Shown in pieces: positions 1 to 64,000 of a stretch of DNA of 64,000 bases; positions within the stretch are counted from its first letter, which is position 1, and each line of letters starts with the position of its first letter. The translations under genes were made by a program, and so were the position numbers. The notes under the pieces were generated by a model that was given only the letters and a program-made list of their open reading frames with translations, was not told the origin of the DNA and made no database searches. The stretch covers positions 1-64,000 of IMG/VR virus record IMGVR_UViG_3300031993_000012; one strand, given 5' to 3'. Origin of the DNA: a virus. Taxonomy: Duplodnaviria > Caudoviricetes.

Positions 1-315
1 TAATCCGGATGAATAATTCTCCATACTGGTAAATGATCTTATTTTTGTATATGTTGTACCATTTTCAGATTCATTGATTTTGTTGATTGAACCATTGCAT
101 GCAAATCCAACCAACAAATTATTTGGATCTTCATTGATATATGCCAATTTTGGTAAATCAATGTATAATCGTAAACGTATTATTGGAAAGAATGCATGAT
201 CGTAATCATTTATGATTGATATTGATACAACATCATCATTTGATAATATAATAGTATCTTCAATACCATTATAAATTGATATAGTAAATTCGTATAATGA
301 AGTATATTTAACCAT
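1..315 (-). CDS. Partial ORF (N-terminus only; runs off window start), probable virion/baseplate-region protein
   Basis: Open frame from ATG at 315 to the window edge (MVKYTSLYEF...DYDHAFFPIIRLRLYID...); not in the ORF track; function inferred from neighbourhood only. Confidence 0.55.
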   Translation of the reverse strand, partial: MVKYTSLYEFTISIYNGIEDTIILSNDDVVSISIINDYDHAFFPIIRLRLYIDLPKLAYINEDPNNLLVGFACNGSINKINESENGTTYTKIRSFTSMENYSSGL

Positions 316-376
316 AATTAGACCCCCAGACAAAATTGTAATCTCGCTTATAAAGCGTTATAATAATAAGAAAGAA

Positions 377-1330
377 GTGAATTTTATGATTCAGATTATA
401 CAGGAAACCGCATTACCAAAATTATCTCAGACTTCATTGTATGAGAAATTCAATGAAACCTCCGATATTTCAAACTCCGTTCGTGAAGAACTCAAACACG
501 CAAAATCATATACAGTTCCACCAGAGAAGATTGAAGAAGTCATTGCCATAATGAAGCTCAATGGTGATGCAATTTGCAAGAAAGCAATCGACGCATATAC
601 CAAAGGTGATATCATCATTATTGATAACAAAGAAACATCAAAGATTCCAACATGTTTACCGTACATGGTTGTCGGTCATGATAGTGTGTATAAAGCATTT
701 ATATTTGCAAATACATTCCTTGACGTTATCACATCACCGCAAGAAACACCGAAACTTATGGCAGTATTGGAAGCATCGTATATTGCGTTATGTTTAACCA
801 GAAAACCGAATTCTATCATAATGAATTCACAGCTGATGTTAACTTTGTGTAAGATTTATGTTACAATGGTTTCTGCACCACTGCAACAGAAAATATACAT
901 GAAAGGTGATAACCTGAATAAGGCAATCTTATATTTCATTACATACTTCTATATGTTATTCCGTGATGTAAATGAAATAGATGTAACATCAATTCCATTT
1001 GGTAAAATCATGGATGATAAGATTGATAACAAAGTTGCTGCAGCAATTATAGAAGATGCAAAAACAGTACAAGATCATCGTTTCATGGATTTGATTTCAA
1101 AGATTGTAAAGATTAATTCTGTACGTTATAAAGATCTTCCGTCAATGTATATGTCATATTTCACAACTGTATGTGGTGCTCCGCTCATATTCAGTATTGA
1201 GAATATTTCATACTTATTCCTGTTACTGACCTCTTCAGCATACAAAACTAACATGACTGGATATGGTTTGAATAAGATTATTCAGCTTCAATCCAAGAAG
1301 ATACTGTCGATTATGACAGGTATCGTTTAA
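377..1330 (+). CDS. Hypothetical protein (start may be ATG at 386)
   Basis: 317-aa ORF heading a co-directional structural operon; no motif recognised. Confidence 0.75.
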   Translation: MNFMIQIIQETALPKLSQTSLYEKFNETSDISNSVREELKHAKSYTVPPEKIEEVIAIMKLNGDAICKKAIDAYTKGDIIIIDNKETSKIPTCLPYMVVGHDSVYKAFIFANTFLDVITSPQETPKLMAVLEASYIALCLTRKPNSIIMNSQLMLTLCKIYVTMVSAPLQQKIYMKGDNLNKAILYFITYFYMLFRDVNEIDVTSIPFGKIMDDKIDNKVAAAIIEDAKTVQDHRFMDLISKIVKINSVRYKDLPSMYMSYFTTVCGAPLIFSIENISYLFLLLTSSAYKTNMTGYGLNKIIQLQSKKILSIMTGIV

Positions 1331-1362
1331 TCAATACTATTTCATTTTAGGTGGTGATTAAT

Positions 1363-2922
1363 ATGGCAGATAATGAATGGAAAGACACGGACCGAATATT
1401 ACAACCAACGCGTAGTAAATTTACTGGATATCCACAAACCAATGGAGAACCGTATGCAATGCATGAAACACGTCCATTGACCAAAGGTGACCATACATTA
1501 CGAGAAACCGAACCTTGGAAAAATGGTACGACAGAATATTATATCGATGATGCTGCAAAACATTTTACTCGCGATGTCGGAGATCCGGATTTAGCAAATA
1601 TTCCAGTTACATACGAATACACCGCGGACAATGGTCAAACGTTGGATATTCCAGTATTCTCGGGAGCAACAACCAATATCAATCCATTGAATGATCCGGT
1701 TAAACAGGATATACTGGAAACATCATTAGAAACATACCATGAACGTAATCACGATGGTAAAACATCACCATTACAACCATTTACTCGATCTGACCCGCAG
1801 ATTGCACACAGATCGATTATGTTTACATATAATAGAACAAAAATACCGGTTGCAGATGTAGAGTGGCGGAAGGGATTCCGCCATTTATTTTTCACACGTC
1901 CGGAATGTTATGTTATGTGTAATGATGGTGGAATTCGTTTATGTTCACAAACCGCAAATGACGAAGAGTTTTCTTCCACATATACACGACTCCCACATAT
2001 CGTTCAACAGTTAGCACCGTTCTATATTACGGGTTCATTTGAAGATGAGCAAGGTGCAACGGATGGATTATTAACGAATTGGAATTATTTGTTATCAAAT
2101 CGATCTGATGGATTTAATTCAACCGGAACACAAATGACAATTGTTGAAAATGTTGGTAAATCATACGGAGGTTTCTCAGTAAATCCAGCAGGTTTCGTTT
2201 CATCAAAAGTTGGTGGCACATTCGATGTTACATTCAATGAAACAAAGAATCTTGAATGTTATGAACAATTACGTTTATGGATGATATATATGGATAAAGT
2301 TCATAAAGGTATATTCGCACCATCATTCAATGGATATATGTATGAAAATCATTTCTATGATGCAGGTGTTGTTGTTGGTGCAAATAAGGTATTACATCCG
2401 TATGATCGTGCAATCGATTATGCAGCAACATTGTTTGATATTGTAACAAATGAAGCTGGTACAAAGATATTGTATTGGTGTAAGTATTATGGAATTTATC
2501 CAATATCAGCAACACCGCAATTATCCAATGCGACCAATTCTCCATTGGTTGGTGTTAAAACAAATGCACAATTCCGTTATATGTATAAACTTGAGAATGT
2601 TAATAAATCATTATTGGAGTTTAATTATAATGCAGGAATTGTTGGTAAAACCGGACAACTTACCAAAACGGCAATGGATTCATTACCATTCTTATTATCA
2701 GAATATGATGATAATAAATACATTGGTGCAGCAGGTATGTTTACGGGTTCACCATATATTGTAATGGGTCCAGATTGCCAAACAAATCTGCTGGATAAAA
2801 GCAGAAATCTCACAGTACCATACTTAAGATTCGCAAATTTATTTAACGAATCAATCAATAAAGAAATGAATCGGAATATTGTAAATGATGACACACAACG
2901 TTTACAACCGATCAGTTTATAA
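1363..2922 (+). CDS. Putative virion structural protein (tail-tube-like/baseplate component)
   Basis: Long ORF with FFTRPEC and IDYA...ILYWCKYYGIYP segments resembling tube-fold baseplate proteins of jumbo myophages; GGTGGTGA RBS before ATG 1363. Confidence 0.55.
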   Translation: MADNEWKDTDRILQPTRSKFTGYPQTNGEPYAMHETRPLTKGDHTLRETEPWKNGTTEYYIDDAAKHFTRDVGDPDLANIPVTYEYTADNGQTLDIPVFSGATTNINPLNDPVKQDILETSLETYHERNHDGKTSPLQPFTRSDPQIAHRSIMFTYNRTKIPVADVEWRKGFRHLFFTRPECYVMCNDGGIRLCSQTANDEEFSSTYTRLPHIVQQLAPFYITGSFEDEQGATDGLLTNWNYLLSNRSDGFNSTGTQMTIVENVGKSYGGFSVNPAGFVSSKVGGTFDVTFNETKNLECYEQLRLWMIYMDKVHKGIFAPSFNGYMYENHFYDAGVVVGANKVLHPYDRAIDYAATLFDIVTNEAGTKILYWCKYYGIYPISATPQLSNATNSPLVGVKTNAQFRYMYKLENVNKSLLEFNYNAGIVGKTGQLTKTAMDSLPFLLSEYDDNKYIGAAGMFTGSPYIVMGPDCQTNLLDKSRNLTVPYLRFANLFNESINKEMNRNIVNDDTQRLQPISL

Positions 2923-2940
2923 GAAAGGAAGGTGTTATCA

Positions 2941-5280
2941 ATGGCGGAAAACAAACAGCAATTCATCATTGATGGATTGATGCATGACATCGTAGGTACA
3001 CCACCAGCGTCGTCAAAAGAATATCAAAAAGTATCCAAAGAAGAAATCCAGGATACAATAACCAAAATATTTAAACAATATAATTTGTCAACCAACAACA
3101 GTTTCGTCACCAAGGTTGCACAAATTAAATGGGATGATAAATCACAAACCATTGATATGGATTCAATACCACAACAACTTCAGGACGCTGCATTCTTACC
3201 GGTAAATACAATTGCAGATATTGCATTACGTCAAGATCTCGATCTGGTAATATCACAAATACCAGAATGGTTTACAGCATTACAAATTACACGTGATGCA
3301 ATATGTGAATCTGATGTTGTTACAGGTAGAATGGCACGTAACATAACATTCGATCGTACCAATATGAAAGAACCAGAAATCGAATCCATTATGGAAAAAA
3401 TCAATGAGGTTGAAGAAAGATTAGATCTTGATTCTATTATCAAGAACCATTGTATCTTCAATACACTTCAATATGGTGAAGGATATTTGTATGTCGTTCC
3501 ATATGCAAAAGTATTCCAGGATTTATATAAATTCAAAACCAACGCATCCAAAAAGAAGTTTGGTAAATTATCCGGAAATACAATGTCGAATATGTTCCAG
3601 CTTCAAACTAATACCAACGGATATGGTTACAGTGAAACATTTGAAGTTTCATTAAAAGATGCAATCATCAATGAACATCACGCTGATAAAAAATCTGATT
3701 CTGTATTCACCGAATCAGAAATCATTGAATGTTATCCTTGGTATCATGATACACAATTCACCAATCAGAAACAGATGTCGGATAAACTCGATGAGGATAT
3801 TGCATTTATGGCAGAGAATATCACTTACATCGAACAAGATGTTGCATTACCCGTAATTGATGAAGAACCATACGAAATAGAAGCAGCATATGCGGCACAT
3901 ATGAAAGCATCTCCACAGCATTCACCATTCGTTCAGGAATCAGATATATTCACCGAAGTCAATACTAAGGATGATAACAACGATGGTATACTCAATGAAT
4001 TCCAGAATATCAAAGGTATCTATCTCCGTATACTTCCATCAACGAAACTCATTCCAATTCGTATTGATCGTGAAATAATCGGTTATTATTACATTGCAGA
4101 TATGACCAAAGCTGAACAAGCTGGACAGCGTAAGAACTCCGGACTTTCAGGATATACGTTACGTTCACCATCAGTTGGTTATGATACATTTGCTCCTGAT
4201 CAAATGTTATGTGAAAAATTAGCCACCAAAATCATCAATAACTTCAATCTGAAATTCATGCGTAACAATACATCTCTTCATAAACAAATCGTCTCCATAC
4301 TGATGGGACACAAATTCAACGAAGCCATGTTACGATTTGTTTTTATTCCTGCAGAGCATGTCGTCCAGTTTACTATTAACAAAGATGGTATGAACAAAGG
4401 ACATTCGATGTTGGAGCCAGGATTGGTTACTGCAAGAATGTACATGTTCCTTAAACTGTATTCGTTATTATTCCAGATTAATAACTCTGCTGTTAGAGTG
4501 TATTATCTCCATATGTCTGGAATTGATAATGATTACAGACAATTCGTCCAGCAAACAATCCGTAAGTTTGCAGCACGTCGTATTACGGCGAATGATATAT
4601 TCAATTATCGTTCGTCGATGTATAAAGTATCTGGTGGTTCTGAACTTATAATGCCTATGGGTGCTGGTGATAAAGCACCAATTACATTTGATACGATACA
4701 ACCATCTGAAGCGCCAATCAGTAATGAATTACTTGAACAATTGAAGAATGAATCAATCAATTCAACACCGGTTCCATCGTTAATGGTACAAACCGGCGGA
4801 CAATCGGAAATCGAATTTGCAAAAGAAACTGAGTTGGCGAATACACGTTTCAATACGATGATATCTTCGTATAAGATTGATTTCAACAAAGATAATACCA
4901 AGTTATATCGTATAATAATGAAATGGGAAACTGATATTCCTGATGAAGTTATTGCAACAATGCGTTATGTATTAAGAATGCCGATGGCAAAACAACTTGG
5001 TGTTACTACTGAAATGATACAGAACTTTGATGCAGTTGCTGAAATGAATGTCAAAACATTCCTCACAGCTGAAGAAGCAAAAGCTCCTCAAAACAGTGAA
5101 GGATATTCCGATGTTGTTCGTGAATTCAGAAAGCTTATGTTAGCGGATATGATTCCACAGATTGACATTGACCATTATGAGGAACTCGCAAACAAAGCAC
5201 GTGAAAATGCGGGTAAATTGAAACTCGCAGAAACCAATAAAGCTGAGAATCTTATAGCACAAGACGAAGAAGAAATGTAA
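2941..5280 (+). CDS. Putative portal protein
   Basis: About 780 aa; TLQYGEGYLYV, IGYYYI, RVYY and IEFAKETELANTRF segments match my recollection of T4/jumbo-type portal architecture; AAGGAAGG RBS. Confidence 0.65.
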   Translation: MAENKQQFIIDGLMHDIVGTPPASSKEYQKVSKEEIQDTITKIFKQYNLSTNNSFVTKVAQIKWDDKSQTIDMDSIPQQLQDAAFLPVNTIADIALRQDLDLVISQIPEWFTALQITRDAICESDVVTGRMARNITFDRTNMKEPEIESIMEKINEVEERLDLDSIIKNHCIFNTLQYGEGYLYVVPYAKVFQDLYKFKTNASKKKFGKLSGNTMSNMFQLQTNTNGYGYSETFEVSLKDAIINEHHADKKSDSVFTESEIIECYPWYHDTQFTNQKQMSDKLDEDIAFMAENITYIEQDVALPVIDEEPYEIEAAYAAHMKASPQHSPFVQESDIFTEVNTKDDNNDGILNEFQNIKGIYLRILPSTKLIPIRIDREIIGYYYIADMTKAEQAGQRKNSGLSGYTLRSPSVGYDTFAPDQMLCEKLATKIINNFNLKFMRNNTSLHKQIVSILMGHKFNEAMLRFVFIPAEHVVQFTINKDGMNKGHSMLEPGLVTARMYMFLKLYSLLFQINNSAVRVYYLHMSGIDNDYRQFVQQTIRKFAARRITANDIFNYRSSMYKVSGGSELIMPMGAGDKAPITFDTIQPSEAPISNELLEQLKNESINSTPVPSLMVQTGGQSEIEFAKETELANTRFNTMISSYKIDFNKDNTKLYRIIMKWETDIPDEVIATMRYVLRMPMAKQLGVTTEMIQNFDAVAEMNVKTFLTAEEAKAPQNSEGYSDVVREFRKLMLADMIPQIDIDHYEELANKARENAGKLKLAETNKAENLIAQDEEEM

Positions 5281-5291
5281 GGTGATAATGT

Positions 5292-6737
5292 ATGAAGATA
5301 GAAAAGACTACGACAGGTGTAATCATACATGATCCAACTGATGAAATGAAACGGAAGATATTGAGGTATTTTTCGTTGAATAATCCAACACGTGAATTCT
5401 TTATTTACACCGGTAATGATTCCAAGTTACCATTGTTCGGTGATCACGATACTATTTATATCACATCTGGTATTCTTGGTATTAAAGACGAAGCTCTTCA
5501 GAAGATGCTGAAAGGATATAAAACAATTGAGACATTGACACCTGTATCATTCGAACTCGATATCAAGAACATGAAACCACGATCAAGATTCCAAGAAGAT
5601 TGTATTGGTGCAATGGTGAAATGTACAAAACCGAAATTAGCAGTTGAGGCGAAGGGTGCTTCAGGAAAGACTTTCATGTCGTCATATGCAATTCAACAGC
5701 TTCATCTGAAGCCACTCATCATTACACCTACAGCAAACCTCAAGAATCAATGGATTGAGAACTTTGAGAACTTCGGTATTGAACGCAAAGACATTGCAAC
5801 CAATATTCATGATGGAAAAAATAAAAAGATGACAATTGTTACGATTGCTTCACTTGGTAATGAGCTTCGTAAAGATTGGAAAGCTCTTATGAAATCCATT
5901 GAGGATGCTCGTTACGGTATCAAAGTTATCGATGAAGCTCACTTAGCACTCAAAGCAATTATGAGATTTGATGCTATATGTAATATCAAACACAATTGGT
6001 ATTTGTCTGCAACTCTCGGTCGTAGTAGTATGGAAGAAGATGATATTCTGAATCGTATGTATCTTGATGCAGAACGATTCGTTGGTAATGCGTCATATGA
6101 AGAATACCAAAAAGAATATATTAACATTTATCTTCAGGATATTCATTATTATCCATCAAGAAAGTTATGTGAAGATTATCTTAGATTCGGCACAAAAGGA
6201 TTGATAAAAGCATCATACTATAATATGTTGATGCACTACCAAGACGGAAGACCATTTCTGAGTAATGTAATCAGAATGATTAAGATTGCAAAAAATACCG
6301 AAACATACGATGGACGAATATTGATACTGTTACCGATGTTGGAAATCATTGATACCGTGGTTAGAATAATGAAACGTGATCCGTTCTTTGATGGTGCAAA
6401 GATTGGTGTTATAAACGGAAAGATCCCAATGCGCGATCGTGTACAATCAATGGAATGTGATTACATATTATCAACATCCGCATCTGCGGGAACGGGAGTT
6501 GACTTTAAGAATCTTGGTTGTGTGGTTAATTTTGATCAAGCAGCATCATTGATTATAACAGAACAAATCGTTGTTCGTTTGCGTGACCGTGGAAAAGAAT
6601 GTTGGTATTTTGACATTCGTGATATTGTCAAATATGCACGTTCGTTTGAACATTGGGGACGTAATCGAAGAATGGTATTGAGTTATATTCCTGGAGTACA
6701 TCCGGAGTTGAAAAAATTACCCGATATAAAATGTTAA
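5292..6737 (+). CDS. Superfamily 2 helicase (UvsW/DExH-like)
   Basis: Walker A GASGKT, motif Ia TPTANLKNQW, DEAH, motif III SAT, motif V GTGVD, motif VI variant QIVVRLR. Confidence 0.9.
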   Translation: MKIEKTTTGVIIHDPTDEMKRKILRYFSLNNPTREFFIYTGNDSKLPLFGDHDTIYITSGILGIKDEALQKMLKGYKTIETLTPVSFELDIKNMKPRSRFQEDCIGAMVKCTKPKLAVEAKGASGKTFMSSYAIQQLHLKPLIITPTANLKNQWIENFENFGIERKDIATNIHDGKNKKMTIVTIASLGNELRKDWKALMKSIEDARYGIKVIDEAHLALKAIMRFDAICNIKHNWYLSATLGRSSMEEDDILNRMYLDAERFVGNASYEEYQKEYINIYLQDIHYYPSRKLCEDYLRFGTKGLIKASYYNMLMHYQDGRPFLSNVIRMIKIAKNTETYDGRILILLPMLEIIDTVVRIMKRDPFFDGAKIGVINGKIPMRDRVQSMECDYILSTSASAGTGVDFKNLGCVVNFDQAASLIITEQIVVRLRDRGKECWYFDIRDIVKYARSFEHWGRNRRMVLSYIPGVHPELKKLPDIKC

Positions 6738-6743
6738 ATAAAC

Positions 6744-6776
6744 AAAAAAGAATGCTCCCGTAATGGGAGCATTCTT
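6744..6776. terminator. Intrinsic terminator between convergent genes
   Basis: AAAAAAGAATGCTCCC-gtaat-GGGAGCATTCTT hairpin with an A-tract (U-tract on the minus strand). Confidence 0.75.
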
Positions 6777-6792
6777 AAATCGTTTGGACACA

Positions 6793-7455
6793 TTACTTGG
6801 CGAAATTCTTGTTAATGAATTCGATCAAACCTGCATAATTCGGATCACTGTCGAATCCGATACGACCCATTGAGTCGTAACACAGGAGTATAGTTTCTTC
6901 ATTGACAATATTCTCGTTCGTGAGTATAATTTTGTTTCTATCCGATTTCATCATCCAGTCATCAATGATAACTTTACCCGGGAAATTTATAACATGGTCG
7001 AATGTCATTAAATTAGAAATGAGTTTTGTCATTATGTAATGACTCCACTTCTTACCCATGAGATTCTCGATATTCGGATTACCACTATTTATCGATCGAA
7101 AGAACTGACCGATCTTCTTGTTGTCACCTGTTCTCAGGCTAACGACGCCGTGGTTATCAACGCCGTTGATAAGCGTATCATGCCAACGGAATCTGAAATT
7201 AAGATCATTGCTGTCATTCGTCCACACCTTTATTTCGTCTGTACCCTCGATCATAGCGATTGCTCTGTAGATGGCAACCTCAATCTCCTGGCGGATTTCG
7301 AGCGGGTGCTTCGGTGTCGGCTGTGATGTAGGGGTCTTTGTCTGTGAGGGCTGTGCTTTCGACTGGGTCTGCTTCGGGTTCACTGCATCCTTGGCGTTGT
7401 TTGTGATTTCCTTTACGTTAGAAATGATTGAGTTAATGTTGTTCATGATATCCAT
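6793..7455 (-). CDS. Hypothetical protein (accessory, probably early)
   Basis: 220-aa ORF, AAGGAG RBS, upstream ATATATATTATT promoter-like motif. Confidence 0.75.
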   Translation of the reverse strand: MDIMNNINSIISNVKEITNNAKDAVNPKQTQSKAQPSQTKTPTSQPTPKHPLEIRQEIEVAIYRAIAMIEGTDEIKVWTNDSNDLNFRFRWHDTLINGVDNHGVVSLRTGDNKKIGQFFRSINSGNPNIENLMGKKWSHYIMTKLISNLMTFDHVINFPGKVIIDDWMMKSDRNKIILTNENIVNEETILLCYDSMGRIGFDSDPNYAGLIEFINKNFAK

Positions 7456-7505
7456 ATAATCATGCTCCTTTAAATTATAATGTAATAGATACTCTCATAT
7501 CTATC

Positions 7506-7531
7506 CATAAGAATAATATATATGTAGAATT
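7506..7531 (-). promoter_or_regulatory. Putative phage early promoter motif
   Basis: Minus strand reads ATTCTACATATATATTATTCTTAT, matching a motif repeated upstream of about 13 genes in the window. Confidence 0.6.
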
Positions 7532-7562
7532 TCAAAAAAAATAGCAAAAAAGGAAGCGCTCG

Positions 7563-7838
7563 TTATGAGCGCTTTTTCTGTAATTCCCGAACTCTCTCAA
7601 GTTCAGTTGGGTCCCATTCAAAATTCATCCCGTATACCGCATATATGTTTGCGGTATTGAAAATCGTGTTTCCTTCATTTTCAAGATTGATACCATCATT
7701 CTTGATACTACGTCCGTTCAACCATATATCATATATGGCATTATTTATATTTGTAAAAATACGATATTGATTTTCAGTAGTACTGAAACAATATTCGCGG
7801 TTTAGATTATACCAAACATTGTTATTACTTTTTATCAT
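7563..7838 (-). CDS. Hypothetical protein (cassette cargo)
   Basis: 91-aa ORF with AAAGGAGG RBS; terminator hairpin overlaps its stop. Confidence 0.7.
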   Translation of the reverse strand: MIKSNNNVWYNLNREYCFSTTENQYRIFTNINNAIYDIWLNGRSIKNDGINLENEGNTIFNTANIYAVYGMNFEWDPTELERVRELQKKRS

Positions 7839-7854
7839 AAATCATTCCTCCTTT

Positions 7855-7973
7855 CGGAATTATGTTTAATTTTAATGCCCGATATTATAATCCTCCCTCG
7901 GGCACGGGTCTTTGATGAATACCGCCTGGACATTAACGCTATTATTATACACCCGCGTTGAGATGGGTGTTTT
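7855..7973 (-). repeat. Intercistronic repeat elements shared with 17890-17960 and 60387-60432
   Basis: AAAACACCCATCTCAACGCGGGTGTATAATAATAGCGT is identical at 60387-60424; AAAGACCC.TGYCCGAGGGAGG(G)ATTATAATATCGGGCA is near-identical at 17918-17955. Confidence 0.85.
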
Positions 7974-8030
7974 TAGATTATATCAGTCCCAGCAATGCTT
8001 TTGCCAGGAAGTGTATTAAGCGTGGAACCA

Positions 8031-8657
8031 TTAAAGCTCCACCACTTTTCTGATATATTCCTTGACATCTTCAGGGATATTGATTGTGCTGAGGAATTCC
8101 TCGAAGTCCTCAGGACGAATGTCGTCCTCGAACTTCGCGTTTCCGCTTCTTACGGTAATGAAGCATCTCTGCTTCATGCCGTATACATGAATGTATACGA
8201 CACCGTATGTGGCTCCATTAACGGAAACAGAGTCACCAAGAAGACCCTTTTCTCCTTCCCAGCGATACTGATCTACATCTGTCTGCTTCATACTCTTAGG
8301 CACGGGTATTGCTCTCCATGCCTTTGTGAGATTGAATTTCGGCTGACCACCACTCCAACTGGAAGTTGGGAGTTCAGGTTTTTTAGTCTTTTCCTTGACT
8401 TTGATCTCACAGAAATCTGTAATGGGTTCGGGCTTAACCTCTACAGGCTCTTCCTTAACCTTAACCTCGATTTCCGGCTTATTGTTGTTGAATCTCTCGG
8501 CTATGTTGCCGATGATTTCAACAAGGCTGTTGAAATTGCCACCGCTTGTGGCAATCTCTTGGGCTGAAGCCTCTGATGTGATTTCCAGTCCTTTGAGCTC
8601 TACAGGCTGGTCATCAATTGTGAATGCGAGTGAATCAAGTTTAAATGTTGTTTTCAT
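8031..8657 (-). CDS. Hypothetical protein (cassette cargo), start MKTTFK
   Basis: GAGGT RBS precedes ATG 8657; the upstream MYAGPRG extension belongs to a repeated leader. Confidence 0.75.
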   Translation of the reverse strand: MKTTFKLDSLAFTIDDQPVELKGLEITSEASAQEIATSGGNFNSLVEIIGNIAERFNNNKPEIEVKVKEEPVEVKPEPITDFCEIKVKEKTKKPELPTSSWSGGQPKFNLTKAWRAIPVPKSMKQTDVDQYRWEGEKGLLGDSVSVNGATYGVVYIHVYGMKQRCFITVRSGNAKFEDDIRPEDFEEFLSTINIPEDVKEYIRKVVEL

Positions 8658-8795
8658 AATAATACCTCTGGGACCTGCATACATAATTTGCAGGCTGATT
8701 GACGAGATCACTTGCGCCCTGAAATGAATAATATTTGAGTGAAGATCGAATATATTTTATTCTTTCTTCATATTAATAATATATATATGGAATCT
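8658..8795 (-). repeat. Conserved promoter + structured leader cassette, copy A
   Basis: About 135 nt, highly similar to 60558-60694 and clearly related to 17373-17501 and 59845-59989. Confidence 0.9.
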
Positions 8796-8913
8796 TAATA
8801 TTCTCGATATAATTATATCCAGATGAATACTGAAATTGTAATTAGATATACTACTATAGTATATCTACAGAAGTAGACAATTTTTATTCTTAAGAAAGAA
8901 CGGTGATTATATT

Positions 8914-10701
8914 ATGGCTAATGACAAGCTCGATGAGCTGCTCCGTAGACATGCAGTAGCAGACGACATCAAAACACCAGAAACCAATGATTTCAAAGAA
9001 ACACCAATTCCAGAACCCACAATCTCAACTGAACCAGATACGGATCAGCTCGATCCATCGTACGATATCGATTATGGTGACAATGATTTAGAGGATGAGA
9101 TCAAAGCCGAAGAGGATGCACGTCAGAAGGAACGTGAAGCATTATATGCTCAGGCAGAAAAGCAGAATATCCCGAATGCATTCCAGGCTCCTGATGAGAA
9201 AGATGAACAGTATAATCGTGAAGCGATTGGATTTCAATCGGAGAAGCTCGCGGTTGTCGCACAAATGGTCAACAGAGTTGTTGCTAAACATCATATCATA
9301 TCTGGCGAAATTCCGGATGTAAGAAAGTTACCCGGTGGCGGAGTTGTTCAGAAGATGCATATCATGGGTGACCTCATTGATATATATCACAATTCCGGTG
9401 AAAAGATTACACCTGAATTCGAAGATCTGATACTGTCAAACTGGATTCTTCCGAATGGTAAAACTGCAAAAGAAGAAATTGCAGAAAAGGGTTCAATTGG
9501 TTCCACAGCAAATCAGCCGGTTGCTAATGATACCACATCATCAATACCAACATCAGCTCCTCTTCAGATCAATGTTGATGTACAGCCGAATACACCGGTA
9601 ACAATCAATGTTGACGAATCAATTACAGCTAATATCGATAATATAAAAGAAATCGATGTACTCGTAAAAGAAGTAACAACTCTTGAGATGGAGAAAGCTG
9701 TAATTGTAAACAATTCTGATGAACCCGGCGTAATTACTCAGTATGATACAGGTATAAATGATCAGCCTGTAACATTACCACGTTCTGCATATAGATGTTC
9801 AGAAGGAGCAATCAACTGGTTTGATTTCGTAAAACTTACATCATCTCCGTCCAGCGGTAATATGGCTGATAATGAACTTCGTAAATGGAGTATCATTTAT
9901 AAACATATGAAGAATGTATCAATTGGAGCTTTTTCAGATTTCAATGATTTCTTGAAGAAAACCAAGTATGCAGACAGAGAACTTCTTATGTGGTCATTGT
10001 TGGTTGCAACTGCTGACCCTGAAGAAGATATCGTAATCACATGTGGTAATCCGGATTGTGGCGAGGATAACACATACAAATATGCGCCTTCAAAGATTAT
10101 ACACTTTGATGAATCATTACTGCCGAAATACTACAAGGCTGTACACGATGCTTCAGTTGGTCCGGAGGCAATAAAGTTATGGAATGATAAATCCAATACA
10201 AGAAAGCTTTATACACTCCCTAGCAAACGTGTAACTGTGGAACTTGAAGATCCTTCTGTATATGATTACATTTATTACAAACTCCCGATTATCAACAATT
10301 TGTATCAGCGTTATCGTCCCGGTCATAACTTCGGTGAAAATACACGTGAACTTCAGAACGAAGACATGGTTGAATTCCAGCTGTTATTATCAATGGCACT
10401 TTCAATCTCAGCCGTAATCATTCATAAAGATGGTAAAGATTATCGTTTCGATAAATGGGAGCGTATCGAAGAAGTAATTACTACAGCATTAGACAATACT
10501 GATTCTGGTGTATTGATTAAGCTGACTCAGGTTGTTGCCGAGAAGAATGATTGCTTTGCATTCTATCTGGAAGATATCACTTGTCCGAAGTGTGGTCGTC
10601 ACAGCAAACGTATTCCGATAAATGATATCTCAGAGACACTGCTTTCCCAATTATCTCAACGGCTGAACAATATAGATATCAACTTGACAGACATGGAATA
10701 G
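8914..10701 (+). CDS. Putative baseplate hub assembly protein (T4 gp26/gp51-like C-terminal half)
   Basis: Two Cys pairs (CGNPDC, CPKC) about 175 aa apart with DRELLMWSLLVAT between; acidic low-complexity N-terminus. Confidence 0.55.
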   Translation: MANDKLDELLRRHAVADDIKTPETNDFKETPIPEPTISTEPDTDQLDPSYDIDYGDNDLEDEIKAEEDARQKEREALYAQAEKQNIPNAFQAPDEKDEQYNREAIGFQSEKLAVVAQMVNRVVAKHHIISGEIPDVRKLPGGGVVQKMHIMGDLIDIYHNSGEKITPEFEDLILSNWILPNGKTAKEEIAEKGSIGSTANQPVANDTTSSIPTSAPLQINVDVQPNTPVTINVDESITANIDNIKEIDVLVKEVTTLEMEKAVIVNNSDEPGVITQYDTGINDQPVTLPRSAYRCSEGAINWFDFVKLTSSPSSGNMADNELRKWSIIYKHMKNVSIGAFSDFNDFLKKTKYADRELLMWSLLVATADPEEDIVITCGNPDCGEDNTYKYAPSKIIHFDESLLPKYYKAVHDASVGPEAIKLWNDKSNTRKLYTLPSKRVTVELEDPSVYDYIYYKLPIINNLYQRYRPGHNFGENTRELQNEDMVEFQLLLSMALSISAVIIHKDGKDYRFDKWERIEEVITTALDNTDSGVLIKLTQVVAEKNDCFAFYLEDITCPKCGRHSKRIPINDISETLLSQLSQRLNNIDINLTDME

Positions 10702-10703
10702 AG

Positions 10704-10898
10704 TTGATAAACTATGCTCAACTATTGAAGAATATTATTCCAATAGGAGTACTTATGGAAATGCCACTACCATTCGTACATCGCCTACGAGACTTACGAA
10801 TTGAGCAATTAGAGGCACAACGAAAGGAACAAGAAAACGAATCAACACCAAGTATCGATGCTGATACTTTAGCAGAAGCATTAGAAGACGGCATGTGA
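10704..10898 (+). CDS. Small protein, possible baseplate-hub assembly partner
   Basis: 64-aa ORF directly after the hub gene; LMEMP motif typical of small hub/tail chaperone partners. Confidence 0.5.
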   Translation: MINYAQLLKNIIPIGVLMEMPLPFVHRLRDLRIEQLEAQRKEQENESTPSIDADTLAEALEDGM

Positions 10899-10918
10899 TC
10901 ATCATCGAGGTGATTACT

Positions 10919-11062
10919 ATGTATGCAACTTTAAATGATTTCATTTTCATCATAATAAATAATAACGGATTGAGATACGTGGCTAACAACTACGACTCAA
11001 TCCGTGAAGATTATTATGCACAAAAAGAATCAAACGATAAGGATGTAAATAAATATGTTTAA
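10919..11062 (+). CDS. Small 47-aa ORF (MYATLNDF...), or N-terminal part of the next gene
   Basis: GAGGTGA RBS and open frame to TAA at 11060-11062, overlapping the next ATG; below the ORF-track cutoff. Confidence 0.45.
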   Translation: MYATLNDFIFIIINNNGLRYVANNYDSIREDYYAQKESNDKDVNKYV

Positions 11063-11906
11063 TATCAATAGAAGTAAGATTGTTGATTTCAATCAGATAT
11101 TCAACAATCATCGTTATTTTGTAAATAGAATGAATATATACCTGCTGAATATTCAGCTCATTGGAAATGGTTATCGACACATGGATCAAGAAACATACAA
11201 TACATGTTTCCGTAATGCATTATCTGCAATTGAACTCAACAGTGATCCAATTGAATCAATCGTACCATATTCTGATGTCGATACGGATGGTTTTGAAAAC
11301 GATCGTTCGTTCTATTTGAATTATGAAACTGAAGAGGCAAAAGCAATTGTTGAAAAGATTGATGCTGATGTAATGCGCGATACATTATTACCCGGCAGCG
11401 ATTTAGCAGCTAAATTTGCCAATGAAGAAGTTTCATTGAAAGATCTCGTGGATGATGTATATTTACATTATCTGGTAACCAAGTATTGGGAGCAAGTTAA
11501 TGCATTACGTTTCCAAGCATATTCCAATCTCACACCACTGATTGAATATACCGTTGAATTGGTTAATGAGAAAACATTGAAGAATTACATGGTATCACGA
11601 CGTGAGAATATCGAAAAGTATGAAATGAAATGCCGTGATATTATATGTAATTATGAAATGTCAATCGTATGTCGAACATTTAACAATGAAGAATTGTTAT
11701 CCAAGTTCGACATCAAAACATTTGATCTTCAAAAGTTAATGATATCATTGGCAACTAATTTAACGGTAAAAACCGATATCTATATTATACTCGGAATATA
11801 TGGTGCAATATCATTTGCTTCAGTTGAACTCAGTAAATCTAAGATAGATAAACTTTCACCATGTGTGGATTTCGTACGAATGATTTCTGAATACATGAAT
11901 AAATAA
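11055..11906 (+). CDS. Hypothetical protein
   Basis: 283-aa ORF followed by a GCGGGGGAA-ta-TTCCCCCGC hairpin. Confidence 0.75.
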   Translation: MFNINRSKIVDFNQIFNNHRYFVNRMNIYLLNIQLIGNGYRHMDQETYNTCFRNALSAIELNSDPIESIVPYSDVDTDGFENDRSFYLNYETEEAKAIVEKIDADVMRDTLLPGSDLAAKFANEEVSLKDLVDDVYLHYLVTKYWEQVNALRFQAYSNLTPLIEYTVELVNEKTLKNYMVSRRENIEKYEMKCRDIICNYEMSIVCRTFNNEELLSKFDIKTFDLQKLMISLATNLTVKTDIYIILGIYGAISFASVELSKSKIDKLSPCVDFVRMISEYMNK

Positions 11907-11932
11907 TTAATGCGGGGGAATATTCCCCCGCT

Positions 11933-12001
11933 ATATTTATATCATTATTTTGTACAACGAGACAACTGCTTTGTACACTTATGTCAGAAGGAGGATTAAT
12001 A
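11933..12001 (+). promoter_or_regulatory. Promoter + hairpin leader shared by the two RNAP beta-half genes (copy 1)
   Basis: ATATTTATATCATT...TGTACAA...TTGTACACTTA..TCAGAAGGAGG, closely matching 28170-28240. Confidence 0.75.
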
Positions 12002-14350
12002 ATGTTAAAACCAAAACAACTTAATCATGCTGATATTAAACGTCGTGATACGGTTCGCCGTGTTATGAACAAAAGCTCTGATATCAGAATGAAAATGGAG
12101 TCTGTCAACAAGTACAGTTTATGTGGTGTATCCGGTTTAGGTTTTCCGGGTAAAATATCACCGGTTCGTAGTTTGATGTTTTCCAAGCATGCTTCTCAAC
12201 GTGTCGTTCTAGACCACGGAGAATTTCCACGTATATTCACCGGTGCAGAAGATGCATACGGCAAACGTTCATCATTCTTTGTAACCGCAAAGAATAATCT
12301 CGTGTTAGAACGTAAATTCGTTAAATTTCCAAACACACCATATTCATCGGTACTGTATATTTTCCGAGATACAGTTACCAATAAATATGTTTGTCATTTA
12401 GCAGAAGCGGTTCATTGGAATGTTGAGAAATACGGATTCCAAAACATCGATATGATTAAAAACAATTACGATGTATCAGATACCATTCCGAAGGGTACGG
12501 TTATATCAAAAACCACATCATATGATGAAAACAATCATTACTGCGCAGGAGCAAATTTACGAATATTATATACAACATTACATGATCTAACCGAGGATGC
12601 AATTATATTATCCGAATCAGCATGTAAGAAGTTAGAATATTCAATGGTTGATAAAGTAACCGTTGATATCAGTGAGAAAATGTTCATGCTGAATAATTAC
12701 GGAACCTTAGAGAATTATAAAGCATTTCCAGATATTGGTGAAGAAATCCAGTCAGGTATTTTATGTTCATTAAGAGAAATCTCCGCGTTATCCAGTAAAT
12801 CCGAAGCAATGATTCCACATATCAATGATGTCAATTATTATACCAATGGAATCATTACTGATATTGATATCTATAGCAATTGTCCCGATCTTCAGGATAA
12901 ACAGCTTGCATATTATCATAATTGCGTAATGAATTGGTATACCGAAATATATTCGTATGTATCAACAATAATCAATCATGTTGATCAGGATGATACTAAA
13001 TTACTTGATATTTATCATAAAGCCAAGAAGTATCTGATGACACAAGCAAAATGGAGTACCAAAGAAAAGCTCCCGTATATTCAGGTCGTATTTAAAATAC
13101 TCCAGAAAAAGAAGATACGCAAAGGTCAGAAGATTACTGGTCGTTATGGAAACAAATCCGTTGTATCATTAATACTTCCAGATCGTTGTATGCCAAAGGA
13201 TGAATTCGGTAGACCAGTTGATATGTTGGCAAATGGATTTGCTCCTACCAATAGAATCATTGGATTTGCATTATATGAAGGAACGATTACATTTCAAATG
13301 GAATGTATTCATAATTATATACTTGATCCAAAGAATAATCTTTCGCGTGATGAAGCCGTTCAATTGGTAATTGATTACATGAGTTTATTCAATCACGATT
13401 GGGCAAATAGCATCAAACGTAAATATCAATATAATCCACAAGCAACATATGATGATATTCGCAAGAATGGATTATATATGTTAATGCCACCATTCCAACC
13501 AGAAAACGTTCGTGATGCAACAATCGAAGCATATGACAGATGGGAAGAAGTTGCTGAAGACGGAACCAATGCAGCATCCGCAAAATGGGAACGTTCAATC
13601 TTCCATAAGTACACAATCAAAACCAAACTCCGTCATCGTTGGATTGAACAGAAACGTGAACGTCATGCAATTGGTTATCAGTATACATGGGTTCTTAAAC
13701 AGGAAGCTTCTAAGAATATGACTGCAGTTGCAACTGGACGTACTACATTATACGATTTACCAATTAAAACATCCAACTATAAGAATCGTAAAATACAATA
13801 CTCTGACAATGCAATCAAGTTTGGTGAGTATGATACGTACGGATTCCTTCAGGTAGTTGATGTTGAAATGTTTGGTAAGATGACAACATATTATCGTGGT
13901 TCTCAGTATGAAGAGAATTCATTACTCATGTCACATCTGAATGATATTGGTATTCCCGAAGGTGCAGTTAATCAGTTCCCACAACTTGATTGTTTCAAAG
14001 CGTATCTGAAGGCAATTGGAATTAAATTGGAGAATGATTTCACTGTTAATTCAATTAATGCTGTTGATAAAGAAGAAACATTCGAGATTGGAAATCATTC
14101 TGTTAAGATATCTGGTTCATATCTCAGAACATTACTTGTCATATACTCATACTATATTCAATATAAGAATTGGTTGAAAGCAAATAACAATGGTTGTGAA
14201 GAAGCAACTGTTGATATGAATACATTTGTCGATAATATGTTGAATCGTACAGATTTATTCCATTTCAAGAATGAATCATATATACGTGAAGCATTCATGC
14301 ATTTCTTCGAAAAGTTCCGTATACTTGACGAAGAGAAGTTCTTAAAGTAA
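12002..14350 (+). CDS. rpoB: Multisubunit RNA polymerase beta subunit, C-terminal half (probably non-virion RNAP)
   Basis: EDAIILSES, GQKITGRYGNKSVVS, LKQ, KFGEYD correspond to beta motifs EDS/A, GDKxxxRHGNKG, LxH and RFGEME; AGGAGG RBS before ATG 12002. Confidence 0.92.
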   Translation: MLKPKQLNHADIKRRDTVRRVMNKSSDIRMKMESVNKYSLCGVSGLGFPGKISPVRSLMFSKHASQRVVLDHGEFPRIFTGAEDAYGKRSSFFVTAKNNLVLERKFVKFPNTPYSSVLYIFRDTVTNKYVCHLAEAVHWNVEKYGFQNIDMIKNNYDVSDTIPKGTVISKTTSYDENNHYCAGANLRILYTTLHDLTEDAIILSESACKKLEYSMVDKVTVDISEKMFMLNNYGTLENYKAFPDIGEEIQSGILCSLREISALSSKSEAMIPHINDVNYYTNGIITDIDIYSNCPDLQDKQLAYYHNCVMNWYTEIYSYVSTIINHVDQDDTKLLDIYHKAKKYLMTQAKWSTKEKLPYIQVVFKILQKKKIRKGQKITGRYGNKSVVSLILPDRCMPKDEFGRPVDMLANGFAPTNRIIGFALYEGTITFQMECIHNYILDPKNNLSRDEAVQLVIDYMSLFNHDWANSIKRKYQYNPQATYDDIRKNGLYMLMPPFQPENVRDATIEAYDRWEEVAEDGTNAASAKWERSIFHKYTIKTKLRHRWIEQKRERHAIGYQYTWVLKQEASKNMTAVATGRTTLYDLPIKTSNYKNRKIQYSDNAIKFGEYDTYGFLQVVDVEMFGKMTTYYRGSQYEENSLLMSHLNDIGIPEGAVNQFPQLDCFKAYLKAIGIKLENDFTVNSINAVDKEETFEIGNHSVKISGSYLRTLLVIYSYYIQYKNWLKANNNGCEEATVDMNTFVDNMLNRTDLFHFKNESYIREAFMHFFEKFRILDEEKFLK

Positions 14351-14617
14351 ACACATAATCATAGAGGGGGATATCCCCCTCTATATATGTAATTTTTTCT
14401 ATGCTGAGAGGGGGATATATCGATAATTTCCTAGAATTTTAATATTCCACATATATATCATTTGTATGTTATAAGAATATATGACGTTTATGAAACCCAT
14501 TTAAATGATGTATAAAATATGAGGGGAATTCGATAAATGTATTATTCTTTAACATAGTACGAGAAGGACAACTCGAATAAACCAGTCTGTTGACATTCAG
14601 ACAAGAAGGAGATAAAA

Positions 14618-15031
14618 ATGTTAGACGTATTAGATTGGATCCTGATTGGCGGCACTGCCGCAAATACCGTGGCAAACGTTGTTGAGGGTGTTACTCTCGG
14701 CAAACACGGCAAACAGCTCAAGGAACTTGAAGGTTCCGCAAACACAGCTGCTGCAGCATATAACGCAGCAAAGGAAGCTGAGATGAATGCTGCTAAAGCA
14801 AACCAGCATTGCGATTGGCTCCACACGGAGTTAGACAAACAGAAAATCCTCCCCGAGAAGCCAAAGAGTGAAGGTGAGATCATGTCCGATTTCATGAAGA
14901 ACTTCACAAATTACATCAAGGCTTCAACTCCGGAAGTTCCAAAGCAGCCAGATCCGCAGAGCAAAATGATAGCCGATGCGGTAGCTGTCGGTGTTGCAGA
15001 AGCAATGAAAAATTTCAACCAGGGAAAATGA
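14618..15031 (+). CDS. Hypothetical protein with hydrophobic N-terminus (accessory)
   Basis: 137-aa ORF, AAGGAG RBS, promoter-like motif at about 14443-14463, several hairpins downstream. Confidence 0.7.
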   Translation: MLDVLDWILIGGTAANTVANVVEGVTLGKHGKQLKELEGSANTAAAAYNAAKEAEMNAAKANQHCDWLHTELDKQKILPEKPKSEGEIMSDFMKNFTNYIKASTPEVPKQPDPQSKMIADAVAVGVAEAMKNFNQGK

Positions 15032-15171
15032 TCCCGCCACTGGATATCAGTAGGGATTCCAGTGGTAAGGCATTCTGGACCAAAGCTCAACTAGCGGCTT
15101 TGGTCCAATCCTACAACGCTGACAAAAATTAAATATGAAGGGGGAGCATATCGCTCCCCAACTTCTTTTTT

Positions 15172-17316
15172 TTAGAATTGATTTACATCTACAAAGAATT
15201 GTAAATCTGCAGCACGACGTTTTACAGCATATGGATCAACCGGGTCTAACGTAACACCAGCATATTGTTCACGTGTGTAACCCATATCATCAATCACACC
15301 ATTCATTTTATTTGCTGCTGCGATATCTTTAAGTATTTGATCTTCCGGACCATTTGTACCGTATGGAATCATGTTATTAACAATATCTTCTTTTTGTTTC
15401 ATCTCATATTCTTTCATTGCTTTCTGTGAAGAATCGAATTTACACATCTTGATATTAATACCGAATCTTTGGAGATCCTTACCATAGAACAATACAAATG
15501 TTGTATGTAAATATGACATAACACAGTCATCATGTGCTCCAGGTTCAGCAGCAATCTTTCCATTCTTATAGATTGTAAGTGAATTCAAATCTTGTACTAA
15601 AAATGGAGTATTGATTTTATCACGATGATCACGAACCAATGTTTTCAATAGTGTCATCATTTCAGTACGAACCGTCGGAGATACATTTGTTCCAATGTAT
15701 TGACGACCGATTGCTTTTTCTTGTAATGATGTTTGTAATGGATCTAATATAGTGGCATTCTTTGATATATCCAATCTGGGATCATGATAAACACGTCCGA
15801 TGAGACTACCTTCCTGGAAGAAGTCCATTATTGGTTTGCCGACACCATTTGCTTCAGGACAGAATAATGCACGTGGTAACATTCTCGCAAGCTCGGTGAT
15901 TACACGCATTAAATCAAATGGTCCCATGTATGGAGATTTACATTCTGCAACGATTTGAAGTGTATATGGATGAACAATTGTGATTGCGGTATTATCACCA
16001 CCGGTACCGGCTGCGATATCAATACCAATCAAATATGGAATATCGATATCGAAGTATTGATAATCCGACATTAAATCAACATTATGAACTTCATGTTTGA
16101 ATATGTATAGAATGTATTTATTAATCAACAACACTTCATAATCATGCTTAACCATATGATCATTGATAAAATCAATATCTTCTTGACGAAACAATACTTG
16201 ATCTCCAGTTCTCGTTCTTTGTAATAAGATACCTAACCGATACTCGTCCATTTTACCTGTACGAACTGCGAGTTCATATTGTTCACGTAACCATTCTTCA
16301 CTCTTTCGGAGTTGTTTATAATCAAATTCGATATATACAGCAGTGATCGGTTCACCATTATTACCGTTTTCCGAACCAGCAGTTCCTTCAAATAAATCAG
16401 TTAACTGATCATCCGATAAATCATAAAATCGTTCTGAGAATCGTGGTGTTGCATCAATCATACGTTTACTGGCTTTTCCAGCAGCAGTATCTGGATTACC
16501 AGGGGTTGATGTATATAGTATGCATGTACGACCATTGTTTTCACGTGCGATAGTACGCGCAGATACCATCGCAGGACCAGCACCTTCGACAACGTTATTT
16601 ATATAAGGAATATATTCCCACTCATCGATGAATGCAATATAGATTGTATCACCACGAAGCAAGTCTCTTGCTTTATCAGGAGAATCCGATGATGCTTTAA
16701 CGGCAATAGTTGTTCCATGAGCTTCGTATTTCAATGATTTCAATCCAGGAAGTTTACGCCAATTGATCCATGGGTTGGCCCATTTGGGTCCAACCTCAAT
16801 ATAGTCTCTTAACATGCCAGCATTACGTACTGCTTCGGAATCTTTTATATGTAAAAATGGAATGTTGATATTATGTTGATCATATATAAATGAATGTTGC
16901 ATTAATGATATTGCGGTAGTTGTTTTATATGTTTGACGAGGTTGACATAATTCAACATCGATTGAATGTATATAACACCATATGGTTGCATGTGACGCAC
17001 GATGTAAATAGAATTGATAAGGTTTTGGTGCACCCTTTGCGGGTACACGTGCAATTTGTCTCATGTAAAACCAAACATTATTTTTTGCTTCTAATACAAG
17101 ATAACCGATTTGTTCCGGTGTTAATTCTTCACTATATGGATCAAGATCTTGAACTCCGAACTGTGGGTATTTAACTTCCAAACATTGATACCAACGTTTA
17201 ATTCCTAAATCTTTTAATTCTCGGGCAGTTTCGAGAAAAGATAAATTCGTTGTTCCGAAATCGTAATATCCTTTCTTATTTGTAATCGGATCAACAATCT
17301 CAACTATTTTACTCAT
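15172..17316 (-). CDS. terL: Terminase large subunit
   Basis: Walker A PRQTYKTT, Walker B IAFIDEW, coupling motif TSTP, nuclease motifs IGIDIAAG and HDDCVMS; AAAGGAG RBS before MSKIVE. Confidence 0.93.
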   Translation of the reverse strand: MSKIVEIVDPITNKKGYYDFGTTNLSFLETARELKDLGIKRWYQCLEVKYPQFGVQDLDPYSEELTPEQIGYLVLEAKNNVWFYMRQIARVPAKGAPKPYQFYLHRASHATIWCYIHSIDVELCQPRQTYKTTTAISLMQHSFIYDQHNINIPFLHIKDSEAVRNAGMLRDYIEVGPKWANPWINWRKLPGLKSLKYEAHGTTIAVKASSDSPDKARDLLRGDTIYIAFIDEWEYIPYINNVVEGAGPAMVSARTIARENNGRTCILYTSTPGNPDTAAGKASKRMIDATPRFSERFYDLSDDQLTDLFEGTAGSENGNNGEPITAVYIEFDYKQLRKSEEWLREQYELAVRTGKMDEYRLGILLQRTRTGDQVLFRQEDIDFINDHMVKHDYEVLLINKYILYIFKHEVHNVDLMSDYQYFDIDIPYLIGIDIAAGTGGDNTAITIVHPYTLQIVAECKSPYMGPFDLMRVITELARMLPRALFCPEANGVGKPIMDFFQEGSLIGRVYHDPRLDISKNATILDPLQTSLQEKAIGRQYIGTNVSPTVRTEMMTLLKTLVRDHRDKINTPFLVQDLNSLTIYKNGKIAAEPGAHDDCVMSYLHTTFVLFYGKDLQRFGINIKMCKFDSSQKAMKEYEMKQKEDIVNNMIPYGTNGPEDQILKDIAAANKMNGVIDDMGYTREQYAGVTLDPVDPYAVKRRAADLQFFVDVNQF

Positions 17317-17372
17317 ATATGGAAACTCCTTTCGTGTTGGGATTTTAAAAGTTGGTTTGCTAACATTTTCAG

Positions 17373-17501
17373 ATTCTATATATATATTATTAATATGAAG
17401 AAAGAATAAAATATATTCATTCTTCAATCATATTATTCATTCTTAATTACTGGCGCAAGTGACGTAGGTCAGTCAGCCCATTGGGTCCAGGAGGTATTAT
17501 T
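17373..17501 (+). repeat. Conserved promoter + structured leader cassette, copy B
   Basis: TATATATTATTAATATGAAGAAAGAATAAAATATATTC...GGCGCAAGTGA...GGTCCAGGAGGT shared with copies A, C, D. Confidence 0.85.
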
Positions 17502-17870
17502 ATGGCAAACACAAATTTCATCATCGACACTAACTCAATATACGGAACAAACAGCATCATCAAGAGATTAGACACCCTTATCAGGGAAGACATCTTCCCA
17601 AGAAACGCTTGGGACACACCCAAGCAGAATATCAACGGTAACGGTGAGATTACCGTTGATTGGAAAATCGACGCAGTTTCTGGACTCAAAGTTATCCGCT
17701 TCTCAGTGGATCATGAGAGAAAGGTGGAACTCTCATTCTTCAACGGGAAGGAATTCAAGATTTTTGATCCAAAGTCTGATTACGCTGGATTATCTTGGCT
17801 GGTACGTCAGCAGATGTCAGCCTTCAGAGATTTCTTCACCGGTTATCTTAAGAGGGTTGAAACAAACTGA
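17502..17870 (+). CDS. Hypothetical protein (cassette cargo), start MANTNF
   Basis: AGGAGGT RBS before ATG 17502. Confidence 0.75.
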   Translation: MANTNFIIDTNSIYGTNSIIKRLDTLIREDIFPRNAWDTPKQNINGNGEITVDWKIDAVSGLKVIRFSVDHERKVELSFFNGKEFKIFDPKSDYAGLSWLVRQQMSAFRDFFTGYLKRVETN

Positions 17871-17994
17871 TCAATCCTCAATAAGATAGTCTCTAATGTG
17901 TCCGGCAAGTATTGTTTAAAGACCCCTGTCCGAGGGAGGATTATAATATCGGGCAGTATACGTATAAAATATTATTTAATTCTCGGAAAGGAGA

Positions 17995-18447
17995 ATGATT
18001 ATGGACATTATCAAAATAATTGAAATGCTCGCAAATATCGATGAAATGACATTTTCTGTCCCGGTATTCATGAGAGCCGAAGAGCTTATGATCGGATGCA
18101 CTGATAAATACGGTAATACGGTTGCTGTATATGAGGACCCAGTCGATTACAGAAAGTCACACATAGTGTTCTCACGTGACCACAGACTCGTGGCTCATTA
18201 CATAGTGAATGAAGAGTTGGCAACCATCGTTATCAACGAAGATGAAACACTCTTCGCTCTATGGACCAGCATGACTGGTCTTATCACAGACGTGGTCAAT
18301 CTCCTGGAAAAGGAAAAGTATTATGTCATAAACAAACCCACGCCTATCGTGCCTCTAGAGGCGGAGGTGATGGAACTCCTGAAAGAAATAATAAAAGCAA
18401 ATATCGAGAACTGCAAAAACGTGGTGCATCTCGATGAACTAGAATAA
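17995..18447 (+). CDS. Hypothetical protein (cassette cargo; start may be 18001)
   Basis: 150-aa ORF, AAAGGAG RBS, followed by a terminator at about 18458-18485. Confidence 0.75.
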   Translation: MIMDIIKIIEMLANIDEMTFSVPVFMRAEELMIGCTDKYGNTVAVYEDPVDYRKSHIVFSRDHRLVAHYIVNEELATIVINEDETLFALWTSMTGLITDVVNLLEKEKYYVINKPTPIVPLEAEVMELLKEIIKANIENCKNVVHLDELE

Positions 18448-18527
18448 TTTATATAACAGCCCGTGTAACAACGGGCTTCTTTTTTGTTTTCTATATGTAT
18501 ATTATTCAATTGAAAGGAGGTAATCAT

Positions 18528-19229
18528 ATGATTGATTACGAAAAATTATTAACTTATAACACAGACATTTCATACGCATTCCATGGTAAAATTACCGAGT
18601 GTGATATCCGAGAAGCATCACTGCAAATTGCCGACAGATTCCATTATCTTCCGGATGATGTAATCGATGAACTGAAACTGTTATCCAAGAAAGATCGTGT
18701 TGTTCGTGTTGGTAATATCCAAAAGGATAATCCACATTTCTCCGAACAGTATTATTCCAAGCTCCGAGAAATCCGTCGACATTTCATTTCAACCAATAAA
18801 CTCACGGATGAAAATGTTTTATCATTACATTCAGATGCATTATTCATCAATTCCAAGAAACGACTCAAAATGGTTATCGATGATATTGAATTCAAATCCA
18901 AACATCGTTGGACATCATATATTCGGTATAATTCAATTGAGATGTTTTATAATGACGATGATGGTTCGATTGTTTACAAAGGAATCACGGATAAATTACT
19001 CCAACTTCATACGATTGGATTATGTCGACATATACTCAAAGTATTCCAAATGATTGAGAATAATGATGATCGTATATTCCATTATTTATCTGATTATCAA
19101 TCCAAATATTTACAGCATCAATTGAACGATAATTGTTACATTCCATTTGGACGAGTAAATGGAGATGAATTCACAGAGAATTTGAAACTACTATCATACT
19201 TAACTCAGATTGCCATAAAGGAGTGTTAA
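18528..19229 (+). CDS. Hypothetical protein, possible divergent family-B polymerase palm-like domain
   Basis: ITECDIREAS (motif A-like), LSLHSDALFI (motif C-like) and a YKGI segment; weak match. Confidence 0.4.
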   Translation: MIDYEKLLTYNTDISYAFHGKITECDIREASLQIADRFHYLPDDVIDELKLLSKKDRVVRVGNIQKDNPHFSEQYYSKLREIRRHFISTNKLTDENVLSLHSDALFINSKKRLKMVIDDIEFKSKHRWTSYIRYNSIEMFYNDDDGSIVYKGITDKLLQLHTIGLCRHILKVFQMIENNDDRIFHYLSDYQSKYLQHQLNDNCYIPFGRVNGDEFTENLKLLSYLTQIAIKEC

Positions 19230-19232
19230 TAT

Positions 19233-19877
19233 ATGGACGTATTCGAAATCGTGGTTCCATATTTATCATCTGAAAATAAAAAGACGATGTTAACAACCAC
19301 GGTATATGCAACAACTCGTGAAGATGTATCAATGTTTATCCGTCAACATAATATCAAAGTATATGATGTCAACGTTAAACAAGTTGATTCGATTAAAGAA
19401 AGTATCAATGAAGCAGATACAATTGGAAAGATATTATTCAGATCCAATTTTAACTATGATGATTATATCATATATACAACCGAAAACATATTACGTGAAG
19501 CGGTTGATTATATTGGTGAAAAGTTAGCGGAAGTATCAATGTTTGGTGATGCGATATTACGAACGGATATACCAATCATTGATATCATTAATCGATTAAT
19601 CGAACAATTAAAACATGCTGCGATATTGGATTACTGTTTACTCGAATCCAGTGAACTCAGTACCGAAGAAGCGCAATCACATATCAAAACATTTTCAAAT
19701 AAAGCACATGATGTGTTAGAGGATTATCCATCAGAATCGGATATGTTATACGATTACATATACGAATCATTACATAATGCATCGTATATGTGGTTATGCG
19801 GCAAAGCCGAAGCAATAACCATTGAAGGATATGTGGAATATATTGCATCATGGTTAACAGATAGAGTGGAGGAATAA
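19233..19877 (+). CDS. Hypothetical protein
   Basis: 214-aa ORF with AAGGAG RBS. Confidence 0.75.
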   Translation: MDVFEIVVPYLSSENKKTMLTTTVYATTREDVSMFIRQHNIKVYDVNVKQVDSIKESINEADTIGKILFRSNFNYDDYIIYTTENILREAVDYIGEKLAEVSMFGDAILRTDIPIIDIINRLIEQLKHAAILDYCLLESSELSTEEAQSHIKTFSNKAHDVLEDYPSESDMLYDYIYESLHNASYMWLCGKAEAITIEGYVEYIASWLTDRVEE

Positions 19878-19879
19878 CA

Positions 19880-20287
19880 ATGGCAAAACAATTATCAGCA
19901 TCGGAAACGATATTATCGCATCTTCCGAAAAAGAACTTCAAATACAAAGTAATTATCAAAGATGATGATTTTCGTAAAGAATTAATCGAATCGAATTTTG
20001 ATAATAATCTTTTGGATACTATTAAGAATGATGCACTCGTAAATACCGGATATAATAATACCGATTTTAATTCATATGATCGTTCATCAGTTGCCAAAGC
20101 AAAACAACCAACAATCATTGACAAAGACAAAGGCATTGTTGTATCCAAACAACTCATTACAAAAACCGATAAGAAGTTATTGAAAGTCGATATCAAATCT
20201 TTCTATTACGAAGATAATCCGTATGTGATGATAAAATTTGTATATGAGAAATTCGATATCGTCGAAGTATTCTTATTGGTAAACTAA
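19880..20287 (+). CDS. Hypothetical protein
   Basis: 135-aa ORF with GGAGG RBS. Confidence 0.75.
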   Translation: MAKQLSASETILSHLPKKNFKYKVIIKDDDFRKELIESNFDNNLLDTIKNDALVNTGYNNTDFNSYDRSSVAKAKQPTIIDKDKGIVVSKQLITKTDKKLLKVDIKSFYYEDNPYVMIKFVYEKFDIVEVFLLVN

Positions 20288-20335
20288 TAACAAATATAAA
20301 GCAGGCGGGGATATCCCCGCCCGCAATATATTTTT

Positions 20336-21460
20336 TTACTGTCCAACAGTTGTGGTTGTTGATACAGTGTTTGTGACATAAGGATTGTTAATCGGTGTTG
20401 TTTCAGTTGCGGAGTTATAGATTCTTGAGTGATCAGAAGTATCGATAACTTTCTCACCAGGCATTTCTCTCTGAATACCTTCGTACGAGGACGAGAATAC
20501 AGGAGCATTGCCAAGACCACTCTGAACAGCATCCAGTGAAGGACGTTTGCCGCCATTGAACATAGCCGAGTTGATATCGCCATATGCACTGTCGCTTGTG
20601 GAGCTGAAGAATGCATCGCCAGCACCAGGGTTGAAGTTCATGCTGTTTCCGAAAACGGCAAACTGACGAACGTATCTTGCAGCCAAGTCATTTACGTATG
20701 TAGACTGAACGTACTGGCAGTTGAATACAAGCTGGAGCTGTTCAATCTGTGACTGACCTGTTGCGTTTGAGTTAAAGATTGTATTACCAACCTTTGCCTG
20801 AGGAACACAACCGAGAGCCATTACTGCACCATCAACACGAGCACCAGAACGGTCCAGTGCGATGATGAGGAATTCTGCAACCTCCCATGCCGGAGATGGT
20901 TCCAGTGCAGAAGCATTCGCACCTGTGTTAGGAGCGAATATACGCTGAGGTGTCTGAGACTGTTTATCTACAGAACCTGCAACCAGACCATGGTATGTTG
21001 TCAAACCGGTAATCGGGTCAGCAATACCATCAATCCACATGTTATGGAAATTAGCCATAGGACGACCAACGAGTTCGGGAACTGTGATTGTCAATGTCTG
21101 ATTCTGGTTTGCGCTCTGAGTTGTCGGGAAGTTGATTGTTCTACCAGAGAAACCACCCTGGAGAGTTGCCGGTGTAAGTGTCGAATCACCGATCTGGCAT
21201 GTGATACCAAGATTGTAGTACTCGATTACTTTCTTATATGTAGCGAATTCCTTGTTGGTAAATGCACTACCAGTTGCACCAGCAAAGTAATGCATCAGGA
21301 AGTAAGGTCCACGATACATTACTGCAATCAGTCTGTTGTTTGTAAGCGGGTTGAGAGAACGAAGTGTATGTACGTCAGGTGTGAGACCACCGAGTACACC
21401 AGTATACTGGGACAGATCACCTGTATATTCTCTGATGCCACTTTGTAAGCTAATCGGCAT
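20336..21460 (-). CDS. Putative tail tube protein
   Basis: Directly downstream of the sheath gene; HNMWIDGIADPITGLTTYHG segment typical of jumbo-phage tube proteins; strongly biased codon usage. Confidence 0.7.
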   Translation of the reverse strand: MPISLQSGIREYTGDLSQYTGVLGGLTPDVHTLRSLNPLTNNRLIAVMYRGPYFLMHYFAGATGSAFTNKEFATYKKVIEYYNLGITCQIGDSTLTPATLQGGFSGRTINFPTTQSANQNQTLTITVPELVGRPMANFHNMWIDGIADPITGLTTYHGLVAGSVDKQSQTPQRIFAPNTGANASALEPSPAWEVAEFLIIALDRSGARVDGAVMALGCVPQAKVGNTIFNSNATGQSQIEQLQLVFNCQYVQSTYVNDLAARYVRQFAVFGNSMNFNPGAGDAFFSSTSDSAYGDINSAMFNGGKRPSLDAVQSGLGNAPVFSSSYEGIQREMPGEKVIDTSDHSRIYNSATETTPINNPYVTNTVSTTTTVGQ

Positions 21461-21477
21461 AAAGTGTCACTCCTTTC

Positions 21478-24400
21478 TTATGATCTACGGCGCTGTACAT
21501 CAACGATGATCGGAACACGGAGGATCAGACCACGGAATACAACCTTAACACGACAAATTACAATGTCGCCGCCGTCTGTATTGAGTCCACGCTCGAACTG
21601 AATATCGAGTTCATCTACAAGAGAACCAACCCAGTTTGCGAACATTGTATCACACTCAGACTTAAGTGTCTTAAGAACTGAGTCATCAGAATATCTGTAG
21701 AGATACTCTTCAACCTTATTCTTCAACAGATAGCAGAGCTGTGAAAGTGTACGCATATTGGATTCCTGAACGAGGTCAGAAGTCTCTTCGTTGTAGAATG
21801 TTCTCTGAGTAGCACGCTTGAGATATCCGTTTGAATCTGGGAGCCAGATATTTGCAGAGTGACCCCAAACACGTGCACGCTCTTCCCAGTTGTTTGAATC
21901 GATATCTGGGAATACCGATACATACTCTGTAGGAGCGATTGTTGTGAAGTTTCCAGTAAATGGAACGTTGATTGTTTCATTCTTACAGTGTCTGATGAGG
22001 TTATCAACAGAACGCTTTACGAATGTATATGTGTAACCATCAGGTGTTGTAATACCACCGAGATCCCATGATGCATTCGGATTGTCGAATCTTGTATCGA
22101 AAGACTTCTCCAGTGCAGCAGCAACTTCGCCGTCAGTAATACAAGCATCGAAGAGTACCTGGAATCCTGAACCAGGACCAATTGGTCTCTTATCTTCGGG
22201 AATACCGTCGTATACACGCTCGATCATAAGATCATACATAGACTGCTTAACATCGATATCCTCAGGCTCAAGATCATCAATGATATCCGGATTATAAAGG
22301 ATTCTATCCTTTTCATCATCACTGAAGTTAACCGAACCGTTGATCCAGTCAGAAACTGAATGCTGTACAGGTGTGAGGAATGATGCACCAACAACGGTGT
22401 TATATGCTGCATCAAAGAGGAACTTTGCAGGTGTTCTGACAGTTGACTTGATTGACGGATCAATCTGACCACGGAATGCCTGTACAAGCAATGCTGCATA
22501 CTTATACTTGAATACAATCTCATCGATAGTATCATCATCAAGGAATCCAGCACTACCTTCACTGAGTACAACACCACCGTATGTTGAAGACAGGTTCTCA
22601 CCGTATGTAGGTGAATAGTAATCATCAGGAATCTTTACACCGTCAGTGGAGATTCTGTACAGTGAACCGATGATATTACCAACAACATAACGCTCAATCT
22701 CAACAGGTGATGCAGATGGAGTAACATTATAAGGTGCATTATCATCAGCAGTAATAGTAACCTTGATGTATTCGTTTGTATGATCCTCAGCAGTTCTTGT
22801 AAGGTATATAGCATTGCTGATAAGTTTTGTAGGTGTAGTTGAAGCATTACCAGGGATAGGTGTAACTTCCGTTGCACTACCATCGGCTCCGACACCTGTT
22901 ACGGTGAACTGTACATTCGGATCTGCTTCACCTTTACTGTAGTAAGTACCAGCAGCCCATGTAGGAGCGGCATCGCCTGTAACAGCAACATACTGTTTGG
23001 ATGAAGTATCGAATGTGAAATATGCTTTATAGTTTGTATCCCAATCAGTCGGTTTAGCTGTAGTGAGTGCATATTCTGTTGGTCTGAAGTATGTGTTAGG
23101 ACTCCATTCAGGAGCACTTTCACCAGCAGGCACAGCGGTATAGTCGCCGGTCGATGTCTTATATTCGTAATATCTTGTGTATTTCGTAGACCAGTCAGCA
23201 GGAGCTGTTTCAGATGTTACCTGAGTATATGCACCGTTTGTCATGACAACGTCACCAAGATTGAATCTGTGGCTACTTGCTGTAACTGTAGCTTTAGTGA
23301 TACTCCACTTAGTAATATCAGCTTCATTATATGCTATAATATCATAGCTCTGACCGATAAGATCAGTGGTGGTACCTGCTGAAGTAGGAACATTACCAAA
23401 CTTCAATGTGTTGTCATTGATATTGATTCTGTTAGCAGGGAATTCGGTTTCTGCTGTAACTTTATAGCCGTTAATGTAAACCTTACCGTCATAGATATCG
23501 ATAACTGGATATCCTACTACAGACTTACGCTTTTCAAGTACCCAGTTAGGCGCTGGCATAGGTGAAGGTGTAGGTTCAGCATGCTGAGCAGTACTGTCAC
23601 ATACAGCAACGATATTGTCCATACCGCTCTTTCTGTTGTAAGGAATAGCAGATATAACCTGAGAAGCAGTATAAGCTGTGCTAGCTGTACCCTCATCTTT
23701 TCTATAGAGAGTGAAGCTGGAAGCACTTGACTCAGAAGAATTAATTACAGCATAGATATCATCGACAACAATGTTATCAGCAGCCAACTGAGCATCAGTA
23801 GGTGTTGTGCTGTAAACCTTCTTGATAGATTTAGATGTATCATTAGCCTGACCACCAACATTAATACCGTTTACAGCAACGTCACCAGCCTTTGCAAGCG
23901 GATAAACTTTGTCGAAAGGTACTGCTGTAATAGCCTGAGTATACTGGTTGATACCGCTGATGAATACAAGTCTCGGGTTGGAATACTTTGATCCAGTAGC
24001 TGTAAGATATACATCACCAACATATACAGAGCAACCATTACGAGTTACACCATATGCAGCGTTGAGCATTTTATCCTCAAGAACTGCCGGATCAACACCT
24101 TCCTGGCCTGAATCGGTAGATACAGTAAGCAGACAGTTGCTTGAAGGAAGTTTCGGAATGCTAGGATCTTCAGCATCTACCTGATAGAAAGGCAGATTTG
24201 TATCAAGACCACCGCTGTGGATATATTTACCGGTAATGATATCGAATGTATTGACATTGAGTGTCTTGAATGTGTTGTTAACGAATGTATCATCATCGTA
24301 TCTACCGCTGTCAATGACTTCCTGATAGTGGTCCTTATACTTGTTGAAGATTTCAACAACAGCCTTTTCATTGATGAAAGGCTTGAGTACAGACGCACCC

Positions 24401-25173
24401 CTAGTACGCTCATTTACTGTGGTATTTACAGTTGAAACAGTCGAATCAGGATTATCGATATTTACGAGAGTTGCAACGAATTCCTCGATAACATTTGAAT
24501 TACGAGTATCGATTGTACCGAAGCTGTATCTGATGTTTGTAGGTCTACGACCCTGAGCAACAGTGTCGATAGCCATTCTCATGTTGTTGTATACTCCACC
24601 ACGACCAGCAGAAACAACAACAGCGAATACACGCTTAGTCCAACCATCAGCACTTGCTCCATCCTTGGAATACTGGTTAATCAGAGCCTGAGCCAGTCTT
24701 TCAGGATTCTTGAAGTTAGAGAGTACTGAGCCGAGAGGAGCTTCGTAATCAGTTTCAAACTTTACATGGAATATAGGCTCGTTACCAGTCTCGCCAGCAT
24801 CCCATTTATATGAAACGAATATTGTTACGAAAGCATAGGTTGCATCATCAGGTGTTACACGAAGAATCTGTACAGGTGAACCCTGGGATATCAGTGATAC
24901 CGGGTAGTCAACAACCTGTCCATACTTCTCGCGGTCTGCCATAGTGATATTGTTGAGGCCGTAACATACACGGGGGACAGTTGTATCCTGAAGTCTGATA
25001 ATCTTTCTGTCTTCACCCATCGGAAAAGCACCAACAACAAGTGTTGCAAACAATGACGGATCGTCTGCATATACGGCAGGTACTGTACCATCGTATGCAC
25101 TATTGTCTATGATATGAGTCATTACATGCGGAAATGGATATTTCATTCCATATTTTGCATCAATCATATTCAT
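21478..25173 (-). CDS. Contractile tail sheath protein with large internal insertion
   Basis: ILRVTPDDATYA, AGRGGVYN, FLFDAAY, SDLVQESNMRTL and a C-terminal VKVVFRGLILRVPIIVDV strand; 1231 aa. Confidence 0.8.
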   Translation of the reverse strand: MNMIDAKYGMKYPFPHVMTHIIDNSAYDGTVPAVYADDPSLFATLVVGAFPMGEDRKIIRLQDTTVPRVCYGLNNITMADREKYGQVVDYPVSLISQGSPVQILRVTPDDATYAFVTIFVSYKWDAGETGNEPIFHVKFETDYEAPLGSVLSNFKNPERLAQALINQYSKDGASADGWTKRVFAVVVSAGRGGVYNNMRMAIDTVAQGRRPTNIRYSFGTIDTRNSNVIEEFVATLVNIDNPDSTVSTVNTTVNERTRGASVLKPFINEKAVVEIFNKYKDHYQEVIDSGRYDDDTFVNNTFKTLNVNTFDIITGKYIHSGGLDTNLPFYQVDAEDPSIPKLPSSNCLLTVSTDSGQEGVDPAVLEDKMLNAAYGVTRNGCSVYVGDVYLTATGSKYSNPRLVFISGINQYTQAITAVPFDKVYPLAKAGDVAVNGINVGGQANDTSKSIKKVYSTTPTDAQLAADNIVVDDIYAVINSSESSASSFTLYRKDEGTASTAYTASQVISAIPYNRKSGMDNIVAVCDSTAQHAEPTPSPMPAPNWVLEKRKSVVGYPVIDIYDGKVYINGYKVTAETEFPANRININDNTLKFGNVPTSAGTTTDLIGQSYDIIAYNEADITKWSITKATVTASSHRFNLGDVVMTNGAYTQVTSETAPADWSTKYTRYYEYKTSTGDYTAVPAGESAPEWSPNTYFRPTEYALTTAKPTDWDTNYKAYFTFDTSSKQYVAVTGDAAPTWAAGTYYSKGEADPNVQFTVTGVGADGSATEVTPIPGNASTTPTKLISNAIYLTRTAEDHTNEYIKVTITADDNAPYNVTPSASPVEIERYVVGNIIGSLYRISTDGVKIPDDYYSPTYGENLSSTYGGVVLSEGSAGFLDDDTIDEIVFKYKYAALLVQAFRGQIDPSIKSTVRTPAKFLFDAAYNTVVGASFLTPVQHSVSDWINGSVNFSDDEKDRILYNPDIIDDLEPEDIDVKQSMYDLMIERVYDGIPEDKRPIGPGSGFQVLFDACITDGEVAAALEKSFDTRFDNPNASWDLGGITTPDGYTYTFVKRSVDNLIRHCKNETINVPFTGNFTTIAPTEYVSVFPDIDSNNWEERARVWGHSANIWLPDSNGYLKRATQRTFYNEETSDLVQESNMRTLSQLCYLLKNKVEEYLYRYSDDSVLKTLKSECDTMFANWVGSLVDELDIQFERGLNTDGGDIVICRVKVVFRGLILRVPIIVDVQRRRS

Positions 25174-25355
25174 ACTTTTTCATTTCCTTTCATAGAAATT
25201 TATCTGTACTAATCATATGAATCGCAAATATAATTTATACAAATATAAGTTGACCAGTATTATCAACGTAAGAATCGCATTACATCGTAAAGCTGGTGCT
25301 TATTGATTCGTTGATATATATAATGTATAGGCGGGGATTAACCCCGCCATTTGCA

Positions 25356-26282
25356 TTATATTATTTCATCTCCGAGTTTCTTTATTTTATAAGAACGATC
25401 GAATTCATCGATTGCGGTACCAGCTTCGATATCAACAGATTTAATTTTTGCATTTGGTAAACCAGTTGGATTAGAAACCATTTGGTCATTTGCATCGAAC
25501 TGTGCAAACTTAACATCATTTGAATTATCACCAACAACAACGAATGTTTGAACACCATTGCGTTCATTCTGTATATTAGCATTTGGTGATATAATGGAAT
25601 CGAGTAAATTAGCAGCATCAGAAACATTTGCCGGTGTATATTCCTGAGGAGCCATTGTTTCCATCGGTACTGCATTTGCGGCATAAATGGAATCCAATAC
25701 TTCAGTACCAAATCCAGTTGCACTGGTTTTAGTTTCACCATTATTACCACCACCAAGTGAACCAACACCAGTTGTGGATTGTTGTTTGATTTTCAAATCT
25801 GCGATGTGTTTCTTAATGTTGATTTGTTTTTCATTAATAGAAACGATTGCATTACGTGCAGCTGTAATAGCTTGCATACTTTCGATATCTTCTTCAGTAA
25901 CACCAAATTTATTTTTATCTGTCAAAGATTCAAGGGTTTTCTTTTCGAATACTTTCAGAATCTTTGCTTGGTCTGCGGCTAACGCGCGCAATGCATTGAT
26001 ATCAGAATTGAATATTTTATTTGGATCAACTCGATCTGATAATGGTGGTAAATAACTCTCATCATTCATTGTACGTAACATTGGAGATCCAGATTCCCAA
26101 TGCGATGATGCATACGGCATCGTCATGTAATTATTGAGATGATAGTATGTTGGTTCCATTTTTAAAGTATCATACATACCTTGGAAACCACTGATTGGTT
26201 GCGGAGTTTCAGGTACTGATGTTGGTGAAGGTTCATTTGTACCGTACTGCTCCATACATTTAAACATATCAAATAGTGCCAT
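25356..26282 (-). CDS. Hypothetical protein with coiled-coil region, start MALFDM
   Basis: GAGGAG RBS before ATG 26282. Confidence 0.7.
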   Translation of the reverse strand: MALFDMFKCMEQYGTNEPSPTSVPETPQPISGFQGMYDTLKMEPTYYHLNNYMTMPYASSHWESGSPMLRTMNDESYLPPLSDRVDPNKIFNSDINALRALAADQAKILKVFEKKTLESLTDKNKFGVTEEDIESMQAITAARNAIVSINEKQINIKKHIADLKIKQQSTTGVGSLGGGNNGETKTSATGFGTEVLDSIYAANAVPMETMAPQEYTPANVSDAANLLDSIISPNANIQNERNGVQTFVVVGDNSNDVKFAQFDANDQMVSNPTGLPNAKIKSVDIEAGTAIDEFDRSYKIKKLGDEII

Positions 26283-26284
26283 CT

Positions 26285-26587
26285 TTATTTCTCCTCGATA
26301 GTATTCATCCAACGTTGAATACAATGATAACAATCGCATGTTTCATCATCGTTGAATGTACATTTAGGTTTTGCACCAAGTAATGATAATATACAATAAC
26401 GATTGTCATCATGATACTTGGTGAGATTGTCATTCATAGTTATTAAAATATCACATATGTTATATTTGTTCAATGATATGTAATGTTTCAAACCATTCTC
26501 CATTTTGAATAATGGTCGTTGTTGCATCTGTTTCTTTGGTAATGATTTAGGTTGATACTTTTTTAATATATCTGGAATACCAAACAT
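26285..26587 (-). CDS. Hypothetical Cys-containing protein
   Basis: 100-aa ORF with AAGGAG RBS, C-terminal C..CDCYHC cluster. Confidence 0.65.
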   Translation of the reverse strand: MFGIPDILKKYQPKSLPKKQMQQRPLFKMENGLKHYISLNKYNICDILITMNDNLTKYHDDNRYCILSLLGAKPKCTFNDDETCDCYHCIQRWMNTIEEK

Positions 26588-26601
26588 ATCAGATCATCTC
26601 C

Positions 26602-28104
26602 TTAAAGCTTCGTCAACGTGTATAATGCCGACGTGAATTCAAGTCCAGTTGAAAAAATTCCTGTACCTTGTAAACGAGTGTTAGATATTTTTGCCAACAT
26701 TATTCTTTCAGCTTCTTCATTTGCTTCATCCGTCATTAATCCACAACTCTTGACGGTGTCTCCATCGTAGTCACCCAGCCATTTTGGTAAGTTACTATTG
26801 GATGGAGTGAGTGTGTCTTTGAAGAATGTAGCAACACGATAATGATCCATATCAGGATCGACTATCGGATAGTATGGAAAATGTTCGTTATTGAATGTAA
26901 TATCCATTGTTCGGTTTGTCGATAATACAACAACATGTGTGAAGAATGCACCCAAATAATTACCAATCGGATATCGTACGGCGTAACACATACGTTTTGC
27001 ATCAACGATACCATGTTTTGCCGCAATGTAAATCACATCGGTTAATGTTAATGGGCGTGTAATGGTTTCTTGTTTTTTATTGTCATATAATGTAATTGTG
27101 ATTGGTTTTTGATGTTCAGGATCCAAATACAGTATACGGAAACGAGCACCATAATTTTCACGGTATACATCCAACATATCCGCTATAGCACGTTCATCAT
27201 ACATGTTTGCTAACATCGCACCGTTTACTTCTTCGGGATTATTATGAATGGCTTTGATGTTATTTACCGAAAGAAACTCTTTGATTTGGAATCTTAATAT
27301 AGGATTGAATAATGTACACAATGTATGGAGTGGATAACCCGTCTCATATACTCCAATAAAAGGTTCGTCATCTTTGTATGTTGGAGCGGAAATAACGTTT
27401 CTTGCTGTCCATACTGCTGTCTTTGCCAATAGATTCTTTTGGAGAAATCCATTTTTGGTTCCAAGATATTTTTGAATATAAGTATACAATTCAACGATTG
27501 CATCTTGGAGTTTATTATGTACTTGAGCAGCAGTGGTGGTTACACGTGCCGTAATTGATTTGTATCCTAAAATTTTCATATAAATAGAATTGATTTCGGA
27601 TTTAACAGCACGACCATTCCTCATACCGATTGGACGGAAGTTTGGTGGAAGCACCAATAATTTATTGATGAATATTAAATCTCTCGGACATTTAGTCAAT
27701 ATATCGATATTATCATCACTACGGGTTTTCAATGTTTTCTTGATATCGATATCATTCCATATCTTATACAAATCAACCATACCAGAATATTGACCATCTG
27801 GAGATTCGGTTAATACTCCTTTGATTAAATCATATCTGGCTAAACCATACGCACATTTTCTAATAACACCACCAGAACGTGCAATGATTGTTTTTGCAAC
27901 CATTGGATTGAATACTCTGATTGGGAGTTTGATATAACCACATCTGTACCAACGTTCATTTGGAGTGGTACCAAATATTTCTTCTGAGAATAATCCCGCA
28001 GGATTATAAACATTTTGTGATCTGTAAATAACCGAAGAAGTTACCTCTTTTAAATCATTAATTTTAATATCTTCTTCTATATTATATAAACCTTGCACTT
28101 TCAT
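26602..28104 (-). CDS. rpoC: RNA polymerase beta' subunit, N-terminal/catalytic part (probably virion RNAP)
   Basis: GLFSEEIFG, GYIKL, LLVLPPNFRP, ARNVIS, RYP and catalytic GDYDGD (NADFDGD equivalent); co-oriented with the tail genes. Confidence 0.92.
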   Translation of the reverse strand: MKVQGLYNIEEDIKINDLKEVTSSVIYRSQNVYNPAGLFSEEIFGTTPNERWYRCGYIKLPIRVFNPMVAKTIIARSGGVIRKCAYGLARYDLIKGVLTESPDGQYSGMVDLYKIWNDIDIKKTLKTRSDDNIDILTKCPRDLIFINKLLVLPPNFRPIGMRNGRAVKSEINSIYMKILGYKSITARVTTTAAQVHNKLQDAIVELYTYIQKYLGTKNGFLQKNLLAKTAVWTARNVISAPTYKDDEPFIGVYETGYPLHTLCTLFNPILRFQIKEFLSVNNIKAIHNNPEEVNGAMLANMYDERAIADMLDVYRENYGARFRILYLDPEHQKPITITLYDNKKQETITRPLTLTDVIYIAAKHGIVDAKRMCYAVRYPIGNYLGAFFTHVVVLSTNRTMDITFNNEHFPYYPIVDPDMDHYRVATFFKDTLTPSNSNLPKWLGDYDGDTVKSCGLMTDEANEEAERIMLAKISNTRLQGTGIFSTGLEFTSALYTLTKL

Positions 28105-28169
28105 TTATATTCATTCCTTTCATGAATGGATTTTTACGAACGAGTTTTTCCAATTATATTTTCGAAACA

Positions 28170-28240
28170 ATATTTATATCATTTTTTTGTACAAGGAACC
28201 AACATCTTTGTACACTTAAATCAGAAGGAGGTTATTAAAA
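28170..28240 (+). promoter_or_regulatory. Promoter + hairpin leader shared by the two RNAP beta-half genes (copy 2)
   Basis: Closely matches 11933-12001. Confidence 0.75.
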
Positions 28241-30324
28241 ATGATTGATTACATTTTTGATGATGACGAGAATCCAATGAATAACGTGACCATTAATCTT
28301 GGTACTGATAGACCATTATATCAGTACGTGATTAAAGCGTTAAAATCATTGGAGATTATCCAATTAATGAGATTGAATCCGATTAAGGATGCTCCAAAGG
28401 ATAGTTATCCATTTCTCATTGTTGGTAATTTCAAATGGAACCCACATCCGGATCCATCTGAACTACAAACACGTCGTCGTGAAACTGGTACTAAGATTCA
28501 AACTAAAAGCATTGCCGATATCCGAGTCGGTTTGTTGGATTTTGATATCGTATGGGGAGCACGTGACAAAAACAAATTCTTGGAGAAACATATCGATCAT
28601 AATACATTATTGATTCCGATTGCTGATGATCAAGGTCGATATTTACTTGATAATGAATTGTATACAGAATATCAGTTGGTAGATAAATTTCTGTATCCAT
28701 CCGGTGCAAATTCTGTAACGTTGAAATCGTTACTTCCGATTGTGGTTCGTCGTTCAGAACATGATTTGATATCAATGGATGGTTTTGTTGTTACATGTAC
28801 GAAAGTAATGGATGTAATGATATTCAAAACATACGAATCAATCATTACATGTTTCATGCACATAACATCACCATTATCATTCCTTGGTGTATTTCCGGTT
28901 GTTCAATATACGGATAAAATCATTGATGATAAAAATGATTTCGAATATTTCCAACCAATTAAAGAACGTCCAATTTATATCAAAGCGTATCGTAAAGGTT
29001 TGGAACAATTTGAATATGTTCGTTCGATTGTATATATGCTCGTACAGGTAATCAAAGAATATGAACCACAAAATATTGATGAAGTACGAGATCCATCATG
29101 GTGGGTATATCAGTTATCATATTATCCGAATAATGAAATCGAACATCGTGGTGCATGTAATGTAATGCATGTTGCACGAATGTTGGATTCAATATCAGCA
29201 TGGGAACTTCCAATCCCAGAATGTGACAAACGTAATATGGTTTCATTATTGAGATATGTATTACAAACGGAATTCACTGATGTTAATATATATTCATTCG
29301 AAAATAAACGTATCCGTTTGAATGAAGTAATATCAACAATTGTTACTGCGAAAGTATCGGATAATTTGAAACGTTTATTCCGTTATGGTATATTGGCAAA
29401 AACAAAAGATTCGGAAGCAAGTATGAAATTCTCACCGAATCTAATTATATCCAAAATACATTCATTGGGAACGATCCATACAACGGATTTCACAAATGAT
29501 ATGGATTATTACCAGTCACTTAAAGTCACGCGCAAAGGTCAATTAGCGGCCTGACACTTCATATATGCGGGAACGTCTTGGGTGGTGACAATAATTCCAA
29601 GAGGCGACTCATAGTTTACGAACAGAATATGAGCGTTGGGTAAAGCTTTAACTACCAAATGTCGAATGGTAATGCTGACGACTTCCGAAAGGTATGGTAA
29701 TAAGGTTAAAGATATATCCTCAATCCGCACGCAAGGGATGATGCAAAATCATCGTCATTTCAGCGTCAACGACTATCTCAGAAATGGGAGTACACTCATA
29801 AGCTAATGATGAGTGGATACGAAGTGCATATGATTGTCGGGATGATAAGCATATGAAGATATAGTCTGCTCTTCAGGGAAATCCTGAAGAAGTTCATAAA
29901 AGAACTGCATGATTTTGCGAATCATGTGAACACAAGGCCTAATGCATTAGGAAGAACCGACCAGCATAAAGTTGGTTTCGGCCATAAACAACTTAACCCG
30001 TCACAGATTGGAGTAATAGATCTGTATGAATCCGTAAAGGATGTTGGACAGACATGTATGCTTTCACCATATGCTGATCTCACAATCCTTCAGGAATATG
30101 ACAGAAATAAATATCCAAATATTAAATACGATTTATTTAAATTCATCCAAGACGAATTCAGAGATTATTCAGCAATATATTTCAATTGTGAAACCATTGA
30201 AGAATACAATGATATTCTGGATAAACTTTGTTACGAATCAACTATCACACTTGACTATTATATACCAAATCTCATCAACAATGGTCTTGGTGGATTTATA
30301 ATGAATAGTAAAGGTGGTTTCTAA
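28241..30324 (+). CDS. rpoB: RNA polymerase beta subunit, N-terminal half, spliced: join(28241..29539,29938..30324), 561 aa
   Basis: NKRIRLNE motif; joining the exons restores TRKG|PNALG (GPGGL equivalent) followed by LNPSQIGVID (VHxSHYGRIC equivalent). Confidence 0.85.
29540..29937 (+). ncRNA. Group I self-splicing intron (398 nt, no internal ORF)
   Basis: 5' exon ends in U and intron ends in G; P1 AGGU/C pairs with GGCCU (U-G at the splice site); P10 AUUAG pairs with exon CUAAU; P AUGCGGGAA, Q AAUCCGCA, R CAACGACUA, S AAGAUAUAGUC. Confidence 0.93.
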
Positions 30325-30882
30325 ATGAAACGTATTAACTACACACTTGCATACGGTAGTATCAATAAGGATTTACGACTCGATTTCATCTATTCACTTG
30401 ATGAAGATCCTGAAAGTAAATACAAAACAATTACCAAAAAGCCGGAATCTACAACAACATACATCAGACCAAATTACGCAATGTCGATTTCAGAAGGATT
30501 CGAAAAACCGCGTATGTTCATTCCTGGAACACATGTACGGTTATTCTTCGATATGTTAGCGAGAACCGTTAAAGCAGTATCAGAAAAGTTAAATGTATTA
30601 TTTCCGAAAATCGGTAATCCTGAGTTTGACATCAGTGAAACAGCTCTACAAGAATTCACAATCAAAGATGCTGTTTCGGTTATTGGTTATACTGCGCTTC
30701 CATGTGTTTATGTCACTCCAGACAATGAGTGTAAACCAGCAATACGTATAACCAATACCAAAGGTGAATTTATCAGGTTACCATTGACTGATGCGATTGT
30801 ATTATCAAAAACATATGAACATATGGATATTGATGTATTGAGTTTTACAATACTTAATATGATGAAAGCATCTAGAATTTAA
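30325..30882 (+). CDS. Hypothetical protein
   Basis: 185-aa ORF starting immediately after the beta-N stop. Confidence 0.75.
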   Translation: MKRINYTLAYGSINKDLRLDFIYSLDEDPESKYKTITKKPESTTTYIRPNYAMSISEGFEKPRMFIPGTHVRLFFDMLARTVKAVSEKLNVLFPKIGNPEFDISETALQEFTIKDAVSVIGYTALPCVYVTPDNECKPAIRITNTKGEFIRLPLTDAIVLSKTYEHMDIDVLSFTILNMMKASRI

Positions 30883-30885
30883 TAA

Positions 30886-31170
30886 TTCTATATTTATATA
30901 ATTCTTATGGATATAGGTATATACCATATCAAATGGATTCGATTATCAATATCAGAATTCAGAAATCTGTATCGAATCCATTATCCCTCCATGGTAGTTG
31001 GTCATGCTGTGGAAGGATAAATAAAACAGTGGGACCTTGAGTAGTCCGGGGCGAATGTGGATGAAATTGGAATCCCGAATCGGTTGGTATGCTGTCCAAC
31101 CACTCACAATTTTCATCATATCAACCCGGGGTGTCTCCCGGGTTGGTAAATCTTTTTATGAGGAGGAAAA
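30886..31170 (+). ncRNA. Promoter followed by a highly structured leader or ncRNA of about 250 nt
   Basis: TTCTATATTTATATAATTCTTATG motif (same as 47269); stems ATGGATTCGAT/ATCGAATCCAT, GATGAAATTG/CAATTTTCATC, GGTTGG/CCAACC, CAACCCGGG/CCCGGGTTG. Confidence 0.4.
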
Positions 31171-31173
31171 TAT

Positions 31174-31410
31174 ATGACAGCAAAAGAACGTGTCGAGATG
31201 GGTCAACATTCACTGGAAGCATTCCATCATGCACGAGAATTAGAAAAACAGATCCAAGAATACAAAGAAGCCCCGCTCAAATATGAACGTTCGCATCCGG
31301 AATTTGATATTGATGAGGCCATTCGTTTGTATCATGAATTCATGGATGAGTTCGATAAATCATTTAAAACATTACAGGAGGATTTTGCAAATGAAGATAA
31401 ACCCACATAA
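31174..31410 (+). CDS. Hypothetical protein
   Basis: 78 aa, GAGGAGG RBS. Confidence 0.7.
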   Translation: MTAKERVEMGQHSLEAFHHARELEKQIQEYKEAPLKYERSHPEFDIDEAIRLYHEFMDEFDKSFKTLQEDFANEDKPT

Positions 31411-31654
31411 AATTTATATATCTGATCCTCACCGACTTAATGGTGAAGATGTCGGTTATCAGAAACTGATACATGTGTACAACCGCCAGGAAATGGCGGA
31501 TAGATTAGAGTTGCTATTTGCAACTAAACATGAAATCGAATTTGCTTCATCACATCGTGGGTTAACCAATTACGATGTTGAAAAATTCACGTCAGCCACA
31601 ACAGAGATAGAATCAATTCTGTCAGAATTATTACGTGATTTCAGGGAGGAATAG
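31391..31654 (+). CDS. Hypothetical protein, start MKINPH
   Basis: AGGAGG RBS before ATG 31391. Confidence 0.65.
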   Translation: MKINPHKIYISDPHRLNGEDVGYQKLIHVYNRQEMADRLELLFATKHEIEFASSHRGLTNYDVEKFTSATTEIESILSELLRDFREE

Positions 31655-31656
31655 TT

Positions 31657-32469
31657 ATGTCATTGCCAGTCTTAAGAAAAAAGAAGAACAAAGTGTTTGT
31701 ATCCCAACCAATGCAGCATGCAACTGCTGAACAAGTGCACAAAGAACGTGATGGAATAATGAATAAATTAAAGCAGGTGTATCCTGAACATGAGTTCGAA
31801 TTAATCGAGCAGTATCATGTTGCAGAACCTGCTGACTGGAAGGATAAATCACCACGTGAACTCAGATGGGCACGTTTAGCACGTTCCATTGATATGATGT
31901 CAAAAGCAGATGTTATTGTTTTTGCAGAGTCATTCATGGAAACATTCGCCGCCGGTTGTCAGGCTGAACATACAGTCGCAATGGCATACAAGACTGAATA
32001 TGATGATGGTGAATATCATGTTATTCACGCCAGTGAACTTAACAGATATATCAAAAATAATGGTTTGAATCCGTTACAAAAGAACATCAATAATTGTATT
32101 GATGCTGACATAAAAGATTTCATCGACTATTATGAAGAATTAATAGCCATTATAAGAAGATACATGCCGGTTGATGAACCGACTGCTGCAAATGATACCG
32201 AAAATGAATGGTATGTGGAATTCGTTCACTTACCATATTACATGTGTTCATCACTATCTAAATCATGTTTAATTGATGATGAGGATTATGATAACGGCGA
32301 ATTCTTCAAATTTGTATTTGAATATGGATATAACGAAATGTCAAGGATTGTAATCAAATCATACAATAATGGTGAGACTAAGGGCCTCAAAGTTGATGAA
32401 TACACAGTATCACCTGGCACAACAGTACCCATCGCTATATTCGAAGCACTTCGTGAGGCGTGTGAATAA
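31657..32469 (+). CDS. DUF4406/nucleoside 2-deoxyribosyltransferase-like domain protein
   Basis: KVFVSQPM...SIDMMSKADVIVF...GCQAEHTVA pattern in the N-terminal 120 aa. Confidence 0.65.
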   Translation: MSLPVLRKKKNKVFVSQPMQHATAEQVHKERDGIMNKLKQVYPEHEFELIEQYHVAEPADWKDKSPRELRWARLARSIDMMSKADVIVFAESFMETFAAGCQAEHTVAMAYKTEYDDGEYHVIHASELNRYIKNNGLNPLQKNINNCIDADIKDFIDYYEELIAIIRRYMPVDEPTAANDTENEWYVEFVHLPYYMCSSLSKSCLIDDEDYDNGEFFKFVFEYGYNEMSRIVIKSYNNGETKGLKVDEYTVSPGTTVPIAIFEALREACE

Positions 32470-32855
32470 TGTTAGTTAAACACGCTATCATGTTGGCAGA
32501 TTTTTCGCCAGACTATACACCATCTCAATTCCGAGAAAAGATTCTTGGAACAAACGCCACAGATGTTTACATTGGATTTACATCAATGGCTGATTTATTA
32601 CAACGCAAACGACCAAAGGCAACATTAAAATGTATCGAAGAAATTGATAGATTTTACATTGCAACAATAGATATTCCAAAGAGGTATATCAAATTATACA
32701 ATAAATTCAAAGAAGAAAAACCCGTATTATATATCCATCCGGTGTATCGTGCATCGGATGGAATTATATACCGTCATCCCGATCAATATTGGGTCGAGAT
32801 GTGGTTAATGAACGGATTCTATGTTGATGAACCATTTAAAGGAGGTGAAAGTTGA
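32469..32855 (+). CDS. Hypothetical protein
   Basis: 128 aa, translationally coupled (TAATG). Confidence 0.7.
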   Translation: MLVKHAIMLADFSPDYTPSQFREKILGTNATDVYIGFTSMADLLQRKRPKATLKCIEEIDRFYIATIDIPKRYIKLYNKFKEEKPVLYIHPVYRASDGIIYRHPDQYWVEMWLMNGFYVDEPFKGGES

Positions 32856-33094
32856 TGTACACCATTGAGGTATCATGGGGTGAGAAACGTGAATGCGTTT
32901 TTAATCCTATACAGGAAGAAACAATCTGGGGAGTGATTCTCAGATTGCAAACATTGTGGAATGCTAATACATCCACATTAAATTTCTCCACAAAGATAAT
33001 GGAGAATGATAAAATTATTTATGATGGACCTCTCAATCAGTTTGTGATTGATGGTTTCCGTTATGATGTCATTAAGGAGATGATGAAAAAATGA
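32852..33094 (+). CDS. Hypothetical protein
   Basis: 80 aa, AAGGAGGTG RBS. Confidence 0.7.
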   Translation: MMYTIEVSWGEKRECVFNPIQEETIWGVILRLQTLWNANTSTLNFSTKIMENDKIIYDGPLNQFVIDGFRYDVIKEMMKK

Positions 33095-35031
33095 ATAAGC
33101 TTGAAGTATTAACAATCGTAAAAGATTGGATACATGATTTGTCATATATTAATATGGAGACCGATGTTGAACATATTATGGATACTGATGGAGATACATT
33201 TAAAGTATATTATATTTCATCAGAATTCATAATTTCGATTACGTGGCTCGCACACAGTGAGTCTATCACCATTCTTATCAATCACCAATTTATCGCATCC
33301 ATTGAAAATAATGGTGAAATAGTTTATGATGAATCATACTACGAAGAAAAGCTTAAACCATTGGTTCAGTTTGATATTCGTTCTCTGATCAGCAGACTGA
33401 AACACCCACCGACGAAAGAATTCAAAGCATTCTGTAAAGGTGTTGAAGAATGGTTATCCCATTTGAATAATTCAACATTCAAATGGTATTGGTATTCTCC
33501 AACAGTGAATTCAATCGGTAAATGTTATAAAGTTAATGTTGGACCATTCGAGCGTTTATTCCATATCGAAAACTGTGATGGTGGAATTATACTGGATATC
33601 AATTATAATCAGACAATCAAATATATCGATGGTTTGGTAACAGTATTGCCTAAATCAGTAATTAAACCATTTACGTTTGAAGAAATATCACATTTACGTG
33701 ATACGATATTTTCCAGCATGCATAATGAGGAAAACAATCTCAAAATTATACGTATTGAGGAAATATTAAAACAGTGGTTATCGGATATGTCAATGACATA
33801 TACACGTAATGGTGAACATGCATATATTGCATGTATAACACAGCGTGGTTTACACCCATCTACGCACGCTCATATCGGCGTTAGTGTTCATGAGCAGAAT
33901 CCATGTATTTGGTTGTACAACACAACCAACCGCATTATTACATTCGATCCGGATAATAATTGGGAACCGGATATGTTAACTACATATTCTAATCATTATC
34001 CATTCTCTCATACTAATCTTACGAAACTCATGGCAATGTATGTTAAAGAATTTTGTGGTATTGATTATGAATTCCGCAATACAATATTTAATACAATTGA
34101 GCAGTTTTTAAAACGCAGATATCATGGGAGAATTGCGTTATCAAAAAACAATATCAAACATGTTAGATGGAATTTCCGTGGTAAAATCTTTGAATTCGTT
34201 TGGGTTCATGACAGATGGAGAGTATCTACTACCAATTTAGGTGTACACGTTCGAATCTCTGATATTTATCCATCTGGTGATATCAATATGGGTTCATGTA
34301 TAGGCTCAGAAGAAAAAGGTCTTATCAATGAAATCCGTGAAGCCATTAAACCAGTACCGGATTCCACGGATGAAGATTTACTGGAATCTATCAGTAAAGA
34401 ATACAGAACAATCACTGATGTACTGACTGATGATTTCAAGAAGAAAGTCAAGGAACGTAATACTGTAATTAATTCCAGTGATATTAATAATGTCATTAAC
34501 GTTATTAATGCTGGTGACATCCAGGAATTTCCTAGTAAAATTGAAGTTGCTGAGTCTATATTCCATCATAGACCTATAGATGAAATCAGAAAAGAGTTCA
34601 ATGATGCAGTTCATTCAATTAAACCGGAAACACTCTGGTTTGATTCAATGACTGATGTTATTGAAAATATTAAAAAGCAGGAGGAAAAAGAAATGCTTAT
34701 TGACGAAACATTGGCTGTTAAAATTGTTAAACAGCGGGGAGGTATGTATATACCGGAAATCAAACACGTACTCTTTAATGAGACAAAGCTTGTTACTACC
34801 GTAATATTTACGGATGGTGACAGAGTCACATCCAAATGCTGTGATGAAAATGTATTCGATCCCGAAATGGGATTCGCAATGTGCATCATGAAGAAGCTTT
34901 ATGGTAATCGCACACGTTTCCAGAAGGAAATCAAGAAATATCACAACGCAGGTATTCATCGGAATATCAAAATCGCAGAAAAAGCAGCGCGTAAAGAAAA
35001 AGAAAAAGAAGAAAACGACGCTGAAATATAA
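33091..35031 (+). CDS. Multidomain hypothetical protein
   Basis: 646 aa; C-terminal IKHVLFN...TTVIFTDG...KC...FDPEMGFAMCIMKK domain seen in many Firmicute phage proteins. Confidence 0.75.
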   Translation: MNKLEVLTIVKDWIHDLSYINMETDVEHIMDTDGDTFKVYYISSEFIISITWLAHSESITILINHQFIASIENNGEIVYDESYYEEKLKPLVQFDIRSLISRLKHPPTKEFKAFCKGVEEWLSHLNNSTFKWYWYSPTVNSIGKCYKVNVGPFERLFHIENCDGGIILDINYNQTIKYIDGLVTVLPKSVIKPFTFEEISHLRDTIFSSMHNEENNLKIIRIEEILKQWLSDMSMTYTRNGEHAYIACITQRGLHPSTHAHIGVSVHEQNPCIWLYNTTNRIITFDPDNNWEPDMLTTYSNHYPFSHTNLTKLMAMYVKEFCGIDYEFRNTIFNTIEQFLKRRYHGRIALSKNNIKHVRWNFRGKIFEFVWVHDRWRVSTTNLGVHVRISDIYPSGDINMGSCIGSEEKGLINEIREAIKPVPDSTDEDLLESISKEYRTITDVLTDDFKKKVKERNTVINSSDINNVINVINAGDIQEFPSKIEVAESIFHHRPIDEIRKEFNDAVHSIKPETLWFDSMTDVIENIKKQEEKEMLIDETLAVKIVKQRGGMYIPEIKHVLFNETKLVTTVIFTDGDRVTSKCCDENVFDPEMGFAMCIMKKLYGNRTRFQKEIKKYHNAGIHRNIKIAEKAARKEKEKEENDAEI

Positions 35032-35116
35032 AAAGGCAAAAGAAGTAACATATAATTACATCAATTAGAGATTGACGAACCTGTCAACTGAATGTTCAAT
35101 GTATAATTGATGACAT

Positions 35117-35199
35117 TACCGTTTGGCGACATACACAATCACTCATGTCGTTTCGATGAGTGTCAGACAGCAATCAATGTGTATGTTCGCCGACGGGTA
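35117..35199 (+). ncRNA. Structured RNA: long closing stem enclosing hairpin + ACAGCAAT
   Basis: TTGGCGA-CATACACA pairs with TGTGTATG-t-TCGCCGA; inner CACTCAT/ATGAGTG hairpin; ACAGCAATC at 35167. Confidence 0.55.
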
Positions 35200-35204
35200 T
35201 TTGT

Positions 35205-35285
35205 GGATGTGTGGCGGAATGGCAGACGCGCTGGTCTCAAGTACCAGTTCCGAAAGGAGTGAGGTTTCGAGTACCTCCACATCTA
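35205..35285 (+). tRNA. tRNA-Leu(CAA)
   Basis: Acceptor GGATGTG/CACATCT, anticodon arm CTGGT-CTCAAGT-ACCAG, long variable arm, T-loop TTCGAGT, A73. Confidence 0.9.
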
Positions 35286-35393
35286 TTACTGGGGTTACGT
35301 TTATATTACGGCTTCTGACTTTGCGGTTCATTGCGTAACTCCAGATCACCCCTAAAACCCGGGTAGCCTTTGCGTATCTACCCGGGCAAAAAA

Positions 35394-35507
35394 CGACGGA
35401 TAACTCAGTAGGTAGAGTACGTAAAGGAATCTAGATTTAGATTCGTACAGCAATCAGCTTGCATTCTAAGCACGGTGTCGTAGGTTCGAGTCCTACTCCG
35501 TCGACCA
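35394..35507 (+). tRNA. tRNA-Arg(TCT) interrupted by a 38-nt insertion (35423-35460) in the anticodon stem
   Basis: Perfect acceptor CGACGGA/TCCGTCG-A-CCA, D and T arms; removing the insert gives CGTGC-ATTCTAA-GCACG. Confidence 0.75.
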
Positions 35508-35508
35508 A

Positions 35509-35608
35509 TGGTCATGATGGGTAATTCCCCATCTTGTATTTAAGATGGTAACAGCAATCATCGGTGAATAAATGACGTTCGAATCGTAAATATTATTCAT
35601 CATGACCA
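35509..35608 (+). ncRNA. tRNA-like RNA with long terminal stem, hairpin + ACAGCAAT and a T-loop
   Basis: TGGTCATGATGGGTAAT pairs with ATTATTCATCATGACCA; CCATCTT/AAGATGG hairpin; ACG-TTCGAAT-CGT. Confidence 0.6.
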
Positions 35609-35614
35609 ATCTAT

Positions 35615-35722
35615 GCGGATATTAGCTCAATTGGATAGAGCGTACGGCCATAAGGAATCTAGATTTAGATTCGTACAGCAATAACACCATAAGGTTATCA
35701 GTTCGAATCTGATATATCCGCG
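35615..35722 (+). tRNA. tRNA-like gene whose anticodon loop is replaced by the hairpin+ACAGCA insert; anticodon unassignable
   Basis: 8-bp acceptor GCGGATAT/ATATCCGC, D arm GCTC-AATTGGATA-GAGC (A20, Arg-like), T arm ATCAG-TTCGAAT-CTGAT. Confidence 0.65.
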
Positions 35723-35731
35723 AATCAAACC

Positions 35732-35830
35732 CATTAGCCGCATAGTTTAGAATAGGTTAAAACGCTGAATATAATCTGAGCATACTAGGACTATTCGGAA
35801 AAGGTTGTTCGAATCGACCTGGGGTTAATG
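35732..35830 (+). tRNA. Degenerate tRNA-like element with 20-nt anticodon loop
   Basis: D arm GTTT-AGAATAGGTTA-AAAC, CTGAATA/TATTCGG stem, T-loop GTTCGAATC, terminal CATTAGCC/GGTTAATG pairing. Confidence 0.5.
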
Positions 35831-35843
35831 AGTTTAATCATAT

Positions 35844-35955
35844 GAAGGTGTTAGTTTAGTTGGTTAAAACGCGTTAAGGAATCTAGTGATAGATTCGTAC
35901 AGCATATTATTTGCATATGGCGCACGAGACACATGTTCAAATCATGTACACCTTC
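35844..35955 (+). tRNA. tRNA-His-like (ATG anticodon) interrupted by a 38-nt insertion (35875-35912)
   Basis: G-1:C73 pair, acceptor AAGGTGT/ACACCTT; removing the insert gives CGTGC-ATATGGC-GCACG. Confidence 0.7.
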
Positions 35956-35963
35956 TTCCAGAT

Positions 35964-36570
35964 GTGACATTAGCGCAGTCGGTAGCGCATTCGCTTTAAA
36001 GGAGAAATAATATGGAATTATCAACACATGCTAAAGGAGTTGTAACAGAATTAGCTGTACAACAAGCATTCATTAAACATGGATTCGGCGTATCAGTCCC
36101 AGTGTTACCCACTTCTAGATATGACATGATTGCTGATATTGATAGCAATTTATTCAAAGTCCAAATTAAAACAGCTAAGAAACTTCCAAATTCAGATGCC
36201 TTTATGATCAGAACGAAATCAACTAGAACACATCGATACGGTGTATCCGTTGTTAAATATACAGCGGATGAAATTGATATGTTTGCTACATGTTATAATG
36301 GTGATGTCTATGTTGTTCCACAATATTTAGCACAAGGAACTGAATTCATTTTTAGAAATTCATCAGCGAGTAACCAGAAAGTTGGTATTCATTTTGCATC
36401 TGATTTTAAGTTGGATAATGTTGTTGAAAAATGGAGAAATCAATCATTATCATTCAACAATAACCAACTTTATTTGAATAATAATGTATTATGATTATAT
36501 GATATTATTCAAATATAATAATTATCCTTTAAAGCGTGGGTCGTGGATTCGAGTTCCACATGTCACACCA
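35964..36570 (+). tRNA. tRNA split in the anticodon loop by an ORF-containing insertion of about 530 nt (halves 35964-36000 and 36528-36570)
   Basis: Acceptor GTGACAT/ATGTCAC-A-CCA, D arm GCGC-AGTCGGTA-GCGC, T arm GTGGA-TTCGAGT-TCCAC. Confidence 0.75.
36012..36494 (+). CDS. PD-(D/E)XK endonuclease, I-Ssp6803I-like homing endonuclease family
   Basis: KGVVTEL...G..VSVP...RYDMIAD....KVQIKT...Y...EIDMFA signature; AAAGGAG RBS inside the tRNA insertion. Confidence 0.88.
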   Translation: MELSTHAKGVVTELAVQQAFIKHGFGVSVPVLPTSRYDMIADIDSNLFKVQIKTAKKLPNSDAFMIRTKSTRTHRYGVSVVKYTADEIDMFATCYNGDVYVVPQYLAQGTEFIFRNSSASNQKVGIHFASDFKLDNVVEKWRNQSLSFNNNQLYLNNNVL

Positions 36571-36782
36571 TTGCGGTCTTCAGACAGCCGCAACAATTCC
36601 TAATCACGGCTGGCACTTATACATCCCTTCGTGTCAGCCACATATGTAACCAATGAGCTTGTCCATCTCAGAGGTTGCACCTCAATTGACAGCGATATCC
36701 ACGCCGCTGTTACATATCCTTTCATTTACGGCAGCTCCTTCGGGAGCTGCTGTAGTACCATTTATCTTTAGGAGGAATTTTT

Positions 36783-37523
36783 ATGTTACCCGAAATAATC
36801 AATTATGCTGATGAGAAAACTCACGAATTTCGTAAATCCATTGTCAGTGGTAAACCAAAAACAATATTGGTTATACATGATGATGACAGATCGAAATATC
36901 TTGGATTGTTTGCTATGTTAAGCGGCAATAAATGTGAGATAATAAACAATTCAACCGCAATGTATCATATATCCCACGACGTTATATTTGACGATGGTAT
37001 ATCAATTGATGATATTACATTCAATATATTTGATAAAGGTAATCTTTCTGAAACTCATGTCAGAATGGTAAAAATGCCAGATGATATATTAAATGAAACC
37101 ATCAGAGATATTGCATTAGGTAAAATAACCGAAGCTCCATTAGTAGTAAGCTTGTTGACGATGTATGAAAAATGTAATGGTACGGAATATATGACCAAAG
37201 TATACACAGATGTCAGATGCGATGATAAAACTGTCGATTTATATCATGATAATCATTATAATGTCACATCAAATTCAGAGAGAATCAAATCTACGGATCC
37301 TTATGATCAGATGGAAACAGCCATGATATTTAAAAACTATTTATCATATGGATTGACTGTGTGGTATATATTCCAAAAGGTCATTGGTGATGATGAATTA
37401 AAACAGTTCGTCACCAAATGCAAATGTAAACACAAATATTGTGGTAAAGAAATAACTGTTACTAAATATTCAATAGCATGTCAGAAATTGATACTTCATT
37501 TGGCTGAACGTATGAAAAAATAA
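36783..37523 (+). CDS. Hypothetical protein
   Basis: 246 aa, AGGAGG RBS. Confidence 0.75.
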   Translation: MLPEIINYADEKTHEFRKSIVSGKPKTILVIHDDDRSKYLGLFAMLSGNKCEIINNSTAMYHISHDVIFDDGISIDDITFNIFDKGNLSETHVRMVKMPDDILNETIRDIALGKITEAPLVVSLLTMYEKCNGTEYMTKVYTDVRCDDKTVDLYHDNHYNVTSNSERIKSTDPYDQMETAMIFKNYLSYGLTVWYIFQKVIGDDELKQFVTKCKCKHKYCGKEITVTKYSIACQKLILHLAERMKK

Positions 37524-37602
37524 TATGATATCCCCAGATAATTCTGGGGATATATTTTTTGTGTAATATGAACATTAGAGTATAAAAACATTACATGAAT
37601 GA

Positions 37603-37677
37603 TTCCGTATCGCCAAGGGGTTAAGGCAGATGTCTTTGAAGCATCTATCGCTCGTTCGATCCGAGCTACGGAAACCA
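37603..37677 (+). tRNA. tRNA-Gln(TTG)
   Basis: Acceptor TTCCGTA/TACGGAA-A-CCA, anticodon arm GATGT-CTTTGAA-GCATC, T-loop TTCGATC. Confidence 0.9.
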
Positions 37678-37919
37678 AAGGAAGTTTACTTCCAAACAGA
37701 TGTGAGGTTCACGTTTTCACATTTGTCTCCTTAACTTTTAGCCATGTGGATACTAGTTGCCACCTTCTCTGGTATCCACGCGCTTCTTTTGTTCTATATC
37801 CTACTTCTAATTTTAGCCCGGGTTATTCCCGGGCATCTATTTTTTTCAAATTCCATATTTATATTATTTAATTGGATTCTATGAACGTAGAATCAAAAAT
37901 ATATCGGAGGTATAAAAAT

Positions 37920-37994
37920 ATGTTTGCAAAATTAATCGAATTCATTAGAGGTATCGTATCATTCCTGAGCGGAATGTTATTTGCCATCAGATAA
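37920..37994 (+). CDS. 24-aa amphipathic/hydrophobic peptide MFAKLIEFIRGIVSFLSGMLFAIR
   Basis: GGAGGT RBS, first ORF after the promoter motif at about 37850; stop overlaps the next RBS. Confidence 0.5.
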   Translation: MFAKLIEFIRGIVSFLSGMLFAIR

Positions 37995-38007
37995 GGAGGA
38001 ACATAAA

Positions 38008-38748
38008 ATGGAAATATTATTAGATAACAAAAGTATCGCTGAAAAGATTGCATATGTAGATGCAGTGGAGCGCGTTGCATTGTGTAGTAATCAGTATGTA
38101 TATACTGCATTTCATAATGTAATTGTCACCGATAATGTTGAATTTGATGTAGATTTCTACATAGGAGATCCACGAGAGGTAGATTGGGATTATACTCAGC
38201 TCGATGAAGAAACCGTTAGATTTAAATTCGACGAATCTGACATTAAACTTCTTAAGGAATGCCATAATAGTAAAGAGCTTAATCAGGTGGTTCACAAAAT
38301 TCTTATATCGTGTATCGAGAAGCTTAACAAAGAACTGAGTGATCTAATCGGTGCTGGATATGTTGATTTTCAAACAATGATCTACTATAATAACTATACG
38401 AATGTAATCAGAAGCTGGAAGAATCTTAGAATTGATTCAGGGTGGCAAATCAAAAAACCTAACAATTATGGTGCAACAGATAGCGTTAAACAGGGTGACT
38501 CTGATTGGGGTGTACTCCAATTTATATGGGGAACTGCTGTTTATAAATTTGGAGATTATGGTACATCTCCTAGAGTCGGATGGATAGATATCAAAGAACA
38601 TCCAGAATTCTATGAATGGATAGATGCTGTATGTTTCGATGACATCAGTAATAACATATCCGTGAAGACAAAAGAATTGACTAATGAATTCAGAAAGGTG
38701 GTGAAGAATATTGGGGCCGTCAGTCCTGAAGACAATCGTGCAACTTGA
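38008..38748 (+). CDS. Hypothetical protein, start MEILLD
   Basis: AAGGAGG RBS. Confidence 0.75.
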   Translation: MEILLDNKSIAEKIAYVDAVERVALCSNQYVYTAFHNVIVTDNVEFDVDFYIGDPREVDWDYTQLDEETVRFKFDESDIKLLKECHNSKELNQVVHKILISCIEKLNKELSDLIGAGYVDFQTMIYYNNYTNVIRSWKNLRIDSGWQIKKPNNYGATDSVKQGDSDWGVLQFIWGTAVYKFGDYGTSPRVGWIDIKEHPEFYEWIDAVCFDDISNNISVKTKELTNEFRKVVKNIGAVSPEDNRAT

Positions 38749-38844
38749 TGTTCGATCAACTATTGATATGATTGTTGTCGCATTTTGTATGCTGATGATT
38801 ATCCGGTATGGTCAATATCGGAAGAAGAAAAGGAGTAAAAAGTA

Positions 38845-39306
38845 ATGGAAGACAAAATATATATTCATTATGGATCAGATCATTTTGACCCAGAATTATT
38901 TAAAGAAGCGGAATATGAATCTGAGTTCGATTTTAAACCCTATAAAGGTGGATTATGGGCATCAGAGGACACGGATGATGAGTCATATCATTCTTGGCGA
39001 GAATGGTGTGAAATAGAATGTTTTGAACTTTATAGGTTAGAAACATCTTTCCGTTTCAAACTTGCGGAACATCAGAAACCATTCGTAGTTAAAGATGATT
39101 CTATTATTGAAACTAAATATTGTGGTTATTGCAACCCATACAATATTCATCGATTTTCTCGGTTACATCTGAATTTAGATGAACTCAAACGTGATGGATA
39201 TACTCATATTGAGTTTCATAAAAATTCATGGACACACTGGGCTTTCTATAGCTGGGATTGCGATTGTATATTAATATTGGACCCAACGGTAATAGTCCCA
39301 GTGTGA
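38845..39306 (+). CDS. Conserved-type phage hypothetical protein (possible ART-like fold)
   Basis: IHYGS...KP.KGGLWAS...W.EWC...WDCDCIL pattern; fold assignment speculative. Confidence 0.65.
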   Translation: MEDKIYIHYGSDHFDPELFKEAEYESEFDFKPYKGGLWASEDTDDESYHSWREWCEIECFELYRLETSFRFKLAEHQKPFVVKDDSIIETKYCGYCNPYNIHRFSRLHLNLDELKRDGYTHIEFHKNSWTHWAFYSWDCDCILILDPTVIVPV

Positions 39307-39322
39307 ATCGAGGTGATGAAGA

Positions 39323-39589
39323 ATGATTATAAATGACATGACAGTCATACCAAAGAAAGATAAAGAAACCGAGTATGACGTTGTTAAGGGACACAAACGG
39401 ACGATAACAATTAAACGACACAACATCGGATTACAATTCGAAGCGGAATTGACATTTGATGAATATTATTGGGTATTCGGTGATCGAAGACCTGAGAAAT
39501 TCAATCTGGCATTCGAATCCGCATTGTATGAATTTATCCGAGAAGAGTTCAAGGAGGACGAAGATGAACAAGTTAAAAATCACGGGTAG
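39323..39589 (+). CDS. Hypothetical protein
   Basis: 88 aa, GAGGTGA RBS. Confidence 0.7.
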   Translation: MIINDMTVIPKKDKETEYDVVKGHKRTITIKRHNIGLQFEAELTFDEYYWVFGDRRPEKFNLAFESALYEFIREEFKEDEDEQVKNHG

Positions 39590-39860
39590 TACACCCCTGA
39601 ATTGCACCGGTCTCGTAACAGGAGACTATTACATCATTGATGATGGACATAAAAAGATCGGTCAATTAATATCGGCTACGATTTTGAATATTATATTCAG
39701 AATATATGTTTCGGATAACGTAGTCGTATATGATGAACTGAGAATCCCAACAATTGATTTGATTGACAGTTCTACGATAATCACACACATCGGTGATAAT
39801 TTACCGGTGAATGAGTTGGCTGAAATCCTTTGTGATATACCGAAGGATGAAATGATGTAA
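39564..39860 (+). CDS. Hypothetical protein, start MNKLKI
   Basis: AAGGAGG RBS before ATG 39564. Confidence 0.65.
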   Translation: MNKLKITGSTPLNCTGLVTGDYYIIDDGHKKIGQLISATILNIIFRIYVSDNVVVYDELRIPTIDLIDSSTIITHIGDNLPVNELAEILCDIPKDEMM

Positions 39861-39861
39861 C

Positions 39862-40161
39862 ATGAAACTGTACAATGATTCATCAAACAACAAACAAATC
39901 GCAATCAAAGATATCATATACATGATAACGCAATTGGATAAATTTATCCAATTATATGACAAATGTATATACGAAACTGACGATGAACAACGTCGTGCAA
40001 TTACTAAACTGGAAGACATTGTTCATCTGTTCAAAAAACGCGACTTCGAATATTTGTTCGAAGATAAAATCAATCTGATTGATTGGGATACAACAACATC
40101 AAAATTCACTCCAGATGAAATAAAAGCATGGAGAGAATTCTTCAAAAAGAATCCGTATTGA
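39862..40161 (+). CDS. Hypothetical protein
   Basis: 99 aa in a tightly packed operon. Confidence 0.7.
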   Translation: MKLYNDSSNNKQIAIKDIIYMITQLDKFIQLYDKCIYETDDEQRRAITKLEDIVHLFKKRDFEYLFEDKINLIDWDTTTSKFTPDEIKAWREFFKKNPY

Positions 40162-40176
40162 AAGGAATGATAAACA

Positions 40177-41073
40177 TTGGATATCACACAATTTAAACCA
40201 TTCGTAATCGAGAAGCTACTATTGTCGTTGGTCAGACGACATCAGATTCGTTCGGTTACAAACACAGATACTCGTTTTGATATAGAAACGGAGAACCATA
40301 TAATTCATGGTTATTCGTATGAAGCACATGGTCTCCAATGTTTATCAATATCAATTGAACGAAATAAAGTTGAAGAATATTTAATAAAACTATATTACTC
40401 TGAACAAACGAAATATCACGAAATGATGAAACAACATTTATCGACATTCGATGCTGATGTGTTATCACCTTTGAACAATGTATTTGATGATTGGGATCAT
40501 GGTCGACTGGCTGTGATCTCATTCGGTCATCGTGATTCTGTTGCAAATTTATTTCGTTATAAAATTGCTGTCAGTCAACAAAACAAGTTAATGATTGCTC
40601 GATCCAAAAGTGGATTTTCATATGCATTCTTAGATTCCGATATGAAATCATTTATTGAGAATCGTGATCTAGGAATTACGACGAATATCATATTAAGGAG
40701 ACTTGATAATTTGGAATTTAAATCGTTGACTTCCGAAATGCCATTTGGTCCAGCGTTAGAGTTATTTGAAGACGCTATCAAAACTCCACTTGAAAAACCA
40801 CCTATACATTACAATATCATCACAATCAATTCGCGACCACCATATATTATGAAATCTCCTACGAGAAATGTATGGATTGTTGTATTAGAAATCGACGAAA
40901 AACATTCTAAATGTCGATCTGGTTATATTGATAATGAACCAGATCCATATGCAATATCGTGGAATGTATATAATATACGAACTACGAAGATATACTACTA
41001 TAAAGAATTACGTCGATATCAAATAATGCGTGGAAATGATTGTGTGGATATCACACATCTAATACGTGAATAA
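40177..41073 (+). CDS. Hypothetical protein
   Basis: 298 aa, TTG start with AAAGGA RBS; followed by ACACCCGGG-ttaa-CCCGGGTGT hairpin. Confidence 0.7.
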   Translation: MDITQFKPFVIEKLLLSLVRRHQIRSVTNTDTRFDIETENHIIHGYSYEAHGLQCLSISIERNKVEEYLIKLYYSEQTKYHEMMKQHLSTFDADVLSPLNNVFDDWDHGRLAVISFGHRDSVANLFRYKIAVSQQNKLMIARSKSGFSYAFLDSDMKSFIENRDLGITTNIILRRLDNLEFKSLTSEMPFGPALELFEDAIKTPLEKPPIHYNIITINSRPPYIMKSPTRNVWIVVLEIDEKHSKCRSGYIDNEPDPYAISWNVYNIRTTKIYYYKELRRYQIMRGNDCVDITHLIRE

Positions 41074-41136
41074 TAATTATAACACCCGGGTTTAACCCGG
41101 GTGTATATAAACTTTTACTGTGAAAGGAATAATATA

Positions 41137-41520
41137 ATGGAAACCGTAAACATACCTTGGACACAAGAGGAAATCAATCTCAGATATTTGGATTTATTCA
41201 TTGAATGTTTGAATAAACCGATGGACAAGTTATTTGTGAATAATCGTTTACAAGTATCATTACCAAGTAAATATGTCCAATTCGATCCAGCACACGGTGC
41301 TTGTATCAAATATAATAATCTGATCAGAGGTCACGTCGACAAGGATTTTATAATTCAAGTCACAGATGTCATTAATGATGATTTACTTGAATACATGTCT
41401 GAAGAACGTTTGATGCTTATAAAAGAAAAGTATAGACGTTTCAGAAGAAAGTACATTCTTGAAACACGTGCTGATCTATTGTATGAGAAAATGAAACAGG
41501 AGCCTGAGGAAGATGAGTAA
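41137..41520 (+). CDS. Hypothetical protein, start METVNI
   Basis: AAAGGA RBS. Confidence 0.7.
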   Translation: METVNIPWTQEEINLRYLDLFIECLNKPMDKLFVNNRLQVSLPSKYVQFDPAHGACIKYNNLIRGHVDKDFIIQVTDVINDDLLEYMSEERLMLIKEKYRRFRRKYILETRADLLYEKMKQEPEEDE

Positions 41521-41992
41521 ACTGAAAGAACTCAATAAAATACAACCATACATGACAACAAACTGTCAATTGGTATTCTCCAATAAATTCAACCCACTTG
41601 AGGTGTATGATATGCTCTTCAATGATGAAACTCTGAGAGCGTTATTTGAATCTCGTTGGGTATTATGTAGAATCGGAGAGTATCCAATGTCAAGATATGA
41701 CTACGATAGATTCATTACAAAGTTCTCTAGTCCCTGTGTAATGATGGATACAATCATTGAAATGGATCACACATATCAGGGCAACATTACAGTCCCAACA
41801 CAATACGAACCGATGTTCAGAAGTCTTGAACACCCGGTGATTCACCCGGTGGTTATAAGTAATACAGAGTCCATGACTGGATTCCGTATTGCATACTTCG
41901 TAGTATATGATAAATCTGAACTGATTTCTACCAACATCTATTCAGGTAAATGGTGGGACTATGGAAGGGATGATAAGAATGAAACTCGATAA
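41513..41992 (+). CDS. Hypothetical protein
   Basis: 159 aa, overlapping start with GAGGA RBS. Confidence 0.7.
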   Translation: MSKLKELNKIQPYMTTNCQLVFSNKFNPLEVYDMLFNDETLRALFESRWVLCRIGEYPMSRYDYDRFITKFSSPCVMMDTIIEMDHTYQGNITVPTQYEPMFRSLEHPVIHPVVISNTESMTGFRIAYFVVYDKSELISTNIYSGKWWDYGRDDKNETR

Positions 41993-42032
41993 AGGCTGGT
42001 ATTAGATGATATAATTTAGGAGGTATCCCAAT

Positions 42033-42476
42033 ATGAGTATGGACAAGATCCAAGAAGTACTTCATTCAGAATTCGACATCAAAACGCATAAAGAAACTTT
42101 CACTAACTATTTGGAAGTAATAATAGACGAAGAAGGAAGAATCATGTATGCCGTTCCATCACATATGGAAAGACTCATTAAAGTGTATATGGAACGATAT
42201 AATGTGACCCGTAAAGAAATCGTAAATAAACTTACATATGACGCACCATGTGAATATGGATTAGACCTATCCGCTTATCTGTGTGATAAGCTTCATTGTA
42301 TTTGTGTATGGTTTGATAGTTACAGAGGAAAACCTAATCAAATACAACTCAACAAATTGAAGACATTACGTCTGTCTGGTATATATCATGGTCCAGTCCA
42401 TGATATATATGAAGAAGAACAAAAGAAAATGAAAACATTAATAAATGAATTAAAAGAGTTTGCTAAGGAGGTATAA
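42033..42476 (+). CDS. Hypothetical protein
   Basis: 147 aa, AGGAGGT RBS, YLEVII...YAVPSH segment. Confidence 0.75.
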   Translation: MSMDKIQEVLHSEFDIKTHKETFTNYLEVIIDEEGRIMYAVPSHMERLIKVYMERYNVTRKEIVNKLTYDAPCEYGLDLSAYLCDKLHCICVWFDSYRGKPNQIQLNKLKTLRLSGIYHGPVHDIYEEEQKKMKTLINELKEFAKEV

Positions 42477-42477
42477 T

Positions 42478-42957
42478 ATGAATAAAAGGTTCAGAAAGAA
42501 GTGTAGGAAAGCAGCGAAGATTCATAAGAATATCTTCTATGCCTATAACCTGGCGCGCAAGCTCAATCAGCAGTGTAGTGGTTGTTCGTCAGATTACCAT
42601 CACTTCAGAAAGACCAATCTGAAACGTTGTCTAACATACCATAAGTGGTGTATAAAGCATAACAAGAAGCTGTCTGATATGTACTATAGTATTCAGACAA
42701 GAAACAAAAGAAAATATTCTCCAGAGTTCGTGTTTAATGCCTTGAAGGATTTCAAAAAGGGTCATCTAGTAGATGATATTTCTCATCCCGTTTCAAGTAG
42801 AGAAAACATTGAATATGCTCAATCTTGCGTGTTGGATTTTAGAATAACACCACGTTTCGAAATAAACGACGATGGTTCAATGAAACTTACATCGTTTGGA
42901 TTAGTTAAGGAGGATTTACATGAATCAACGACAAAAGAAAAAGCAGACAAATCGTAA
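42478..42957 (+). CDS. Basic hypothetical protein, start MNKRFRKK
   Basis: AAGGAGGT RBS. Confidence 0.7.
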   Translation: MNKRFRKKCRKAAKIHKNIFYAYNLARKLNQQCSGCSSDYHHFRKTNLKRCLTYHKWCIKHNKKLSDMYYSIQTRNKRKYSPEFVFNALKDFKKGHLVDDISHPVSSRENIEYAQSCVLDFRITPRFEINDDGSMKLTSFGLVKEDLHESTTKEKADKS

Positions 42958-43231
42958 ACCGTTCAACAAAGTTCATTCAGCCGTACGTTATGAGATAGCT
43001 ATCTACATAGAGAAGAGAGCAATCAAAGCTGGAATTGAACCTAACAAGAGAGCCATCTGGAGTTATACCAGATGGCTTGCTCATAACCTGTCAGAAGATG
43101 ACTGGTATAAAACAACATTAATCGCTTGCGGTGTACCGCGTGGTGTATTCACAAAATCTTTATGGGATATGAACGATGAAGAGATTGAATTCCTTGAAGC
43201 GCTTGGTGTTTATAAAGCTAAGGAGGATTAA
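42920..43231 (+). CDS. Hypothetical protein with basic N-terminus
   Basis: AAGGAGG RBS. Confidence 0.7.
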   Translation: MNQRQKKKQTNRKPFNKVHSAVRYEIAIYIEKRAIKAGIEPNKRAIWSYTRWLAHNLSEDDWYKTTLIACGVPRGVFTKSLWDMNDEEIEFLEALGVYKAKED

Positions 43232-43233
43232 TT

Positions 43234-43446
43234 ATGGACCATGATTCCCAAGAGAACGAAATCATTGAAGTCAAAATACCAGGTAAGATCCTGAATATAA
43301 CTATCACAAAGAATGACTTTGGTTTAGCAGATGTTCTTATAAAAGATTTGACAAAAGACGAAATGGTTGTACTTATGGATCACATCTGTGAGTTATTCAA
43401 TGTCAGCGATGCCAATTTTTCAATAGAAAATAAAGAGGAGGATTAA
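43234..43446 (+). CDS. Hypothetical protein
   Basis: 70 aa, AAGGAGG RBS. Confidence 0.7.
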   Translation: MDHDSQENEIIEVKIPGKILNITITKNDFGLADVLIKDLTKDEMVVLMDHICELFNVSDANFSIENKEED

Positions 43447-43448
43447 TT

Positions 43449-43745
43449 ATGAGAGGCAAATGGTTTAGAAAGAAGAAGAAAGCTCTTAGAAAGAACTATG
43501 AAGCTTTCGTTAAGAATCGCACAAGACTTTACGATTACACCAAGGGATGTTCCAAGGTGATCTATTCAACAAAGGGTGAATATAAATTCGATTCAATGTC
43601 TTACAAGAAAGCACTTAACTACCATAAGAGAACAGTGATCATTCCGCAGGCTAGAAAAGAACTGGCAGAATTCATCGAACGTGGTCGTATGTTCTATGGT
43701 AGAAGATATAATTTCAAATTAGAAAAGGAGCATTTGTACTTATGA
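43449..43745 (+). CDS. Basic hypothetical protein
   Basis: 98 aa, GAGGAGG RBS. Confidence 0.7.
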   Translation: MRGKWFRKKKKALRKNYEAFVKNRTRLYDYTKGCSKVIYSTKGEYKFDSMSYKKALNYHKRTVIIPQARKELAEFIERGRMFYGRRYNFKLEKEHLYL

Positions 43746-44539
43746 ACGATATCAAAGAACCAGACATAATCAAACAGTATGTTTGTATCGCAGAGAACAC
43801 AGATATGCATATCATGAAAGTGCTTGAAATCACAGGAGACCTTGATATAGCTAAAAGAGTGTGTATGGCTCACATATATGAAGTAGCTGAAAGGGAGAAA
43901 GATCCTGACTTAAAGGTCGAGAGCACAATGTGGAAGGAAGAGCTTGCAGGAATAACAATAACGTATCAACTCCGTGGTGAGAAGACCGATTCCACTGTAT
44001 ACAAAGTGAGAATCCTGTTCTTCGAAAGAGATTGGAACGAGATAATGAAGAGACGGAAACAGCTCACTGAGGTTACCGACACTCCGATTGTTACAGCATC
44101 TCAGGAACCTTCCAATCAGCCTCTGAAGAAGGCTCTCGATGAGATCAAAGATTACAAGAATCTTATTGGTCCTCCATCACATCCTCAAAATGAATATATG
44201 GAGTACAACTTCAAATATCTTTCAACTAAGCAGAATGGTGACAAATTGATCCCAGTTCTCAATATGAATGCATTCAAGTGGGGATTTCCCTACATGATAA
44301 TGACTAACATGTCGCCGTGCATAGATGGCAGATGCATATACACAGATGATGTTGTTGTAACATATGGAATTGCAGCATGCTTATCTAAAGATGACACCAC
44401 GGTCATATTCATATCAACTTATGATGAACTTGGAGACACAATGTTCGGTTGTATAAGAGAAATCAGAGTGAACGTAAAAGATCTTTGCAGTCGTGTAAAG
44501 ATTAAATGCGTAGGTATGATAGAAGGAGGAGTATTATGA
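43742..44539 (+). CDS. Hypothetical protein
   Basis: 265 aa, ATGA overlap with the previous gene. Confidence 0.7.
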   Translation: MNDIKEPDIIKQYVCIAENTDMHIMKVLEITGDLDIAKRVCMAHIYEVAEREKDPDLKVESTMWKEELAGITITYQLRGEKTDSTVYKVRILFFERDWNEIMKRRKQLTEVTDTPIVTASQEPSNQPLKKALDEIKDYKNLIGPPSHPQNEYMEYNFKYLSTKQNGDKLIPVLNMNAFKWGFPYMIMTNMSPCIDGRCIYTDDVVVTYGIAACLSKDDTTVIFISTYDELGDTMFGCIREIRVNVKDLCSRVKIKCVGMIEGGVL

Positions 44540-45297
44540 ATGATACAATCGTTAGAGACAAGAAGGTTATCTTTATGCGTGAGTATTGTCCTACTGAAGA
44601 GAGTTGTTTTAGCAGTAACGACATACTCACATTCATCTACAATTTGAGAGATAATGCTCAAGCTAACATCAATGAACGAATCGGTGTTGCACATGGTAAT
44701 ATTAAATATCATCGTTATATAGTAACGAATATGATATTCTATTTCGGATTTAAAATCATCGTAACAAACGATCTCATCAGTTGTCTTGATACAATGACGG
44801 ATTACGTGTTGGATTCATCCGAGATGCAATTCGCTATTGTATTTGATATGGATAAAGATGAAGTTTTATCAAATCCAAGAATCCACGCGTGTACACCAAC
44901 GGAAATACCGATGAAACGGATTTCATTCGATGGAACATTTGGAATCGTCGAAAGCTCGTATCCTGATGGATACGAAATGGTTGATACCGACAGCGAACTG
45001 TTACTTATATTTGATGAGCAATCTGATAAGATGTTCAAATATGATCAACTGTATTGGGTAACAATAAAGAATCCTCGTGAGAAAGAGTTCTTCGATGGTA
45101 AGTTCATTACAGATCACAATGTTGAATCGGTTACAAAATTAATCGAAAAACTCAACAAGGAAATTATACGCTGTAAAGCATGTGGAAAATATTTCATTTT
45201 CCGTGACAAAGAAAGAGAATGGTATGATGATCGTGGTTTTAAATATCCTCGTCGTTGTAAAACATGCTCTAATATCAACAAACATGTGAATTATTAA
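44536..45297 (+). CDS. Protein with C-terminal zinc ribbon (zf-trcl-like)
   Basis: CKACGKYFIF...E.EWY..RGF..PRRCKTC; AAGGAGG RBS. Confidence 0.7.
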   Translation: MNDTIVRDKKVIFMREYCPTEESCFSSNDILTFIYNLRDNAQANINERIGVAHGNIKYHRYIVTNMIFYFGFKIIVTNDLISCLDTMTDYVLDSSEMQFAIVFDMDKDEVLSNPRIHACTPTEIPMKRISFDGTFGIVESSYPDGYEMVDTDSELLLIFDEQSDKMFKYDQLYWVTIKNPREKEFFDGKFITDHNVESVTKLIEKLNKEIIRCKACGKYFIFRDKEREWYDDRGFKYPRRCKTCSNINKHVNY

Positions 45298-45381
45298 AAT
45301 GACGCGCCCCATTTCGGTTCGCGTCACGTATTCATGATGATAGAATAATAAGTGTTGATCTTTGTAAGGAGGAAAATTAAT

Positions 45382-45696
45382 GTGATAACACCCGGGTCAA
45401 TATACTTCAATTGTTTAGGAGGAATACACATTGCAATACCTTTCAAAGAAGATTCTGGTGTTGTATTATTCATCATGTCGGATGTTTTAAATGATGAAGT
45501 TTATTTCACAACAGACGCTGATGAATTCATTGAAAGATATACATTGTATCAGGTATTCAATAAACCAAACAATGGAGAAGCATTTGATGAATTGGTTAAT
45601 AAAACCAAAGATAGGTATGATAAAATGAGGAGGAAATTAATTATGTCTGAAAATAATAGAATAGAATCAAAAACATATTGTGGTATAAACGAATAA
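45382..45696 (+). CDS. Hypothetical protein (GTG start)
   Basis: AAGGAGG RBS upstream; start position uncertain. Confidence 0.6.
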   Translation: MITPGSIYFNCLGGIHIAIPFKEDSGVVLFIMSDVLNDEVYFTTDADEFIERYTLYQVFNKPNNGEAFDELVNKTKDRYDKMRRKLIMSENNRIESKTYCGINE

Positions 45697-45711
45697 TGAA
45701 AAAGGAGAATT

Positions 45712-46257
45712 ATGATGAATAACTTAACGATGAGAAATGATAAACTGCTCCAGAAGCGTTTCGATACGCTTAGAGCAGAAGCATATAAAAAATACGCCAA
45801 TGACCCAGAGATGGCAAAACTTGTAGCGGGTTCTTTATCAACAACCGCATTAGTCCTTGCTGGTATCTGGGTGGAGTTCCATGAACAGTTTAAATACGAC
45901 TCTTCATGGATTATGAACACTATGGGTAAATTGATGCCATTCATAAAATCATTTTCTAATGAACGTTTGAATGCGATCGCATTGGAGGATTTACCGAATG
46001 ATGTAATAACATTATTCGTCATACCCGAAAATAATAGAATCGAAGTGATCATTGGTACAACATCGGTTGCTAAGATAAAAGTAATTGATTCAGTTATTCG
46101 TGTCAACTTTAATAAAGAAAAGAAATTTGAATTATCTGCGTTCGTAGAAGAACATGTTACAGCAGCACTCGCAAAAGTCGATCATTTGACGCAACTGACT
46201 GAGGATGCGATTAATAAAATGATCAATGGCGAATCTGATGATGAGATAAACGAATAA
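45712..46257 (+). CDS. Hypothetical protein
   Basis: 181 aa, AAGGAG RBS, followed by TATTATCCCCGG-gatat-CCCGGGGATAATA hairpin. Confidence 0.75.
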   Translation: MMNNLTMRNDKLLQKRFDTLRAEAYKKYANDPEMAKLVAGSLSTTALVLAGIWVEFHEQFKYDSSWIMNTMGKLMPFIKSFSNERLNAIALEDLPNDVITLFVIPENNRIEVIIGTTSVAKIKVIDSVIRVNFNKEKKFELSAFVEEHVTAALAKVDHLTQLTEDAINKMINGESDDEINE

Positions 46258-46389
46258 AAGGTATATTATCCCCGGGATATCCCGGGGATAATACATATAA
46301 TTTTGGGTGTAATTCTATTACAGTAGAATTGGTCGACCCCCAGTGTATATTAATATTCCGGTCAAGTTTAATTGATTGGAGATGATACC

Positions 46390-46548
46390 ATGGATCAACA
46401 TTCACATGTTGTTATTCCGAAAAATCCATCCGGATTCATGAATAATATCATGAAATGGTATAATGAACATCCTACCGTTCATATACCGAAAAAGAATGAA
46501 CCGACAATAATACCGCTCGGTTCAAGTGTTGGTTTCATCAAAAACTAA
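46390..46548 (+). CDS. Small 52-aa hypothetical protein
   Basis: GGAGA RBS, open frame MDQHSHVVIP...GFIKN; below the ORF-track cutoff. Confidence 0.4.
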   Translation: MDQHSHVVIPKNPSGFMNNIMKWYNEHPTVHIPKKNEPTIIPLGSSVGFIKN

Positions 46549-46616
46549 CATAACATCCATACACAAAAACATTCTCGATCCCGGAATATTAATATTACAC
46601 ATATTGTATGTAATGA

Positions 46617-46931
46617 TTAACCATTTAATTCGATACCGAATACATGTTGTACATATTTAACGTAACAATCCACATACATCAAATCATTAGCTTTGTCGTA
46701 TGTTACTTCGTAATACTTACCGTCTTGAAGATTTGTAGAAATCATTGCTTTCTGATTTCCTAAAATATATGAGTGTGTAACTTCATATACGTCATCAATA
46801 CTGAGTTTAACTTCATCAGTTGGATCTAATTGTTGACGTACAATATCAAGTACAGCTTGTCTTGCAGTAGCAATGAACTCGGTACTACCAAGAAATGGTT
46901 TATTGATCTTAATTATGTTATTCATTTTCAT
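46617..46931 (-). CDS. DUF6275-like phage protein
   Basis: LGNQKAMIST...DGKYYEVTYD....MYVDCYVK pattern. Confidence 0.7.
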   Translation of the reverse strand: MKMNNIIKINKPFLGSTEFIATARQAVLDIVRQQLDPTDEVKLSIDDVYEVTHSYILGNQKAMISTNLQDGKYYEVTYDKANDLMYVDCYVKYVQHVFGIELNG

Positions 46932-47205
46932 TCACCCCATGTTTTACACGATCTGCTTGTTCAGCATATTTTGCGTCATTGAATCTACTAAGGTCGCCTG
47001 CTAAATAGCCCGTCACGCGGCGTATACGAACAAATGGAACTGAATGTTTATGAACTTCCAGTTTTGCATATCCTTTAGAATCAAATGATATTATCAATGT
47101 ATCAATGATTTCATCAGGATATTTCTTCGTTACGTAATCAACGTATGCTTGTTTCTCGGCCTCGGATATTTCGGTGATATCACCGTGCTTGAATATGATG
47201 TTCAT
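46918..47205 (-). CDS. Small stand-alone NrdD C-terminal (glycyl radical) domain protein
   Basis: RIRRVTGYL....RFNDAKYAE..DRVKH is the class III RNR glycyl-radical loop and C-terminus; only 95 aa; AAGGAGG RBS. Confidence 0.8.
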   Translation of the reverse strand: MNIIFKHGDITEISEAEKQAYVDYVTKKYPDEIIDTLIISFDSKGYAKLEVHKHSVPFVRIRRVTGYLAGDLSRFNDAKYAEQADRVKHGVNENE

Positions 47206-47267
47206 ACAGAACCCTCCTTGATAATATAATTATATTAAACCATTGTACAATTATCTAGAATTCTTAA

Positions 47268-47295
47268 ATTCTATATTTATATAATTCTTATGTAT
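47268..47295 (+). promoter_or_regulatory. Putative early promoter driving the Cas7-like gene
   Basis: ATTCTATATTTATATAATTCTTATG identical to 30886-30910. Confidence 0.65.
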
Positions 47296-47396
47296 AATAG
47301 GAAAGTAACACTTTCTATTATCATATAATATCAATCTTTACGGGTTGTTCCCAGTGTATCTGTACAGATATGCGAATAACAAGAAAGGAGTACGTT

Positions 47397-48176
47397 ATGG
47401 CACGTACAAAGAAAACAACAGTAGAGGAAGCAACTGAGGAGAAGGTTGCATTCCAGCCCAAGAAGACAGTGAAGCTGTTCTTCTTCACAGAAATCCTTGG
47501 AAGCTGCCCCGCAGACAAGGAGATCTACTCAAAGTACATCGCAAAGAATCGTCTTGATGCACCAACCATTCAGGACGAACTCCAGATGGTACCTGAGGAA
47601 GAAGTTATCGAGCAGGGAACCACTTGCTTCCTGGTGAGGACCCACGGAAAGGATAAGGGTAAGCCCTGTCTGGCAGCGTATACAATTCTCGGTTTCATGA
47701 AAGAGAAGACCAAGTATCTCCGTCAGGAACCCGGTAATGGATTTGACAAATTCACCAACTACAAGTCCAAAATCGATGGTAATTTCAACATTGATAAACC
47801 GTTCATTACATTACATCTTCCCGAAGGAGAAGAAATGGGTATCTGTCAGAGACCTCTCAGGGCCGAGACTGCGCAGGGTCCGAGAGTAGCACTCGCTTCC
47901 AGCCTCACATGCCCTCCCGGTACAACCTGCGAATTCGAGCTCTATATCAATAACAAGGAGTTCAATAAGTACGCAATCGGTTGTCTCCGTAAAGGTTTCC
48001 TCAGTGGAACCGGTCAGTGGCGTTCTTCTCAGCAGAAAGGCAGATTCCTGTTTGAAATCTATGATGCTGATGATACTTATATTGACGGTAATACCAAAGA
48101 ACATGTAGGTTGTCTTTCAACTGATGCCAACTGGGAAGAAATGTGGAGCGACTTCCTCGACGAATATCGTCTGTAA
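47397..48176 (+). CDS. Stand-alone Cas7/RAMP-superfamily-like protein
   Basis: N-terminal strand + ILGS, PCLAAYTILGFMKE (P.I...S.KG..R equivalent), CPPGTTCEFEL strand, Gly-rich loop GTGQWRSSQQKGRF; AAAGGAG RBS. Confidence 0.75.
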   Translation: MARTKKTTVEEATEEKVAFQPKKTVKLFFFTEILGSCPADKEIYSKYIAKNRLDAPTIQDELQMVPEEEVIEQGTTCFLVRTHGKDKGKPCLAAYTILGFMKEKTKYLRQEPGNGFDKFTNYKSKIDGNFNIDKPFITLHLPEGEEMGICQRPLRAETAQGPRVALASSLTCPPGTTCEFELYINNKEFNKYAIGCLRKGFLSGTGQWRSSQQKGRFLFEIYDADDTYIDGNTKEHVGCLSTDANWEEMWSDFLDEYRL

Positions 48177-48190
48177 TACCTAATACCAAT

Positions 48191-48220
48191 AATGAGCGCG
48201 GATAAAACCGCGCTCATTTT
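48191..48220 (+). terminator. Hairpin between the Cas7-like gene and array 1 (terminator or processing site)
   Basis: AATGAGCGCGG-ataaaa-CCGCGCTCATT followed by a short T-run. Confidence 0.6.
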
Positions 48221-48249
48221 GTATGCTGACTGAAACCAGTACTGTTTTA

Positions 48250-49252
48250 AGTGTAAAGTAAAGTCGAGTTAGGTTCAGTATTGGTTCAGTGGAGTTAAGT
48301 CTAGTCATGTACAGGTGTTGTGGAGCGGCGCTGTGTTTGGGTGATGCAAAGCGAAGTCTTGCTTAGGTATAGTACGGTATTGTCCCGTATGGGTATGATA
48401 ATGTTCCGCAAAGCACAGTGAGCTTTTGTAACGGTAAAGCTGAGTATTGCAGCGTTGAGGTATAGTCAAGTATGGTTGTGTGCTGTATAGGTCGGGCGAA
48501 GTTTCGTTCTGTATAGTGACGGTATAGTTATGAAGCGTAGCGTAGAGGTATGGCACGGTTACGCGCTGTACAGGCATAGTATGGTATCGTTATGTCATGG
48601 CACTGCATTGTGGTGTCTGGCATTGGCAATGCAAAGTAACGCGAAGCATTGGTGCAGTGAGGTGTTGTTCTGTGAAGGCATCATTATGAATCGTATTGTA
48701 ATGTGTGGATTTAGCTCGGTCTAGTTTTGTCCGGTGACGGCGTAGTAATGTTAGGCGAGGCGATGCAAAGGTGTCGTGCAGTGAAGCACCGTTTAGGCAT
48801 GGTAAAGCATAGCTTTGTTTAGGTGCGGCTGAGTCTGGTCCGGTTTTGTGAAGGTGCAGCAGGGTTCCGTGGTGCACTGTGGCGTAGAGTATCGGTATAG
48901 TCACGTAAGGTTTGGTATAGGCATGGTGTAGTAAAGCATAGTTGTGGTATAGCTATGCATCGTAAGGTTTGTATTGGTATAGTGTAGTCCTGTAACGCTG
49001 AGCACTGGTGTAGCGAGGTATTGCTCTGTCGAGTGGTGGTAAAGCATGACAAGGTAATGTTGAGTAGAGGTGAAGTGAAGTCTTGCGGGGTTTTGCTGTG
49101 GTACTGTGATGCGACCTATTGCTTTGTATTGGTACAGCTCAGCACTGTAATGTCGTGTCAGGTTCAGGTACAGTTTAGCCAAGTGAGGTGGAGTATAGTA
49201 TAGGTATAGATATGTACAGTCAAATGCTGTCAAGGTTAAGCTGAGTAAAGTC
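48250..49252 (+). repeat. Pentamer-periodic NGY-NN array 1 (putative non-coding guide RNA array)
   Basis: Parses as AGT-AA AGT-CG AGT-TA GGT-TC AGT-AT TGGT-TC AGT-GG..., about 1 kb, G/T-rich, no exact repeat units. Confidence 0.9.
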
Positions 49253-49294
49253 TACTTCTGTAATGAGTAAAATATAACGAAAGGAGTCTTATCC

Positions 49295-49696
49295 ATGAAA
49301 GATAAGAAAATCAAGAAAGTTTTGAAGTCGATTCAAAACGGAGAAATCTCAGCCAAACAACTGAAAGAAATCCTTGCTGAAAACCCCGAACTCAAAGACA
49401 TCATTGACTTAGTGAATCCTGAAGTCACATGGAAGAAACATCCAATGTATCCGTTCGTGGAAACATCGAGCAATGGTCAGATTAAAGTTTCTGGTGAACT
49501 TGTAAAGCCACGGGTATGGGATGGCTTGTTGAAAGTAACGCTGCAGTATGGCAAGAAACGGTTATACGCAGCGTTACTCATATTACAATGCTGGGAACCA
49601 TGTCCGGGTAAATTAACCGACTATACTGTCGGTTACATTGACGATAACGTCAATAACCTAAAGCCGTCTAATCTATATTGGAAGGCCAAAAAATAA
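49295..49696 (+). CDS. NUMOD4/HNH-like protein, catalytic His residues apparently lost
   Basis: WKKHPMYP.VETSSNGQIK (NUMOD4-like); LYAALLILQCW replaces VHRLVA..F; VGYIDDNVNNL..SNLYW replaces V.HIDG.K.NN..NL.W; AAAGGAG RBS. Confidence 0.75.
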   Translation: MKDKKIKKVLKSIQNGEISAKQLKEILAENPELKDIIDLVNPEVTWKKHPMYPFVETSSNGQIKVSGELVKPRVWDGLLKVTLQYGKKRLYAALLILQCWEPCPGKLTDYTVGYIDDNVNNLKPSNLYWKAKK

Positions 49697-49707
49697 ACGA
49701 CAGTTTA

Positions 49708-51010
49708 TGTGTAAAGTAAAGTGTGGTTCTGTCGTGTTTTGGCATAGCAATGTGTGATATCGTTTCGTATTGGTAAAGCAGAGCATAGTGTAATGCTGTG
49801 AAGGTATGGTAGGGTAAAGTAACGCAAAGGTATCGCGTTGTTCAGTGATGTGACGGTTTGGTAGGGTAATGTAGTGTGTAGCTATGGCATAGCGATGTTC
49901 TGTGAAGTGCGGTCGCGTATTGGTATCGTAAAGTATTGCGGTGTCGCGTAGAGGTTTAGCTTGGTGCTGTATAGTACTGGTGGAGCATAGTTAGGCACAG
50001 CTGGTCTTTGTTTTGTGCTGGTATGGTATGGCGTAGTATAGTCTGCAACGGTGTAGCAAAGTAGCGCGGTGTTCAGGTATAGTGATGATAGTTTTGTTCT
50101 GTATCGGTAAAGTGCTGTATTGCTGGGTAATGGTATTGTATTGTCGCATATTGTCTTGTGAGGGTGAAGGGCAGTATTGTCGCGTAGAGTAGCGGCAAAG
50201 CATAGTGATGTCGCGCAGCGTCATGGTAAAGTCAAGTGATGCTATATGGTGTCAGGTGATGGTAATGTGGGGCAATGTGTAGTATAGTAGAGGCGAAGTC
50301 TAGCGATGCTAGGTTCTGGTGTAGTATAGTACCGGAACGTCTAGTATTGGTACAGTGGAGTACAGCGTTACGAAGTGCTGGTACTGTTAAGTGATGTGTA
50401 GTGTCGGTATGGTAATCCGTAGTGTAGTAGAGGTAATGTGGGGTGTGGCACTGTATAGGTGTGGTGTAGTGTTGTATCGTAATGTCAGGTAATGGCAACG
50501 TAGTACATGGCAATGGTTCAGTGTAGTGCCGCATAGTCACGTAGAGGTTTAGTCTGGTGCCGCATGGTCAGGTTGCGGTTTAGCCTAGTTTCGCTTAGTC
50601 CAGGTAATGTTAAGTCTAGTGTAGTTTTGGTTCAGTGATGTGTGAAGTAATGGTATAGCAATGTCTGGTACTGGTATGGTATAGTCACGTGAAGTGTCGG
50701 TTTGGCGGAGTAAGGTTTAGCTCAGTGATGGCGTGGTAGAGTAAAGCGCGGCACATCGTCGTAATGGCGTAGTCTCGTATAGTATAGTAAAGGTAAAGTG
50801 AAGTATAGTGCTGTAATGTGCCGGTGAGGCAAAGCAAGGTCCCGCTTGGTATTGGTTTGGTGCAGTCAAGTTATGTCACGGTAACGCAGTACATAGTAAT
50901 GTATGGTACAGGCTCAGTTCAGTAGAGCTATGTTTTGGCGAAGCGGGGTATTGTCAAGCGTAGTATGGGTTTCGCAGGGTCCTGTTATGCATTGTGTCGG
51001 TGCTGTGTGA
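49708..51010 (+). repeat. Pentamer-periodic NGY-NN array 2 (putative non-coding guide RNA array)
   Basis: Same grammar as array 1, about 1.3 kb; begins with the same GTGTAAAGTAAAGT. Confidence 0.9.
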
Positions 51011-51033
51011 CAGCATTAAAAACCTACACACTT

Positions 51034-51076
51034 AAAAAAAGAATATTCCCGGGTCGCTCCCGGGTATTCTTTTTTT
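51034..51076. terminator. Bidirectional intrinsic terminator closing the array locus
   Basis: AAAAAAAGAATAT-t-CCCGGG-tcgct-CCCGGG-TATTCTTTTTTT. Confidence 0.8.
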
Positions 51077-51115
51077 GTTCACGATTTGATAATTTATACG
51101 AAAGGAGTTGTTTTT

Positions 51116-51928
51116 ATGGCAACTGTATTACAACCAGACCGAGTTGTTACATGTAACGGAGTCAAGGTAAATCAATATTTTCTGACCGTGAACAATCCAT
51201 TTCATATTGATATGCCTACATCGGAAATGAATAAAGTCATTGGTGTAACAATTCACAATACCGATTGGATATCTGTTATCCAAGGTAGTACACCCGCAGA
51301 GCAATATACACGTGCAACCGTCAATGGTAATATGAATGATGTCCGTGTTCATTATTATGTTGATGATAAATGTGCATGGCAAAATTTACCATTGAATCGT
51401 GCAGGATGGCATGCTGCTGATGGTAAAGGTGATGGTAACAGAAAGACAATCGCTATTGAATGCATCATGTCACCAAATTACAATGGTATCGATCAAGCAT
51501 CAGAATTAAACTGTGCACGTTTGGCTGCGTATTTACTCCATGAATACAAACTCGATATCAATCATTTGTATACACATACACATTGGTTGAATGTTAAAAA
51601 TGGTAAACGTGGTGATGTTGATTTTTTGAATACGGATCCCAGCCCCGAGAAACGGTGCCCTTTGTATATTCTTCCACATTGGAATGAATTCAAAGAAAAA
51701 GTTCATGATTATTTGAATGAACTGAACAATGGTAATGAAATCAATCATACAAATGATATGATATATTTGAAACAAGGAACTCCGATATATCCGAACGCGG
51801 GTGTGAATACCAGAATGAGTGGAATAATAAAAACATCATGCAAATATACAATCGTTGAAAGACGTACTGCATATGGTATAACATGGGGTAGATTAAAATC
51901 AAATAAAGGATGGGTTAAATTGAAATAA
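51116..51928 (+). CDS. Endolysin, N-acetylmuramoyl-L-alanine amidase (Amidase_2, XlyA/CwlA-like) with C-terminal SH3-like domain
   Basis: VTIHNT, VHYYVDD, GWHAADG, IAIEC, H..W...KRCP zinc ligands; C-terminal YTIVE....WGRLKS..GWV. Confidence 0.88.
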   Translation: MATVLQPDRVVTCNGVKVNQYFLTVNNPFHIDMPTSEMNKVIGVTIHNTDWISVIQGSTPAEQYTRATVNGNMNDVRVHYYVDDKCAWQNLPLNRAGWHAADGKGDGNRKTIAIECIMSPNYNGIDQASELNCARLAAYLLHEYKLDINHLYTHTHWLNVKNGKRGDVDFLNTDPSPEKRCPLYILPHWNEFKEKVHDYLNELNNGNEINHTNDMIYLKQGTPIYPNAGVNTRMSGIIKTSCKYTIVERRTAYGITWGRLKSNKGWVKLK

Positions 51929-51960
51929 TGAATGCGGGGGTATCACCCCCGCTCATTATA

Positions 51961-54168
51961 TTATACTTGTGAATATCCGAATTTACGATTCATCCATGTG
52001 TTTGCACCAGCCATGATTGAATCACCAATATTGTCAAATGTATGTCGTAATGCGGACGATGTTAATGCGAGTTTCGTTACTAAACGAACTGCGGGATTTA
52101 CACGATATTTATCACAACCACACATCTGTGCGATATAATCAAACATTGTATTGTTATTCAAGAATGTTGATATTTCGTTCATCGGTGATGTCATTAATAC
52201 GTGTTGCAAATCTGTAACTGTAATTTGTACATCTATTGCTAACGGATAACCATTGATGGAAACATCTGTTTGTCCGGGGTTCTTTGTTACTGATAATGAT
52301 GTGATCATTCCTAAACGGGTTCCCCATAATCCAGGAACGTTTGCTTGAATGATTGGTGGAAATGCGTATGCAGCCGCGTTGTTTTTTGATAAACGTGGTA
52401 ATGCCATACCCATTAAATAGAATAATGGAACCAATACATTTACTAAATATGAATACGGGTCTCCCGATGGTGATACCAAATGTGTTGTAAATGATACAGT
52501 TTGTTGTGATGTTGATGATTGGAATATCTGTGGATATATAGTATGATCACCAGTAAATGATTTCGTAAAACCACCGACGATTGCTGCAGTAAAACGTCCA
52601 ATACCACCACCGAGTGTACTCATTACCGCTTCAGCAGCATTTGTTCCTTTCTGTGCGAGATTGATAATAATATCATCTGCTTTAGTGGTAGAAGCATTTG
52701 TAAGAAATGCGATTTCATTACCGAATGATTGACCTTGATTCATGATACCAAATAATTGTGAATCACCAACATTGTTTGTATATGTTTCATTGAATGAATT
52801 TGGGTCTACCATTAATGATACATATTGAGATGTATCTCCTTCGATGTTGTCTCGTTGAGTAACTGCCCCTAATCCATCAGTTGGTGTAATGTAACGATAA
52901 TTACTCCAAACATCATCGCCTTTATCAGAAACATTTGCATTCATTCCGATTGGGAATAATTGTTCACCGATTCTAACTGGTGCTTTCTGTAATCCGAGCA
53001 TTATTACTGCAGTATTAATCATCATCTTAACATTGTTGATGTATGTGTACCAATCCGCTTCGAAAGTGTAGAATGGTTGTTGAACTGATAATGATGTCAA
53101 TAATGATGCTGTTATACCAGCCGCTCCACCAAGTATGGAATCACCAATCGAATCTATCATCTGACGTGTTTCACCGGTTATGTTTGCAACTTCAACATCT
53201 GCATCAACGCCTTCTAATCCTAACTCGGATGCTTTGGCCATTGTGAAATCATCACCATCATCACCAATTTCAATACTGAAAGCATCAAACGCTGCTTCTT
53301 GATTAACAACCTTTTCCATTACTGTGGTTTCTGATAAACCCGGAACAGATGTATCATCTTTACCATAAATATCATATGTATTTAATGCTTTCAGATAATT
53401 CTTTGTTTGGTTGAGTATTCCCCATAAAGAACCGACACCACCGGTGAATCGTGCACGTCCAACGAAGAAATTGCATATTGGTGCATCTTGTAATATTTTT
53501 TGTAAATAATAATCACCGACTGGACCATAGTGTGAATCGTCATATGCTGATAATAATCTCATATCACACATATTGGTTAATTGCGGTGGTGCACCGAATA
53601 AACGTGGTGAATATAATTTCAATAATGGATTTGATTGTGTTGGTGCGGATGACGATGATGAATATGATTGTTGTATACCCGCAGTTGGTATATAATAATT
53701 ATTTGATGTATTTCCGGTGATTTGATCTGTTAATAATTGCTGTGCTTCATTGGAAACTTCTTCTTGTGTTTTTGTTGCAGTTTGACCTTCTTCGTATTTA
53801 CCAACGGCATTCCGATACGTCTTATACAGTAAAGTCGTATCATCATTACTACCGATGATTCTGGCATATGCAGCTGGATTAGAAGTTTTCAAATCATCCA
53901 ATGATCGAAGTGTAACCATGGTTTCTGAATCGCCTAATCGGTCAATTAAATCATTGATTGGTTTGTTTTGTAATGCACCTTCGTAACCTTGACCTTCGAC
54001 TAATTGTGAACGTAAATCTTCACTCATTAAATCGATGATGGTTTGTGCTCTATCAGGTTGATCTGCTTCAATTGCTGCATCTATTAAGTCTGTACCGGTT
54101 TCGGTTAATCCCATATTAAACAACATTTCACGTCGTTCTTCGGGTGTCGGATTATCATATAATGACAT
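51961..54168 (-). CDS. Putative virion baseplate/tail structural protein
   Basis: FGAPPQ, IYPQIFQSS, GMITSLSVTK, GYPLAIDVQITVTDL tube/hub-like C-terminus; AAAGGAG RBS. Confidence 0.55.
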   Translation of the reverse strand: MSLYDNPTPEERREMLFNMGLTETGTDLIDAAIEADQPDRAQTIIDLMSEDLRSQLVEGQGYEGALQNKPINDLIDRLGDSETMVTLRSLDDLKTSNPAAYARIIGSNDDTTLLYKTYRNAVGKYEEGQTATKTQEEVSNEAQQLLTDQITGNTSNNYYIPTAGIQQSYSSSSSAPTQSNPLLKLYSPRLFGAPPQLTNMCDMRLLSAYDDSHYGPVGDYYLQKILQDAPICNFFVGRARFTGGVGSLWGILNQTKNYLKALNTYDIYGKDDTSVPGLSETTVMEKVVNQEAAFDAFSIEIGDDGDDFTMAKASELGLEGVDADVEVANITGETRQMIDSIGDSILGGAAGITASLLTSLSVQQPFYTFEADWYTYINNVKMMINTAVIMLGLQKAPVRIGEQLFPIGMNANVSDKGDDVWSNYRYITPTDGLGAVTQRDNIEGDTSQYVSLMVDPNSFNETYTNNVGDSQLFGIMNQGQSFGNEIAFLTNASTTKADDIIINLAQKGTNAAEAVMSTLGGGIGRFTAAIVGGFTKSFTGDHTIYPQIFQSSTSQQTVSFTTHLVSPSGDPYSYLVNVLVPLFYLMGMALPRLSKNNAAAYAFPPIIQANVPGLWGTRLGMITSLSVTKNPGQTDVSINGYPLAIDVQITVTDLQHVLMTSPMNEISTFLNNNTMFDYIAQMCGCDKYRVNPAVRLVTKLALTSSALRHTFDNIGDSIMAGANTWMNRKFGYSQV

Positions 54169-54290
54169 AAACATTCTCCTTTCAAGTTGAGATTACTTTT
54201 GGGTTGACCAAACATATTTGTATTTCATATTTATATCATTAAAATGTAACAGTCAGGTACTGTTCATTATTTCAGAAAGGAAGCGTGTTT

Positions 54291-56660
54291 ATGAGTAAAA
54301 TCCAAACATTTAAAGACGATGAAATGTACATCAAAACTTCTGATATTGATGCAATTCAACGTCGTCCATCAATGTACATCAGCCAGGTTGGTCTTGGAGG
54401 TGCAGGTCAAATATGTCGAGAGTTGATTGATAATTCTCGTGATGAGTGTATCAAAAAAGATTCTCCCGGTGATGAGATATACATTGAAATCGATGACAAA
54501 CATCTATTTGTCAAAGATAATGGTCGTGGTATCGCAACTGATTTATTACAGAAAGTATATGAAACCAATCAGGCTGGTTCGAGTATGTTAAGAGCTGGTG
54601 GTGAAACTGTTGGTGAAAATGGTTCTGGTACCGCATTGGCAACTGCACTCAGTGGAACATTGATTGTCACAACCACCAGACCACAAGAAAAGAAAAAGCT
54701 CACACTCGAATATCACGATGGTAAATTAGCCGATAAGAAATTAGAAAAATATACCGGCAATGAACATGGACTCAGTAACTATTTCGAACCATCTAAGTTT
54801 TATCTGGGAACAAACAAAATTCCTGTTGATGATTTAGCAGAATGGATTCGTGATTTTGATTATACTATTAACAATGAATACAAAATCATTTATAAGATAA
54901 GAAACAAAGAATACAAAGTTGAACATAAACCGTTAAAGAAATATATCCAATTACACTGCACGGACGCAAATGCATTCTCAACATTCCCAATGGAATTCAG
55001 TTGTAAAGGAAAACTTGATGAAGATTTTCAGGGTAAAACATATCATCGTACATTTAATGTTGATGCTGTGTTGGTTTATGCACATCCGGAATATACCGAT
55101 GATTTGATATGTCAATCATGGATGAATAAAATAAATACAATTCAACACGGTTCACATCTGAGTGGTGTACTCAAAGGATATCAAATGTTTATAACCGAAA
55201 AATGTATCAAACGCAATAAGAAGTTAGAAGATGAAGATCTCCGTAAAGATATTATCAATCATCTTCATATTGTTGTAAACGCCCGTTGTAATCTCGCACA
55301 TATGTTCTCTGGTCAGACCAAGTACAATTGTATTTCTCCAGATTTGGAAAAAGCAATCATTGATGCTACATATGAATCATTGAATAAGAATGTTACAAAA
55401 GAAATCGTTGATCAGTTTGTTGATATGGTTATCGGTAATCATCGTGCACGTGTTGCGGGTGAACAATCCAGAAATATCAATAAAGCCGTCAAGGATGATA
55501 AAAAATGGGTTCAACCAAAATGTTTCATTCCGTGTTCAAATGTCAAGTGTGAATTTCCACGTGAACTGTATATGGTTGAAGGTAATTCAGCAGGTGGTGG
55601 TTTACGTGCGGCACGAGATGCACGTTTTCAAGCAATATTCCAAGCTCGTGGTAAAACATTATCCGTTTGGAGCAAAGCGATAGAAGAAGTGTTAAAATCC
55701 CAAGTATGGAGAGATTTCATAAAATGTTTAGGTTGTGGTATTGGTCCAACATTCAACATGAAGAAACTCAAATATGATAAAATTATTATTGCAACTGATG
55801 CTGATATAGATGGTTTCCAAATCAGAGTATTAGATGTATCATTGTTTGTAATGTTTTATCCGGAAATCATCCAAGCTGGTAAATTGTATATTGCAGAACC
55901 ACCACTGTATCGTCTTGAACAAGGTAAGAAACATTTCTATGTTGCAACTCAGAATGAATACATTGATGTATGTATCAAATCAATTGGTGATATTAAGATT
56001 GAATTCCCCGAAAGACCAAAACATCAAATCACCGCAACAACATTTGTTCATCTTACATTCAATTATTTATCGGATCTCAGAGATGCAAGTATCACTAGAA
56101 ATGTCAATCCTCAGTTCTTAGAATACATTGCATGGGGAATTGCAAATAATGGAGGTGACATCAATAAGTTTATCAAGAACATAACCAAGTGGCAGAAACA
56201 ACTCGCAGATGTATATCCTGAGTTAGGTTATGATGATAAAACCCATCAGATTACAAATGTAATTGATTACCATGATCAACTGGTTGTATTAGATGAATAT
56301 TTGGTTGAATCAATCAAATCCATAATTGATACAATAATGATTTATGGTGTAATGATTACATATACATCGAAGAAACTCGGTACATCGGTAACAAATACGT
56401 TGTCAAATTTCTATGCTGATATGGAGAAATATTATCCGACAATCAAGAACCGTTACAAAGGTTTAGGTTCGTCGCCAGCAATTATATCCAAAGAAGTTAT
56501 CATGGATCCGAAGACACGTAGAATTATTCGTCTTACGATGAATGATGCATTAATTATGCAACAGATGGGTGTTTTGTTGGCAAAGGATAAAGATTCTTTG
56601 TTAGCACGTAAAGATCTCATCAGTAGTTTCCACTTTACAAAGAATGACATAGATAATTAA
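54291..56660 (+). CDS. gyrB: Type IIA topoisomerase / DNA gyrase subunit B
   Basis: RRPSMYI, ELIDNSRDE, DNGRGI, VEGNSAGG, RGK, TDADIDG, PPLY, RYKGLG. Confidence 0.93.
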   Translation: MSKIQTFKDDEMYIKTSDIDAIQRRPSMYISQVGLGGAGQICRELIDNSRDECIKKDSPGDEIYIEIDDKHLFVKDNGRGIATDLLQKVYETNQAGSSMLRAGGETVGENGSGTALATALSGTLIVTTTRPQEKKKLTLEYHDGKLADKKLEKYTGNEHGLSNYFEPSKFYLGTNKIPVDDLAEWIRDFDYTINNEYKIIYKIRNKEYKVEHKPLKKYIQLHCTDANAFSTFPMEFSCKGKLDEDFQGKTYHRTFNVDAVLVYAHPEYTDDLICQSWMNKINTIQHGSHLSGVLKGYQMFITEKCIKRNKKLEDEDLRKDIINHLHIVVNARCNLAHMFSGQTKYNCISPDLEKAIIDATYESLNKNVTKEIVDQFVDMVIGNHRARVAGEQSRNINKAVKDDKKWVQPKCFIPCSNVKCEFPRELYMVEGNSAGGGLRAARDARFQAIFQARGKTLSVWSKAIEEVLKSQVWRDFIKCLGCGIGPTFNMKKLKYDKIIIATDADIDGFQIRVLDVSLFVMFYPEIIQAGKLYIAEPPLYRLEQGKKHFYVATQNEYIDVCIKSIGDIKIEFPERPKHQITATTFVHLTFNYLSDLRDASITRNVNPQFLEYIAWGIANNGGDINKFIKNITKWQKQLADVYPELGYDDKTHQITNVIDYHDQLVVLDEYLVESIKSIIDTIMIYGVMITYTSKKLGTSVTNTLSNFYADMEKYYPTIKNRYKGLGSSPAIISKEVIMDPKTRRIIRLTMNDALIMQQMGVLLAKDKDSLLARKDLISSFHFTKNDIDN

Positions 56661-56677
56661 AGAAGGGATGGATTAGT

Positions 56678-58726
56678 ATGTTCAATTATAATATCGATAC
56701 CGAGGTTAATGAATCAGAGTTCGATGACCTCAGAGAGATGGATGAAATAACCGACGTCGATCAGTTATTGGAGTTAATTGGTGTGCCTGTGATTATCAAC
56801 AGGCACATTTCCGACATTGAAACATTCATGAGAAGAGTTGTGGATATTGCAGTAATGTGTTGGAGTAATGATGATGGAAATGGCGATACACTTGAGCATA
56901 CTAGAATCAATTTTAAAGTATCCGCTGAAAGTGTTGTTACATATTCATTACCATTGAACGCATTCATGTTCTTTCTCATATTCATCAATCCGATAATCAA
57001 ATACGTTGAAGACATCAAGATTGAAGATTTCATATTTGAACCACCATTGATTGAGAAAGAAACGATTGCGATTATCAATCGTATCATGAGAGTATTACAA
57101 CAGTTCATGCATCCAATGTCTGAGATATACGAAGTAATCGCAAATGTTCTGTTATATATGTCTGAGCTTAACAGAATATTTGGTCAAGCATGTATCCAAA
57201 TATTTACGACTGAAAATCTGTTTCTTGACCATTACAGAGAATCTGCAATCATTCGTGATATCAATAATACTGTATATCCACGTAACATGCAGACTGCAGA
57301 TATTGTTGAAGAAAACAGTAAACGTTTCATATTGTTACGTGATGAAATGATTAAACGTGGAAATCCGTTATTCATAGATGATCGTTTCACACGTATACTC
57401 AAACAGAAACAGATTGAAGAATTGTTCATTCATTTCGGTCAGATACCAGATGGACGTAATATTGTCAATGTTCAAATGAATGGTAATGGATTCAACGATG
57501 GATACAAGGATCCGGAAGTAATTTATGCGGCAGCAATTGCAGCACGTGTTCCGGATTTGATGAATGCTGACTATATGGGCGTGGTTGGATACTTTGCACG
57601 AAACTTGTGGATTCTCACATACGGAACAATATCCAAGAAAGTAAACGATTGTGGTTCAAAGAATCCGATTCCAATTGTGATTGATGAATCCGCACTCAAG
57701 ATGTTCGATGGACGTTATTATTATAAAAATAAACACGATGGAATTCGTCGTGTGTTCCATAAAACAGATACGCATCTTTTAGGTCAACAGCTCTGGTTCC
57801 GTTCACCATGTACATGTAATCTGAACAATGATGTTTGTCATATATGTTATGGTAATGCAGCATTGCGTGTCAAAGATTTCAACGGTGGATTTGTATGTAC
57901 AACACAATTCATGACAGGACCAATCAATCAGAATGTTTTATCAGCAAAACATTTATTGAAAGCAAATGCGGAACTCATTGTATTTACCAATAATCTGGAT
58001 AAATATTTCGAAATGGATTCCTGTCAACTTTCCGTCAAAGAAGATGTTAAGAAGTTTGATATATTCATTCGTGAAGATTATATGGATGACATCACCGAGA
58101 AATTCGAAATGTTTATTGGTAAGAATATGGAACCAATCACCATTACAAATTACGCAAATATCAATATCAGCAAAACCGTATTATCCAAAGCAAAGATTAT
58201 ATCAATCGACGATGTTAATTATTATCGTATCAATTCATCAAAGGTTGAAGATGATCTGTGTACACTGACTCCAATCAATAAAATGATGACAGAGAAATAC
58301 CTGAAGATGATGCATCTGTTAGATAATAACATTGTTAAATATGATAATGTATCTGACGTTGTTACAGAGCTTTATCATTTACTTGATGGAACAATACCGT
58401 TATTATCAACACATGGAGAAATCATCATTGGTTGTTTACTCCGTAATCATGAGAATCCAATGCGTCGTCCGAATTGGTTGAATTATGATGAACCGTATCA
58501 GATGGTACGTGTTAAAACCGCATTGTCGAATACGGATTCATTCACAGAAGCAGTTGCATCTGAACAAACAAATCATCATCTTCGTCATGCTGTATTCGAT
58601 CGTCGTAATACAATCAATAAAATCGGTGCACGCTCATTCATTGACTTCTTATTCGGTTATACCAGAAAAGATATGACAGAAAAAGAACTTGCAGAAACAA
58701 TGAAAAGCAACGGTTGGATATTATAA
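56678..58726 (+). CDS. rpoC: RNA polymerase beta' subunit, C-terminal part (probably non-virion RNAP)
   Basis: Bridge helix GYFARNL, DCGS, Zn site RSPCTC....VCHICYG, trigger loop QNVLSAKH, HGEIII. Confidence 0.88.
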   Translation: MFNYNIDTEVNESEFDDLREMDEITDVDQLLELIGVPVIINRHISDIETFMRRVVDIAVMCWSNDDGNGDTLEHTRINFKVSAESVVTYSLPLNAFMFFLIFINPIIKYVEDIKIEDFIFEPPLIEKETIAIINRIMRVLQQFMHPMSEIYEVIANVLLYMSELNRIFGQACIQIFTTENLFLDHYRESAIIRDINNTVYPRNMQTADIVEENSKRFILLRDEMIKRGNPLFIDDRFTRILKQKQIEELFIHFGQIPDGRNIVNVQMNGNGFNDGYKDPEVIYAAAIAARVPDLMNADYMGVVGYFARNLWILTYGTISKKVNDCGSKNPIPIVIDESALKMFDGRYYYKNKHDGIRRVFHKTDTHLLGQQLWFRSPCTCNLNNDVCHICYGNAALRVKDFNGGFVCTTQFMTGPINQNVLSAKHLLKANAELIVFTNNLDKYFEMDSCQLSVKEDVKKFDIFIREDYMDDITEKFEMFIGKNMEPITITNYANINISKTVLSKAKIISIDDVNYYRINSSKVEDDLCTLTPINKMMTEKYLKMMHLLDNNIVKYDNVSDVVTELYHLLDGTIPLLSTHGEIIIGCLLRNHENPMRRPNWLNYDEPYQMVRVKTALSNTDSFTEAVASEQTNHHLRHAVFDRRNTINKIGARSFIDFLFGYTRKDMTEKELAETMKSNGWIL

Positions 58727-58732
58727 GGAGGG

Positions 58733-59794
58733 ATGATTATGTATACACCAAAGAATTATCCTTCCGGTAGATTATCCGGAATGGTTAAACCAAAATATCT
58801 CATCATCAAAAGTTTACTTGGTGAAGATTATGATACATCACATGGAGTTGATATCTATATTGATCTCAACACATTCATTACCGCAATGATTTCATCAAGA
58901 AATTATTTGTCAGCATTACCGTTTAACGAAGACGCTCAAGCAGATATAGTTGCATCATTCATTCATATTGCATTGCATTGGAAGAACTTTTCTCGTCAAT
59001 GGGATGATGCAAAGATATTCTTGATAATGAATGATTATGAGAATCCGTTATGTTGTGAACAGAAATCATTGAAATCATACTTACATCCATACAAGGATAA
59101 AATCAATTCCAGTATGTATGATAATTTTCGTTACTATCTCACAGAAGCGGTTAATATCACACAAAAAGTATTTCAGTTCATTCCGAATATGTATCTGATT
59201 AAATGTAAAGATTTCGATTCATTAGTATTTCCAACGGTACTCAAAGGATATGAATTGAATAACAGAAAACGTATAATCGTTACTGGTAATAATCTCTTTA
59301 CAGGATATATGTTTGAACCGAACTGTCGTGTGATATATTCCAAATGTCGTCATACTGGAATATCACAAGTATACGATCCAATCATGATTGCCAAAAGCAT
59401 ATCAAAGATTGATGACGATGCAATCGATATATTCATCAAGAATAAAGTATTCTATAATATGTTGAATATAATTGTCGGTGACTTCGATCGTGGTATCCTT
59501 GGAATGACTGGATTGGGTATTACCAGAATCGCAACTGAGATTGCACGTAATTACGAAAAAGGTATTATACCGAATGATCCTAAAAGTATTGAATCATTGT
59601 TGAGTGTGGTTGATGCTAATTATCATTCGTATATAAAACAATCATATCCATTGGTGGATTTAAAAACACATGGAAACATGGTTAAACAATCATCAATTGA
59701 AACAATCAAATCCGAACAGATGATTGATAATATCGACATCGATGGTTTGAGAGAATTCTCAATCGATGGTGTAAACTTACTTGAACTGATATAA
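58733..59794 (+). CDS. Putative 5'-3' exonuclease / FEN-like (T4 RNase H-like) protein
   Basis: IYIDLN N-terminal strand, IVGDFDRGILGMTGLG helix-turn-helix-like motif; some acidic ligands look degenerate. Confidence 0.5.
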   Translation: MIMYTPKNYPSGRLSGMVKPKYLIIKSLLGEDYDTSHGVDIYIDLNTFITAMISSRNYLSALPFNEDAQADIVASFIHIALHWKNFSRQWDDAKIFLIMNDYENPLCCEQKSLKSYLHPYKDKINSSMYDNFRYYLTEAVNITQKVFQFIPNMYLIKCKDFDSLVFPTVLKGYELNNRKRIIVTGNNLFTGYMFEPNCRVIYSKCRHTGISQVYDPIMIAKSISKIDDDAIDIFIKNKVFYNMLNIIVGDFDRGILGMTGLGITRIATEIARNYEKGIIPNDPKSIESLLSVVDANYHSYIKQSYPLVDLKTHGNMVKQSSIETIKSEQMIDNIDIDGLREFSIDGVNLLELI

Positions 59795-59798
59795 TGAT

Positions 59799-59831
59799 AA
59801 TACCCCGGGAAATCCCGGGGTATTCTTTTTT
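59799..59831 (+). terminator. Intrinsic terminator
   Basis: AATACCCCGGG-aaat-CCCGGGGTATT-CTTTTTT. Confidence 0.8.
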
Positions 59832-59844
59832 CTAGAAAATGGAA

Positions 59845-59989
59845 ATTCCATATATATATTATTAATATGAAGAAAGAGTAAATAATATACTCAATCTTCA
59901 GTCAAATTAATCAAAACTTTTAACTGGGGTAACTGGTCTAGTCAACTAACCTGCAACAAATTATGTATGCAGGTCCAGGAGGTAAACTT
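59845..59989 (+). repeat. Conserved promoter + structured leader cassette, copy C
   Basis: Same layout as copies A, B, D, with a compensatory GAGTA/TACTC stem. Confidence 0.85.
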
Positions 59990-60388
59990 ATGGCAACCAA
60001 TGAAATCATCAATAATATTCTAGACAGACATGCTTGGCATGTTGGAGAAGAACATAAGTATTTCTTAGGTAACGATATCGTCTATGATTATTGGGAGGGT
60101 GATTATGAGATCCTCCCGAAGGATGATGAACCCTCTATCATTGGAATAGGGGTATCAATCTGGGATGAAGATCATGAGACTAATTTTTACGTAATTATCA
60201 CAGATGATGGTTCGCTGTATTATTACAGTGGAACAATCCGTCAAAAAGAACACATTCGTGATATTATAGTCAATAAAAAATCATCATCTTACACAAAGAT
60301 TTGTGTTCATGAGTACGCCGACGAAATCGGTTGGTCTCTTAAAGATATAATTGATTTCGCGGCACTTAGATGCCAGCTGTTCGAATAA
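59990..60388 (+). CDS. Hypothetical protein (cassette cargo), start MATNEI
   Basis: AGGAGGT RBS. Confidence 0.75.
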   Translation: MATNEIINNILDRHAWHVGEEHKYFLGNDIVYDYWEGDYEILPKDDEPSIIGIGVSIWDEDHETNFYVIITDDGSLYYYSGTIRQKEHIRDIIVNKKSSSYTKICVHEYADEIGWSLKDIIDFAALRCQLFE

Positions 60389-60478
60389 AACACCCATCTC
60401 AACGCGGGTGTATAATAATAGCGTAATGTCCAAAAAGTGACCAAACGAATAAAAGAAGCCCCCATAATGGGAGCTTCT

Positions 60479-60545
60479 TTTTTCTTGTTTAGAAATCGAA
60501 ATCATCTCCACCACCGGTACGGGAAATCCCGGGGTATTCTTTTTT
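60479..60545 (+). repeat. Chimeric junction: copy of 61114-61154 fused to copy of 59806-59831
   Basis: 41-nt and 26-nt exact matches abutting at 60519/60520. Confidence 0.9.
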
Positions 60546-60557
60546 GCTATAATATTA

Positions 60558-60694
60558 ATATTCTACATATATATTATTAATATGAAGAAAGAATAAAATA
60601 TATTCGATCTTCAATCAAATCAATTCTTTTCAGGGCGTAAGTAGCCTAGTCAGCTAGCCTGCAAATTATGTATGCAGGTCCCAGAGGTACATTT
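60558..60694 (+). repeat. Conserved promoter + structured leader cassette, copy D
   Basis: Highly similar to copy A (8658-8795, minus strand). Confidence 0.9.
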
Positions 60695-61087
60695 ATGAGA
60701 AGACATAGTGTAAGAGCCGATGAGGCAATAGTTAGAATGTTTCATCCAGAAAACCTTTTAAAGGTGTCATACCATGGTGACAGCATCCCTCACCTTTGTA
60801 TAGAAGTCAACGCTGATTATGAGCGCTGTCTCACAATAGCAAAGTTGTGGGACACATTCCACCTGGTGCGTGTAATGCGCACTAACACGGGGCGTGACAT
60901 TGTAGAGGAGTCCCGCCCTGTAACATCAGGTATAAAGCCGAGCAGCCTGTATCTCTCGGGTTATGCGTTAGAAAATTATGACTCGATGATAGAGATAATG
61001 GATGGAATAAACCATCCGGAGTCACATCCCGAAATCAACCTCTTCTTTGACGAGGTCGAGGCATACATCAGAGAGAACGAAGAATGA
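60695..61087 (+). CDS. Hypothetical protein (cassette cargo), start MRRHSV
   Basis: GAGGT RBS; followed by ATGCTCCCC-attac-GGGGAGCAT-TTTT terminator. Confidence 0.75.
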   Translation: MRRHSVRADEAIVRMFHPENLLKVSYHGDSIPHLCIEVNADYERCLTIAKLWDTFHLVRVMRTNTGRDIVEESRPVTSGIKPSSLYLSGYALENYDSMIEIMDGINHPESHPEINLFFDEVEAYIRENEE

Positions 61088-61123
61088 TTTAATGCTCCCC
61101 ATTACGGGGAGCATTTTTCTTGT

Positions 61124-62173
61124 TTAGAAATCGAAATCATCTCCACCACCGGTAGATGCACCGTCAGATGTATTGGTTGTATCAGAGCCAGTATCATCTG
61201 ATGTGGTGGATGTTGTGGTCATTGGTTTTGTTGGTTCATTCGATGTTGATGGTTTGTTAGAAGATTTCTTTTTTCTATCCTTAGCTTCTTCAGCAGCACG
61301 TGAATCGTAATGATCAATCTGTGCTTTCAGATTATTCATCTTGATATTATACTTCTCGATGTTCTTCTTGTACTTAGATTCGATCTTACGTTTACGGTCA
61401 CTTTCAGGTATTCTCAGATAGTCAGCGTATGCTTCTTTAGTTGCTTCATATAATGAAGCAATTTCTTCATACTTCTCAATCTTTCTATCATACGAACGCA
61501 TCAGTATTGCATTGAAGAATGATATCGGATTGATTTCTTTTGCACTTCTGAATATCTTTGGAATTACTCCTAAAGCTTTAACTGCAATTCCAGCCACTGC
61601 ATCAATTGCTGTATTGACACCTTCTTCGAAATACTCACTGAGATCTTCGTGGAATGTTGCATATTCAGTATATGTTGCACGAATGTATTCATCGATCTTC
61701 TTATCCAGATCATCGTTAAATGTTCTGATAAACCAACTCATATCATTCTTTCTGGAAATCTTATCTGGTTTATATACCAGACCTTTTTCAGTTGCTTCTG
61801 TTGATGCATAAATACGTGCAAGCTCACCAACCAGTACACGATATGCAACAGTAAACAATGCTGTGAATAAACTGTTACGTTCATCAGGTTTATTCAAATA
61901 TGCAAGTACCATCTGAGGGAAGATTGGACGATGCAATGTGAGGAACATCGTTTTGATATCCTTTGCATCTGTCGCAGGATACTTTTTCAATGTTGATAAA
62001 TCTGCAATCTGTTTATCAATGAATTTGTACATCGGAACTTTTCTGATGTCACCTTTACATTTGAATTCATCACTACTTTTATTAGAATATATCTCACCTA
62101 ATACTTTCATGATATTCTGCATATCATCTAACTCTTGAGCAGATGGTTTGCGTTTAAAAATACTCATACCCAT
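61124..62173 (-). CDS. Hypothetical protein, probably virion-associated
   Basis: 349 aa, coiled coil and Ser/Thr-rich tail, AAAGGAG RBS. Confidence 0.7.
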   Translation of the reverse strand: MGMSIFKRKPSAQELDDMQNIMKVLGEIYSNKSSDEFKCKGDIRKVPMYKFIDKQIADLSTLKKYPATDAKDIKTMFLTLHRPIFPQMVLAYLNKPDERNSLFTALFTVAYRVLVGELARIYASTEATEKGLVYKPDKISRKNDMSWFIRTFNDDLDKKIDEYIRATYTEYATFHEDLSEYFEEGVNTAIDAVAGIAVKALGVIPKIFRSAKEINPISFFNAILMRSYDRKIEKYEEIASLYEATKEAYADYLRIPESDRKRKIESKYKKNIEKYNIKMNNLKAQIDHYDSRAAEEAKDRKKKSSNKPSTSNEPTKPMTTTSTTSDDTGSDTTNTSDGASTGGGDDFDF

Positions 62174-62188
62174 TTTACACTCCTTTCA

Positions 62189-63994
62189 TCAACCGAGTAA
62201 CTTAAAGATGTCACGTGTCTTAGAACCAGCAGTTGACAATTCAGCAAGCTGTTTATTGACGGATGCAAGTGAATGAACCTCATAATCATCATGGTTATCC
62301 GGAAGGAGAATCTTAATGGATTCAGCATCAGTATCGATTACAACCATGGAGATGAGGAAGAGTTCCTTGCAGAGTTTAGCAGCAGTACGACCATTCAACA
62401 GATCGATTCCAGTCTTTGCCTTGACATTAATAACATCGCCAGCAGAAATTATGAGTGATGCGTTTGGAATTACACCAAAATCGAAATCATCTTCGATCTG
62501 TGATTTAACAACACTCCATGTGATGTTCTTACCTTTGATTGCTGCCTTTGTGGGAGCATCTCCAGTCATATGTGCGAGCTCGTACAAACGACGATACCAT
62601 TTACGTTTAGGATCACGTGAATCAACTGCGGTTTGTTTCTTCTGTTTAACCTTGAATACAATATCACGGAAGAACTTAAGCTCACCTGCACGCCACTTGG
62701 CTTTACGTGCAATCTTATTCATTTCCTTAAGAGGATATTCTGCAACATCCGGAAGTATATCAGCATCAATAACACGATTGAATGTTTTAACGCCGATTAC
62801 ATAATTGACTGGTTTTGAAAGCGTTCCGTCCTGAGCTTTAACATGATATGAAACATTCATCATGAGTGGTTTCATTGTATTGAGTTTCTTAAGTTTGGAT
62901 TCATCAAGAATCTCAGGTGCTTTAGGAGCATACTTCCATTTACGCTCCTTCTCTGCTTCTTTTAAATCTTCGGCACGTTCTTTCTCGCGTTGTTTATCAA
63001 GATGACGTTCACGAACCTGAGTATGCTGGAACTTCTTACGTTCTAATTCATCACGTTTTGCTTGTGCCTTTTCATCACGTTCGTCTTTATATTGCTGATA
63101 ACCAAATTTCGCAAGAGCCAGATTATACTCACGATTACTGTCATCGATTTGTTTCTGAAGTTTTCTAAGCTTTTCGATTTCGTCTCCTCGTTTTTTCGCA
63201 TCGTTGAGTTCGTTTTCTGCTTCTTTTATAGTAGCCTTATATTCATCCAGTGCTTTCTTTTCGACACTACGTTTCTCAGCTTCTTCAGCACGTTTGTCAG
63301 CTTCAACCGCGTGTTTCATTGCACCTTCAGCTCGTTTATACTGTCTAGTACTTTCTTTTTTAAAGTACGCTGTTGTATCATTAGCATCTTTCAGTTCATC
63401 ATTAAGATCTTTGATATGTTCTCCAGCCTTTTTAAGTTTTTCGGTAAGTCTTTCAATTTCATAATCTTTAGCATCTTGAGCGTCTTCTTGGAAGTAATGA
63501 TCAAACTCAGACAATGGTTGTTTGTTGTATTGTTCAACAATCACACGACCATCAGCATCTTCGATACTCATAATACTGAATTCCAATGAGTCACCATTTT
63601 CCATAACGATTTCATTATGTACAGCATCATGAGCATAATCCATATCAGTATATTCAACATATCTGTTGGTATCTGATTGATATGCAGCAAATGGTGTTCT
63701 GTTCTTAACCAATGATTCATCAACAATTGGATTCAAACTTAATGCACTCTGAAGATATGATGCATATACTTGTTCGAGTAACGATGAAGTTGCAGTTGCA
63801 TAATCCAACTGAACAGATGATGAAATAAATACAGGGAATTCAAACAGATTTCCCTTGGCTGCGGCTATGATTGATTTACTATGAGCACGATATGGCTCTG
63901 ATGCACCATAGACTTTTTTACCAGTTTCTAAAGCACGACCATATTCACGCATACCAGTATCGTACGCTTTAGCGGCGGTATCTTTAATAGCCAT
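62189..63994 (-). CDS. Putative virion structural protein with long charged coiled-coil insert
   Basis: 601 aa; FEFPVFISS N-terminal domain, central E/K-rich helix, KWRAGELKFFRD C-terminal domain. Confidence 0.65.
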   Translation of the reverse strand: MAIKDTAAKAYDTGMREYGRALETGKKVYGASEPYRAHSKSIIAAAKGNLFEFPVFISSSVQLDYATATSSLLEQVYASYLQSALSLNPIVDESLVKNRTPFAAYQSDTNRYVEYTDMDYAHDAVHNEIVMENGDSLEFSIMSIEDADGRVIVEQYNKQPLSEFDHYFQEDAQDAKDYEIERLTEKLKKAGEHIKDLNDELKDANDTTAYFKKESTRQYKRAEGAMKHAVEADKRAEEAEKRSVEKKALDEYKATIKEAENELNDAKKRGDEIEKLRKLQKQIDDSNREYNLALAKFGYQQYKDERDEKAQAKRDELERKKFQHTQVRERHLDKQREKERAEDLKEAEKERKWKYAPKAPEILDESKLKKLNTMKPLMMNVSYHVKAQDGTLSKPVNYVIGVKTFNRVIDADILPDVAEYPLKEMNKIARKAKWRAGELKFFRDIVFKVKQKKQTAVDSRDPKRKWYRRLYELAHMTGDAPTKAAIKGKNITWSVVKSQIEDDFDFGVIPNASLIISAGDVINVKAKTGIDLLNGRTAAKLCKELFLISMVVIDTDAESIKILLPDNHDDYEVHSLASVNKQLAELSTAGSKTRDIFKLLG

Positions 63995-64000
63995 TAAAAT

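What the first reader, a model, noticed from the sequence alone, without database searches (positions are those of the whole stretch)
35117..35912. A 'hairpin + ACAGCA(AT)' module recurs in five neighbouring RNAs with three unrelated hairpin sequences
Seen: ACAGCA at 35167, 35447, 35551, 35675 and 35899, each 2-4 nt after a 7-bp hairpin (CACTCAT/ATGAGTG, GAATCTA/TAGATTC three times, CCATCTT/AAGATGG) and enclosed by an outer stem. Two hosts are not tRNAs but long-stem RNAs, one with a T-loop and ending in ACCA. Structure plus a single-stranded motif are conserved although stem sequence is not. Inference: a protein-binding or cleavage signal grafted onto tRNA and tRNA-like scaffolds; the long-stem forms loosely resemble bacterial Y RNA architecture.
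Basis: partly seen in the sequence, partly recalled or inferred. Interest (0 to 1): 0.72.

Follow-up and report, generated by a model that had tools for sequence, protein, structure and literature searches.

The report
ACAGCA docking handle inside phage tRNAs
Five neighbouring small RNA genes of a rumen jumbo phage, three of them tRNA-shaped, carry the same portable unit: a capped 7-bp helix followed by single-stranded ACAGCA(A). In other phages this unit marks small RNAs encoded beside Ro60-like ring proteins, so it is more likely a protein-docking arm than an ordinary intron.

Summary
All five ACAGCA copies at 35.1-35.9 kb lie 2-4 nt after a perfect 7-8 bp hairpin; about 1% of genome positions have such a hairpin.

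In two tRNA genes the unit is a 38-nt insert exactly between nt 29 and 30 of the anticodon stem. Removing it restores the anticodon arm found in intron-less phage tRNA-Arg(UCU) genes. The insert core does not vary in about ten related rumen phages, apart from one compensatory stem change. It fits no group I or bulge-helix-bulge intron.

An unrelated phage lineage has a 52-nt insert at the same 29/30 site of tRNA-Arg(UCU), with a different hairpin but again ACAGCA. Its RNA cluster abuts a DUF2828/DUF7788 gene whose model matches Ro60 structures. RCAGCAA elements lie next to that gene family in five of seven independent loci.

Best reading (about 0.5): a capped version of an apparently undescribed "stem-NN-ACAGCAA" handle that docks a Ro60-like or other trans factor. 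Whether it is later excised is open. No such protein gene was found in the 182 kb held, which is 68% of the genome.

This scan has met the same handle before on other DNA (phages and giant viruses). I re-tested the main points here.

The parts
35100..35107 (+). Extended -10 promoter-like TGTATAAT in front of the RNA cluster
   Evidence: Read from the sequence. The upstream region is conserved in relatives. Not tested.
35117..35197 (+). RNA A: leader long-stem RNA. The module is the hairpin at 35140-35162, then UCAG, then ACAGCAAUCA at 35167-35176.
   Evidence: Fold z = -4.0. Basal stem with 2-4 compensatory pairs in 6 lineages. The orthologues carry a different apical part, in which ACAGCU can pair.
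35204..35286 (+). tRNA-Leu(CAA), uninterrupted (context)
   Evidence: ARAGORN and Rfam.
35394..35507 (+). tRNA-Arg(UCU) gene carrying the insert, ends CCA
   Evidence: Rfam tRNA 44.4 bits, with 49 nt where 11 are expected. Exhaustive enumeration gives one canonical solution.
35423..35460 (+). 38-nt insert between nt 29 and 30: AAAG, hairpin 35427-35444, GU, ACAGCA 35447-35452, 8-nt tail ending UU
   Evidence: Removal gives CGUGC/AUUCUAA/GCACG. The same arm, with C32 in place of A32, occurs in intron-less tRNA-Arg(UCU) genes of 4 unrelated phages. Covariance model R1 gives E = 4e-12.
35509..35608 (+). RNA C: 17-bp terminal stem, module (hairpin 35529-35548, UA, ACAGCAAUCA 35551-35560) and a small T-loop-like hairpin; ends GACCA
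   Evidence: Fold z = -4.1. Conserved in L031 and L033.
35615..35722 (+). tRNA2: tRNA-shaped RNA with an 8-bp acceptor. 39 nt (35648-35686) lie between the anticodon-stem strands UACGG and CCAUA. They include the module: hairpin 35655-35672, GU, ACAGCA 35675-35680.
   Evidence: No removal gives a loop with U33. The L031 orthologue has a 61-nt insert with GCAGCA.
35844..35956 (+). tRNA3: tRNA with an 8-bp acceptor stem carrying the insert
   Evidence: The L030 orthologue has the same body with a UCU loop.
35875..35912 (+). 38-nt insert between nt 29 and 30 of tRNA3: UAAG, hairpin 35879-35896, GU, ACAGCA 35899-35904, tail ending UUU
   Evidence: Removal gives CGUGC/AUAUGGC/GCACG with 5 WC pairs, U33 and G37. 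R1 gives E = 2.5e-11.

Best explanation
The hairpin-plus-ACAGCA unit is a portable RNA handle: a short clamp helix followed 2-4 nt later by single-stranded ACAGCA(A). In other phages the same handle closes small RNAs that lie among tRNA genes and next to genes for Ro60-like ring proteins (DUF2828/DUF7788 with a vWA-type C-terminal domain). In this window the clamp helix is capped by a 4-9 nt loop, so the handle can sit inside another RNA. It is inserted exactly between nt 29 and 30 of the anticodon stem of tRNA-Arg(UCU)-type genes, in the anticodon-loop region of a third tRNA-shaped RNA, and in two long-stem RNAs. It most likely works as a docking arm for a trans-acting protein: a Ro60-like protein from the unsampled 30% of the genome or from the host, or another factor that reads stem plus ACAGCAA. 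That would tether tRNA-shaped cargo in an RNP, as Y RNAs do for Ro60. Shown here: the anatomy; the exact insertion site; deep conservation with one compensatory change; recurrence with unrelated stems in another phage lineage; RCAGCAA elements beside Ro60-like genes. Inferred: that a protein binds the handle, which protein it is, and what the RNP does. Whether the arm is later excised to release a working tRNA-Arg is open.
For: (1) The module is non-random.
(2) It is conserved. 13 instances in about 10 related rumen-phage contigs match one covariance model at E < 1e-7. The core AAGGAAUCU...AGAUUCGUACAGCA is invariant, although the neighbouring 646-aa protein is only 27-62% identical. The loop and tail vary freely, and one A-U to U-A compensatory swap occurs.
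(3) The same architecture with other sequences occurs in an independent lineage. L039/L048 have a 52-nt insert at 29/30 of tRNA-Arg(UCU), an 8-bp hairpin (including two G-U pairs) that ends 1 nt before ACAGCA, and two further tRNA inserts with hairpin + GU/GA + ACAGCAA. Four control phage tRNA arrays have none.
(4) In L039 the RNA cluster abuts a 518-aa DUF2828+DUF7788 gene. The best PDB matches of its AlphaFold model are all Ro60/TROVE proteins over the full length: 9kop, 9l5y, 2nvo, 1yvr, E from 3e-8 to 1e-5.
(5) RCAGCAA lies within 350 nt of that gene family, on the gene's strand, in 5 of 7 independent loci. One is a textbook clamp (8 bp, UU, ACAGCAA, 36-nt cargo, complementary strand, G) starting about 20 nt after the stop codon in L055. 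About 0.1 per locus is expected by chance.
(6) The module persists intact in tRNA-shaped genes that cannot give a canonical anticodon arm: window tRNA2, L016 and L031 t2. G001-type genomes carry a terminal-clamp ACAGCA RNA just upstream of the capped-handle tRNA.
(7) The anticodon loops next to the invariant insert vary (UCU, GCU, AUG, CUG, UCC; A33 in three lineages), which is unlike ordinary decoders.
Against: No TROVE, DUF2828 or DUF7788 gene, and no match to a profile of the L039 protein family, was found in the 182-kb record or in partial relatives G001 and G002. The adjacent 646-aa protein is not Ro60-like. Binding has not been shown for any member. In published Ro60 systems the RNA motif is CGAA-type, not ACAGCAA (PMC4201824, PMC12135203). 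The covariance model of the tRNA inserts does not significantly recognise RNA C (E about 3) or RNA A, so their kinship rests on ACAGCAAUCA plus architecture. Exact restoration of a canonical tRNA-Arg(UCU) arm, kept in at least 5 lineages with compensatory changes in the acceptor stem (C1-G72 to G1-C72), is what an intron that must be removed would predict.
Confidence: 0.5

Rival explanations
1. A true protein-dependent tRNA intron. The insert is cut out at U29|W and UU|G30 and the exons are ligated, giving functional tRNA-Arg(UCU). The invariant hairpin-ACAGCA core is the recognition signal of an unknown phage or host splicing enzyme, which could act together with a Ro60-like RNP and an RtcB-type ligase.
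For: Only one removal (36-39 nt after nt 29) gives 5 WC pairs, U33 and R37. The product equals the arm of intron-less tRNA-Arg(UCU) genes, apart from A32 or C32 at loop position 32. The tRNA body evolves under tRNA constraints, and no intron-less allele was seen in this clade. An insert at 29/30 would sit in the part of the stem that the ribosome contacts (established knowledge). AGA makes up 26% of Arg codons. The last 2 nt of the insert covary with nt 37-38: UU/AA against UC/GA.
Against: The insert is far too short for a group I or II core and ends in U or C, not G. No BHB motif can be drawn. No EndA, RtcB, Rnl1 or Rnl2-type ligase was found in 182 kb. The same unit occurs in non-tRNA RNAs and in tRNA-like genes that have no restorable arm. 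The homing-endonuclease cassettes in L025 and L033 bring their own replacement tRNA-Lys, which argues against a general tRNA-splicing activity.
Confidence: 0.25
2. An anti-defence decoy or sponge that does not involve Ro60. Stable tRNA and long-stem scaffolds display single-stranded ACAGCA(A) and anticodon-like loops to titrate a host ribonuclease, such as an ACA-specific MazF-type toxin or an anticodon nuclease.
For: Five copies lie within 800 nt on stable scaffolds. ACAGCA is single-stranded in every fold. Anticodon loops are variable or atypical. The phage tRNA set (Lys UUU, Gln UUG, Arg UCU, Leu CAA) matches typical targets of anticodon nucleases (established knowledge).
Against: No nuclease is known to have this specificity. 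The invariance of the helix sequence and of GU before ACAGCA is not explained by a simple cleavage-site decoy. The co-location with Ro60-like genes elsewhere is left unexplained.
Confidence: 0.12
3. A selfish DNA-level mini-element or gene-conversion cassette with no RNA function, spread among tRNA genes in a region rich in homing endonucleases. The interrupted tRNAs are simply disabled.
For: HNH and PD-(D/E)XK endonuclease genes crowd this cluster. Hairpin alleles are distributed incongruently with the tRNA bodies: the GAAUCUU allele occurs in L020, L033 and L031 t2. The L016 insert, including its tail and 6 nt of exon, equals that of G002 inside a decayed tRNA.
Against: The core is invariant and the tRNA bodies are maintained, with compensatory changes, across lineages whose neighbouring protein is 27-62% identical. 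There are no target-site duplications or terminal repeats. Three different stems with the same flanking motif, and variable loop lengths, point to selection at the RNA level.
Confidence: 0.08

Closest known systems
Y RNAs with Ro60/Rsr, including tRNA-like YrlA of bacteria and mycobacteriophages (Chen et al. 2014, PMC4201824) and Yrl1/2 of Thermus phage phiLo (PMC12135203)
   Same: Small structured RNAs, often tRNA-like, encoded by phages. A helix plus an adjacent conserved single-stranded motif serves as the docking site. The candidate partner elsewhere is a Ro60-shaped TROVE+vWA protein.
   Different: The motif is ACAGCAA, not GNCGAA/GGUCCGA. There is no Rfam YrlA or Y_RNA match. Here the helix is capped and embedded in complete tRNAs in normal orientation. 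The candidate partner family is DUF2828/DUF7788, not Pfam TROVE. No partner gene was found in this record.
Class I RNAs of dictyostelid amoebae (Rfam RF01414; Kjellin et al. 2021, PMC7919456)
   Same: A short stem whose sequence varies but whose pairing is kept, followed by a conserved unpaired motif. The paper gives T, C, C, A, A as near-invariant at positions 3, 6, 9, 10 and 11 of an 11-nt motif. This fits CCUUACAGCAA as I recall it from Avesson et al. 2011 (own knowledge).
   Different: Eukaryotic, 42-65 nt, with the stem joining the 5' and 3' ends; bound by an RRM protein; reported as unique to Dictyostelia. No RF01414 match here. Common descent is unproven.
Archaeal non-canonical tRNA introns, including position 29/30 (review PMC4090602)
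   Same: A short insert at a non-canonical site in the anticodon stem, whose precise removal restores the tRNA.
   Different: No bulge-helix-bulge motif can form. The host is bacterial by its promoter, SD sites and terminators. No EndA gene was found.
'Enigmatic' tRNA introns of Lak megaphages (Devoto et al. 2019, PMC6784885)
   Same: Phage tRNA genes with highly conserved inserts of unknown splicing mechanism, found in gut and rumen-type microbiomes.
   Different: Those were predicted with eukaryotic tRNAscan settings. One is said to encode a tRNA. No ACAGCA handle is described. I did not compare the sequences.
Group I tRNA introns with the PD-(D/E)XK homing endonuclease I-Ssp6803I (PDB 2OST)
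   Same: The neighbouring tRNA-Lys gene is split in the anticodon loop by an insert that encodes an I-Ssp6803I homologue.
   Different: The 36-39-nt inserts have no ORF, no ribozyme core and no terminal G. Even the 530-nt insert leaves no room for a core, and Rfam finds none.

Membership tests
Stem-NN-ACAGCAA handle RNAs (unpublished family, seen repeatedly in this scan) | Helix of about 6-9 bp whose sequence varies, followed 0-4 nt later by unpaired ACAGCA(A) | tested here: met
   Five copies with 7-8 bp WC helices and gaps of 2-4 nt. The same holds in L039/L048 tRNA inserts and in L055 and L058 clamp RNAs.
Stem-NN-ACAGCAA handle RNAs (unpublished family, seen repeatedly in this scan) | Location among phage tRNA genes with tRNA-like cargo | tested here: met
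   All copies lie in the tRNA cluster at 35.1-36.0 kb, and none lies in non-coding DNA elsewhere in the 182 kb. Three of the five are in tRNA-shaped genes.
Stem-NN-ACAGCAA handle RNAs (unpublished family, seen repeatedly in this scan) | A Ro60-like (DUF2828/TROVE + vWA) gene in the same genome, often adjacent | tested here: not met
   No hit for PF05731, PF11443, PF25043 or profile A6 in G000 (68% complete), nor for PF25043 in G001 and G002. Met in L039, L048, L055, L057, L058 and L061.
Y RNA / YrlA | Match to the Rfam Y_RNA or YrlA models | tested here: not met
   cmscan of 34900-38200 at E <= 10 lists neither family.
Y RNA / YrlA | GNCGAA(N)G or GGUCCGA motif in the 5' strand of the terminal stem (PMC4201824) | tested here: not met
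   RNA A has GGCGAC and RNA C has GGUCAUGA near the 5' end. Both are near-misses, not matches.
Y RNA / YrlA | Binding to Ro60/Rsr | not testable with these tools
   Needs RIP or EMSA.
Archaeal-type (BHB) tRNA intron | Two 3-nt bulges separated by a 4-bp helix at the exon-intron junctions | tested here: not met
   Drawn by hand. The required pairing of nt 24-27 with the 3' part of the insert does not exist. The consensus fold shows only the hairpin and a 3-4 bp GCA/UGC helix.
Archaeal-type (BHB) tRNA intron | Splicing endonuclease EndA and RtcB ligase available | tested here: not met
   PF01974 and PF01139 are absent from G000. The host is unknown.
Group I intron | Ribozyme core (P3-P9), U before the 5' splice site, terminal G | tested here: not met
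   The insert is 36-39 nt and ends in U or C. No RF00028 match. Only the U at -1 fits.
Dictyostelid Class I RNA | 6-bp stem joining the 5' and 3' ends plus an 11-nt motif next to the 5' strand; RF01414 match | tested here: not met
   Here the stem is capped and internal. ACAGCAA is shared, but there is no RF01414 hit.

The most novel reading that the evidence does not exclude
The ACAGCAA handle recruits a Ro60-like ring RNP that carries out or directs precise excision and re-ligation of the arm. That would be a protein-guided tRNA splicing or repair pathway in bacteria and their phages, distinct from group I and BHB splicing. The handle could also be related to the unexplained Class I RNAs of social amoebae.
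Probability: 0.12. Interest if true: 0.92.

Novelty: new variant of a known kind. Interest (0 to 1): 0.7.

Why it matters
Bacterial and phage tRNA genes are thought to be interrupted only by self-splicing group I introns. Here a 36-52-nt, non-ribozyme insert sits at one exact site of tRNA-Arg(UCU) in two unrelated phage lineages, and it carries a motif that elsewhere flags the neighbourhood of Ro60-like genes.

If the handle docks a Ro60-like protein, this defines a second RNA recognition code for the Ro60 superfamily, ACAGCAA instead of CGAA. It would also show that phages load whole tRNAs, not only tRNA mimics, onto such particles. That makes the long-open question of what bacterial and phage Ro/Y RNPs do with tRNA-like domains directly testable.

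If the insert is instead spliced, it is a new kind of bacterial intron. Either way, standard tRNA finders miss these genes: ARAGORN at default settings found 2 of at least 6 here.

Tried and rejected
- **Group I intron:** no Rfam hit even at E <= 10; rejected on length and end rules.
- **BHB motif:** cannot be drawn.
- **Small self-cleaving ribozymes (hammerhead, twister, pistol, hairpin):** no core motifs by eye and no Rfam hit.
- **H-type pseudoknot between the hairpin loop and the tail** (GAUU/AAUC in tRNA1): not conserved in relatives, only 3-bp A/U matches.
- **Internal-guide pairing** (CGU with nt 26-28, GCA with U|GC): 3 bp each and in the wrong order for a splint; absent from tRNA2, RNA A and RNA C.
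- **Enzyme searches in G000, all empty:** EndA, RtcB, Rnl1, Rnl2-type ligase, TROVE, DUF2828, DUF7788, profile A6.
- **The 646-aa gene upstream of RNA A as partner:** no Pfam or PHROG family, the model shows repeated alpha/beta modules, and Foldseek TM <= 0.19; rejected as Ro60-like.
- **The 246-aa ORF inside the tRNA operon:** no family, and not conserved in G002/L023.
- **The 268-aa 'RAMP-like' ORF at 47370-48176:** no Pfam or PDB match.
- **Covariance model R1:** does not unite RNA A and RNA C with the tRNA inserts.
- **Looking for the phage's own DUF2828 homologue by contig length among 8000 hits:** uninformative.
- **L029:** a chance match to the search pattern.
- **ARAGORN's alternative readings** (Cys GCA, Ser AGA, 'Pyl' CUA): rejected, because they need mismatched stems, U37 or 8-nt variable loops.

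Full report
**What is in the sequence**

The window belongs to an IMG/VR virus record of 182 kb, judged 68% complete, with 36% G+C. An identical neighbouring protein also lies on a 254-kb contig. Relatives come from cattle and ruminant gut metagenomes.

Behind an extended -10-like TGTATAAT at 35100-35107 lies a dense RNA cluster:
- RNA A (35117-35197)
- tRNA-Leu(CAA)
- tRNA1 (35394-35507)
- RNA C (35509-35608)
- tRNA2 (35615-35722)
- an odd tRNA-like stretch (35728-35842)
- tRNA3 (35844-35956)
- a tRNA-Lys gene split by a 530-nt insert (35964-36570)
- further on, tRNA-Gln

Default ARAGORN and Rfam see only Leu, Gln and, in Rfam, tRNA1 with 49 nt where 11 are expected.

ACAGCA stands at the five stated positions. 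Each copy lies 2-4 nt after a perfect 7-8 bp hairpin. Genome-wide only 6 of 135 ACAGCA copies have such a hairpin, and five of those six are these copies. The background rate of such a hairpin is 1% of positions. Three copies share the 10-mer ACAGCAAUCA.

**What the tRNA copies are**

I tried every possible single excision between the D and T stems. For tRNA1 exactly one gives five Watson-Crick pairs, U33 and a purine at 37. It removes 38 nt (35423-35460) after nt 29 and leaves CGUGC-AUUCUAA-GCACG, an Arg(UCU) arm. The same operation on tRNA3 (35875-35912) gives CGUGC-AUAUGGC-GCACG.

Intron-less tRNA-Arg(UCU) genes of four unrelated phages carry this very arm, with C32 in place of A32. So the insertion point, 29/30, is exact.

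tRNA2 differs. Its stem strands UACGG and CCAUA enclose 39 nt, including the module, and no excision gives a loop with U33.

**Conservation**

Homologues of the 646-aa gene upstream of the cluster are 27-62% identical to it. Through those homologues and DNA patterns I recovered about ten related contigs: G001, G002, L016, L020, L023, L025, L030, L031 and L033. All of them carry the insert.

- The core AAGGAAUCU...AGAUUCGUACAGCA does not vary. The 4-nt loop and the 6-9 nt tail vary freely. The top pair of the helix switches from A-U to U-A in three contexts.
- A covariance model finds 13 instances at E < 1e-7 and none in four control tRNA arrays.
- The tRNA bodies also evolve like real tRNAs, for example C1-G72 to G1-C72 in L020.
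- The anticodon loop beside the invariant insert is unusually variable: UCU, GCU, AUG, CUG and UCC, with A33 in the G001 group.
- Two genes, L016 and window tRNA2, keep a perfect module although their anticodon arm is not restorable.
- Hairpin alleles and tRNA bodies are shuffled among genomes, which points to gene conversion.

**What it is not**

- Not a group I intron. It is too short, ends in U or C, and has no Rfam match.
- Not a BHB intron. No bulge-helix-bulge motif can be drawn.
- No splicing or ligation genes in the 182 kb. EndA, RtcB and T4-type RNA ligases are absent.
- The consensus fold has only the hairpin and a weak GCA/UGC helix at the 3' junction.

**The lead that changed my reading**

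I searched IMG/VR for any 30-60-nt insert at 29/30 of this tRNA-Arg arm. This returned an unrelated phage lineage (L039/L040, with L048 at 83% protein identity).

- Its tRNA-Arg(UCU) has a 52-nt insert at the same site. The hairpin is different: 8 bp including two G-U pairs. ACAGCA follows after one nucleotide, then an A/U tail ending UUU.
- Two more tRNA genes there carry hairpin + GU/GA + ACAGCAA inserts in the loop.
- Terminal-clamp versions (stem strand, AU, ACAGCAA, cargo, complementary strand, G) lie between them.
- Directly downstream is a 518-aa DUF2828+DUF7788 protein. The best PDB matches of its model are all Ro60/TROVE proteins over the full length.
- Among distant homologues of that protein, five of seven independent loci have RCAGCAA within 350 nt on the gene's strand. 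L055 has a clean 8-bp clamp handle starting about 20 nt after the stop codon.

Notes from this scan report the same handle in many phages and giant viruses, and the same Ro60-like association. I used them as leads and re-tested the points above.

The module in this window is topologically the same handle with the helix end capped by a loop. G001-type relatives carry a terminal-clamp ACAGCA RNA just upstream of the capped-handle tRNA.

**RNA A and RNA C**

- RNA A is a conserved leader with a covarying basal stem. Only the window's copy carries the hairpin-ACAGCAAUCA unit. In the orthologues the apical part is different and ACAGCU can pair. This is direct evidence of grafting.
- RNA C is conserved, with its module, in L031 and L033.

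**Limits**

No Ro60-like gene was found in this record or in two partial relatives. The 646-aa neighbour is not Ro60-like. No read data could be obtained.

The docking model (about 0.5) therefore rests on family resemblance. The intron model (about 0.25) stays alive, because the restored Arg(UCU) arm is so exact. The two models can be combined.

Published Ro60 partners use a CGAA-type motif (PMC4201824, PMC12135203). An ACAGCAA-like motif next to a sequence-variable stem is described only for dictyostelid Class I RNAs (PMC7919456).

Noticed in passing
window 35964-36570 (ORF 36012-36494): tRNA-Lys(UUU) is split between U33 and U34 by a 530-nt insert encoding a PD-(D/E)XK (PDDEXK_5) homologue of the homing endonuclease I-Ssp6803I (PDB 2OST, E = 2e-8). 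It is flanked by a 22-nt inverted repeat that extends the anticodon stem. There is no room for a group I core, and the rejoined arm would be 18 nt instead of 17. G002, L016, L020, L023 and L030 have the gene uninterrupted.
   Followed up: partly
L025 rc 11190-11860; L033 7239-7903: In two relatives the same endonuclease family arrives as a cassette that deletes the anticodon arm of the resident tRNA-Lys and brings its own complete replacement tRNA-Lys. This is free-standing homing-endonuclease behaviour inside a tRNA gene.
   Followed up: partly
window 35728-35842: Another tRNA-like stretch, with an AGUUUAG..GGUUAAAAC D-arm-like part and a GGUUGUUCGAAUCGACC T arm, that no tool calls cleanly. 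An orthologue exists in L020 (about 12310-12410). It has no ACAGCA.
   Followed up: no
window 35358-35386: Conserved hairpin CCCGGGUAG...CUACCCGGG followed by CAAAAAA, with no U run, directly upstream of tRNA1. It is present in all relatives in front of the insert-bearing tRNA. It may be a processing or protein-binding site.
   Followed up: no
L014/L023/L025 (G001-type tRNA); L023 3430-3505: Atypical anticodon loops: A33 in AAAUGAA and AACUGGA, on 8-bp acceptor stems with G-1:C73; C33 in the L023 tRNA-Lys (CCUUUAA); a GCU anticodon on the Arg body in L031.
   Followed up: partly
window, whole: ACAGCA is 2.5-fold over-represented on both strands (62 observed against 24 expected from shuffles), mostly inside ORFs. 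The cause was not examined; it may be codon or dipeptide bias.
   Followed up: no
window 33091-35031: The 646-aa protein always encoded just upstream of the RNA cluster has no family. Its model shows three or four repeats of a beta-meander plus helices, with no PDB match.
   Followed up: partly
window 26602-29554: Split multisubunit RNA-polymerase-like genes (weak Rpb1 domain 1 hit) suggest an AR9/phiKZ-like jumbo phage.
   Followed up: no

What the first reader, a model, noticed from the sequence alone, without database searches (positions are those of the whole stretch)
35394..35955. Two tRNAs carry a related 38-nt insertion at the same non-canonical site (about 29/30) in the anticodon stem
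Seen: inserts 35423-35460 (aaagGAATCTAgattTAGATTCgtacagcaatcagctt) and 35875-35912 (taagGAATCTAgtgaTAGATTCgtacagcatattattt) are both 38 nt, keep a 7-bp stem with a variable loop, and follow CGT. Removing them gives the same perfect CGTGC/GCACG stem with 7-nt loops (TCT = Arg; ATG = His with G-1:C73). Established: bacterial tRNA introns are normally group I/II ribozymes of over 200 nt, and short enzyme-spliced introns are archaeal/eukaryotic. Inference: a tiny protein-spliced phage tRNA intron class, or unspliced tRNA mimics that evade or decoy host anticodon nucleases.
Basis: partly seen in the sequence, partly recalled or inferred. Interest (0 to 1): 0.85.

Follow-up and report, generated by a model that had tools for sequence, protein, structure and literature searches.

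The report
Phage tRNAs carrying a Ro-protein handle
The 38-base inserts are real, but they are most likely not introns: they match a conserved RNA "handle" (hairpin plus ACAGCAA) that in many other phages sits inside tRNA-shaped genes just upstream of a Ro60-like protein gene, so these look like an undescribed, normal-order form of tRNA-like Y RNAs.

Summary
The hairpin + GT + ACAGCA module occurs three times exactly in the window, with a divergent fourth copy that has compensatory stem changes and a possible fifth in the array leader. Removing 38-39 nt restores a standard tRNA in 6 of 6 intact copies from this phage and its relatives.

The module is not private to this lineage. A pattern for "tRNA D arm ... 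ACAGCAA ... T loop" found at least 111 viral stretches, against 3 for a control 7-mer. Of the 110 loci, 70 encode a DUF2828/Ro-like protein. All 70 are on the same strand, and in 65 the gene starts 95-1046 nt downstream. A covariance model built only from those foreign modules finds exactly the window's four copies in 182 kb.

Best reading (about 0.55): unspliced, handle-tagged tRNA mimics, a normal-order relative of YrlA-type Y RNAs. A protein-spliced intron stays possible (about 0.22).

Main caveat: no DUF2828, TROVE, RtcB or EndA gene was found in the 182 kb held (68% complete) or in two relatives.

This scan noted the same handle earlier on other DNA. I used those notes as leads and re-tested them here. 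I found no published description of the normal-order form.

The parts
35394..35507 (+). W1: tRNA-shaped gene. It has an Arg(UCU)-type anticodon arm and CCA is encoded. The handle insert splits the 5' strand of the anticodon stem at 29/30.
   Evidence: Rfam tRNA 44.4 bits with a gap over the anticodon arm. ARAGORN calls tRNA-Arg(TCT) after removal of the insert. CM R1 gives 38.6 bits, E 1.9e-7, at 35419-35474.
35423..35460 (+). W1 insert, 38 nt: linker AAAG, hairpin 35427-35444 (GAATCTA-GATT-TAGATTC), GT, ACAGCAA at 35447-35453, tail TCAGCTT.
35615..35724 (+). W2: tRNA-shaped gene with intact 8-bp acceptor stem (G-1:C73), D arm and T arm. An exact copy of the handle (hairpin 35655-35672, ACAGCAATAA 35675-35684) takes the place of an anticodon arm.
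   Evidence: CM R1 gives 24 bits, E 0.003, at 35655-35682. No 5-bp anticodon stem can be restored (reading).
35844..35956 (+). W3: tRNA-shaped gene with G-1:C73 and anticodon loop ATATGGC (AUG). The handle insert sits at 29/30.
   Evidence: ARAGORN calls tRNA-His(ATG) after removal of the insert. CM R1 gives 20.7 bits, E 0.027, at 35879-35916.
35875..35912 (+). W3 insert, 38 nt: TAAG, hairpin GAATCTA-GTGA-TAGATTC, GT, ACAGCAT, tail ATTATTT.
35510..35607 (+). Region A: degenerate tRNA-like RNA closed by a 10-bp stem (GGTCATGATG/CATCATGACC). It carries a divergent handle: CCATCTTG-TATT-TAAGATGG, then TA, then ACAGCAATCA (35551-35560).
   Evidence: CM R1 gives 22.3 bits, E 0.0096, at 35529-35561. 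Stem differences from the other copies are compensatory.
35125..35191 (+). Leader element upstream of tRNA-Leu: a 13-bp outer stem encloses the hairpin CACTCAT/ATGAGTG (35140-35162), followed by TCAG and ACAGCAATCA (35167-35176). This is a possible fifth handle copy.
   Evidence: CM R1 does not hit it at E <= 1, so it is tentative.

Best explanation
W1 and W3, together with W2, Region A and perhaps the leader element, are RNAs of a widespread phage family. In this family a tRNA-shaped body carries a conserved handle: a 7-8 bp hairpin with a GNNN loop, 1-3 nt, then single-stranded ACAGCAA. In most other phages the gene for such an RNA lies just upstream of, and on the same strand as, a gene for a Ro60-like ring protein (DUF2828 + DUF7788/vWA, annotated 'Ro-like RNA binding protein').

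Proposed working:
- The RNAs are transcribed with the tRNA array.
- Their ends are processed like tRNA ends.
- The insert stays in the RNA and juts out of the anticodon stem at 28/29-29/30. This is the same place relative to the tRNA elbow where the Ro-binding stem leaves the tRNA-like domain of YrlA Y RNAs.
- The insert docks the Ro-like protein, while the tRNA body, and in W1 and W3 a complete anticodon loop, is displayed as a mimic.

Shown here: the family, its covarying hairpin, its fixed insertion site, its linkage to the protein gene, and the membership of the window's copies.

Inferred: that the protein binds the handle, that the insert is not removed, and what the particle does. RNA repair or quality control, or bait for tRNA-cutting defence enzymes, are the natural guesses.
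For: (1) The handle recurs beside the Ro-like gene in unrelated phages.
- Felix O1 ORF86 is DUF2828 (E 1e-28) + DUF7788 (E 3e-43). It sits directly upstream of a tRNA array with four '...AGAAGACC-NNNN-ACAGCAA' elements.
- Listeria cka15, Enterococcus Bop, Mycobacterium Whirlwind and Campylobacter F374 each have 2-4 ACAGCAA copies on the gene strand within about 500 nt of the homologue, and none on the other strand.
- Those RNAs give sub-threshold Rfam YrlA hits (47.7 bits, E 6e-8; 38.3 bits).

(2) The tRNA-embedded form is linked to the gene.
- The pattern GGTAGAG..ACAGCAA..GGTTCGA gave at least 111 viral stretches, against 3 for the control 7-mer.
- 70 of 110 loci hold a DUF2828-like ORF. All 70 are on the same strand, and in 65 the gene starts 95-1046 nt downstream.

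(3) The hairpin is structural. All 7 predicted pairs show compensatory changes across 29 sequences.

(4) Membership. CM R1, built only from DUF2828-adjacent modules of other phages, hits W1 (E 1.9e-7), W2 (0.003), Region A (0.0096) and W3 (0.027). Nothing else in this genome's 182 kb reaches E <= 0.1; the only other match in it is at E 0.71.

(5) The handle outlives the tRNA. W2 and Region A keep the handle and their closing stems but have no usable anticodon arm.

(6) The anticodons behave like display items rather than decoders.
- The same body carries different anticodons in relatives: L001 ATG vs L067 CTG; L110 TCT vs L152 GTT; L094 TGG vs L162 ATG.
- The loops AAATGAA and AACTGGA have A33.
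- GCT (Ser) members have class I bodies and sit beside an ordinary tRNA-Ser(GCT).
- Family anticodons are duplicated by ordinary tRNAs in the same locus 19 times out of 83, against 15 +/- 2.9 expected. There is no avoidance.

(7) Published precedent. YrlA Y RNAs are stable tRNA mimics encoded next to Ro60 genes, including in mycobacteriophages (PMC4201824).
Against: - No DUF2828, DUF7788 or TROVE gene was found in the 182 kb held for this phage, in the records of L001 and L002, or in the fetched flanks of L064 and L067. In this lineage the partner is unproven. The record is only 68% complete, and the host is unknown.
- The published Ro-binding motif GNCGAAN0-1G is absent from the module, and Rfam YrlA does not hit the window.
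- Perfect split anticodon stems occur in 71 of 98 family members. U33 is present in 57 of 71 and a purine at position 37 in 66 of 71. The G-1:C73 feature with a His anticodon appears in two different bodies. AGA and CAT are common codons in the phage. All of this is what one would expect if the insert were removed to give working tRNAs.
- Binding of the handle by the protein has not been shown for any member. It rests on gene linkage and analogy.
Confidence: 0.55

Rival explanations
1. Protein-spliced mini-intron, or 'pro-tRNA'. The insert is cut out at the two stem junctions and the halves are joined by an RNA ligase such as RtcB, giving working tRNA-Arg(UCU) and tRNA-His(AUG). The handle and its Ro-like binder could act as the splicing or timing cofactor.
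For: - Exact removal restores ARAGORN-standard tRNAs in 6 of 6 intact copies, although the insert length differs (38 vs 39 nt).
- Family-wide, split stems are perfect in 71 of 98. The split site is fixed in 58 of 71. U33 and R37 are mostly kept.
- W3 and the L001 type combine G-1:C73 with a His anticodon.
- The phage uses AGA for 26% of Arg codons and CAT for 81% of His codons.
- An RtcB 'tRNA splicing ligase' lies 1.3 kb from the DUF2828 gene in Listeria phage cka15, and RtcB-like ORFs are present in loci L157, L148 and L119.
- Lak megaphages have unexplained, conserved tRNA introns (PMC6784885).
Against: - No endonuclease candidate exists: no EndA and no RtcB in the 182 kb, and no RNA ligase family among 116 ORFs screened.
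- No bulge-helix-bulge motif is present.
- Linker and tail lengths vary, so the cuts could not be measured from the hairpin.
- W2 and Region A keep the handle without any tRNA to restore.
- The L001 and L067 loops have A33.
- The same body carries different anticodons in relatives.
- Ser-anticodon members lack the long variable arm.
- There is no avoidance of anticodons already supplied by ordinary tRNAs.
Confidence: 0.22
2. Selfish or decaying DNA. On this reading, a small mobile palindromic element has inserted into and killed phage tRNA genes, and the genes are pseudogenes with no RNA-level role.
For: - Several identical copies lie in one 800-nt stretch.
- Degenerate tRNA-like neighbours are present (W2, Region A, 35735-35828).
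- The neighbouring tRNA-Lys is interrupted by a homing-endonuclease ORF.
Against: - There are no target-site duplications or terminal repeats.
- No copy lies outside tRNA-like genes in 182 kb.
- The hairpin changes by compensatory substitutions.
- The split anticodon stems stay perfectly paired across many lineages.
- The linkage and orientation relative to one protein gene are strict.
Confidence: 0.06
3. Solitary CRISPR-repeat mimic (RNA anti-CRISPR) displayed on a tRNA scaffold. The hairpin plus a conserved 8-nt 3' flank (GTACAGCA) resembles a Cas6-type repeat.
For: The architecture is a hairpin, then exactly 8 conserved nt, then variable sequence.
Against: - Exact-core scans of 185,579 species genomes and of the metagenome collection found no CRISPR-like arrays with this repeat. 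They returned only the phage tRNA-like genes and chance hits.
- The family-wide conserved part is ACAGCAA, with free variation in the stem. That pattern fits a shared protein partner, not host-specific repeats.
Confidence: 0.03

Closest known systems
YrlA-type Y RNAs with Ro60/Rsr in bacteria and mycobacteriophages (Chen et al. 2014, PMC4201824; Rfam RF02553), and Thermus phage phiLo Ro60 with Yrl1/2 (PMC12135203)
   Same: - Both are small RNAs with tRNA-like D and T arms, encoded next to and on the same strand as a Ro60-like ring protein gene, often among tRNA genes and sometimes near RtcB.
- In both, the protein-binding element leaves the tRNA-like domain where the anticodon stem would be.
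- Phage RNAs that carry ACAGCAA beside DUF2828 genes give sub-threshold YrlA hits.
   Different: - YrlA is circularly permuted: its ends lie in the Ro-binding stem and the acceptor is closed by a loop. It has no anticodon loop and carries GNCGAAN0-1G.
- Here the tRNA is in normal order with free acceptor ends.
- The handle is a closed hairpin + ACAGCAA inserted at 29/30.
- A full anticodon stem-loop is kept.
- RF02553 does not hit the window.
- The partner family in relatives is DUF2828, not Pfam TROVE, and no partner gene is found in this genome.
'Enigmatic' conserved tRNA introns of Lak megaphages (Devoto et al. 2019, PMC6784885, Supplementary Table 6)
   Same: Both are short, ribozyme-less, highly conserved inserts in tRNA genes of large gut phages. 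Both have no Rfam match, and the mechanism is unknown.
   Different: - Lak inserts sit in the anticodon loop at about 37/38 and are 79-114 nt.
- They begin with a 4-5 bp hairpin with an A-rich loop.
- They contain a T-arm/acceptor-like mini-tRNA.
- They have no ACAGCAA handle.
Archaeal protein-spliced tRNA introns at non-canonical positions (bulge-helix-bulge, EndA + RtcB; review PMC4090602)
   Same: Both are short inserts in the anticodon stem, at a non-canonical position such as 29/30, that restore a tRNA when removed.
   Different: - No bulge-helix-bulge can be drawn.
- No EndA or RtcB is in the genome held.
- The setting is bacterial-type: Shine-Dalgarno sites, and a dockerin-bearing phage protein that points to a Firmicute host.
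Group I introns of bacterial and phage tRNA genes (PMC3984707)
   Same: Both interrupt the anticodon region of tRNA genes in bacteria and phages.
   Different: - 38 nt cannot hold a ribozyme core of 200 nt or more.
- There is no Rfam intron hit at E <= 10.
- The insert lies in the stem, not the loop.

Membership tests
Handle-in-anticodon-stem tRNA family (defined here; CM R1) | A 7-8 bp hairpin with a 4-nt (mostly GNNN) loop, then 1-3 nt, then ACAGCAA | tested here: met
   W1, W2 and Region A carry the full motif. W3 has ACAGCAT. The family hairpin covaries at 7 of 7 pairs.
Handle-in-anticodon-stem tRNA family (defined here; CM R1) | The insert splits the 5' strand of the anticodon stem after nt 2 or 3 (28/29 or 29/30), and the two pieces pair perfectly with the 3' strand | tested here: met
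   W1 and W3 split after nt 3, giving CGTGC/GCACG. This holds for 58 of 71 family members, and CGTGC/GCACG is the commonest stem. It is not met by W2 or Region A.
Handle-in-anticodon-stem tRNA family (defined here; CM R1) | Significant score against a covariance model built from other phages' members only | tested here: met
   W1 38.6 bits, E 1.9e-7. W2 E 0.003. Region A E 0.0096. W3 E 0.027. The only other match in this genome's 182 kb is at E 0.71. E-values are rough because calibration was short.
Handle-in-anticodon-stem tRNA family (defined here; CM R1) | Encoded just upstream of, and on the same strand as, a DUF2828/Ro-like gene | tested here: not met
   Met in 70 of 110 family loci. There is no DUF2828 or DUF7788 in G000, G001 or G002, or in the flanks of L064 and L067.
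YrlA / Y RNA (Rfam RF02553; Chen et al. 2014) | tRNA-like D and T arms | tested here: met
   Rfam tRNA hit for W1. D and T arms are intact in W1, W2 and W3.
YrlA / Y RNA (Rfam RF02553; Chen et al. 2014) | Permuted order: the 5' and 3' ends form the Ro-binding stem, and the acceptor is closed by a loop | tested here: not met
   The order is that of a normal tRNA with free acceptor ends, and CCA is encoded in W1.
YrlA / Y RNA (Rfam RF02553; Chen et al. 2014) | GNCGAAN0-1G (CGAA) Ro-binding motif | tested here: not met
   The module contains no CGAA. The nearest stretch is TTCGTAC.
YrlA / Y RNA (Rfam RF02553; Chen et al. 2014) | Rfam model score | tested here: not met
   No RF02553 or RF00019 match at E <= 10 in 35000-38000.
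YrlA / Y RNA (Rfam RF02553; Chen et al. 2014) | Ro60/TROVE gene within about 4 kb on the same strand | tested here: not met
   No PF05731 match in G000, G001 or G002.
Protein-spliced (BHB) tRNA intron | Bulge-helix-bulge motif at the splice sites | tested here: not met
   No such fold appears in the RNAfold output, and none can be drawn by hand.
Protein-spliced (BHB) tRNA intron | Splicing endonuclease (PF01974) and RtcB ligase (PF01139) available | tested here: not met
   Neither is in the 182 kb. The host is unknown, so host enzymes could not be tested.
Protein-spliced (BHB) tRNA intron | Ligated mature tRNA exists in cells | not testable with these tools
   Needs RNA data.
Group I intron | Ribozyme core of about 200 nt or more with a terminal G | tested here: not met
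   The insert is 38 nt and ends in T. There is no Rfam intron hit.

The most novel reading that the evidence does not exclude
The handle marks a new, protein-dependent way of maturing phage tRNAs. The insert keeps a phage tRNA inactive, and immune to anticodon nucleases, as a Ro-like-protein-bound 'pro-tRNA'. It is then cut out and the halves sealed by RtcB-type ligase, so that bacteria-infecting viruses would have a ribozyme-free tRNA splicing pathway.
Probability: 0.2. Interest if true: 0.9.

Novelty: new variant of a known kind. Interest (0 to 1): 0.66.

Why it matters
Ro60-Y RNA particles are known from animals, some bacteria and a few phages. What they do in microbes is still poorly understood.

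This window belongs to a large family, at least 111 viral stretches, in which ordinary-order tRNAs carry a covarying hairpin + ACAGCAA handle at a fixed site in the anticodon stem. In most members the gene sits directly in front of a Ro-like protein gene. I did not find this family described in the literature I searched.

The family offers a simple, testable system for three questions:
- How is such a protein recruited to tRNA-shaped RNAs?
- What are the displayed anticodon loops for: bait for tRNA-cutting defences, RNA repair, or stored tRNAs?
- Does ribozyme-free tRNA splicing exist in phages?

The family also explains why tRNA finders miss or misname these genes in phage genomes.

This lineage adds a further case: handle RNAs without a nearby partner gene.

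Tried and rejected
- **Megablast of the region against GenBank phages:** no match.
- **Loose 15-mer scans of IMG/VR:** only L001 and L002 were real; the rest were chance hits in coding DNA.
- **Search for insert-free alleles:** scans for the 5' halves of the two tRNA bodies found none.
- **Syntenic loci through the 646-aa upstream protein:** none found. That protein has no Pfam family, and its Atlas model is poor and unlike a Ro ring.
- **Bulge-helix-bulge, group I and small ribozymes:** no fold and no Rfam match.
- **Pairing between the variable tail and the anticodon loop:** not conserved between copies (reading).
- **CRISPR-repeat mimic:** no arrays with this core were found in genome or metagenome scans.
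- **DNA operator reading of the palindrome:** rejected, because the stems change by compensatory substitutions.
- **Fold of the RAMP-like protein 47370-48173 as a possible hairpin nuclease:** pLDDT 31, unusable.
- **PDDEXK_5 as a shared factor:** absent from the records of L001 and L002.
- **DUF2828 in 401 Bacteroidota genomes:** none found. This says nothing about the host.
- **nhmmer with the lineage's own module:** found no extra copies in 182 kb.

Full report
**Observation**

The region 35100-37700 of the window is a phage tRNA array in a 182-kb IMG/VR virus record that is 68% complete. Standard ARAGORN and Rfam see only tRNA-Leu(CAA), tRNA-Gln(UUG) and a gapped tRNA hit at 35394-35504.

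The 27-nt core GGAATCTA-N4-TAGATTCGTACAGCA occurs three times, at 35426, 35654 and 35878, all on the + strand. Shuffles give 0.00 expected.

They are 38 nt, follow CGT and precede GC. Deleting them gives CGTGC/GCACG stems with 7-nt loops. ARAGORN then calls tRNA-Arg(TCT) and tRNA-His(ATG) at default settings. The latter has G-1 paired with C73.

The third exact copy lies in a tRNA-shaped gene (35615-35724). Its acceptor, D and T arms are intact, but no anticodon arm can be restored.

A fourth, divergent copy lies at 35529-35561. Its stem is CCATCTTG/TAAGATGG with loop TATT, followed by TA and ACAGCAATCA, and its stem changes are compensatory. A possible fifth copy lies in the array leader, where the hairpin 35140-35162 is followed by TCAG and ACAGCAATCA. 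The 10-mer ACAGCAATNA occurs four times within 520 nt (6 times in the window, 0.8 expected).

**Relatives of this phage**

Exact-core scans found the same insert (38-39 nt) in related contigs:
- an orthologous Arg gene in L002;
- a G-1:C73 gene in L001, L064 and L067;
- a partial variant in L061.

All six intact copies become standard tRNAs on removal of the insert. No insert-free allele of either tRNA body exists in IMG/VR.

Between L001 and L067 the body and hairpin are identical, but the anticodon loop differs (AAATGAA vs AACTGGA). Both loops have A33, which is odd for a decoding tRNA.

**What the insert is not**
- It cannot hold a ribozyme at 38 nt, and no Rfam family matches at E <= 10.
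- No bulge-helix-bulge motif can be drawn.
- The 182 kb has no splicing endonuclease, RtcB or other RNA ligase family among 116 screened ORFs.
- It is not dispersed selfish DNA: no copy lies outside tRNA-like genes in 182 kb.
- It is not a copy of a known CRISPR repeat: no arrays were found in genome or metagenome scans.

The one published precedent for ribozyme-less phage tRNA inserts is the 'enigmatic introns' of Lak megaphages. These are of a different build: they sit at 37/38, are 79-114 nt and contain an internal mini-tRNA.

**The turn in the analysis**

Earlier notes of this scan, which are AI leads and not evidence, said that a 'stem + ACAGCAA' handle travels with a Ro60-like DUF2828 protein in phage tRNA arrays. 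I tested this directly.

- Felix O1 ORF86 is DUF2828 (E 1e-28) + DUF7788 (E 3e-43). It sits directly upstream of the tRNA array, which holds four '...AGAAGACC-NNNN-ACAGCAA' elements.
- Homologues occur in 710 GenBank phage records, many annotated 'Ro-like RNA binding protein'.
- I sampled four unrelated phages: Listeria, Enterococcus, Mycobacterium and Campylobacter. In each, the gene lies beside tRNA genes and 2-4 ACAGCAA copies lie on its strand within about 500 nt.
- In those phages the architecture is 5' arm - NN - ACAGCAA - cargo - 3' arm.
- Rfam YrlA hits these RNAs below threshold but significantly (47.7 bits, E 6e-8).
- They are therefore the phage Y-RNA-like partners of the kind Chen et al. 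described (PMC4201824).

**The tRNA-embedded form**

The same pattern with the reversed 7-mer found 3.

Linkage to the protein gene:
- Of the 110 loci, 70 contain a DUF2828-like ORF (E <= 1e-5).
- In all 70 it is on the same strand as the tRNA-like gene.
- In 65 it starts 95-1046 nt downstream.

Features of the 98 distinct genes:
- 71 give a perfect split 5-bp anticodon stem.
- In 58 of those 71, the split falls after nt 2 or 3 of the stem.
- Inserts range from 38 to 55 nt.
- U33 is present in 57 of 71 and a purine at position 37 in 66 of 71.
- CGTGC/GCACG, the window's stem, is the commonest.

The hairpin is supported by compensatory changes at all 7 pairs.

A covariance model built only from DUF2828-adjacent modules of other phages was run over the 182 kb and four relatives' loci. 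It hit W1 (38.6 bits, E 1.9e-7), W2 (E 0.003), Region A (E 0.0096), W3 (E 0.027) and the relatives' copies. Nothing else reached E <= 0.1. Membership of the window's elements in this family therefore rests on an objective test.

**Spliced or not?**

In favour of removal:
- the split stems are perfect;
- the anticodon loops look canonical;
- His identity elements are paired with a His anticodon in two different bodies;
- AGA (26% of Arg codons) and CAT (81% of His codons) are common in the phage;
- RtcB lies near the partner gene in some phages.

Against removal:
- there is no nuclease candidate or motif;
- linker and tail lengths vary;
- W2 and Region A have the handle but nothing to restore;
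- some loops have A33;
- the same body carries different anticodons in relatives (ATG/CTG, TCT/GTT, TGG/ATG);
- members with a Ser anticodon (GCT) have class I bodies and sit beside an ordinary tRNA-Ser(GCT);
- family anticodons are duplicated by ordinary tRNAs in the same locus as often as chance predicts (19 of 83 against 15 +/- 2.9).

Add the published fact that YrlA Y RNAs are stable, unspliced tRNA mimics encoded next to Ro60. On balance I favour the unspliced, handle-tagged mimic at about 0.55 and splicing at about 0.22.

**Main weakness for this window**

Neither DUF2828/DUF7788 nor TROVE is found in the 182 kb, in the records of L001 and L002, or in the flanks of L064 and L067. The partner may lie in the missing third of the genome, may be supplied by the host, or may have been lost. 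Some other family loci with 5-kb flanks also lack the gene, for example L162.

**Comparison and novelty**

The system works like a Ro60-Y RNA pair but fails the tests for YrlA membership:
- the order is normal, not permuted;
- there is no CGAA motif;
- Rfam YrlA does not hit the window;
- no adjacent Ro gene is present here.

I found no paper that describes normal-order tRNAs with a Ro-type handle in the anticodon stem. I file it as a new variant of a known kind. The same handle was noted before by this scan on other DNA.

Noticed in passing
window 35964-36570 (ORF 36012-36494): tRNA-Lys(UUU) is interrupted in its anticodon loop by a 530-nt insert. Almost all of the insert is a 160-aa PD-(D/E)XK homing-endonuclease ORF (PF11645, E 1e-19) with its own Shine-Dalgarno site. 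Only about 47 nt are non-coding, the insert does not end in G, and Rfam finds no intron, so there is no room for a group I core. Relatives L002, L064, L067 and L069 have an uninterrupted tRNA-Lys.
   Followed up: partly
L001 vs L067; L110 vs L152; L094 vs L162: Nearly identical handle-bearing tRNA bodies carry different anticodon loops in related phages: ATG vs CTG, TCT vs GTT, TGG vs ATG. Differences cluster in the anticodon loop and tail, which suggests fast turnover or swapping of the displayed anticodon.
   Followed up: partly
L087 5310-6455 (Listeria phage cka15); L157 5113-6234: An RtcB-type 'tRNA splicing ligase' gene lies 1-2 kb from the DUF2828 gene and its handle RNAs. This echoes the rsr-yrlBA-rtcBA operon of Salmonella.
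   Followed up: no
L048 2439-2510: In an unrelated phage tRNA array there is a 5'-truncated copy: TAGATTCGTACAGCA, followed after about 35 nt by the same T arm (ACAGGTTCGAGTCCTGT) as the L001-type gene. It looks like a broken relative of the window's element.
   Followed up: no
window 35735-35828: Another degenerate tRNA-like sequence, with an imperfect acceptor stem and a T arm, lies between W2 and W3. It has no recognisable handle. The array holds several decayed tRNA-like genes.
   Followed up: no
window 35358-35388 and L002 2478-2505: A conserved GC-rich hairpin (CCCGGGTAG...CTACCCGGG) followed by an A run lies directly upstream of the Arg-type gene in both phages. It is possibly a processing signal or a minus-strand terminator.
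   Followed up: no
G000 beyond the window (Pfam screen): The genome encodes a reverse transcriptase (RVT_1), a MYG1-type exonuclease, a DHH/DHHA1 protein, a ThyX, a deaminase and a dockerin-bearing protein. The dockerin suggests a cellulosome-producing Firmicute host.
   Followed up: no

Follow-up and report, generated by a model that had tools for sequence, protein, structure and literature searches.

Positions 35964-36570 (+ strand) of the 64-kb stretch of viral DNA analysed here (the window) are a single tRNA gene whose nucleotides 33 and 34 are separated by an insert of 530 bp (35998-36527). This insert consists of a ribosome-binding site (RBS), a nuclease gene, and a short hairpin tail, and it carries no ribozyme. 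It divides near-palindromic anticodon-arm DNA, and the repeat that flanks it is largely the same arm in two pieces. Sequence identity to a related phage indicates that the insert arrived recently and brought along 16 nt of the tRNA's adjacent 3' half. The insert is probably an intron-less homing cassette that has fractured a dispensable tRNA-Lys(UUU) gene, and we infer that the tRNA is not restored by splicing. The window element is best described as the minimal form of an I-Ssp6803I-family cassette that targets tRNA anticodon arms.

When introns were allowed, ARAGORN reported a tRNA-Lys(ttt) with a 530-nt intron after gene nucleotide 34 (i(35,530)), which corresponds to the canonical position 33/34. 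The 5' half (35964-35997, +) contains the 5' strand of the acceptor stem, the D arm, the 5' strand of the anticodon stem, and U32-U33. The 3' half (36528-36570, +) contains UUU, A37-A38, the 3' strand of the anticodon stem, a variable loop of 5 nt, the T arm, the 3' strand of the acceptor stem, and a terminal ACCA, the CCA thus being encoded. Both halves paired in the MFE fold of the whole 607 nt (acceptor stem, 7/7; D stem, 4 bp; T stem, 5 bp), confirming that tRNA halves flank the insertion, as an earlier note on this DNA had recognized. The cloverleaf obtained after removal of the insert has a canonical 7-nt loop with U33 and the anticodon UUU.

An insertion-free allele, which the same note had proposed to seek in related phages, was found at the syntenic position of a related viral contig (L042:3851-3923) as an uninterrupted tRNA-Lys with the loop CTTTTAA. 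The D arm of the window 5' half is identical to that of the L042 tRNA-Lys letter for letter, and the 3' half shows no difference from it from the anticodon through the first T-stem base. The two regions also share a gene order, namely Leu(CAA), a tRNA with a 38-nt insert, the tRNA in question, a structured RNA, an ORF, and tRNA-Gln; in L042, the second of these is a tRNA-Arg(UCU) whose insert is the same as that in the window. Since the split gene is homologous to an intact, syntenic tRNA-Lys, it is tRNA-Lys(UUU). An anticodon of UUA or UAA (ochre or Leu) on a Pro-like body, as first proposed, is refuted by this homology and by the ARAGORN assignment; these readings arose because the stem had been placed one base out of register. 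The anticodon stem of the window gene is imperfect, with an additional nucleotide following position 26 and a U-U mismatch between positions 27 and 43, and its 5' strand departs from that of L042 and is nearer to the TTCGN-type stems of other Lys tRNAs of the group. No second tRNA-Lys was found in the 182-kb IMG/VR virus record of which the window is the first 64 kb (CheckV completeness, ~68%).

The split gene sits in a + strand tRNA cluster (~35100-37700) in which standard tools called just three genes: tRNA-Leu(CAA) (35204-35286, +), a tRNA with a gap in the anticodon arm (35394-35504, +), and tRNA-Gln(UUG) (37603-37677, +). Neighbouring tRNAs hold 38-nt inserts, which likewise cannot be group I introns and are kept in relatives with foldable exons. 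Because of this conservation, the lineage may own some way to remove inserts from anticodon arms. The L042 contig was found via a 15-mer of the neighbouring 38-nt module, which matched 45 loci, the real ones being only L017 and L042; a search of IMG/VR with the D-arm pattern returned only L042 and one chance match in a coding region. A conserved five-hairpin RNA (36571-36770) lies 3' of the tRNA in every relative and is also present beside the uninterrupted tRNA-Lys of L042.

The insert is composed of a 14-nt leader (35998-36011, +), a 160-codon ORF (36012-36494, +), and a 33-nt tail, so that only 47 nt of it are non-coding. The leader carries the RBS AAAGGAG 7 nt before the ATG, and a hairpin with 22-nt arms (36471-36515, +; 82% complementary), detected by a repeat search and in the MFE fold and conserved in the related locus L053, spans the stop codon. 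Because the non-coding part is so short, a group I core would need to lie within the ORF. No recognizable P3-P9 elements were detected at the insert; the stretches flanking the ORF had been put at about 17 and 30 nt in the earlier note, which is inexact (14 and 33 nt), and its deduction that they leave no room for a group I core stood. A search of positions 33000-40000 against Rfam (E<=1) detected no group I intron or other ribozyme, only tRNAs and one chance snoRNA-like match. Likewise, no intron family was detected in 11 related loci (E<=0.1), where the matches were to tRNAs, to weak tmRNA and plastid-UTR look-alikes on tRNAs or stubs, and to one weak snoRNA-like sequence. A cryptic core overlapping the ORF, named at the outset as what would refute the idea of a ribozyme-less insert, left no Rfam match, and the substitutions in the ORF are those of a protein. 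The insert thus has the make-up of a free-standing cassette, with its own translation signals and no self-splicing element.

The 160-aa product of the ORF matched PF11645 (PDDEXK_5) over residues 4-134 with a score of 71.1 bits (E 1.2e-19; cut-off, 26.1 bits), and a profile of 18 sequences (the window protein and 17 homologues) matched PDB 2OST (E 2e-13), the structure of I-Ssp6803I. Throughout the family, Y37-D38 and Q51-x-K53 do not vary, and they align with the YD and QVK of 2OST, presumably the catalytic residues. The gene is thus a PD-(D/E)XK homing endonuclease gene of the I-Ssp6803I family in a tRNA anticodon loop, as it had been classified from the letters alone. Comparison with distant copies gave dN/dS values of 0.10-0.20 (with dS up to saturation), indicating that the family is kept as a working protein; the value against a copy with 94% identity was 0.52, a figure with few changes behind it. 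The 182-kb record contains no other PF11645 gene. Neither the protein nor the family alignment, back-translated and searched against IMG/VR, returned relatives; a metagenome scan returned only 3 loci, and tblastn against GenBank phages detected distant relatives only.

The related loci L053-L055 are one phage in three samples (identical across 942 nt), and their nuclease is 94% identical to that of the window at the protein level. Nucleotide alignment with L053 revealed a block with sharp boundaries (36012-36543, +), comprising the ORF (96.3% identity), the 33-nt tail (97%), and the first 16 nt of the 3' half (94%). Outside this block, identity fell to 48% in the T arm and acceptor and to 54% in the downstream region; the 14-nt leader was 64% identical, and the 5' half and upstream region were 30% identical. 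Identities of 94-97% within the block against 30-54% in the flanks indicate recent homing with co-conversion, and this mosaic pattern points to recent lateral transfer together with co-conversion of the adjoining exon, a process described for homing (PMC3984707). The boundaries against L053, with their co-converted flank, and the insert-free allele in L042 support the earlier proposal that the insert is mobile. We read the anticodon stem of the window as a hybrid of the 5' strand of the recipient and the co-converted 3' strand of the donor; the U-U and the extra nucleotide fit co-conversion of the 3' strand only.

The ends of the insert lie within an inverted repeat, the two arms of which (35992-36003 and 36525-36536, both given on the + strand) were identified by a repeat search. 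The repeat is exact over 12 bp and extends to 19/22 (22-nt arms, 86% complementary), and in the MFE fold of the 607 nt its arms form a continuous 12-bp helix covering the RBS. Four of the 12 bp belong to the anticodon stem and two to the natural complementarity of U32-U33 with A37-A38; in the other six, the opening bases of the insert pair with the anticodon and with the insert's last three bases. The palindromic octamer CTTTAAAG is present at both junctions and, because it is palindromic, the direct and the inverted repeat coincide. Judged by this make-up, the inverted repeat is largely the near-palindromic anticodon arm of the tRNA itself rather than a separate element of design. In L053, whose 5' side differs strongly, conservation of the 3' arm and tail reaches 97%, so the 3' arm was evidently not shaped to match the 5' arm of the window. 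The exactness of the repeat, its extension of the anticodon stem, and the pairing of the RBS, all pointed out in the earlier note, thus held in the sequence and the predicted fold, and only its standing as a separate feature did not. An interpretation of the arms as the terminal repeats of a transposon was rejected for the window.

We compared 12 distinct related loci (L066 and L067 counted as one, and L053-55 as one). In 10 of the 12, a complete spare tRNA (Lys, Met, or Asn) of the same identity as the resident is located directly upstream of the nuclease gene. Seven of these 10 retain stubs of the resident on both sides; the spare is tRNA-Lys in L062, L069, L063, L066/L067, L056, and L065 and tRNA-Met in L070. 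The remaining three (L060, L071, and the cultured halovirus HSTV-4, whose tRNA is tRNA-Asn) retain a 3' stub only. The stubs of L069 match the L042 tRNA-Lys except for one T-loop base, and the cassette exactly replaces positions 27-43; the anticodon stem of its spare tRNA-Lys is different (ATCGC/GCGAT vs ACGCT/AGCGT). A direct split like that in the window was found in L068, which has a nuclease with 43% identity in a Met/Ile-type tRNA; its stop codon lies immediately against the anticodon stem, with no non-coding sequence on the 3' side. The arrangement in L053-55 is composite: the loop joins the 5' half of the resident Lys with the 3' half that belongs to a cassette tRNA, and the nuclease gene and the resident 3' half come next. 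The acceptor stem of this fused 'tRNA' does not pair.

The evidence from these sequences as to whether the halves are maintained as tRNA is mixed. All T arms are still paired (with one G-U in L067), and most of the acceptor stems are perfect. The paired T arms and these acceptors speak for function, or at least recency, and a like picture would be expected from repeated homing into fresh targets, because the sequence beyond the co-conversion tract is derived from the recipient. L056 has lost the anticodon stem, the 5' half is gone from L060, L071, and HSTV-4, and the D stems of L062 and L070 contain mismatches. The 3' half of L068 has no usable anticodon, and CAU cannot be regenerated. L066 and L067 carry an identical nuclease; each has one mismatch in cis, and the swapped halves fit with 7/7 pairs in one case and six pairs plus one G-U in the other. 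Decay of the halves in relatives, which the earlier note had linked to simple insertional inactivation, was thus seen in part of the set, namely in L056, L066/L067, L068, and the loci with a 3' stub only.

A parallel case was found in a cultured phage. The tRNA-Asn gene of Enterococcus phage EFP01 is split at 36/37 by a scar-free 463-bp insert with a distant member of the nuclease family, and phage iF6 has an uninterrupted tRNA-Asn at the corresponding site. In the EFP01 sequence (KY549443.1), the split gene lies at about 105242-105777. None of the other 33 Enterococcus phage records that matched, which represent 31 distinct phages, has the insert: in 29 of them the match joins the two pieces over 150-158 bp, mostly annotated as tRNA-Asn, and in the other four it covers only ~40 bp inside tRNA-Asn. 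These 33 insert-free records suggest that the EFP01 insertion is sporadic and recent. EFP01 is a viable laboratory phage that carries the insert.

These comparisons suggest the following course of events. Double-strand-break repair (homing) would have placed a copy of the nuclease gene in the tRNA-Lys(UUU) anticodon loop at 33/34, the anticodon arm being the DNA that this nuclease family probably cuts. Because this putative target is now split, the carrier would be immune to its own enzyme. The nuclease gene is presumably transcribed as part of the tRNA cluster, its own RBS directing translation; this RBS may be masked by the closing helix in the full-length precursor. The tRNA-Lys would stay fractured and non-functional, and its halves would remain because the insertion happened recently and because further homing can use them as homology arms. 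In the majority of relatives, this nuclease appears to bring a complete, sequence-divergent spare tRNA that would compensate for the broken one; the window and L053-55 copies may have lost this spare or never had one. The 5' junction of the window could reflect either direct insertion or deletion of the spare tRNA from an L053-like or L062-like cassette. Several observations count against a permanently fractured tRNA: the window halves are well formed (acceptor 7/7, intact D and T arms, and CCA) and yield a canonical Lys loop on removal of the insert, the gene is the only tRNA-Lys found in the record, the neighbouring tRNAs have 38-nt inserts, and relatives have long closing helices.

These helices bear on a different explanation, an unlikely one in our assessment, in which the tRNA is likewise not restored and the tRNA-shaped shell and its closing helix serve the selfish element. 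RNase P and 3' processing would trim the ends, and the paired halves would cap the nuclease mRNA and stabilize it, or the helix would mask the RBS and keep the nuclease at a low level until this helix is opened or cut. The cassettes of L062/L069, L063, and L066/L067 are closed by 14-24 exact bp that continue the anticodon stem and are unrelated in sequence; since the sequences are unrelated, these helices fit RNA pairing better than a protein-binding site. Together with one compensatory pair change, from C-G to T-A, between the closing helices of L066 and L067, this looks like selection on an RNA helix, which could have a part in processing, in the stability of the mRNA, or in controlling translation of the nuclease. 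The predicted location of the window RBS inside its closing helix and the CCA encoded in most shells also agree with such a role, and hairpins that mask the RBS upstream of free-standing endonuclease genes have been described in 'fractured genes' (PMC2677866). However, the extended helix is absent in L056, L065, L068, and L070, and half of the window helix is supplied by the tRNA's own palindrome.

The insert could instead be a protein-dependent intron, with an endoribonuclease of the host or the phage cutting both junctions and an RNA ligase, such as the host RtcB, joining the exons to restore tRNA-Lys; it would then be the bacterial-virus counterpart of enzymatic tRNA splicing in archaea and eukaryotes. 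We regard this as doubtful, even though clean removal of 530 nt would restore a canonical Lys(UUU) loop and the intact halves are joined by the 12-bp helix. The precise, scar-free insertion of the same class in EFP01 and the conserved non-group-I inserts of 38 nt in the neighbouring tRNAs are likewise in its favour. The junction at 33/34 is also the position at which the PrrC anticodon nuclease cuts tRNA-Lys, and 'enigmatic' tRNA introns have been reported in Lak megaphages, which are discussed below. In the MFE fold, however, both junctions lie inside an uninterrupted 12-bp helix, and the bulge-helix-bulge motif (two 3-nt bulges with a 4-bp helix between them) is lacking there. The cuts implied by this fold would leave a 3-nt 5' overhang, a stagger opposite to that of bulge-helix-bulge cleavage and of RNase III. 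Profiles for splicing genes (PF01974, PF01139, PF09414, PF09511, PF14622, PF13671, and PF02834) detected no EndA, RtcB, Rnl1/Rnl2-type ligase, RNase III, PNK-type kinase (AAA_33), or LigT gene in the 182-kb record, which is ~68% complete, the PF09511 control having matched no control genome. Excision by RNase III followed by ligation was considered separately and rejected, since a 2-nt 3' overhang cannot yield a 7-nt loop and no phage RNase III was found. The relatives with mismatched or truncated halves and the imperfect anticodon stem of the window also argue against splicing, as do the spare tRNAs, which removal of the insert by splicing would make superfluous. The archaeal-style, protein-spliced intron favoured in the earlier note is therefore not supported by the continuous helix, the gene content of the record, or the spare tRNAs of the relatives.

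A cryptic or novel self-splicing RNA, overlapping the ORF as ORFs overlap ribozyme elements in some group I introns, or lying just outside the insert in a structure such as the five-hairpin RNA that follows the tRNA in every relative, is highly improbable, because Rfam returned no intron or ribozyme at the thresholds given above for the window and the 11 loci, the ORF evolves as a protein (dN/dS 0.1-0.2) with no sign of an overlapping conserved RNA, the downstream RNA also stands beside the uninterrupted tRNA-Lys of L042, and L068 has no 3' non-coding sequence to hold such an element.

An intron-less cassette that fractures its tRNA resembles several known systems in part. I-Ssp6803I is encoded in a group I intron of the tRNA-fMet gene of Synechocystis PCC 6803 (Bonocora and Shub 2001, cited in PMC3984707). 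The window nuclease belongs to the same family (PF11645) and occupies the same home, a tRNA anticodon loop, and its target, anticodon-arm DNA, is presumably alike. However, the I-Ssp6803I gene is embedded in a group I ribozyme whose self-splicing restores the tRNA, whereas the window insert has no ribozyme, and window-type elements reside in tRNA-Lys, -Met, and -Asn genes of phages. The tRNA gene cluster of T4 encodes SegB (PMC2330249), a free-standing homing endonuclease of the GIY-YIG family that is also located among phage tRNA genes, recognizes tRNA-gene sequence, and co-converts its neighbours, a process termed 'intronless homing' (PMC3984707). It differs from the window enzyme in belonging to another nuclease family, and a broken resident tRNA accompanied by a spare copy was not described for it. 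The window arrangement adds the interruption of a tRNA gene by the nuclease gene. The segB gene lies between genes and is not known to interrupt a tRNA.

In 'fractured genes', a free-standing endonuclease gene splits another gene into two pieces (Dassa et al. 2009, PMC2677866). These pieces keep their original order, as they do in the window; however, the genes concerned encode proteins, which are repaired after translation by split inteins. The gene that is broken in the window encodes an RNA. We know of no equivalent repair for a fractured RNA gene, and none was seen here. The tRNA introns of archaea and eukaryotes with bulge-helix-bulge motifs are, like the window insert, ribozyme-less inserts in the anticodon arm with exon ends held by a helix, but the motif, EndA, and RtcB were not found here (182-kb record) and the stagger of the implied cut sites is opposite. 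The 'enigmatic' introns described in Lak megaphages (Devoto et al. 2019, PMC6784885) interrupt tRNA genes of large gut phages; like the window insert, they are not of group I and have insert-free counterparts in relatives. They have not been reported to encode nucleases, and no mechanism was established for them. A full-text literature search retrieved no description of ribozyme-less nuclease genes in tRNA anticodon loops or of spare-tRNA cassettes.

A homing endonuclease gene is generally expected to survive in an essential gene only when an intron or intein that splices itself shelters it. In the present case, a nuclease of the one family that is known from group I introns of tRNA genes is located in tRNA anticodon loops without a ribozyme, and the relatives show another route to tolerance, in which a spare, divergent tRNA is brought in and the resident is discarded. 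Such a route would explain part of the rapid turnover of phage tRNA clusters and their litter of 'pseudo-tRNAs'. For annotation, tRNA halves on either side of a small ORF should be read as one gene. The question of splicing is directly testable because a cultured phage, EFP01, bears an insert of the same class. If protein splicing were true, enzymatic splicing of a tRNA would have its first example in a bacterial virus; phage tRNAs would then harbour a class of mobile, ribozyme-less, enzymatically spliced introns and would provide a living model for the origin of protein-spliced tRNA introns from mobile elements bearing endonucleases.

Several tRNA genes of the tRNA cluster carry a conserved 38-nt insert (window positions 35394-35504 and 35843-35958; also 35614-35722), and the same insert is present in tRNAs of related viral contigs (L042:2505-2625; L017, approximately 13908-14020; L062:416-529; L069:283-396). 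The insert, which consists of a 7-bp hairpin followed by ACAGCA, lies in the anticodon stem directly after position 29, and a second small hairpin (GCAA/TTGC) spans its 3' junction. Removal of the insert restored perfect CGTGC/GCACG stems and 7-nt loops (UCU, Arg; AUG, His-like). This element is too small for a group I intron, and a search of Rfam returned no match for it. The sharing of one stem sequence by different insert-bearing tRNAs suggests either co-conversion or a sequence requirement.

Copies of this 'hairpin + ACAGCAAT' module with other stem sequences also occur in two long-stem non-tRNA RNAs (window positions 35129-35186 and 35509-35609), one of which has a T-loop-like arm and the 3' end ACCA. 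A regular-expression scan of the 182-kb record recovered all five module copies in the tRNA cluster and four further matches elsewhere, which look like chance occurrences.

A conserved RNA of approximately 190 nt is located directly 3' of tRNA-Lys in all relatives, beside both split and unsplit copies of the tRNA (window positions 36571-36770; L042:3925-4112; L053:1467-1660; L062:1859-2045; L069:1719-1868). It comprises five hairpins with invariant single-stranded motifs, such as GGTCTTCAGACA at a hairpin top, and 12 of its base pairs show compensatory changes. No Rfam match was obtained for this RNA.

In several spare-tRNA cassettes of the relatives, in which a complete tRNA-Lys and a nuclease gene are set between the halves of a resident tRNA, perfect helices of 14-24 bp close the insertion (L062:1218-1236 with 1810-1827; L063:1368-1383 with 1968-1983; L066:1367-1390 with 1976-1999; and likewise in L067). 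These helices, whose sequences are unrelated between cassettes, prolong the anticodon stem of the resident tRNA and overlap the stop codon of the nuclease gene; those of L066 and L067 differ by one compensatory pair change. L066 and L067 encode an identical nuclease protein, and their resident tRNA halves are swapped (L066:1340-1366 and 2000-2040; L067:240-270 and 900-935). The acceptor 5' strand of each contig pairs better with the 3' strand of the other (7/7, and 6 plus one G-U) than in cis (one mismatch each), which indicates recombination within the cassette.

In the cultured Herelleviridae phage EFP01 of Enterococcus, tRNA-Asn is interrupted between positions 36 and 37 (L073:1132-1667, corresponding to approximately 105242-105777 of KY549443.1). 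The scar-free 463-bp insert codes for a distant PDDEXK_5 relative; the record labels this ORF a hypothetical protein and gives no tRNA feature for the surrounding 18 kb. None of the other 33 Enterococcus phage records that matched contains the insert; in 29 of these, the match links two pieces within 150-158 bp, in most cases under a tRNA-Asn annotation. In the archaeal Halorubrum sodomense tailed virus 4 (HSTV-4; MZ334501.1, L074:1090-1700), a PDDEXK_5-family nuclease gene lies 2 nt past a complete tRNA-Asn(GTT), and after the gene comes a stub that duplicates the T arm and acceptor of the same tRNA.

The clusters of L062 and L069 contain an additional tRNA-like gene with a different hairpin insert (8-9-bp stem) in the anticodon region (L062:1060-1170; L069:930-1040). 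Interrupted tRNAs seem to be common in this group of phages.

What the first reader, a model, noticed from the sequence alone, without database searches (positions are those of the whole stretch)
47268..51076. Stand-alone Cas7/RAMP-like gene coupled to kilobase NGY-NN pentamer arrays: candidate non-CRISPR RNA-guided system
Seen: one co-oriented unit of promoter, RAMP-like gene, hairpin, about 1.0 kb array, dead HNH-like gene, about 1.3 kb array and terminator. The arrays hold GY (GT/GC) fixed every 5 nt while the other positions vary. They are G/T-rich, more GC-rich than the genome, and have no repeat-spacer layout. No cas1/2/3/5/6/10 gene is in the window. Established: Cas7 polymerises along guide RNA with a fixed nucleotide period. 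Inference: each subunit grips a constant NGY and displays the variable bases, so the arrays encode target sequences in an interleaved, non-contiguous code, perhaps against competing phages or host genes. I recall a recent report of phage RAMP proteins with GGY-NN RNAs (named VIPR). That recollection is unverified, and the grammar here (NGY, unit punctuation, very long arrays) may be a distinct variant.
Basis: partly seen in the sequence, partly recalled or inferred. Interest (0 to 1): 0.96.

Follow-up and report, generated by a model that had tools for sequence, protein, structure and literature searches.

The report
Phage VIPR system with kilobase arrays
A giant uncultured gut/rumen phage carries a VIPR system, a CRISPR-like kind first described in 2026: a lone Cas7-like protein plus guide RNAs written in five-base units. 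It is a real and unusually large copy (about 450 units) of a known kind, and what it targets is still unknown.

Summary
Two same-strand arrays (about 48247-49262 and 49706-51012) consist of 449 units. 94% of them start with G-pyrimidine, and a 6-base unit (extra G) falls every 5-8 units, giving about 78 different 26-41-nt modules. Gene 47397-48176 folds as a Cas7/Csm3/Cmr4-type RAMP (Z up to 11.7). It aligns over its full length, though weakly (E 1e-4), to SUSP1 Vipr, and both share the G-x-G-[D/Q]-W-R glycine loop. All 67 homologue loci I fetched carry a G-rich period-5 array on the gene's strand. Gene 49295-49696 is a truncated I-HmuI-like HNH with the catalytic His replaced by Tyr; it is conserved in the subfamily and is a likely accessory (vap) protein.

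This scan has also reported VIPR on other DNA (133 notes). I call it a new member of a known kind.

Possibly new points:
- The arrays total 2.4 kb and have no tail.
- The +1 punctuation runs through the whole family and peaks at 5-6 units.
- Whole modules are gained or lost between close relatives, although the genome has no Cas1 or Cas2.

No target was found under any tested reading rule.

The parts
47201..47396 (+). AT-rich upstream region with a sigma-70-like match (47201-47230) and the ribosome-binding site of vipr. Promoter function is not shown.
   Evidence: The consensus match is no more frequent than in shuffles. The region aligns with relative L006.
47397..48176 (+). vipr: a 259-aa Cas7-like RAMP protein (RRM core, beta-hairpin thumb at about residues 148-172, glycine loop G204-x-x-Q207-W208-R209...G215-x-F217).
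   Evidence: AF2 model, pLDDT 84. Foldseek top hits are all Csm3/Cmr4/Cas7. VIA Z is 11.7 for Cmr4 and 11.3 for Csm3. hhalign to the SUSP1 Vipr family gives E 1.2e-4 over 182 columns. At least 191 homologues, none with a Pfam domain.
48191..48218 (+). 11-bp hairpin directly after the vipr stop codon, followed by TTTTGT. It could be an attenuator, a leaky terminator or a processing/stability element.
   Evidence: L006 has a compensatory A-T to G-C change. A hairpin of different sequence sits at the same place in L007, L010 and L012.
48247..49262 (+). vrRNA array A1: 197 G-Y-N-N-N units in about 34 modules, each closed by a 6-base unit ending in an extra G. It begins TGTAAAGTAAAGT.
49295..49696 (+). 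Candidate vap: a 133-aa I-HmuI-like HNH_3-type protein. Tyr114 replaces the catalytic His, and the protein ends before the metal-binding Asn/His, so it is presumably nuclease-dead.
   Evidence: PHROG 959 HNH endonuclease, E 6.7e-11. Invariant G-Y-x-D-x-N...N-L-Y-W in 5 orthologues. The AF2 model matches 1u3e_M at E 1.9e-4, TM 0.53. The alignment to I-HmuI puts Tyr on the DH-K-D-G-N His. Found only in the close subfamily, always next to vipr.
49706..51012 (+). vrRNA array A2: 252 units in about 44 modules. It has the same start motif as A1. Three adjacent paralogous 31-nt modules lie at 50515-50621.
51048..51076 (+). Intrinsic terminator (6 G-C pairs, then a T-run) that closes the unit.

Best explanation
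This is a VIPR (Viral Interference Programmable Repeat) system of an uncultured gut/rumen jumbo phage.

Proposed mechanism, by analogy with SUSP1 VIPR:
1. The operon vipr - array 1 - dead-HNH gene - array 2 is transcribed on the + strand.
2. Vipr protomers polymerise on the array RNA, one per 5-nt unit. Each sequesters the constant G-Y (plus the preceding, here unconstrained, base) and displays the variable bases.
3. The displayed bases pair non-contiguously with double-stranded DNA of a competing mobile element, or possibly of the host, and silence it.

The extra G every 5-8 units divides the 2.4 kb into about 78 different modules of 26-41 nt. Modules are the units of gain and loss, so each most likely acts as one short, tail-less guide with a 15-24-bp footprint. 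The nuclease-dead HNH-like protein is the accessory (vap) partner, probably a DNA binder.

Shown here: the fold, the array grammar, the family-wide gene-array linkage, module turnover, and loss of the HNH catalytic residues.

Inferred: transcription, RNP formation, DNA targeting, the reading rule and the targets.
For: Protein:
- RAMP fold at high confidence. AF2 pLDDT is 84. 168 PDB chains score E<=1e-3 and every listed hit is a CRISPR RAMP. Z is 10-11.7 for Cmr4, Csm3 and type VII Cas7.
- A profile search hits Cas7/Csm4 at the glycine loop (E 0.003).
- I identified SUSP1 Vipr in KT454805.2 from the published residue numbers H17, K33, E71 and M72.
- The two family profiles align end to end (E 1.2e-4, 182 columns). 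SUSP1 D177-W178-R179 falls on Q207-W208-R209, and H17 falls on S36.
- W and R, which contact G2 and Y3, are kept. Both G1-contacting residues are replaced, which fits the relaxed first base seen here (inference).

Arrays:
- The grammar is as given in the observation check.
- 71 clean modules are all different.

Linkage: 45/45 IMG/VR loci, 12/12 GTDB loci, 4/4 GenBank phage loci and 6 close-relative loci carry G-rich period-5 arrays on the gene's strand, nearly all abutting the gene.

Evolution, window against L006 (95% aa identity):
- The arrays are 86-94% identical, with indels of 31, 31, 41, 62 and 52 nt, that is, whole modules.
- In A1 the substitution rate is 3.7% at G and at Y, 11-12% at positions 4 and 5, and 0/32 at the extra G.
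- These indels are not multiples of 3, so the arrays are not coding.

Other points:
- The dinucleotide at positions 3-4 tracks codon positions 1-2 usage (r 0.80), as expected if the skipped base is the wobble base (logic published).
- A 6-unit, 18-bp footprint works in SUSP1.
- No Cas1 or Cas2 in 182 kb, and no Rfam hit or ribozyme.
Against: - Sequence homology to experimentally studied Vipr is weak (hhalign probability 55%).
- There is no repeated 3' tail or pseudoknot, which type II vrRNAs have and which caps their filament.
- No target was found under any rule in the own genome, in relatives, or in limited IMG/VR scans. The reading rule (NN + 1 skip, NNN, or the effect of the extra G) is therefore untested.
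- No promoter in front of the arrays could be identified, and a strong hairpin sits between vipr and array 1.
- I could not see the preprint's figures or tables. Whether this clade is one of its seven types, and whether its 'staggered arrays' are this architecture, is unverified.
Confidence: 0.85

Rival explanations
1. Same VIPR machinery, but the arrays act as very long continuous filaments rather than as about 78 separate guides. The extra nucleotide once per helical turn would be a hinge or strain-relief bulge, letting hundreds of protomers coat one RNA and read long stretches of target.
For: Module length peaks at 5-6 units across the family: 303 and 275 of 1199 modules, against 98 and 80 expected if slips fell at random. 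SUSP1 Vipr filaments have 6 protomers per turn when free and 5 when bound to DNA. There is no tail or obvious processing signal between modules, and no ribozyme.
Against: Modules are gained, lost and replaced singly between close relatives, as expected for independent cassettes. Seeds that cross module boundaries found nothing in IMG/VR, and in-module seed hits did not extend into neighbouring modules at offsets 0-2. All modules are unrelated in sequence.
Confidence: 0.2
2. The system is aimed at the host, not at rival phages. The large guide library would silence many host genes (defence, transcription) during lytic infection by a jumbo phage.
For: A library of about 78 modules in a lytic-looking, roughly 270-kb phage (record 182 kb at 68% estimated completeness) is far larger than the 4 guides of SUSP1. 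No match was found in related phages or in IMG/VR seeds. Satellite solo vrRNAs do direct SUSP1 Vipr to host REP sites.
Against: All targets published so far are mobile elements or host decoy sites. The host is unknown, so this was not tested at all. Missing phage targets is weak evidence, given that only five exact-match seeds were scanned.
Confidence: 0.15
3. The complex targets RNA, as its nearest solved structural neighbours Csm3 and Cmr4 do, rather than double-stranded DNA.
For: The best structural matches are type III RNA-targeting backbone subunits. The (p3,p4) usage fits the sense strand better than the antisense strand (r 0.80 against 0.48). That would make the guides sense-like. It does not favour mRNA pairing, but it does show a strand bias.
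Against: The only studied Viprs bind dsDNA on either strand. A sense-like guide cannot pair with mRNA. No nuclease partner is active here, since the HNH is dead.
Confidence: 0.05
4. The arrays are not guides at all. They would be selfish or structural tandem repeats, or DNA-level binding sites that merely sit next to the gene.
For: No transcript, target or binding data exist for this clade.
Against: Gene-array linkage holds in 67/67 loci across phyla, always on the gene's strand. G and Y are conserved while other positions vary. The detector finds no such arrays elsewhere. The grammar matches that of proven vrRNAs.
Confidence: 0.03

Closest known systems
Type II VIPR of Escherichia phage SUSP1 (Vipr + vap1 + four vrRNAs; bioRxiv 10.64898/2026.04.26.720920, .720927 and 10.64898/2026.10.15.759431)
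   Same: A lone RAMP protein of about 20-30 kDa with an RRM core, thumb and G-x-G-x-W-R glycine loop. A small accessory gene. Same-strand pentamer arrays flanking the genes, with constant G-Y and variable bases. Phage-borne, with no cas genes and no CRISPR array. SUSP1 arrays also contain AGT units in place of GGT.
   Different: Only remote sequence similarity (E 1e-4). The first G of GGY is not conserved, and both of its contact residues (H17, D177) are replaced. There is no 3' pseudoknot tail. SUSP1 has runs of 9-16 units without a slip; here runs are 5-8 units closed by one extra G. About 450 units against about 50. The accessory protein is a dead HNH, not vap1 (P0122).
Other VIPR architectures named in the preprints: YNNNG/NNNNG repeats and 'staggered' vrRNA arrays (fig. 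S17, S18 legends); non-canonical WGT/NN and TGH/NN clusters (bioRxiv 10.64898/2026.10.21.760802)
   Same: Y-N-N-N-G is exactly the unit seen here. WGT/NN fits the composition: the base before G is A/T in 68% of units, and Y is T in 70%. [quoted passage not shown]
   Different: I could read only legends and text, so equivalence is unverified. The text gives no array sizes, no 5-6-unit module rule and no dead-HNH partner, and it says the staggered arrays were not among those confirmed by sRNA-seq.
Class 1 CRISPR backbone subunits Cas7/Csm3/Cmr4 (e.g. PDB 6s6b, 9g9a, 6ae2, 8yhd)
   Same: Fold (Z 10-11.7), thumb hairpin and C-terminal glycine loop. They polymerise on guide RNA with a fixed register and flip bases periodically.
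   Different: A 5-nt period against 6-nt. No repeat-spacer array, no Cas5/6/10/11, and no Cas1-Cas2. The guide information is interleaved with the constant bases.
I-HmuI, HNH homing endonuclease of Bacillus phage SPO1 (PDB 1u3e), for gene 49295-49696
   Same: N-terminal beta-sheet plus the HNH_3 core. The motif V-x-[H/Y]-x-D-x-N...N-L-x-W aligns.
   Different: The catalytic His is Tyr in all five orthologues. The chain stops before the metal-binding residue and the C-terminal DNA-binding helices. It has an extra N-terminal three-helix segment (residues 1-40).

Membership tests
VIPR system | Vipr protein with a RAMP fold: RRM core, glycine-rich loop, thumb | tested here: met
   AF2 pLDDT 84. 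Foldseek and VIA top hits are exclusively Csm3/Cmr4/Cas7, Z up to 11.7. Conserved G-x-G-Q-W-R-x-x-G-x-G-x-F loop and a beta-hairpin at 148-172.
VIPR system | Sequence homology to an experimentally studied Vipr (SUSP1 / X1U2U4 family) | tested here: inconclusive
   hhalign of a 49-sequence profile against a 30-sequence profile: probability 55%, E 1.2e-4, 182 columns, full length, glycine loops in register. The single sequence gives probability 31%. No solved Vipr chain was matched in the PDB copies searched.
VIPR system | Tandem pentanucleotide array next to vipr on the same strand, with constant positions alternating with hypervariable ones | tested here: met
   449 units, 94% G-Y. The same holds in 67/67 homologue loci. 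The motif is N-G-Y-N-N rather than G-G-Y-N-N.
VIPR system | Minimal locus: no CRISPR array, no other cas genes, one small accessory (vap) gene | tested here: met
   No Cas1 or Cas2 in 182 kb. Neighbours are DUF6275, an NrdD-like fragment and an amidase. A conserved 93-136-aa HNH-like gene sits next to vipr in 5 subfamily loci. Cas3/5/6/10 profiles were not run.
VIPR system | Mainly viral or proviral carriage | tested here: met
   The record is an IMG/VR virus. Homologues lie in 45 IMG/VR contigs, 4 GenBank phage records and 12 bacterial assemblies.
VIPR system | Array is transcribed and the RNA co-purifies with Vipr | not testable with these tools
VIPR system | Targets dsDNA by the NN + 1-nt-skip rule | tested here: inconclusive
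   No match above shuffled controls for 8-20 rules in local data. IMG/VR seeds gave chance-level hits or none. The only indirect support is codon-like usage of positions 3-4.
Type II VIPR (SUSP1-like) | vrRNAs of 9-16 YNNGG repeats capped by a conserved structured 3' tail | tested here: not met
   Runs of 5-8 units, no repeated tail, no Rfam or structured element. SUSP1 arrays, read for comparison, show 14 units without a slip followed by a tail.
CRISPR-Cas class 1 | Repeat-spacer array plus Cas1-Cas2 and a multi-subunit effector | tested here: not met
   No repeat-spacer layout. No Cas1 or Cas2.
HNH endonuclease (gene 49295-49696) | beta-beta-alpha-metal core with a catalytic His and a metal-binding Asn/His | tested here: not met
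   Fold and family match, but the His position is an invariant Tyr and the chain ends before the last motif.

The most novel reading that the evidence does not exclude
The one-base punctuation defines a vrRNA architecture that the preprints' readable text does not describe (their figures were not viewable): tail-less guide modules, each one turn of the Vipr helix (5-6 protomers), strung by the dozen into kilobase libraries. Whole modules are inserted, deleted and swapped between near-identical phages. That would be a Cas1-independent way of updating a heritable guide repertoire, with a domesticated dead HNH protein as partner.
Probability: 0.25. Interest if true: 0.8.

Novelty: new member of a known kind. 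Interest (0 to 1): 0.5.

Why it matters
VIPR is a months-old class of RNA-guided DNA recognition, proposed as the ancestor of the CRISPR backbone proteins. Only the SUSP1-type has been studied in depth.

This locus and its 60-odd relatives form a divergent, gut-associated clade that differs from that type in four ways:
- The constant motif is reduced to G-Y, or to G alone in distant relatives.
- The guides lack the structured tail thought to cap the filament.
- The arrays reach 2.4 kb.
- Close relatives differ by whole modules.

These differences make several questions testable. How short can a working guide be? What defines guide ends when there is no tail? What does the extra base do? How do arrays gain new guides without Cas1? 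The pair window/L006 is a ready-made natural experiment for the last question.

Tried and rejected
1. Self-targeting. Eight reading rules were tested: NN at positions 3-4 with 0-3 skipped bases, positions 3-5 with 0-2 skipped, and positions 4-5 with 1 skipped. Each was run with 0 or 1 extra target base at the 6-nt unit, using 8-unit windows over the 182-kb genome. Real and shuffled guides scored the same.

2. Arrays of relatives L006, L007, L008, L010 and L012 against this genome gave the same negative result.

3. All-against-all search: 7,782 units from 56 loci against 643 kb of fetched loci, 20 rules, exact gapped seeds. Only step-5 rules showed an excess, which is array-to-array homology and not targeting (an earlier version timed out).

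4. Whole modules against vipr and neighbouring genes of the family: 85 perfect hits against 74-96 in shuffles.

5. IMG/VR exact scans under NNx.
- One clean 8-unit module gave 14 hits, about the chance number. None extended into neighbouring modules and the skipped bases did not match.
- A 10-unit seed crossing a module boundary, and 9-10-unit modules from L042, L058 and L030, gave 0 hits.
- This is a very thin sample of about 78 modules, so it does not show that targets are absent.

6. Reading modules as codons or as codon positions 1-2 showed no recognisable protein motif by eye. Stop triplets are not clearly depleted (14 seen against 19.5 expected).

7. Test for a shared strand orientation of units within a module (over-dispersion of sense/antisense likelihood): no signal, low power.

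8. Module duplication: only slightly above the null, apart from three adjacent 31-nt modules and one 11/12 pair.

9. Rfam: no hit, so the arrays are not interspersed with hammerhead ribozymes.

10. Pfam and PHROGs gave no family for the RAMP protein.

11. megablast of the locus against GenBank phages found nothing.

14. The preprint's supplementary tables and figures are not held, so the type assignment could not be looked up.


Full report
**What is there.**

Reading 47000-51400 and listing ORFs shows one co-oriented unit:
- a 259-aa gene at 47397-48176, with a good ribosome-binding site; its N-terminus MARTKK is shared with homologues;
- an 11-bp hairpin at 48191-48218;
- about 1.0 kb without a plausible gene;
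- a 133-aa gene at 49295-49696;
- about 1.3 kb without a gene;
- a G-C-rich hairpin at 51048-51064 with a T-run, followed by an Amidase_2 endolysin gene.

The minus-strand ORFs of 77-110 aa inside the two gene-free stretches are artefacts. Close relatives differ there by 31-, 41-, 52- and 62-nt indels, which no reading frame would tolerate.

**The periodicity is real and more regular than the finding states.**

- Base identity at lag 5 is 0.42-0.45, against 0.16-0.29 at lags 1-4. Later peaks drift to 16, 21 and 26.
- A dynamic-programming parse gives 197 + 252 units, and 422 of them begin with G-pyrimidine. Position 1 is G in 95% and position 2 is C/T in about 98%. Positions 3-5 each carry about 1.9 bits.
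- Every 5-8 units one unit has six bases, and the extra base is G in 76 of 78 cases.
- The arrays therefore consist of modules of 26, 31, 36 or 41 nt. Of 71 cleanly parsed modules, 30 have 5 units, 30 have 6, 8 have 7 and 3 have 8, and no two are alike.
- Both arrays begin with TGTAAAGTAAAGT.
- These are the only period-5 regions in the whole 182-kb record. The detector called nothing in about 131 kb of unrelated viral DNA, and in phage SUSP1 it found exactly the two published vrRNA regions.

**The protein.**

- Pfam and PHROGs give nothing, but at least 191 homologues exist in metagenomes.
- An AlphaFold model built on 49 of them (pLDDT 84) matches only CRISPR RAMP backbone subunits. Foldseek E is about 1e-6 for Csm3/Cmr4/Cas7, with 168 chains at E<=1e-3. 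VIA-align Z is 11.7 for Cmr4, 11.3 for Csm3 and 10.4 for type VII Cas7.
- The family profile hits Cas7 and Csm4 at the C-terminal glycine loop.
- In BFVD the best match is a phage protein already labelled as RAMP superfamily.

**The recalled report exists.**

- Two April 2026 bioRxiv preprints (10.64898/2026.04.26.720920 and .720927) define VIPR. A Vipr RAMP protein polymerises one protomer per pentamer on vrRNAs of GGY/NN units. It sequesters GGY and lets NN pair with dsDNA, skipping every third target base. Targets are rival mobile elements.
- They list seven types, six vap families, alternative NNNGG/YNNNG/NNNNG repeats, 'staggered' arrays and ribozyme-interspersed arrays.
- An October preprint (10.64898/2026.10.15.759431) shows function in infection, an 18-bp footprint on a satellite recombinase, and alignment of the skipped bases with wobble positions.
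- Another (10.64898/2026.10.21.760802) reports non-canonical motifs such as WGT/NN.

**Link to bona fide Vipr.**

- I located SUSP1 Vipr in KT454805.2 (28474-29061, minus strand). Its residues H17, K33, E71 and M72 match the numbers given in the structure paper.
- A 30-sequence profile of its family aligns end to end with the profile of the present family (E 1.2e-4, probability 55%, 182 columns). This is weak but collinear.
- The SUSP1 glycine loop G-V-G-D177-W178-R179 falls on G-x-G-Q207-W208-R209.
- In SUSP1, W178 stacks on G2 and R179 holds Y3, while H17 and D177 read G1. Here W and R are invariant or nearly so, and the two G1 readers are replaced by S36 and Q207.
- That is what one would expect for arrays that keep G-Y but have lost the first G. 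This last step is inference.

**Gene-array linkage across the family.**

- All 45 IMG/VR loci with a homologue (26-42% identity) contain G-rich period-5 arrays of 150-1000 nt on the gene's strand, and 43 of these lie next to the gene.
- The same is true of 12/12 bacterial assemblies, including Eggerthella, Ellagibacter, Lachnospiraceae, Saccharibacteria, Anaerolineae and others.
- It also holds for 4/4 GenBank faecal phage records and for the close relatives L006-L012.
- In distant relatives only the G is constant, yet the 6-base unit recurs just the same. Over 1,199 modules the length peaks at 5 (303) and 6 (275) units, where random placement would give 98 and 80.
- SUSP1 arrays have no such slips.
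- The SUSP1 filament has six protomers per turn when free and five when bound to DNA. The match with module length is striking but unexplained.

**How the arrays evolve.**

- L006 encodes a 95%-identical protein and has the same layout.
- Array 1 is 93.6% identical, but L006 has two extra 31-nt modules inserted exactly at module junctions, and two short cassettes are replaced.
- The distal half of array 2 is rearranged, with 31-, 41-, 52- and 62-nt differences.
- Substitutions in array 1 spare G, Y and the extra G (3.7%, 3.7% and 0/32) and concentrate at positions 4 and 5 (11-12%). Array 2 shows C/T exchanges at Y.
- Modules are thus the unit of turnover, as spacers are in CRISPR, although the 182-kb record has no Cas1 or Cas2.

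**The second gene.**

- It matches PHROG 959, HNH endonuclease (E 6.7e-11).
- Its model matches I-HmuI (1u3e, E 1.9e-4, TM 0.53).
- The alignment puts an invariant Tyr on the catalytic His, and the protein ends before the metal-binding residue.
- Orthologues (44-100% identity) sit beside vipr in all five subfamily loci and nowhere else in the fetched data.
- It is therefore a domesticated, probably DNA-binding, accessory protein and not a passing homing endonuclease.

**Targets.**

- No reading rule gave matches above shuffled controls in the phage's own genome, in relatives, or in 643 kb of family loci.
- Five exact gapped seeds in IMG/VR gave chance-level hits or none.
- The only indirect support for the published rule is that the dinucleotides at positions 3-4 follow codon positions 1-2 usage of this phage's genes (r 0.80). 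That is better than any other pairing of positions or the antisense reading.
- The host is unknown. Earlier notes of this scan call the record a rumen jumbo phage, which I did not test. CheckV puts it at 68% complete.

**Verdict.**

Because VIPR, its non-canonical motifs and abutting arrays are already in preprints, and this scan has met VIPR loci on many other genomes (133 notes), the locus is a new member of a known kind.

What may go beyond the literature I could read:
- the family-wide one-turn punctuation;
- the size of the libraries;
- cassette-wise turnover of modules;
- the dead-HNH partner.

These points are worth a specialist's look but are not shown to be new.

Noticed in passing
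window 46617-47205 (- strand): Two small divergent genes sit upstream of vipr: a DUF6275 protein (E 3e-18) and a 95-aa ORF matching only the last 30 residues of anaerobic ribonucleotide reductase NrdD (E 3e-5). Both keep this position in relatives L006, L008 and L010.
   Followed up: partly
window 50515-50621: Three adjacent 31-nt modules are 72% alike (Tandem Repeats Finder, period 31, 3.5 copies). This is the clearest case of module duplication and divergence inside an array.
   Followed up: partly
L008 about 6773-6815 and 8152-8192: In the 66%-identical relative, both arrays are preceded by a duplicated leader of about 45 nt (AAACGGGTGAATCAA...TTGTATCGTAGCC). It may be a promoter or a processing signal. 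The window has no such duplicated leader, only the shared start TGTAAAGTAAAGT.
   Followed up: no
window 48191-48218; L006, L007, L010, L012 just after the vipr stop codon: A stable hairpin follows the vipr stop codon in every subfamily member. The sequences are unrelated, and there is one compensatory pair change between the window and L006. The position, not the sequence, is conserved.
   Followed up: partly
L006 6864-7229 (- strand): A 121-aa 'gene' was called inside the array of a public assembly. It is an artefact of the stop-poor reverse strand. Such calls could hide these arrays from searches restricted to intergenic regions.
   Followed up: no
L073 (CAYYEN010000008.1, 'Spirochaetaceae' MAG, 22.9-kb contig): It holds a 69%-identical Vipr with two arrays split by a 400-nt gap, the same layout as the window. 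It is probably a phage contig binned into a bacterial MAG.
   Followed up: no
window 47397-47460 and 48060-48176 (protein residues 1-21 and 222-259): The subfamily's Vipr has a disordered Lys/Glu-rich N-terminal tail and a C-terminal extension of about 38 residues with a helix (246-257). Most homologues, at 190-220 aa, lack both.
   Followed up: no
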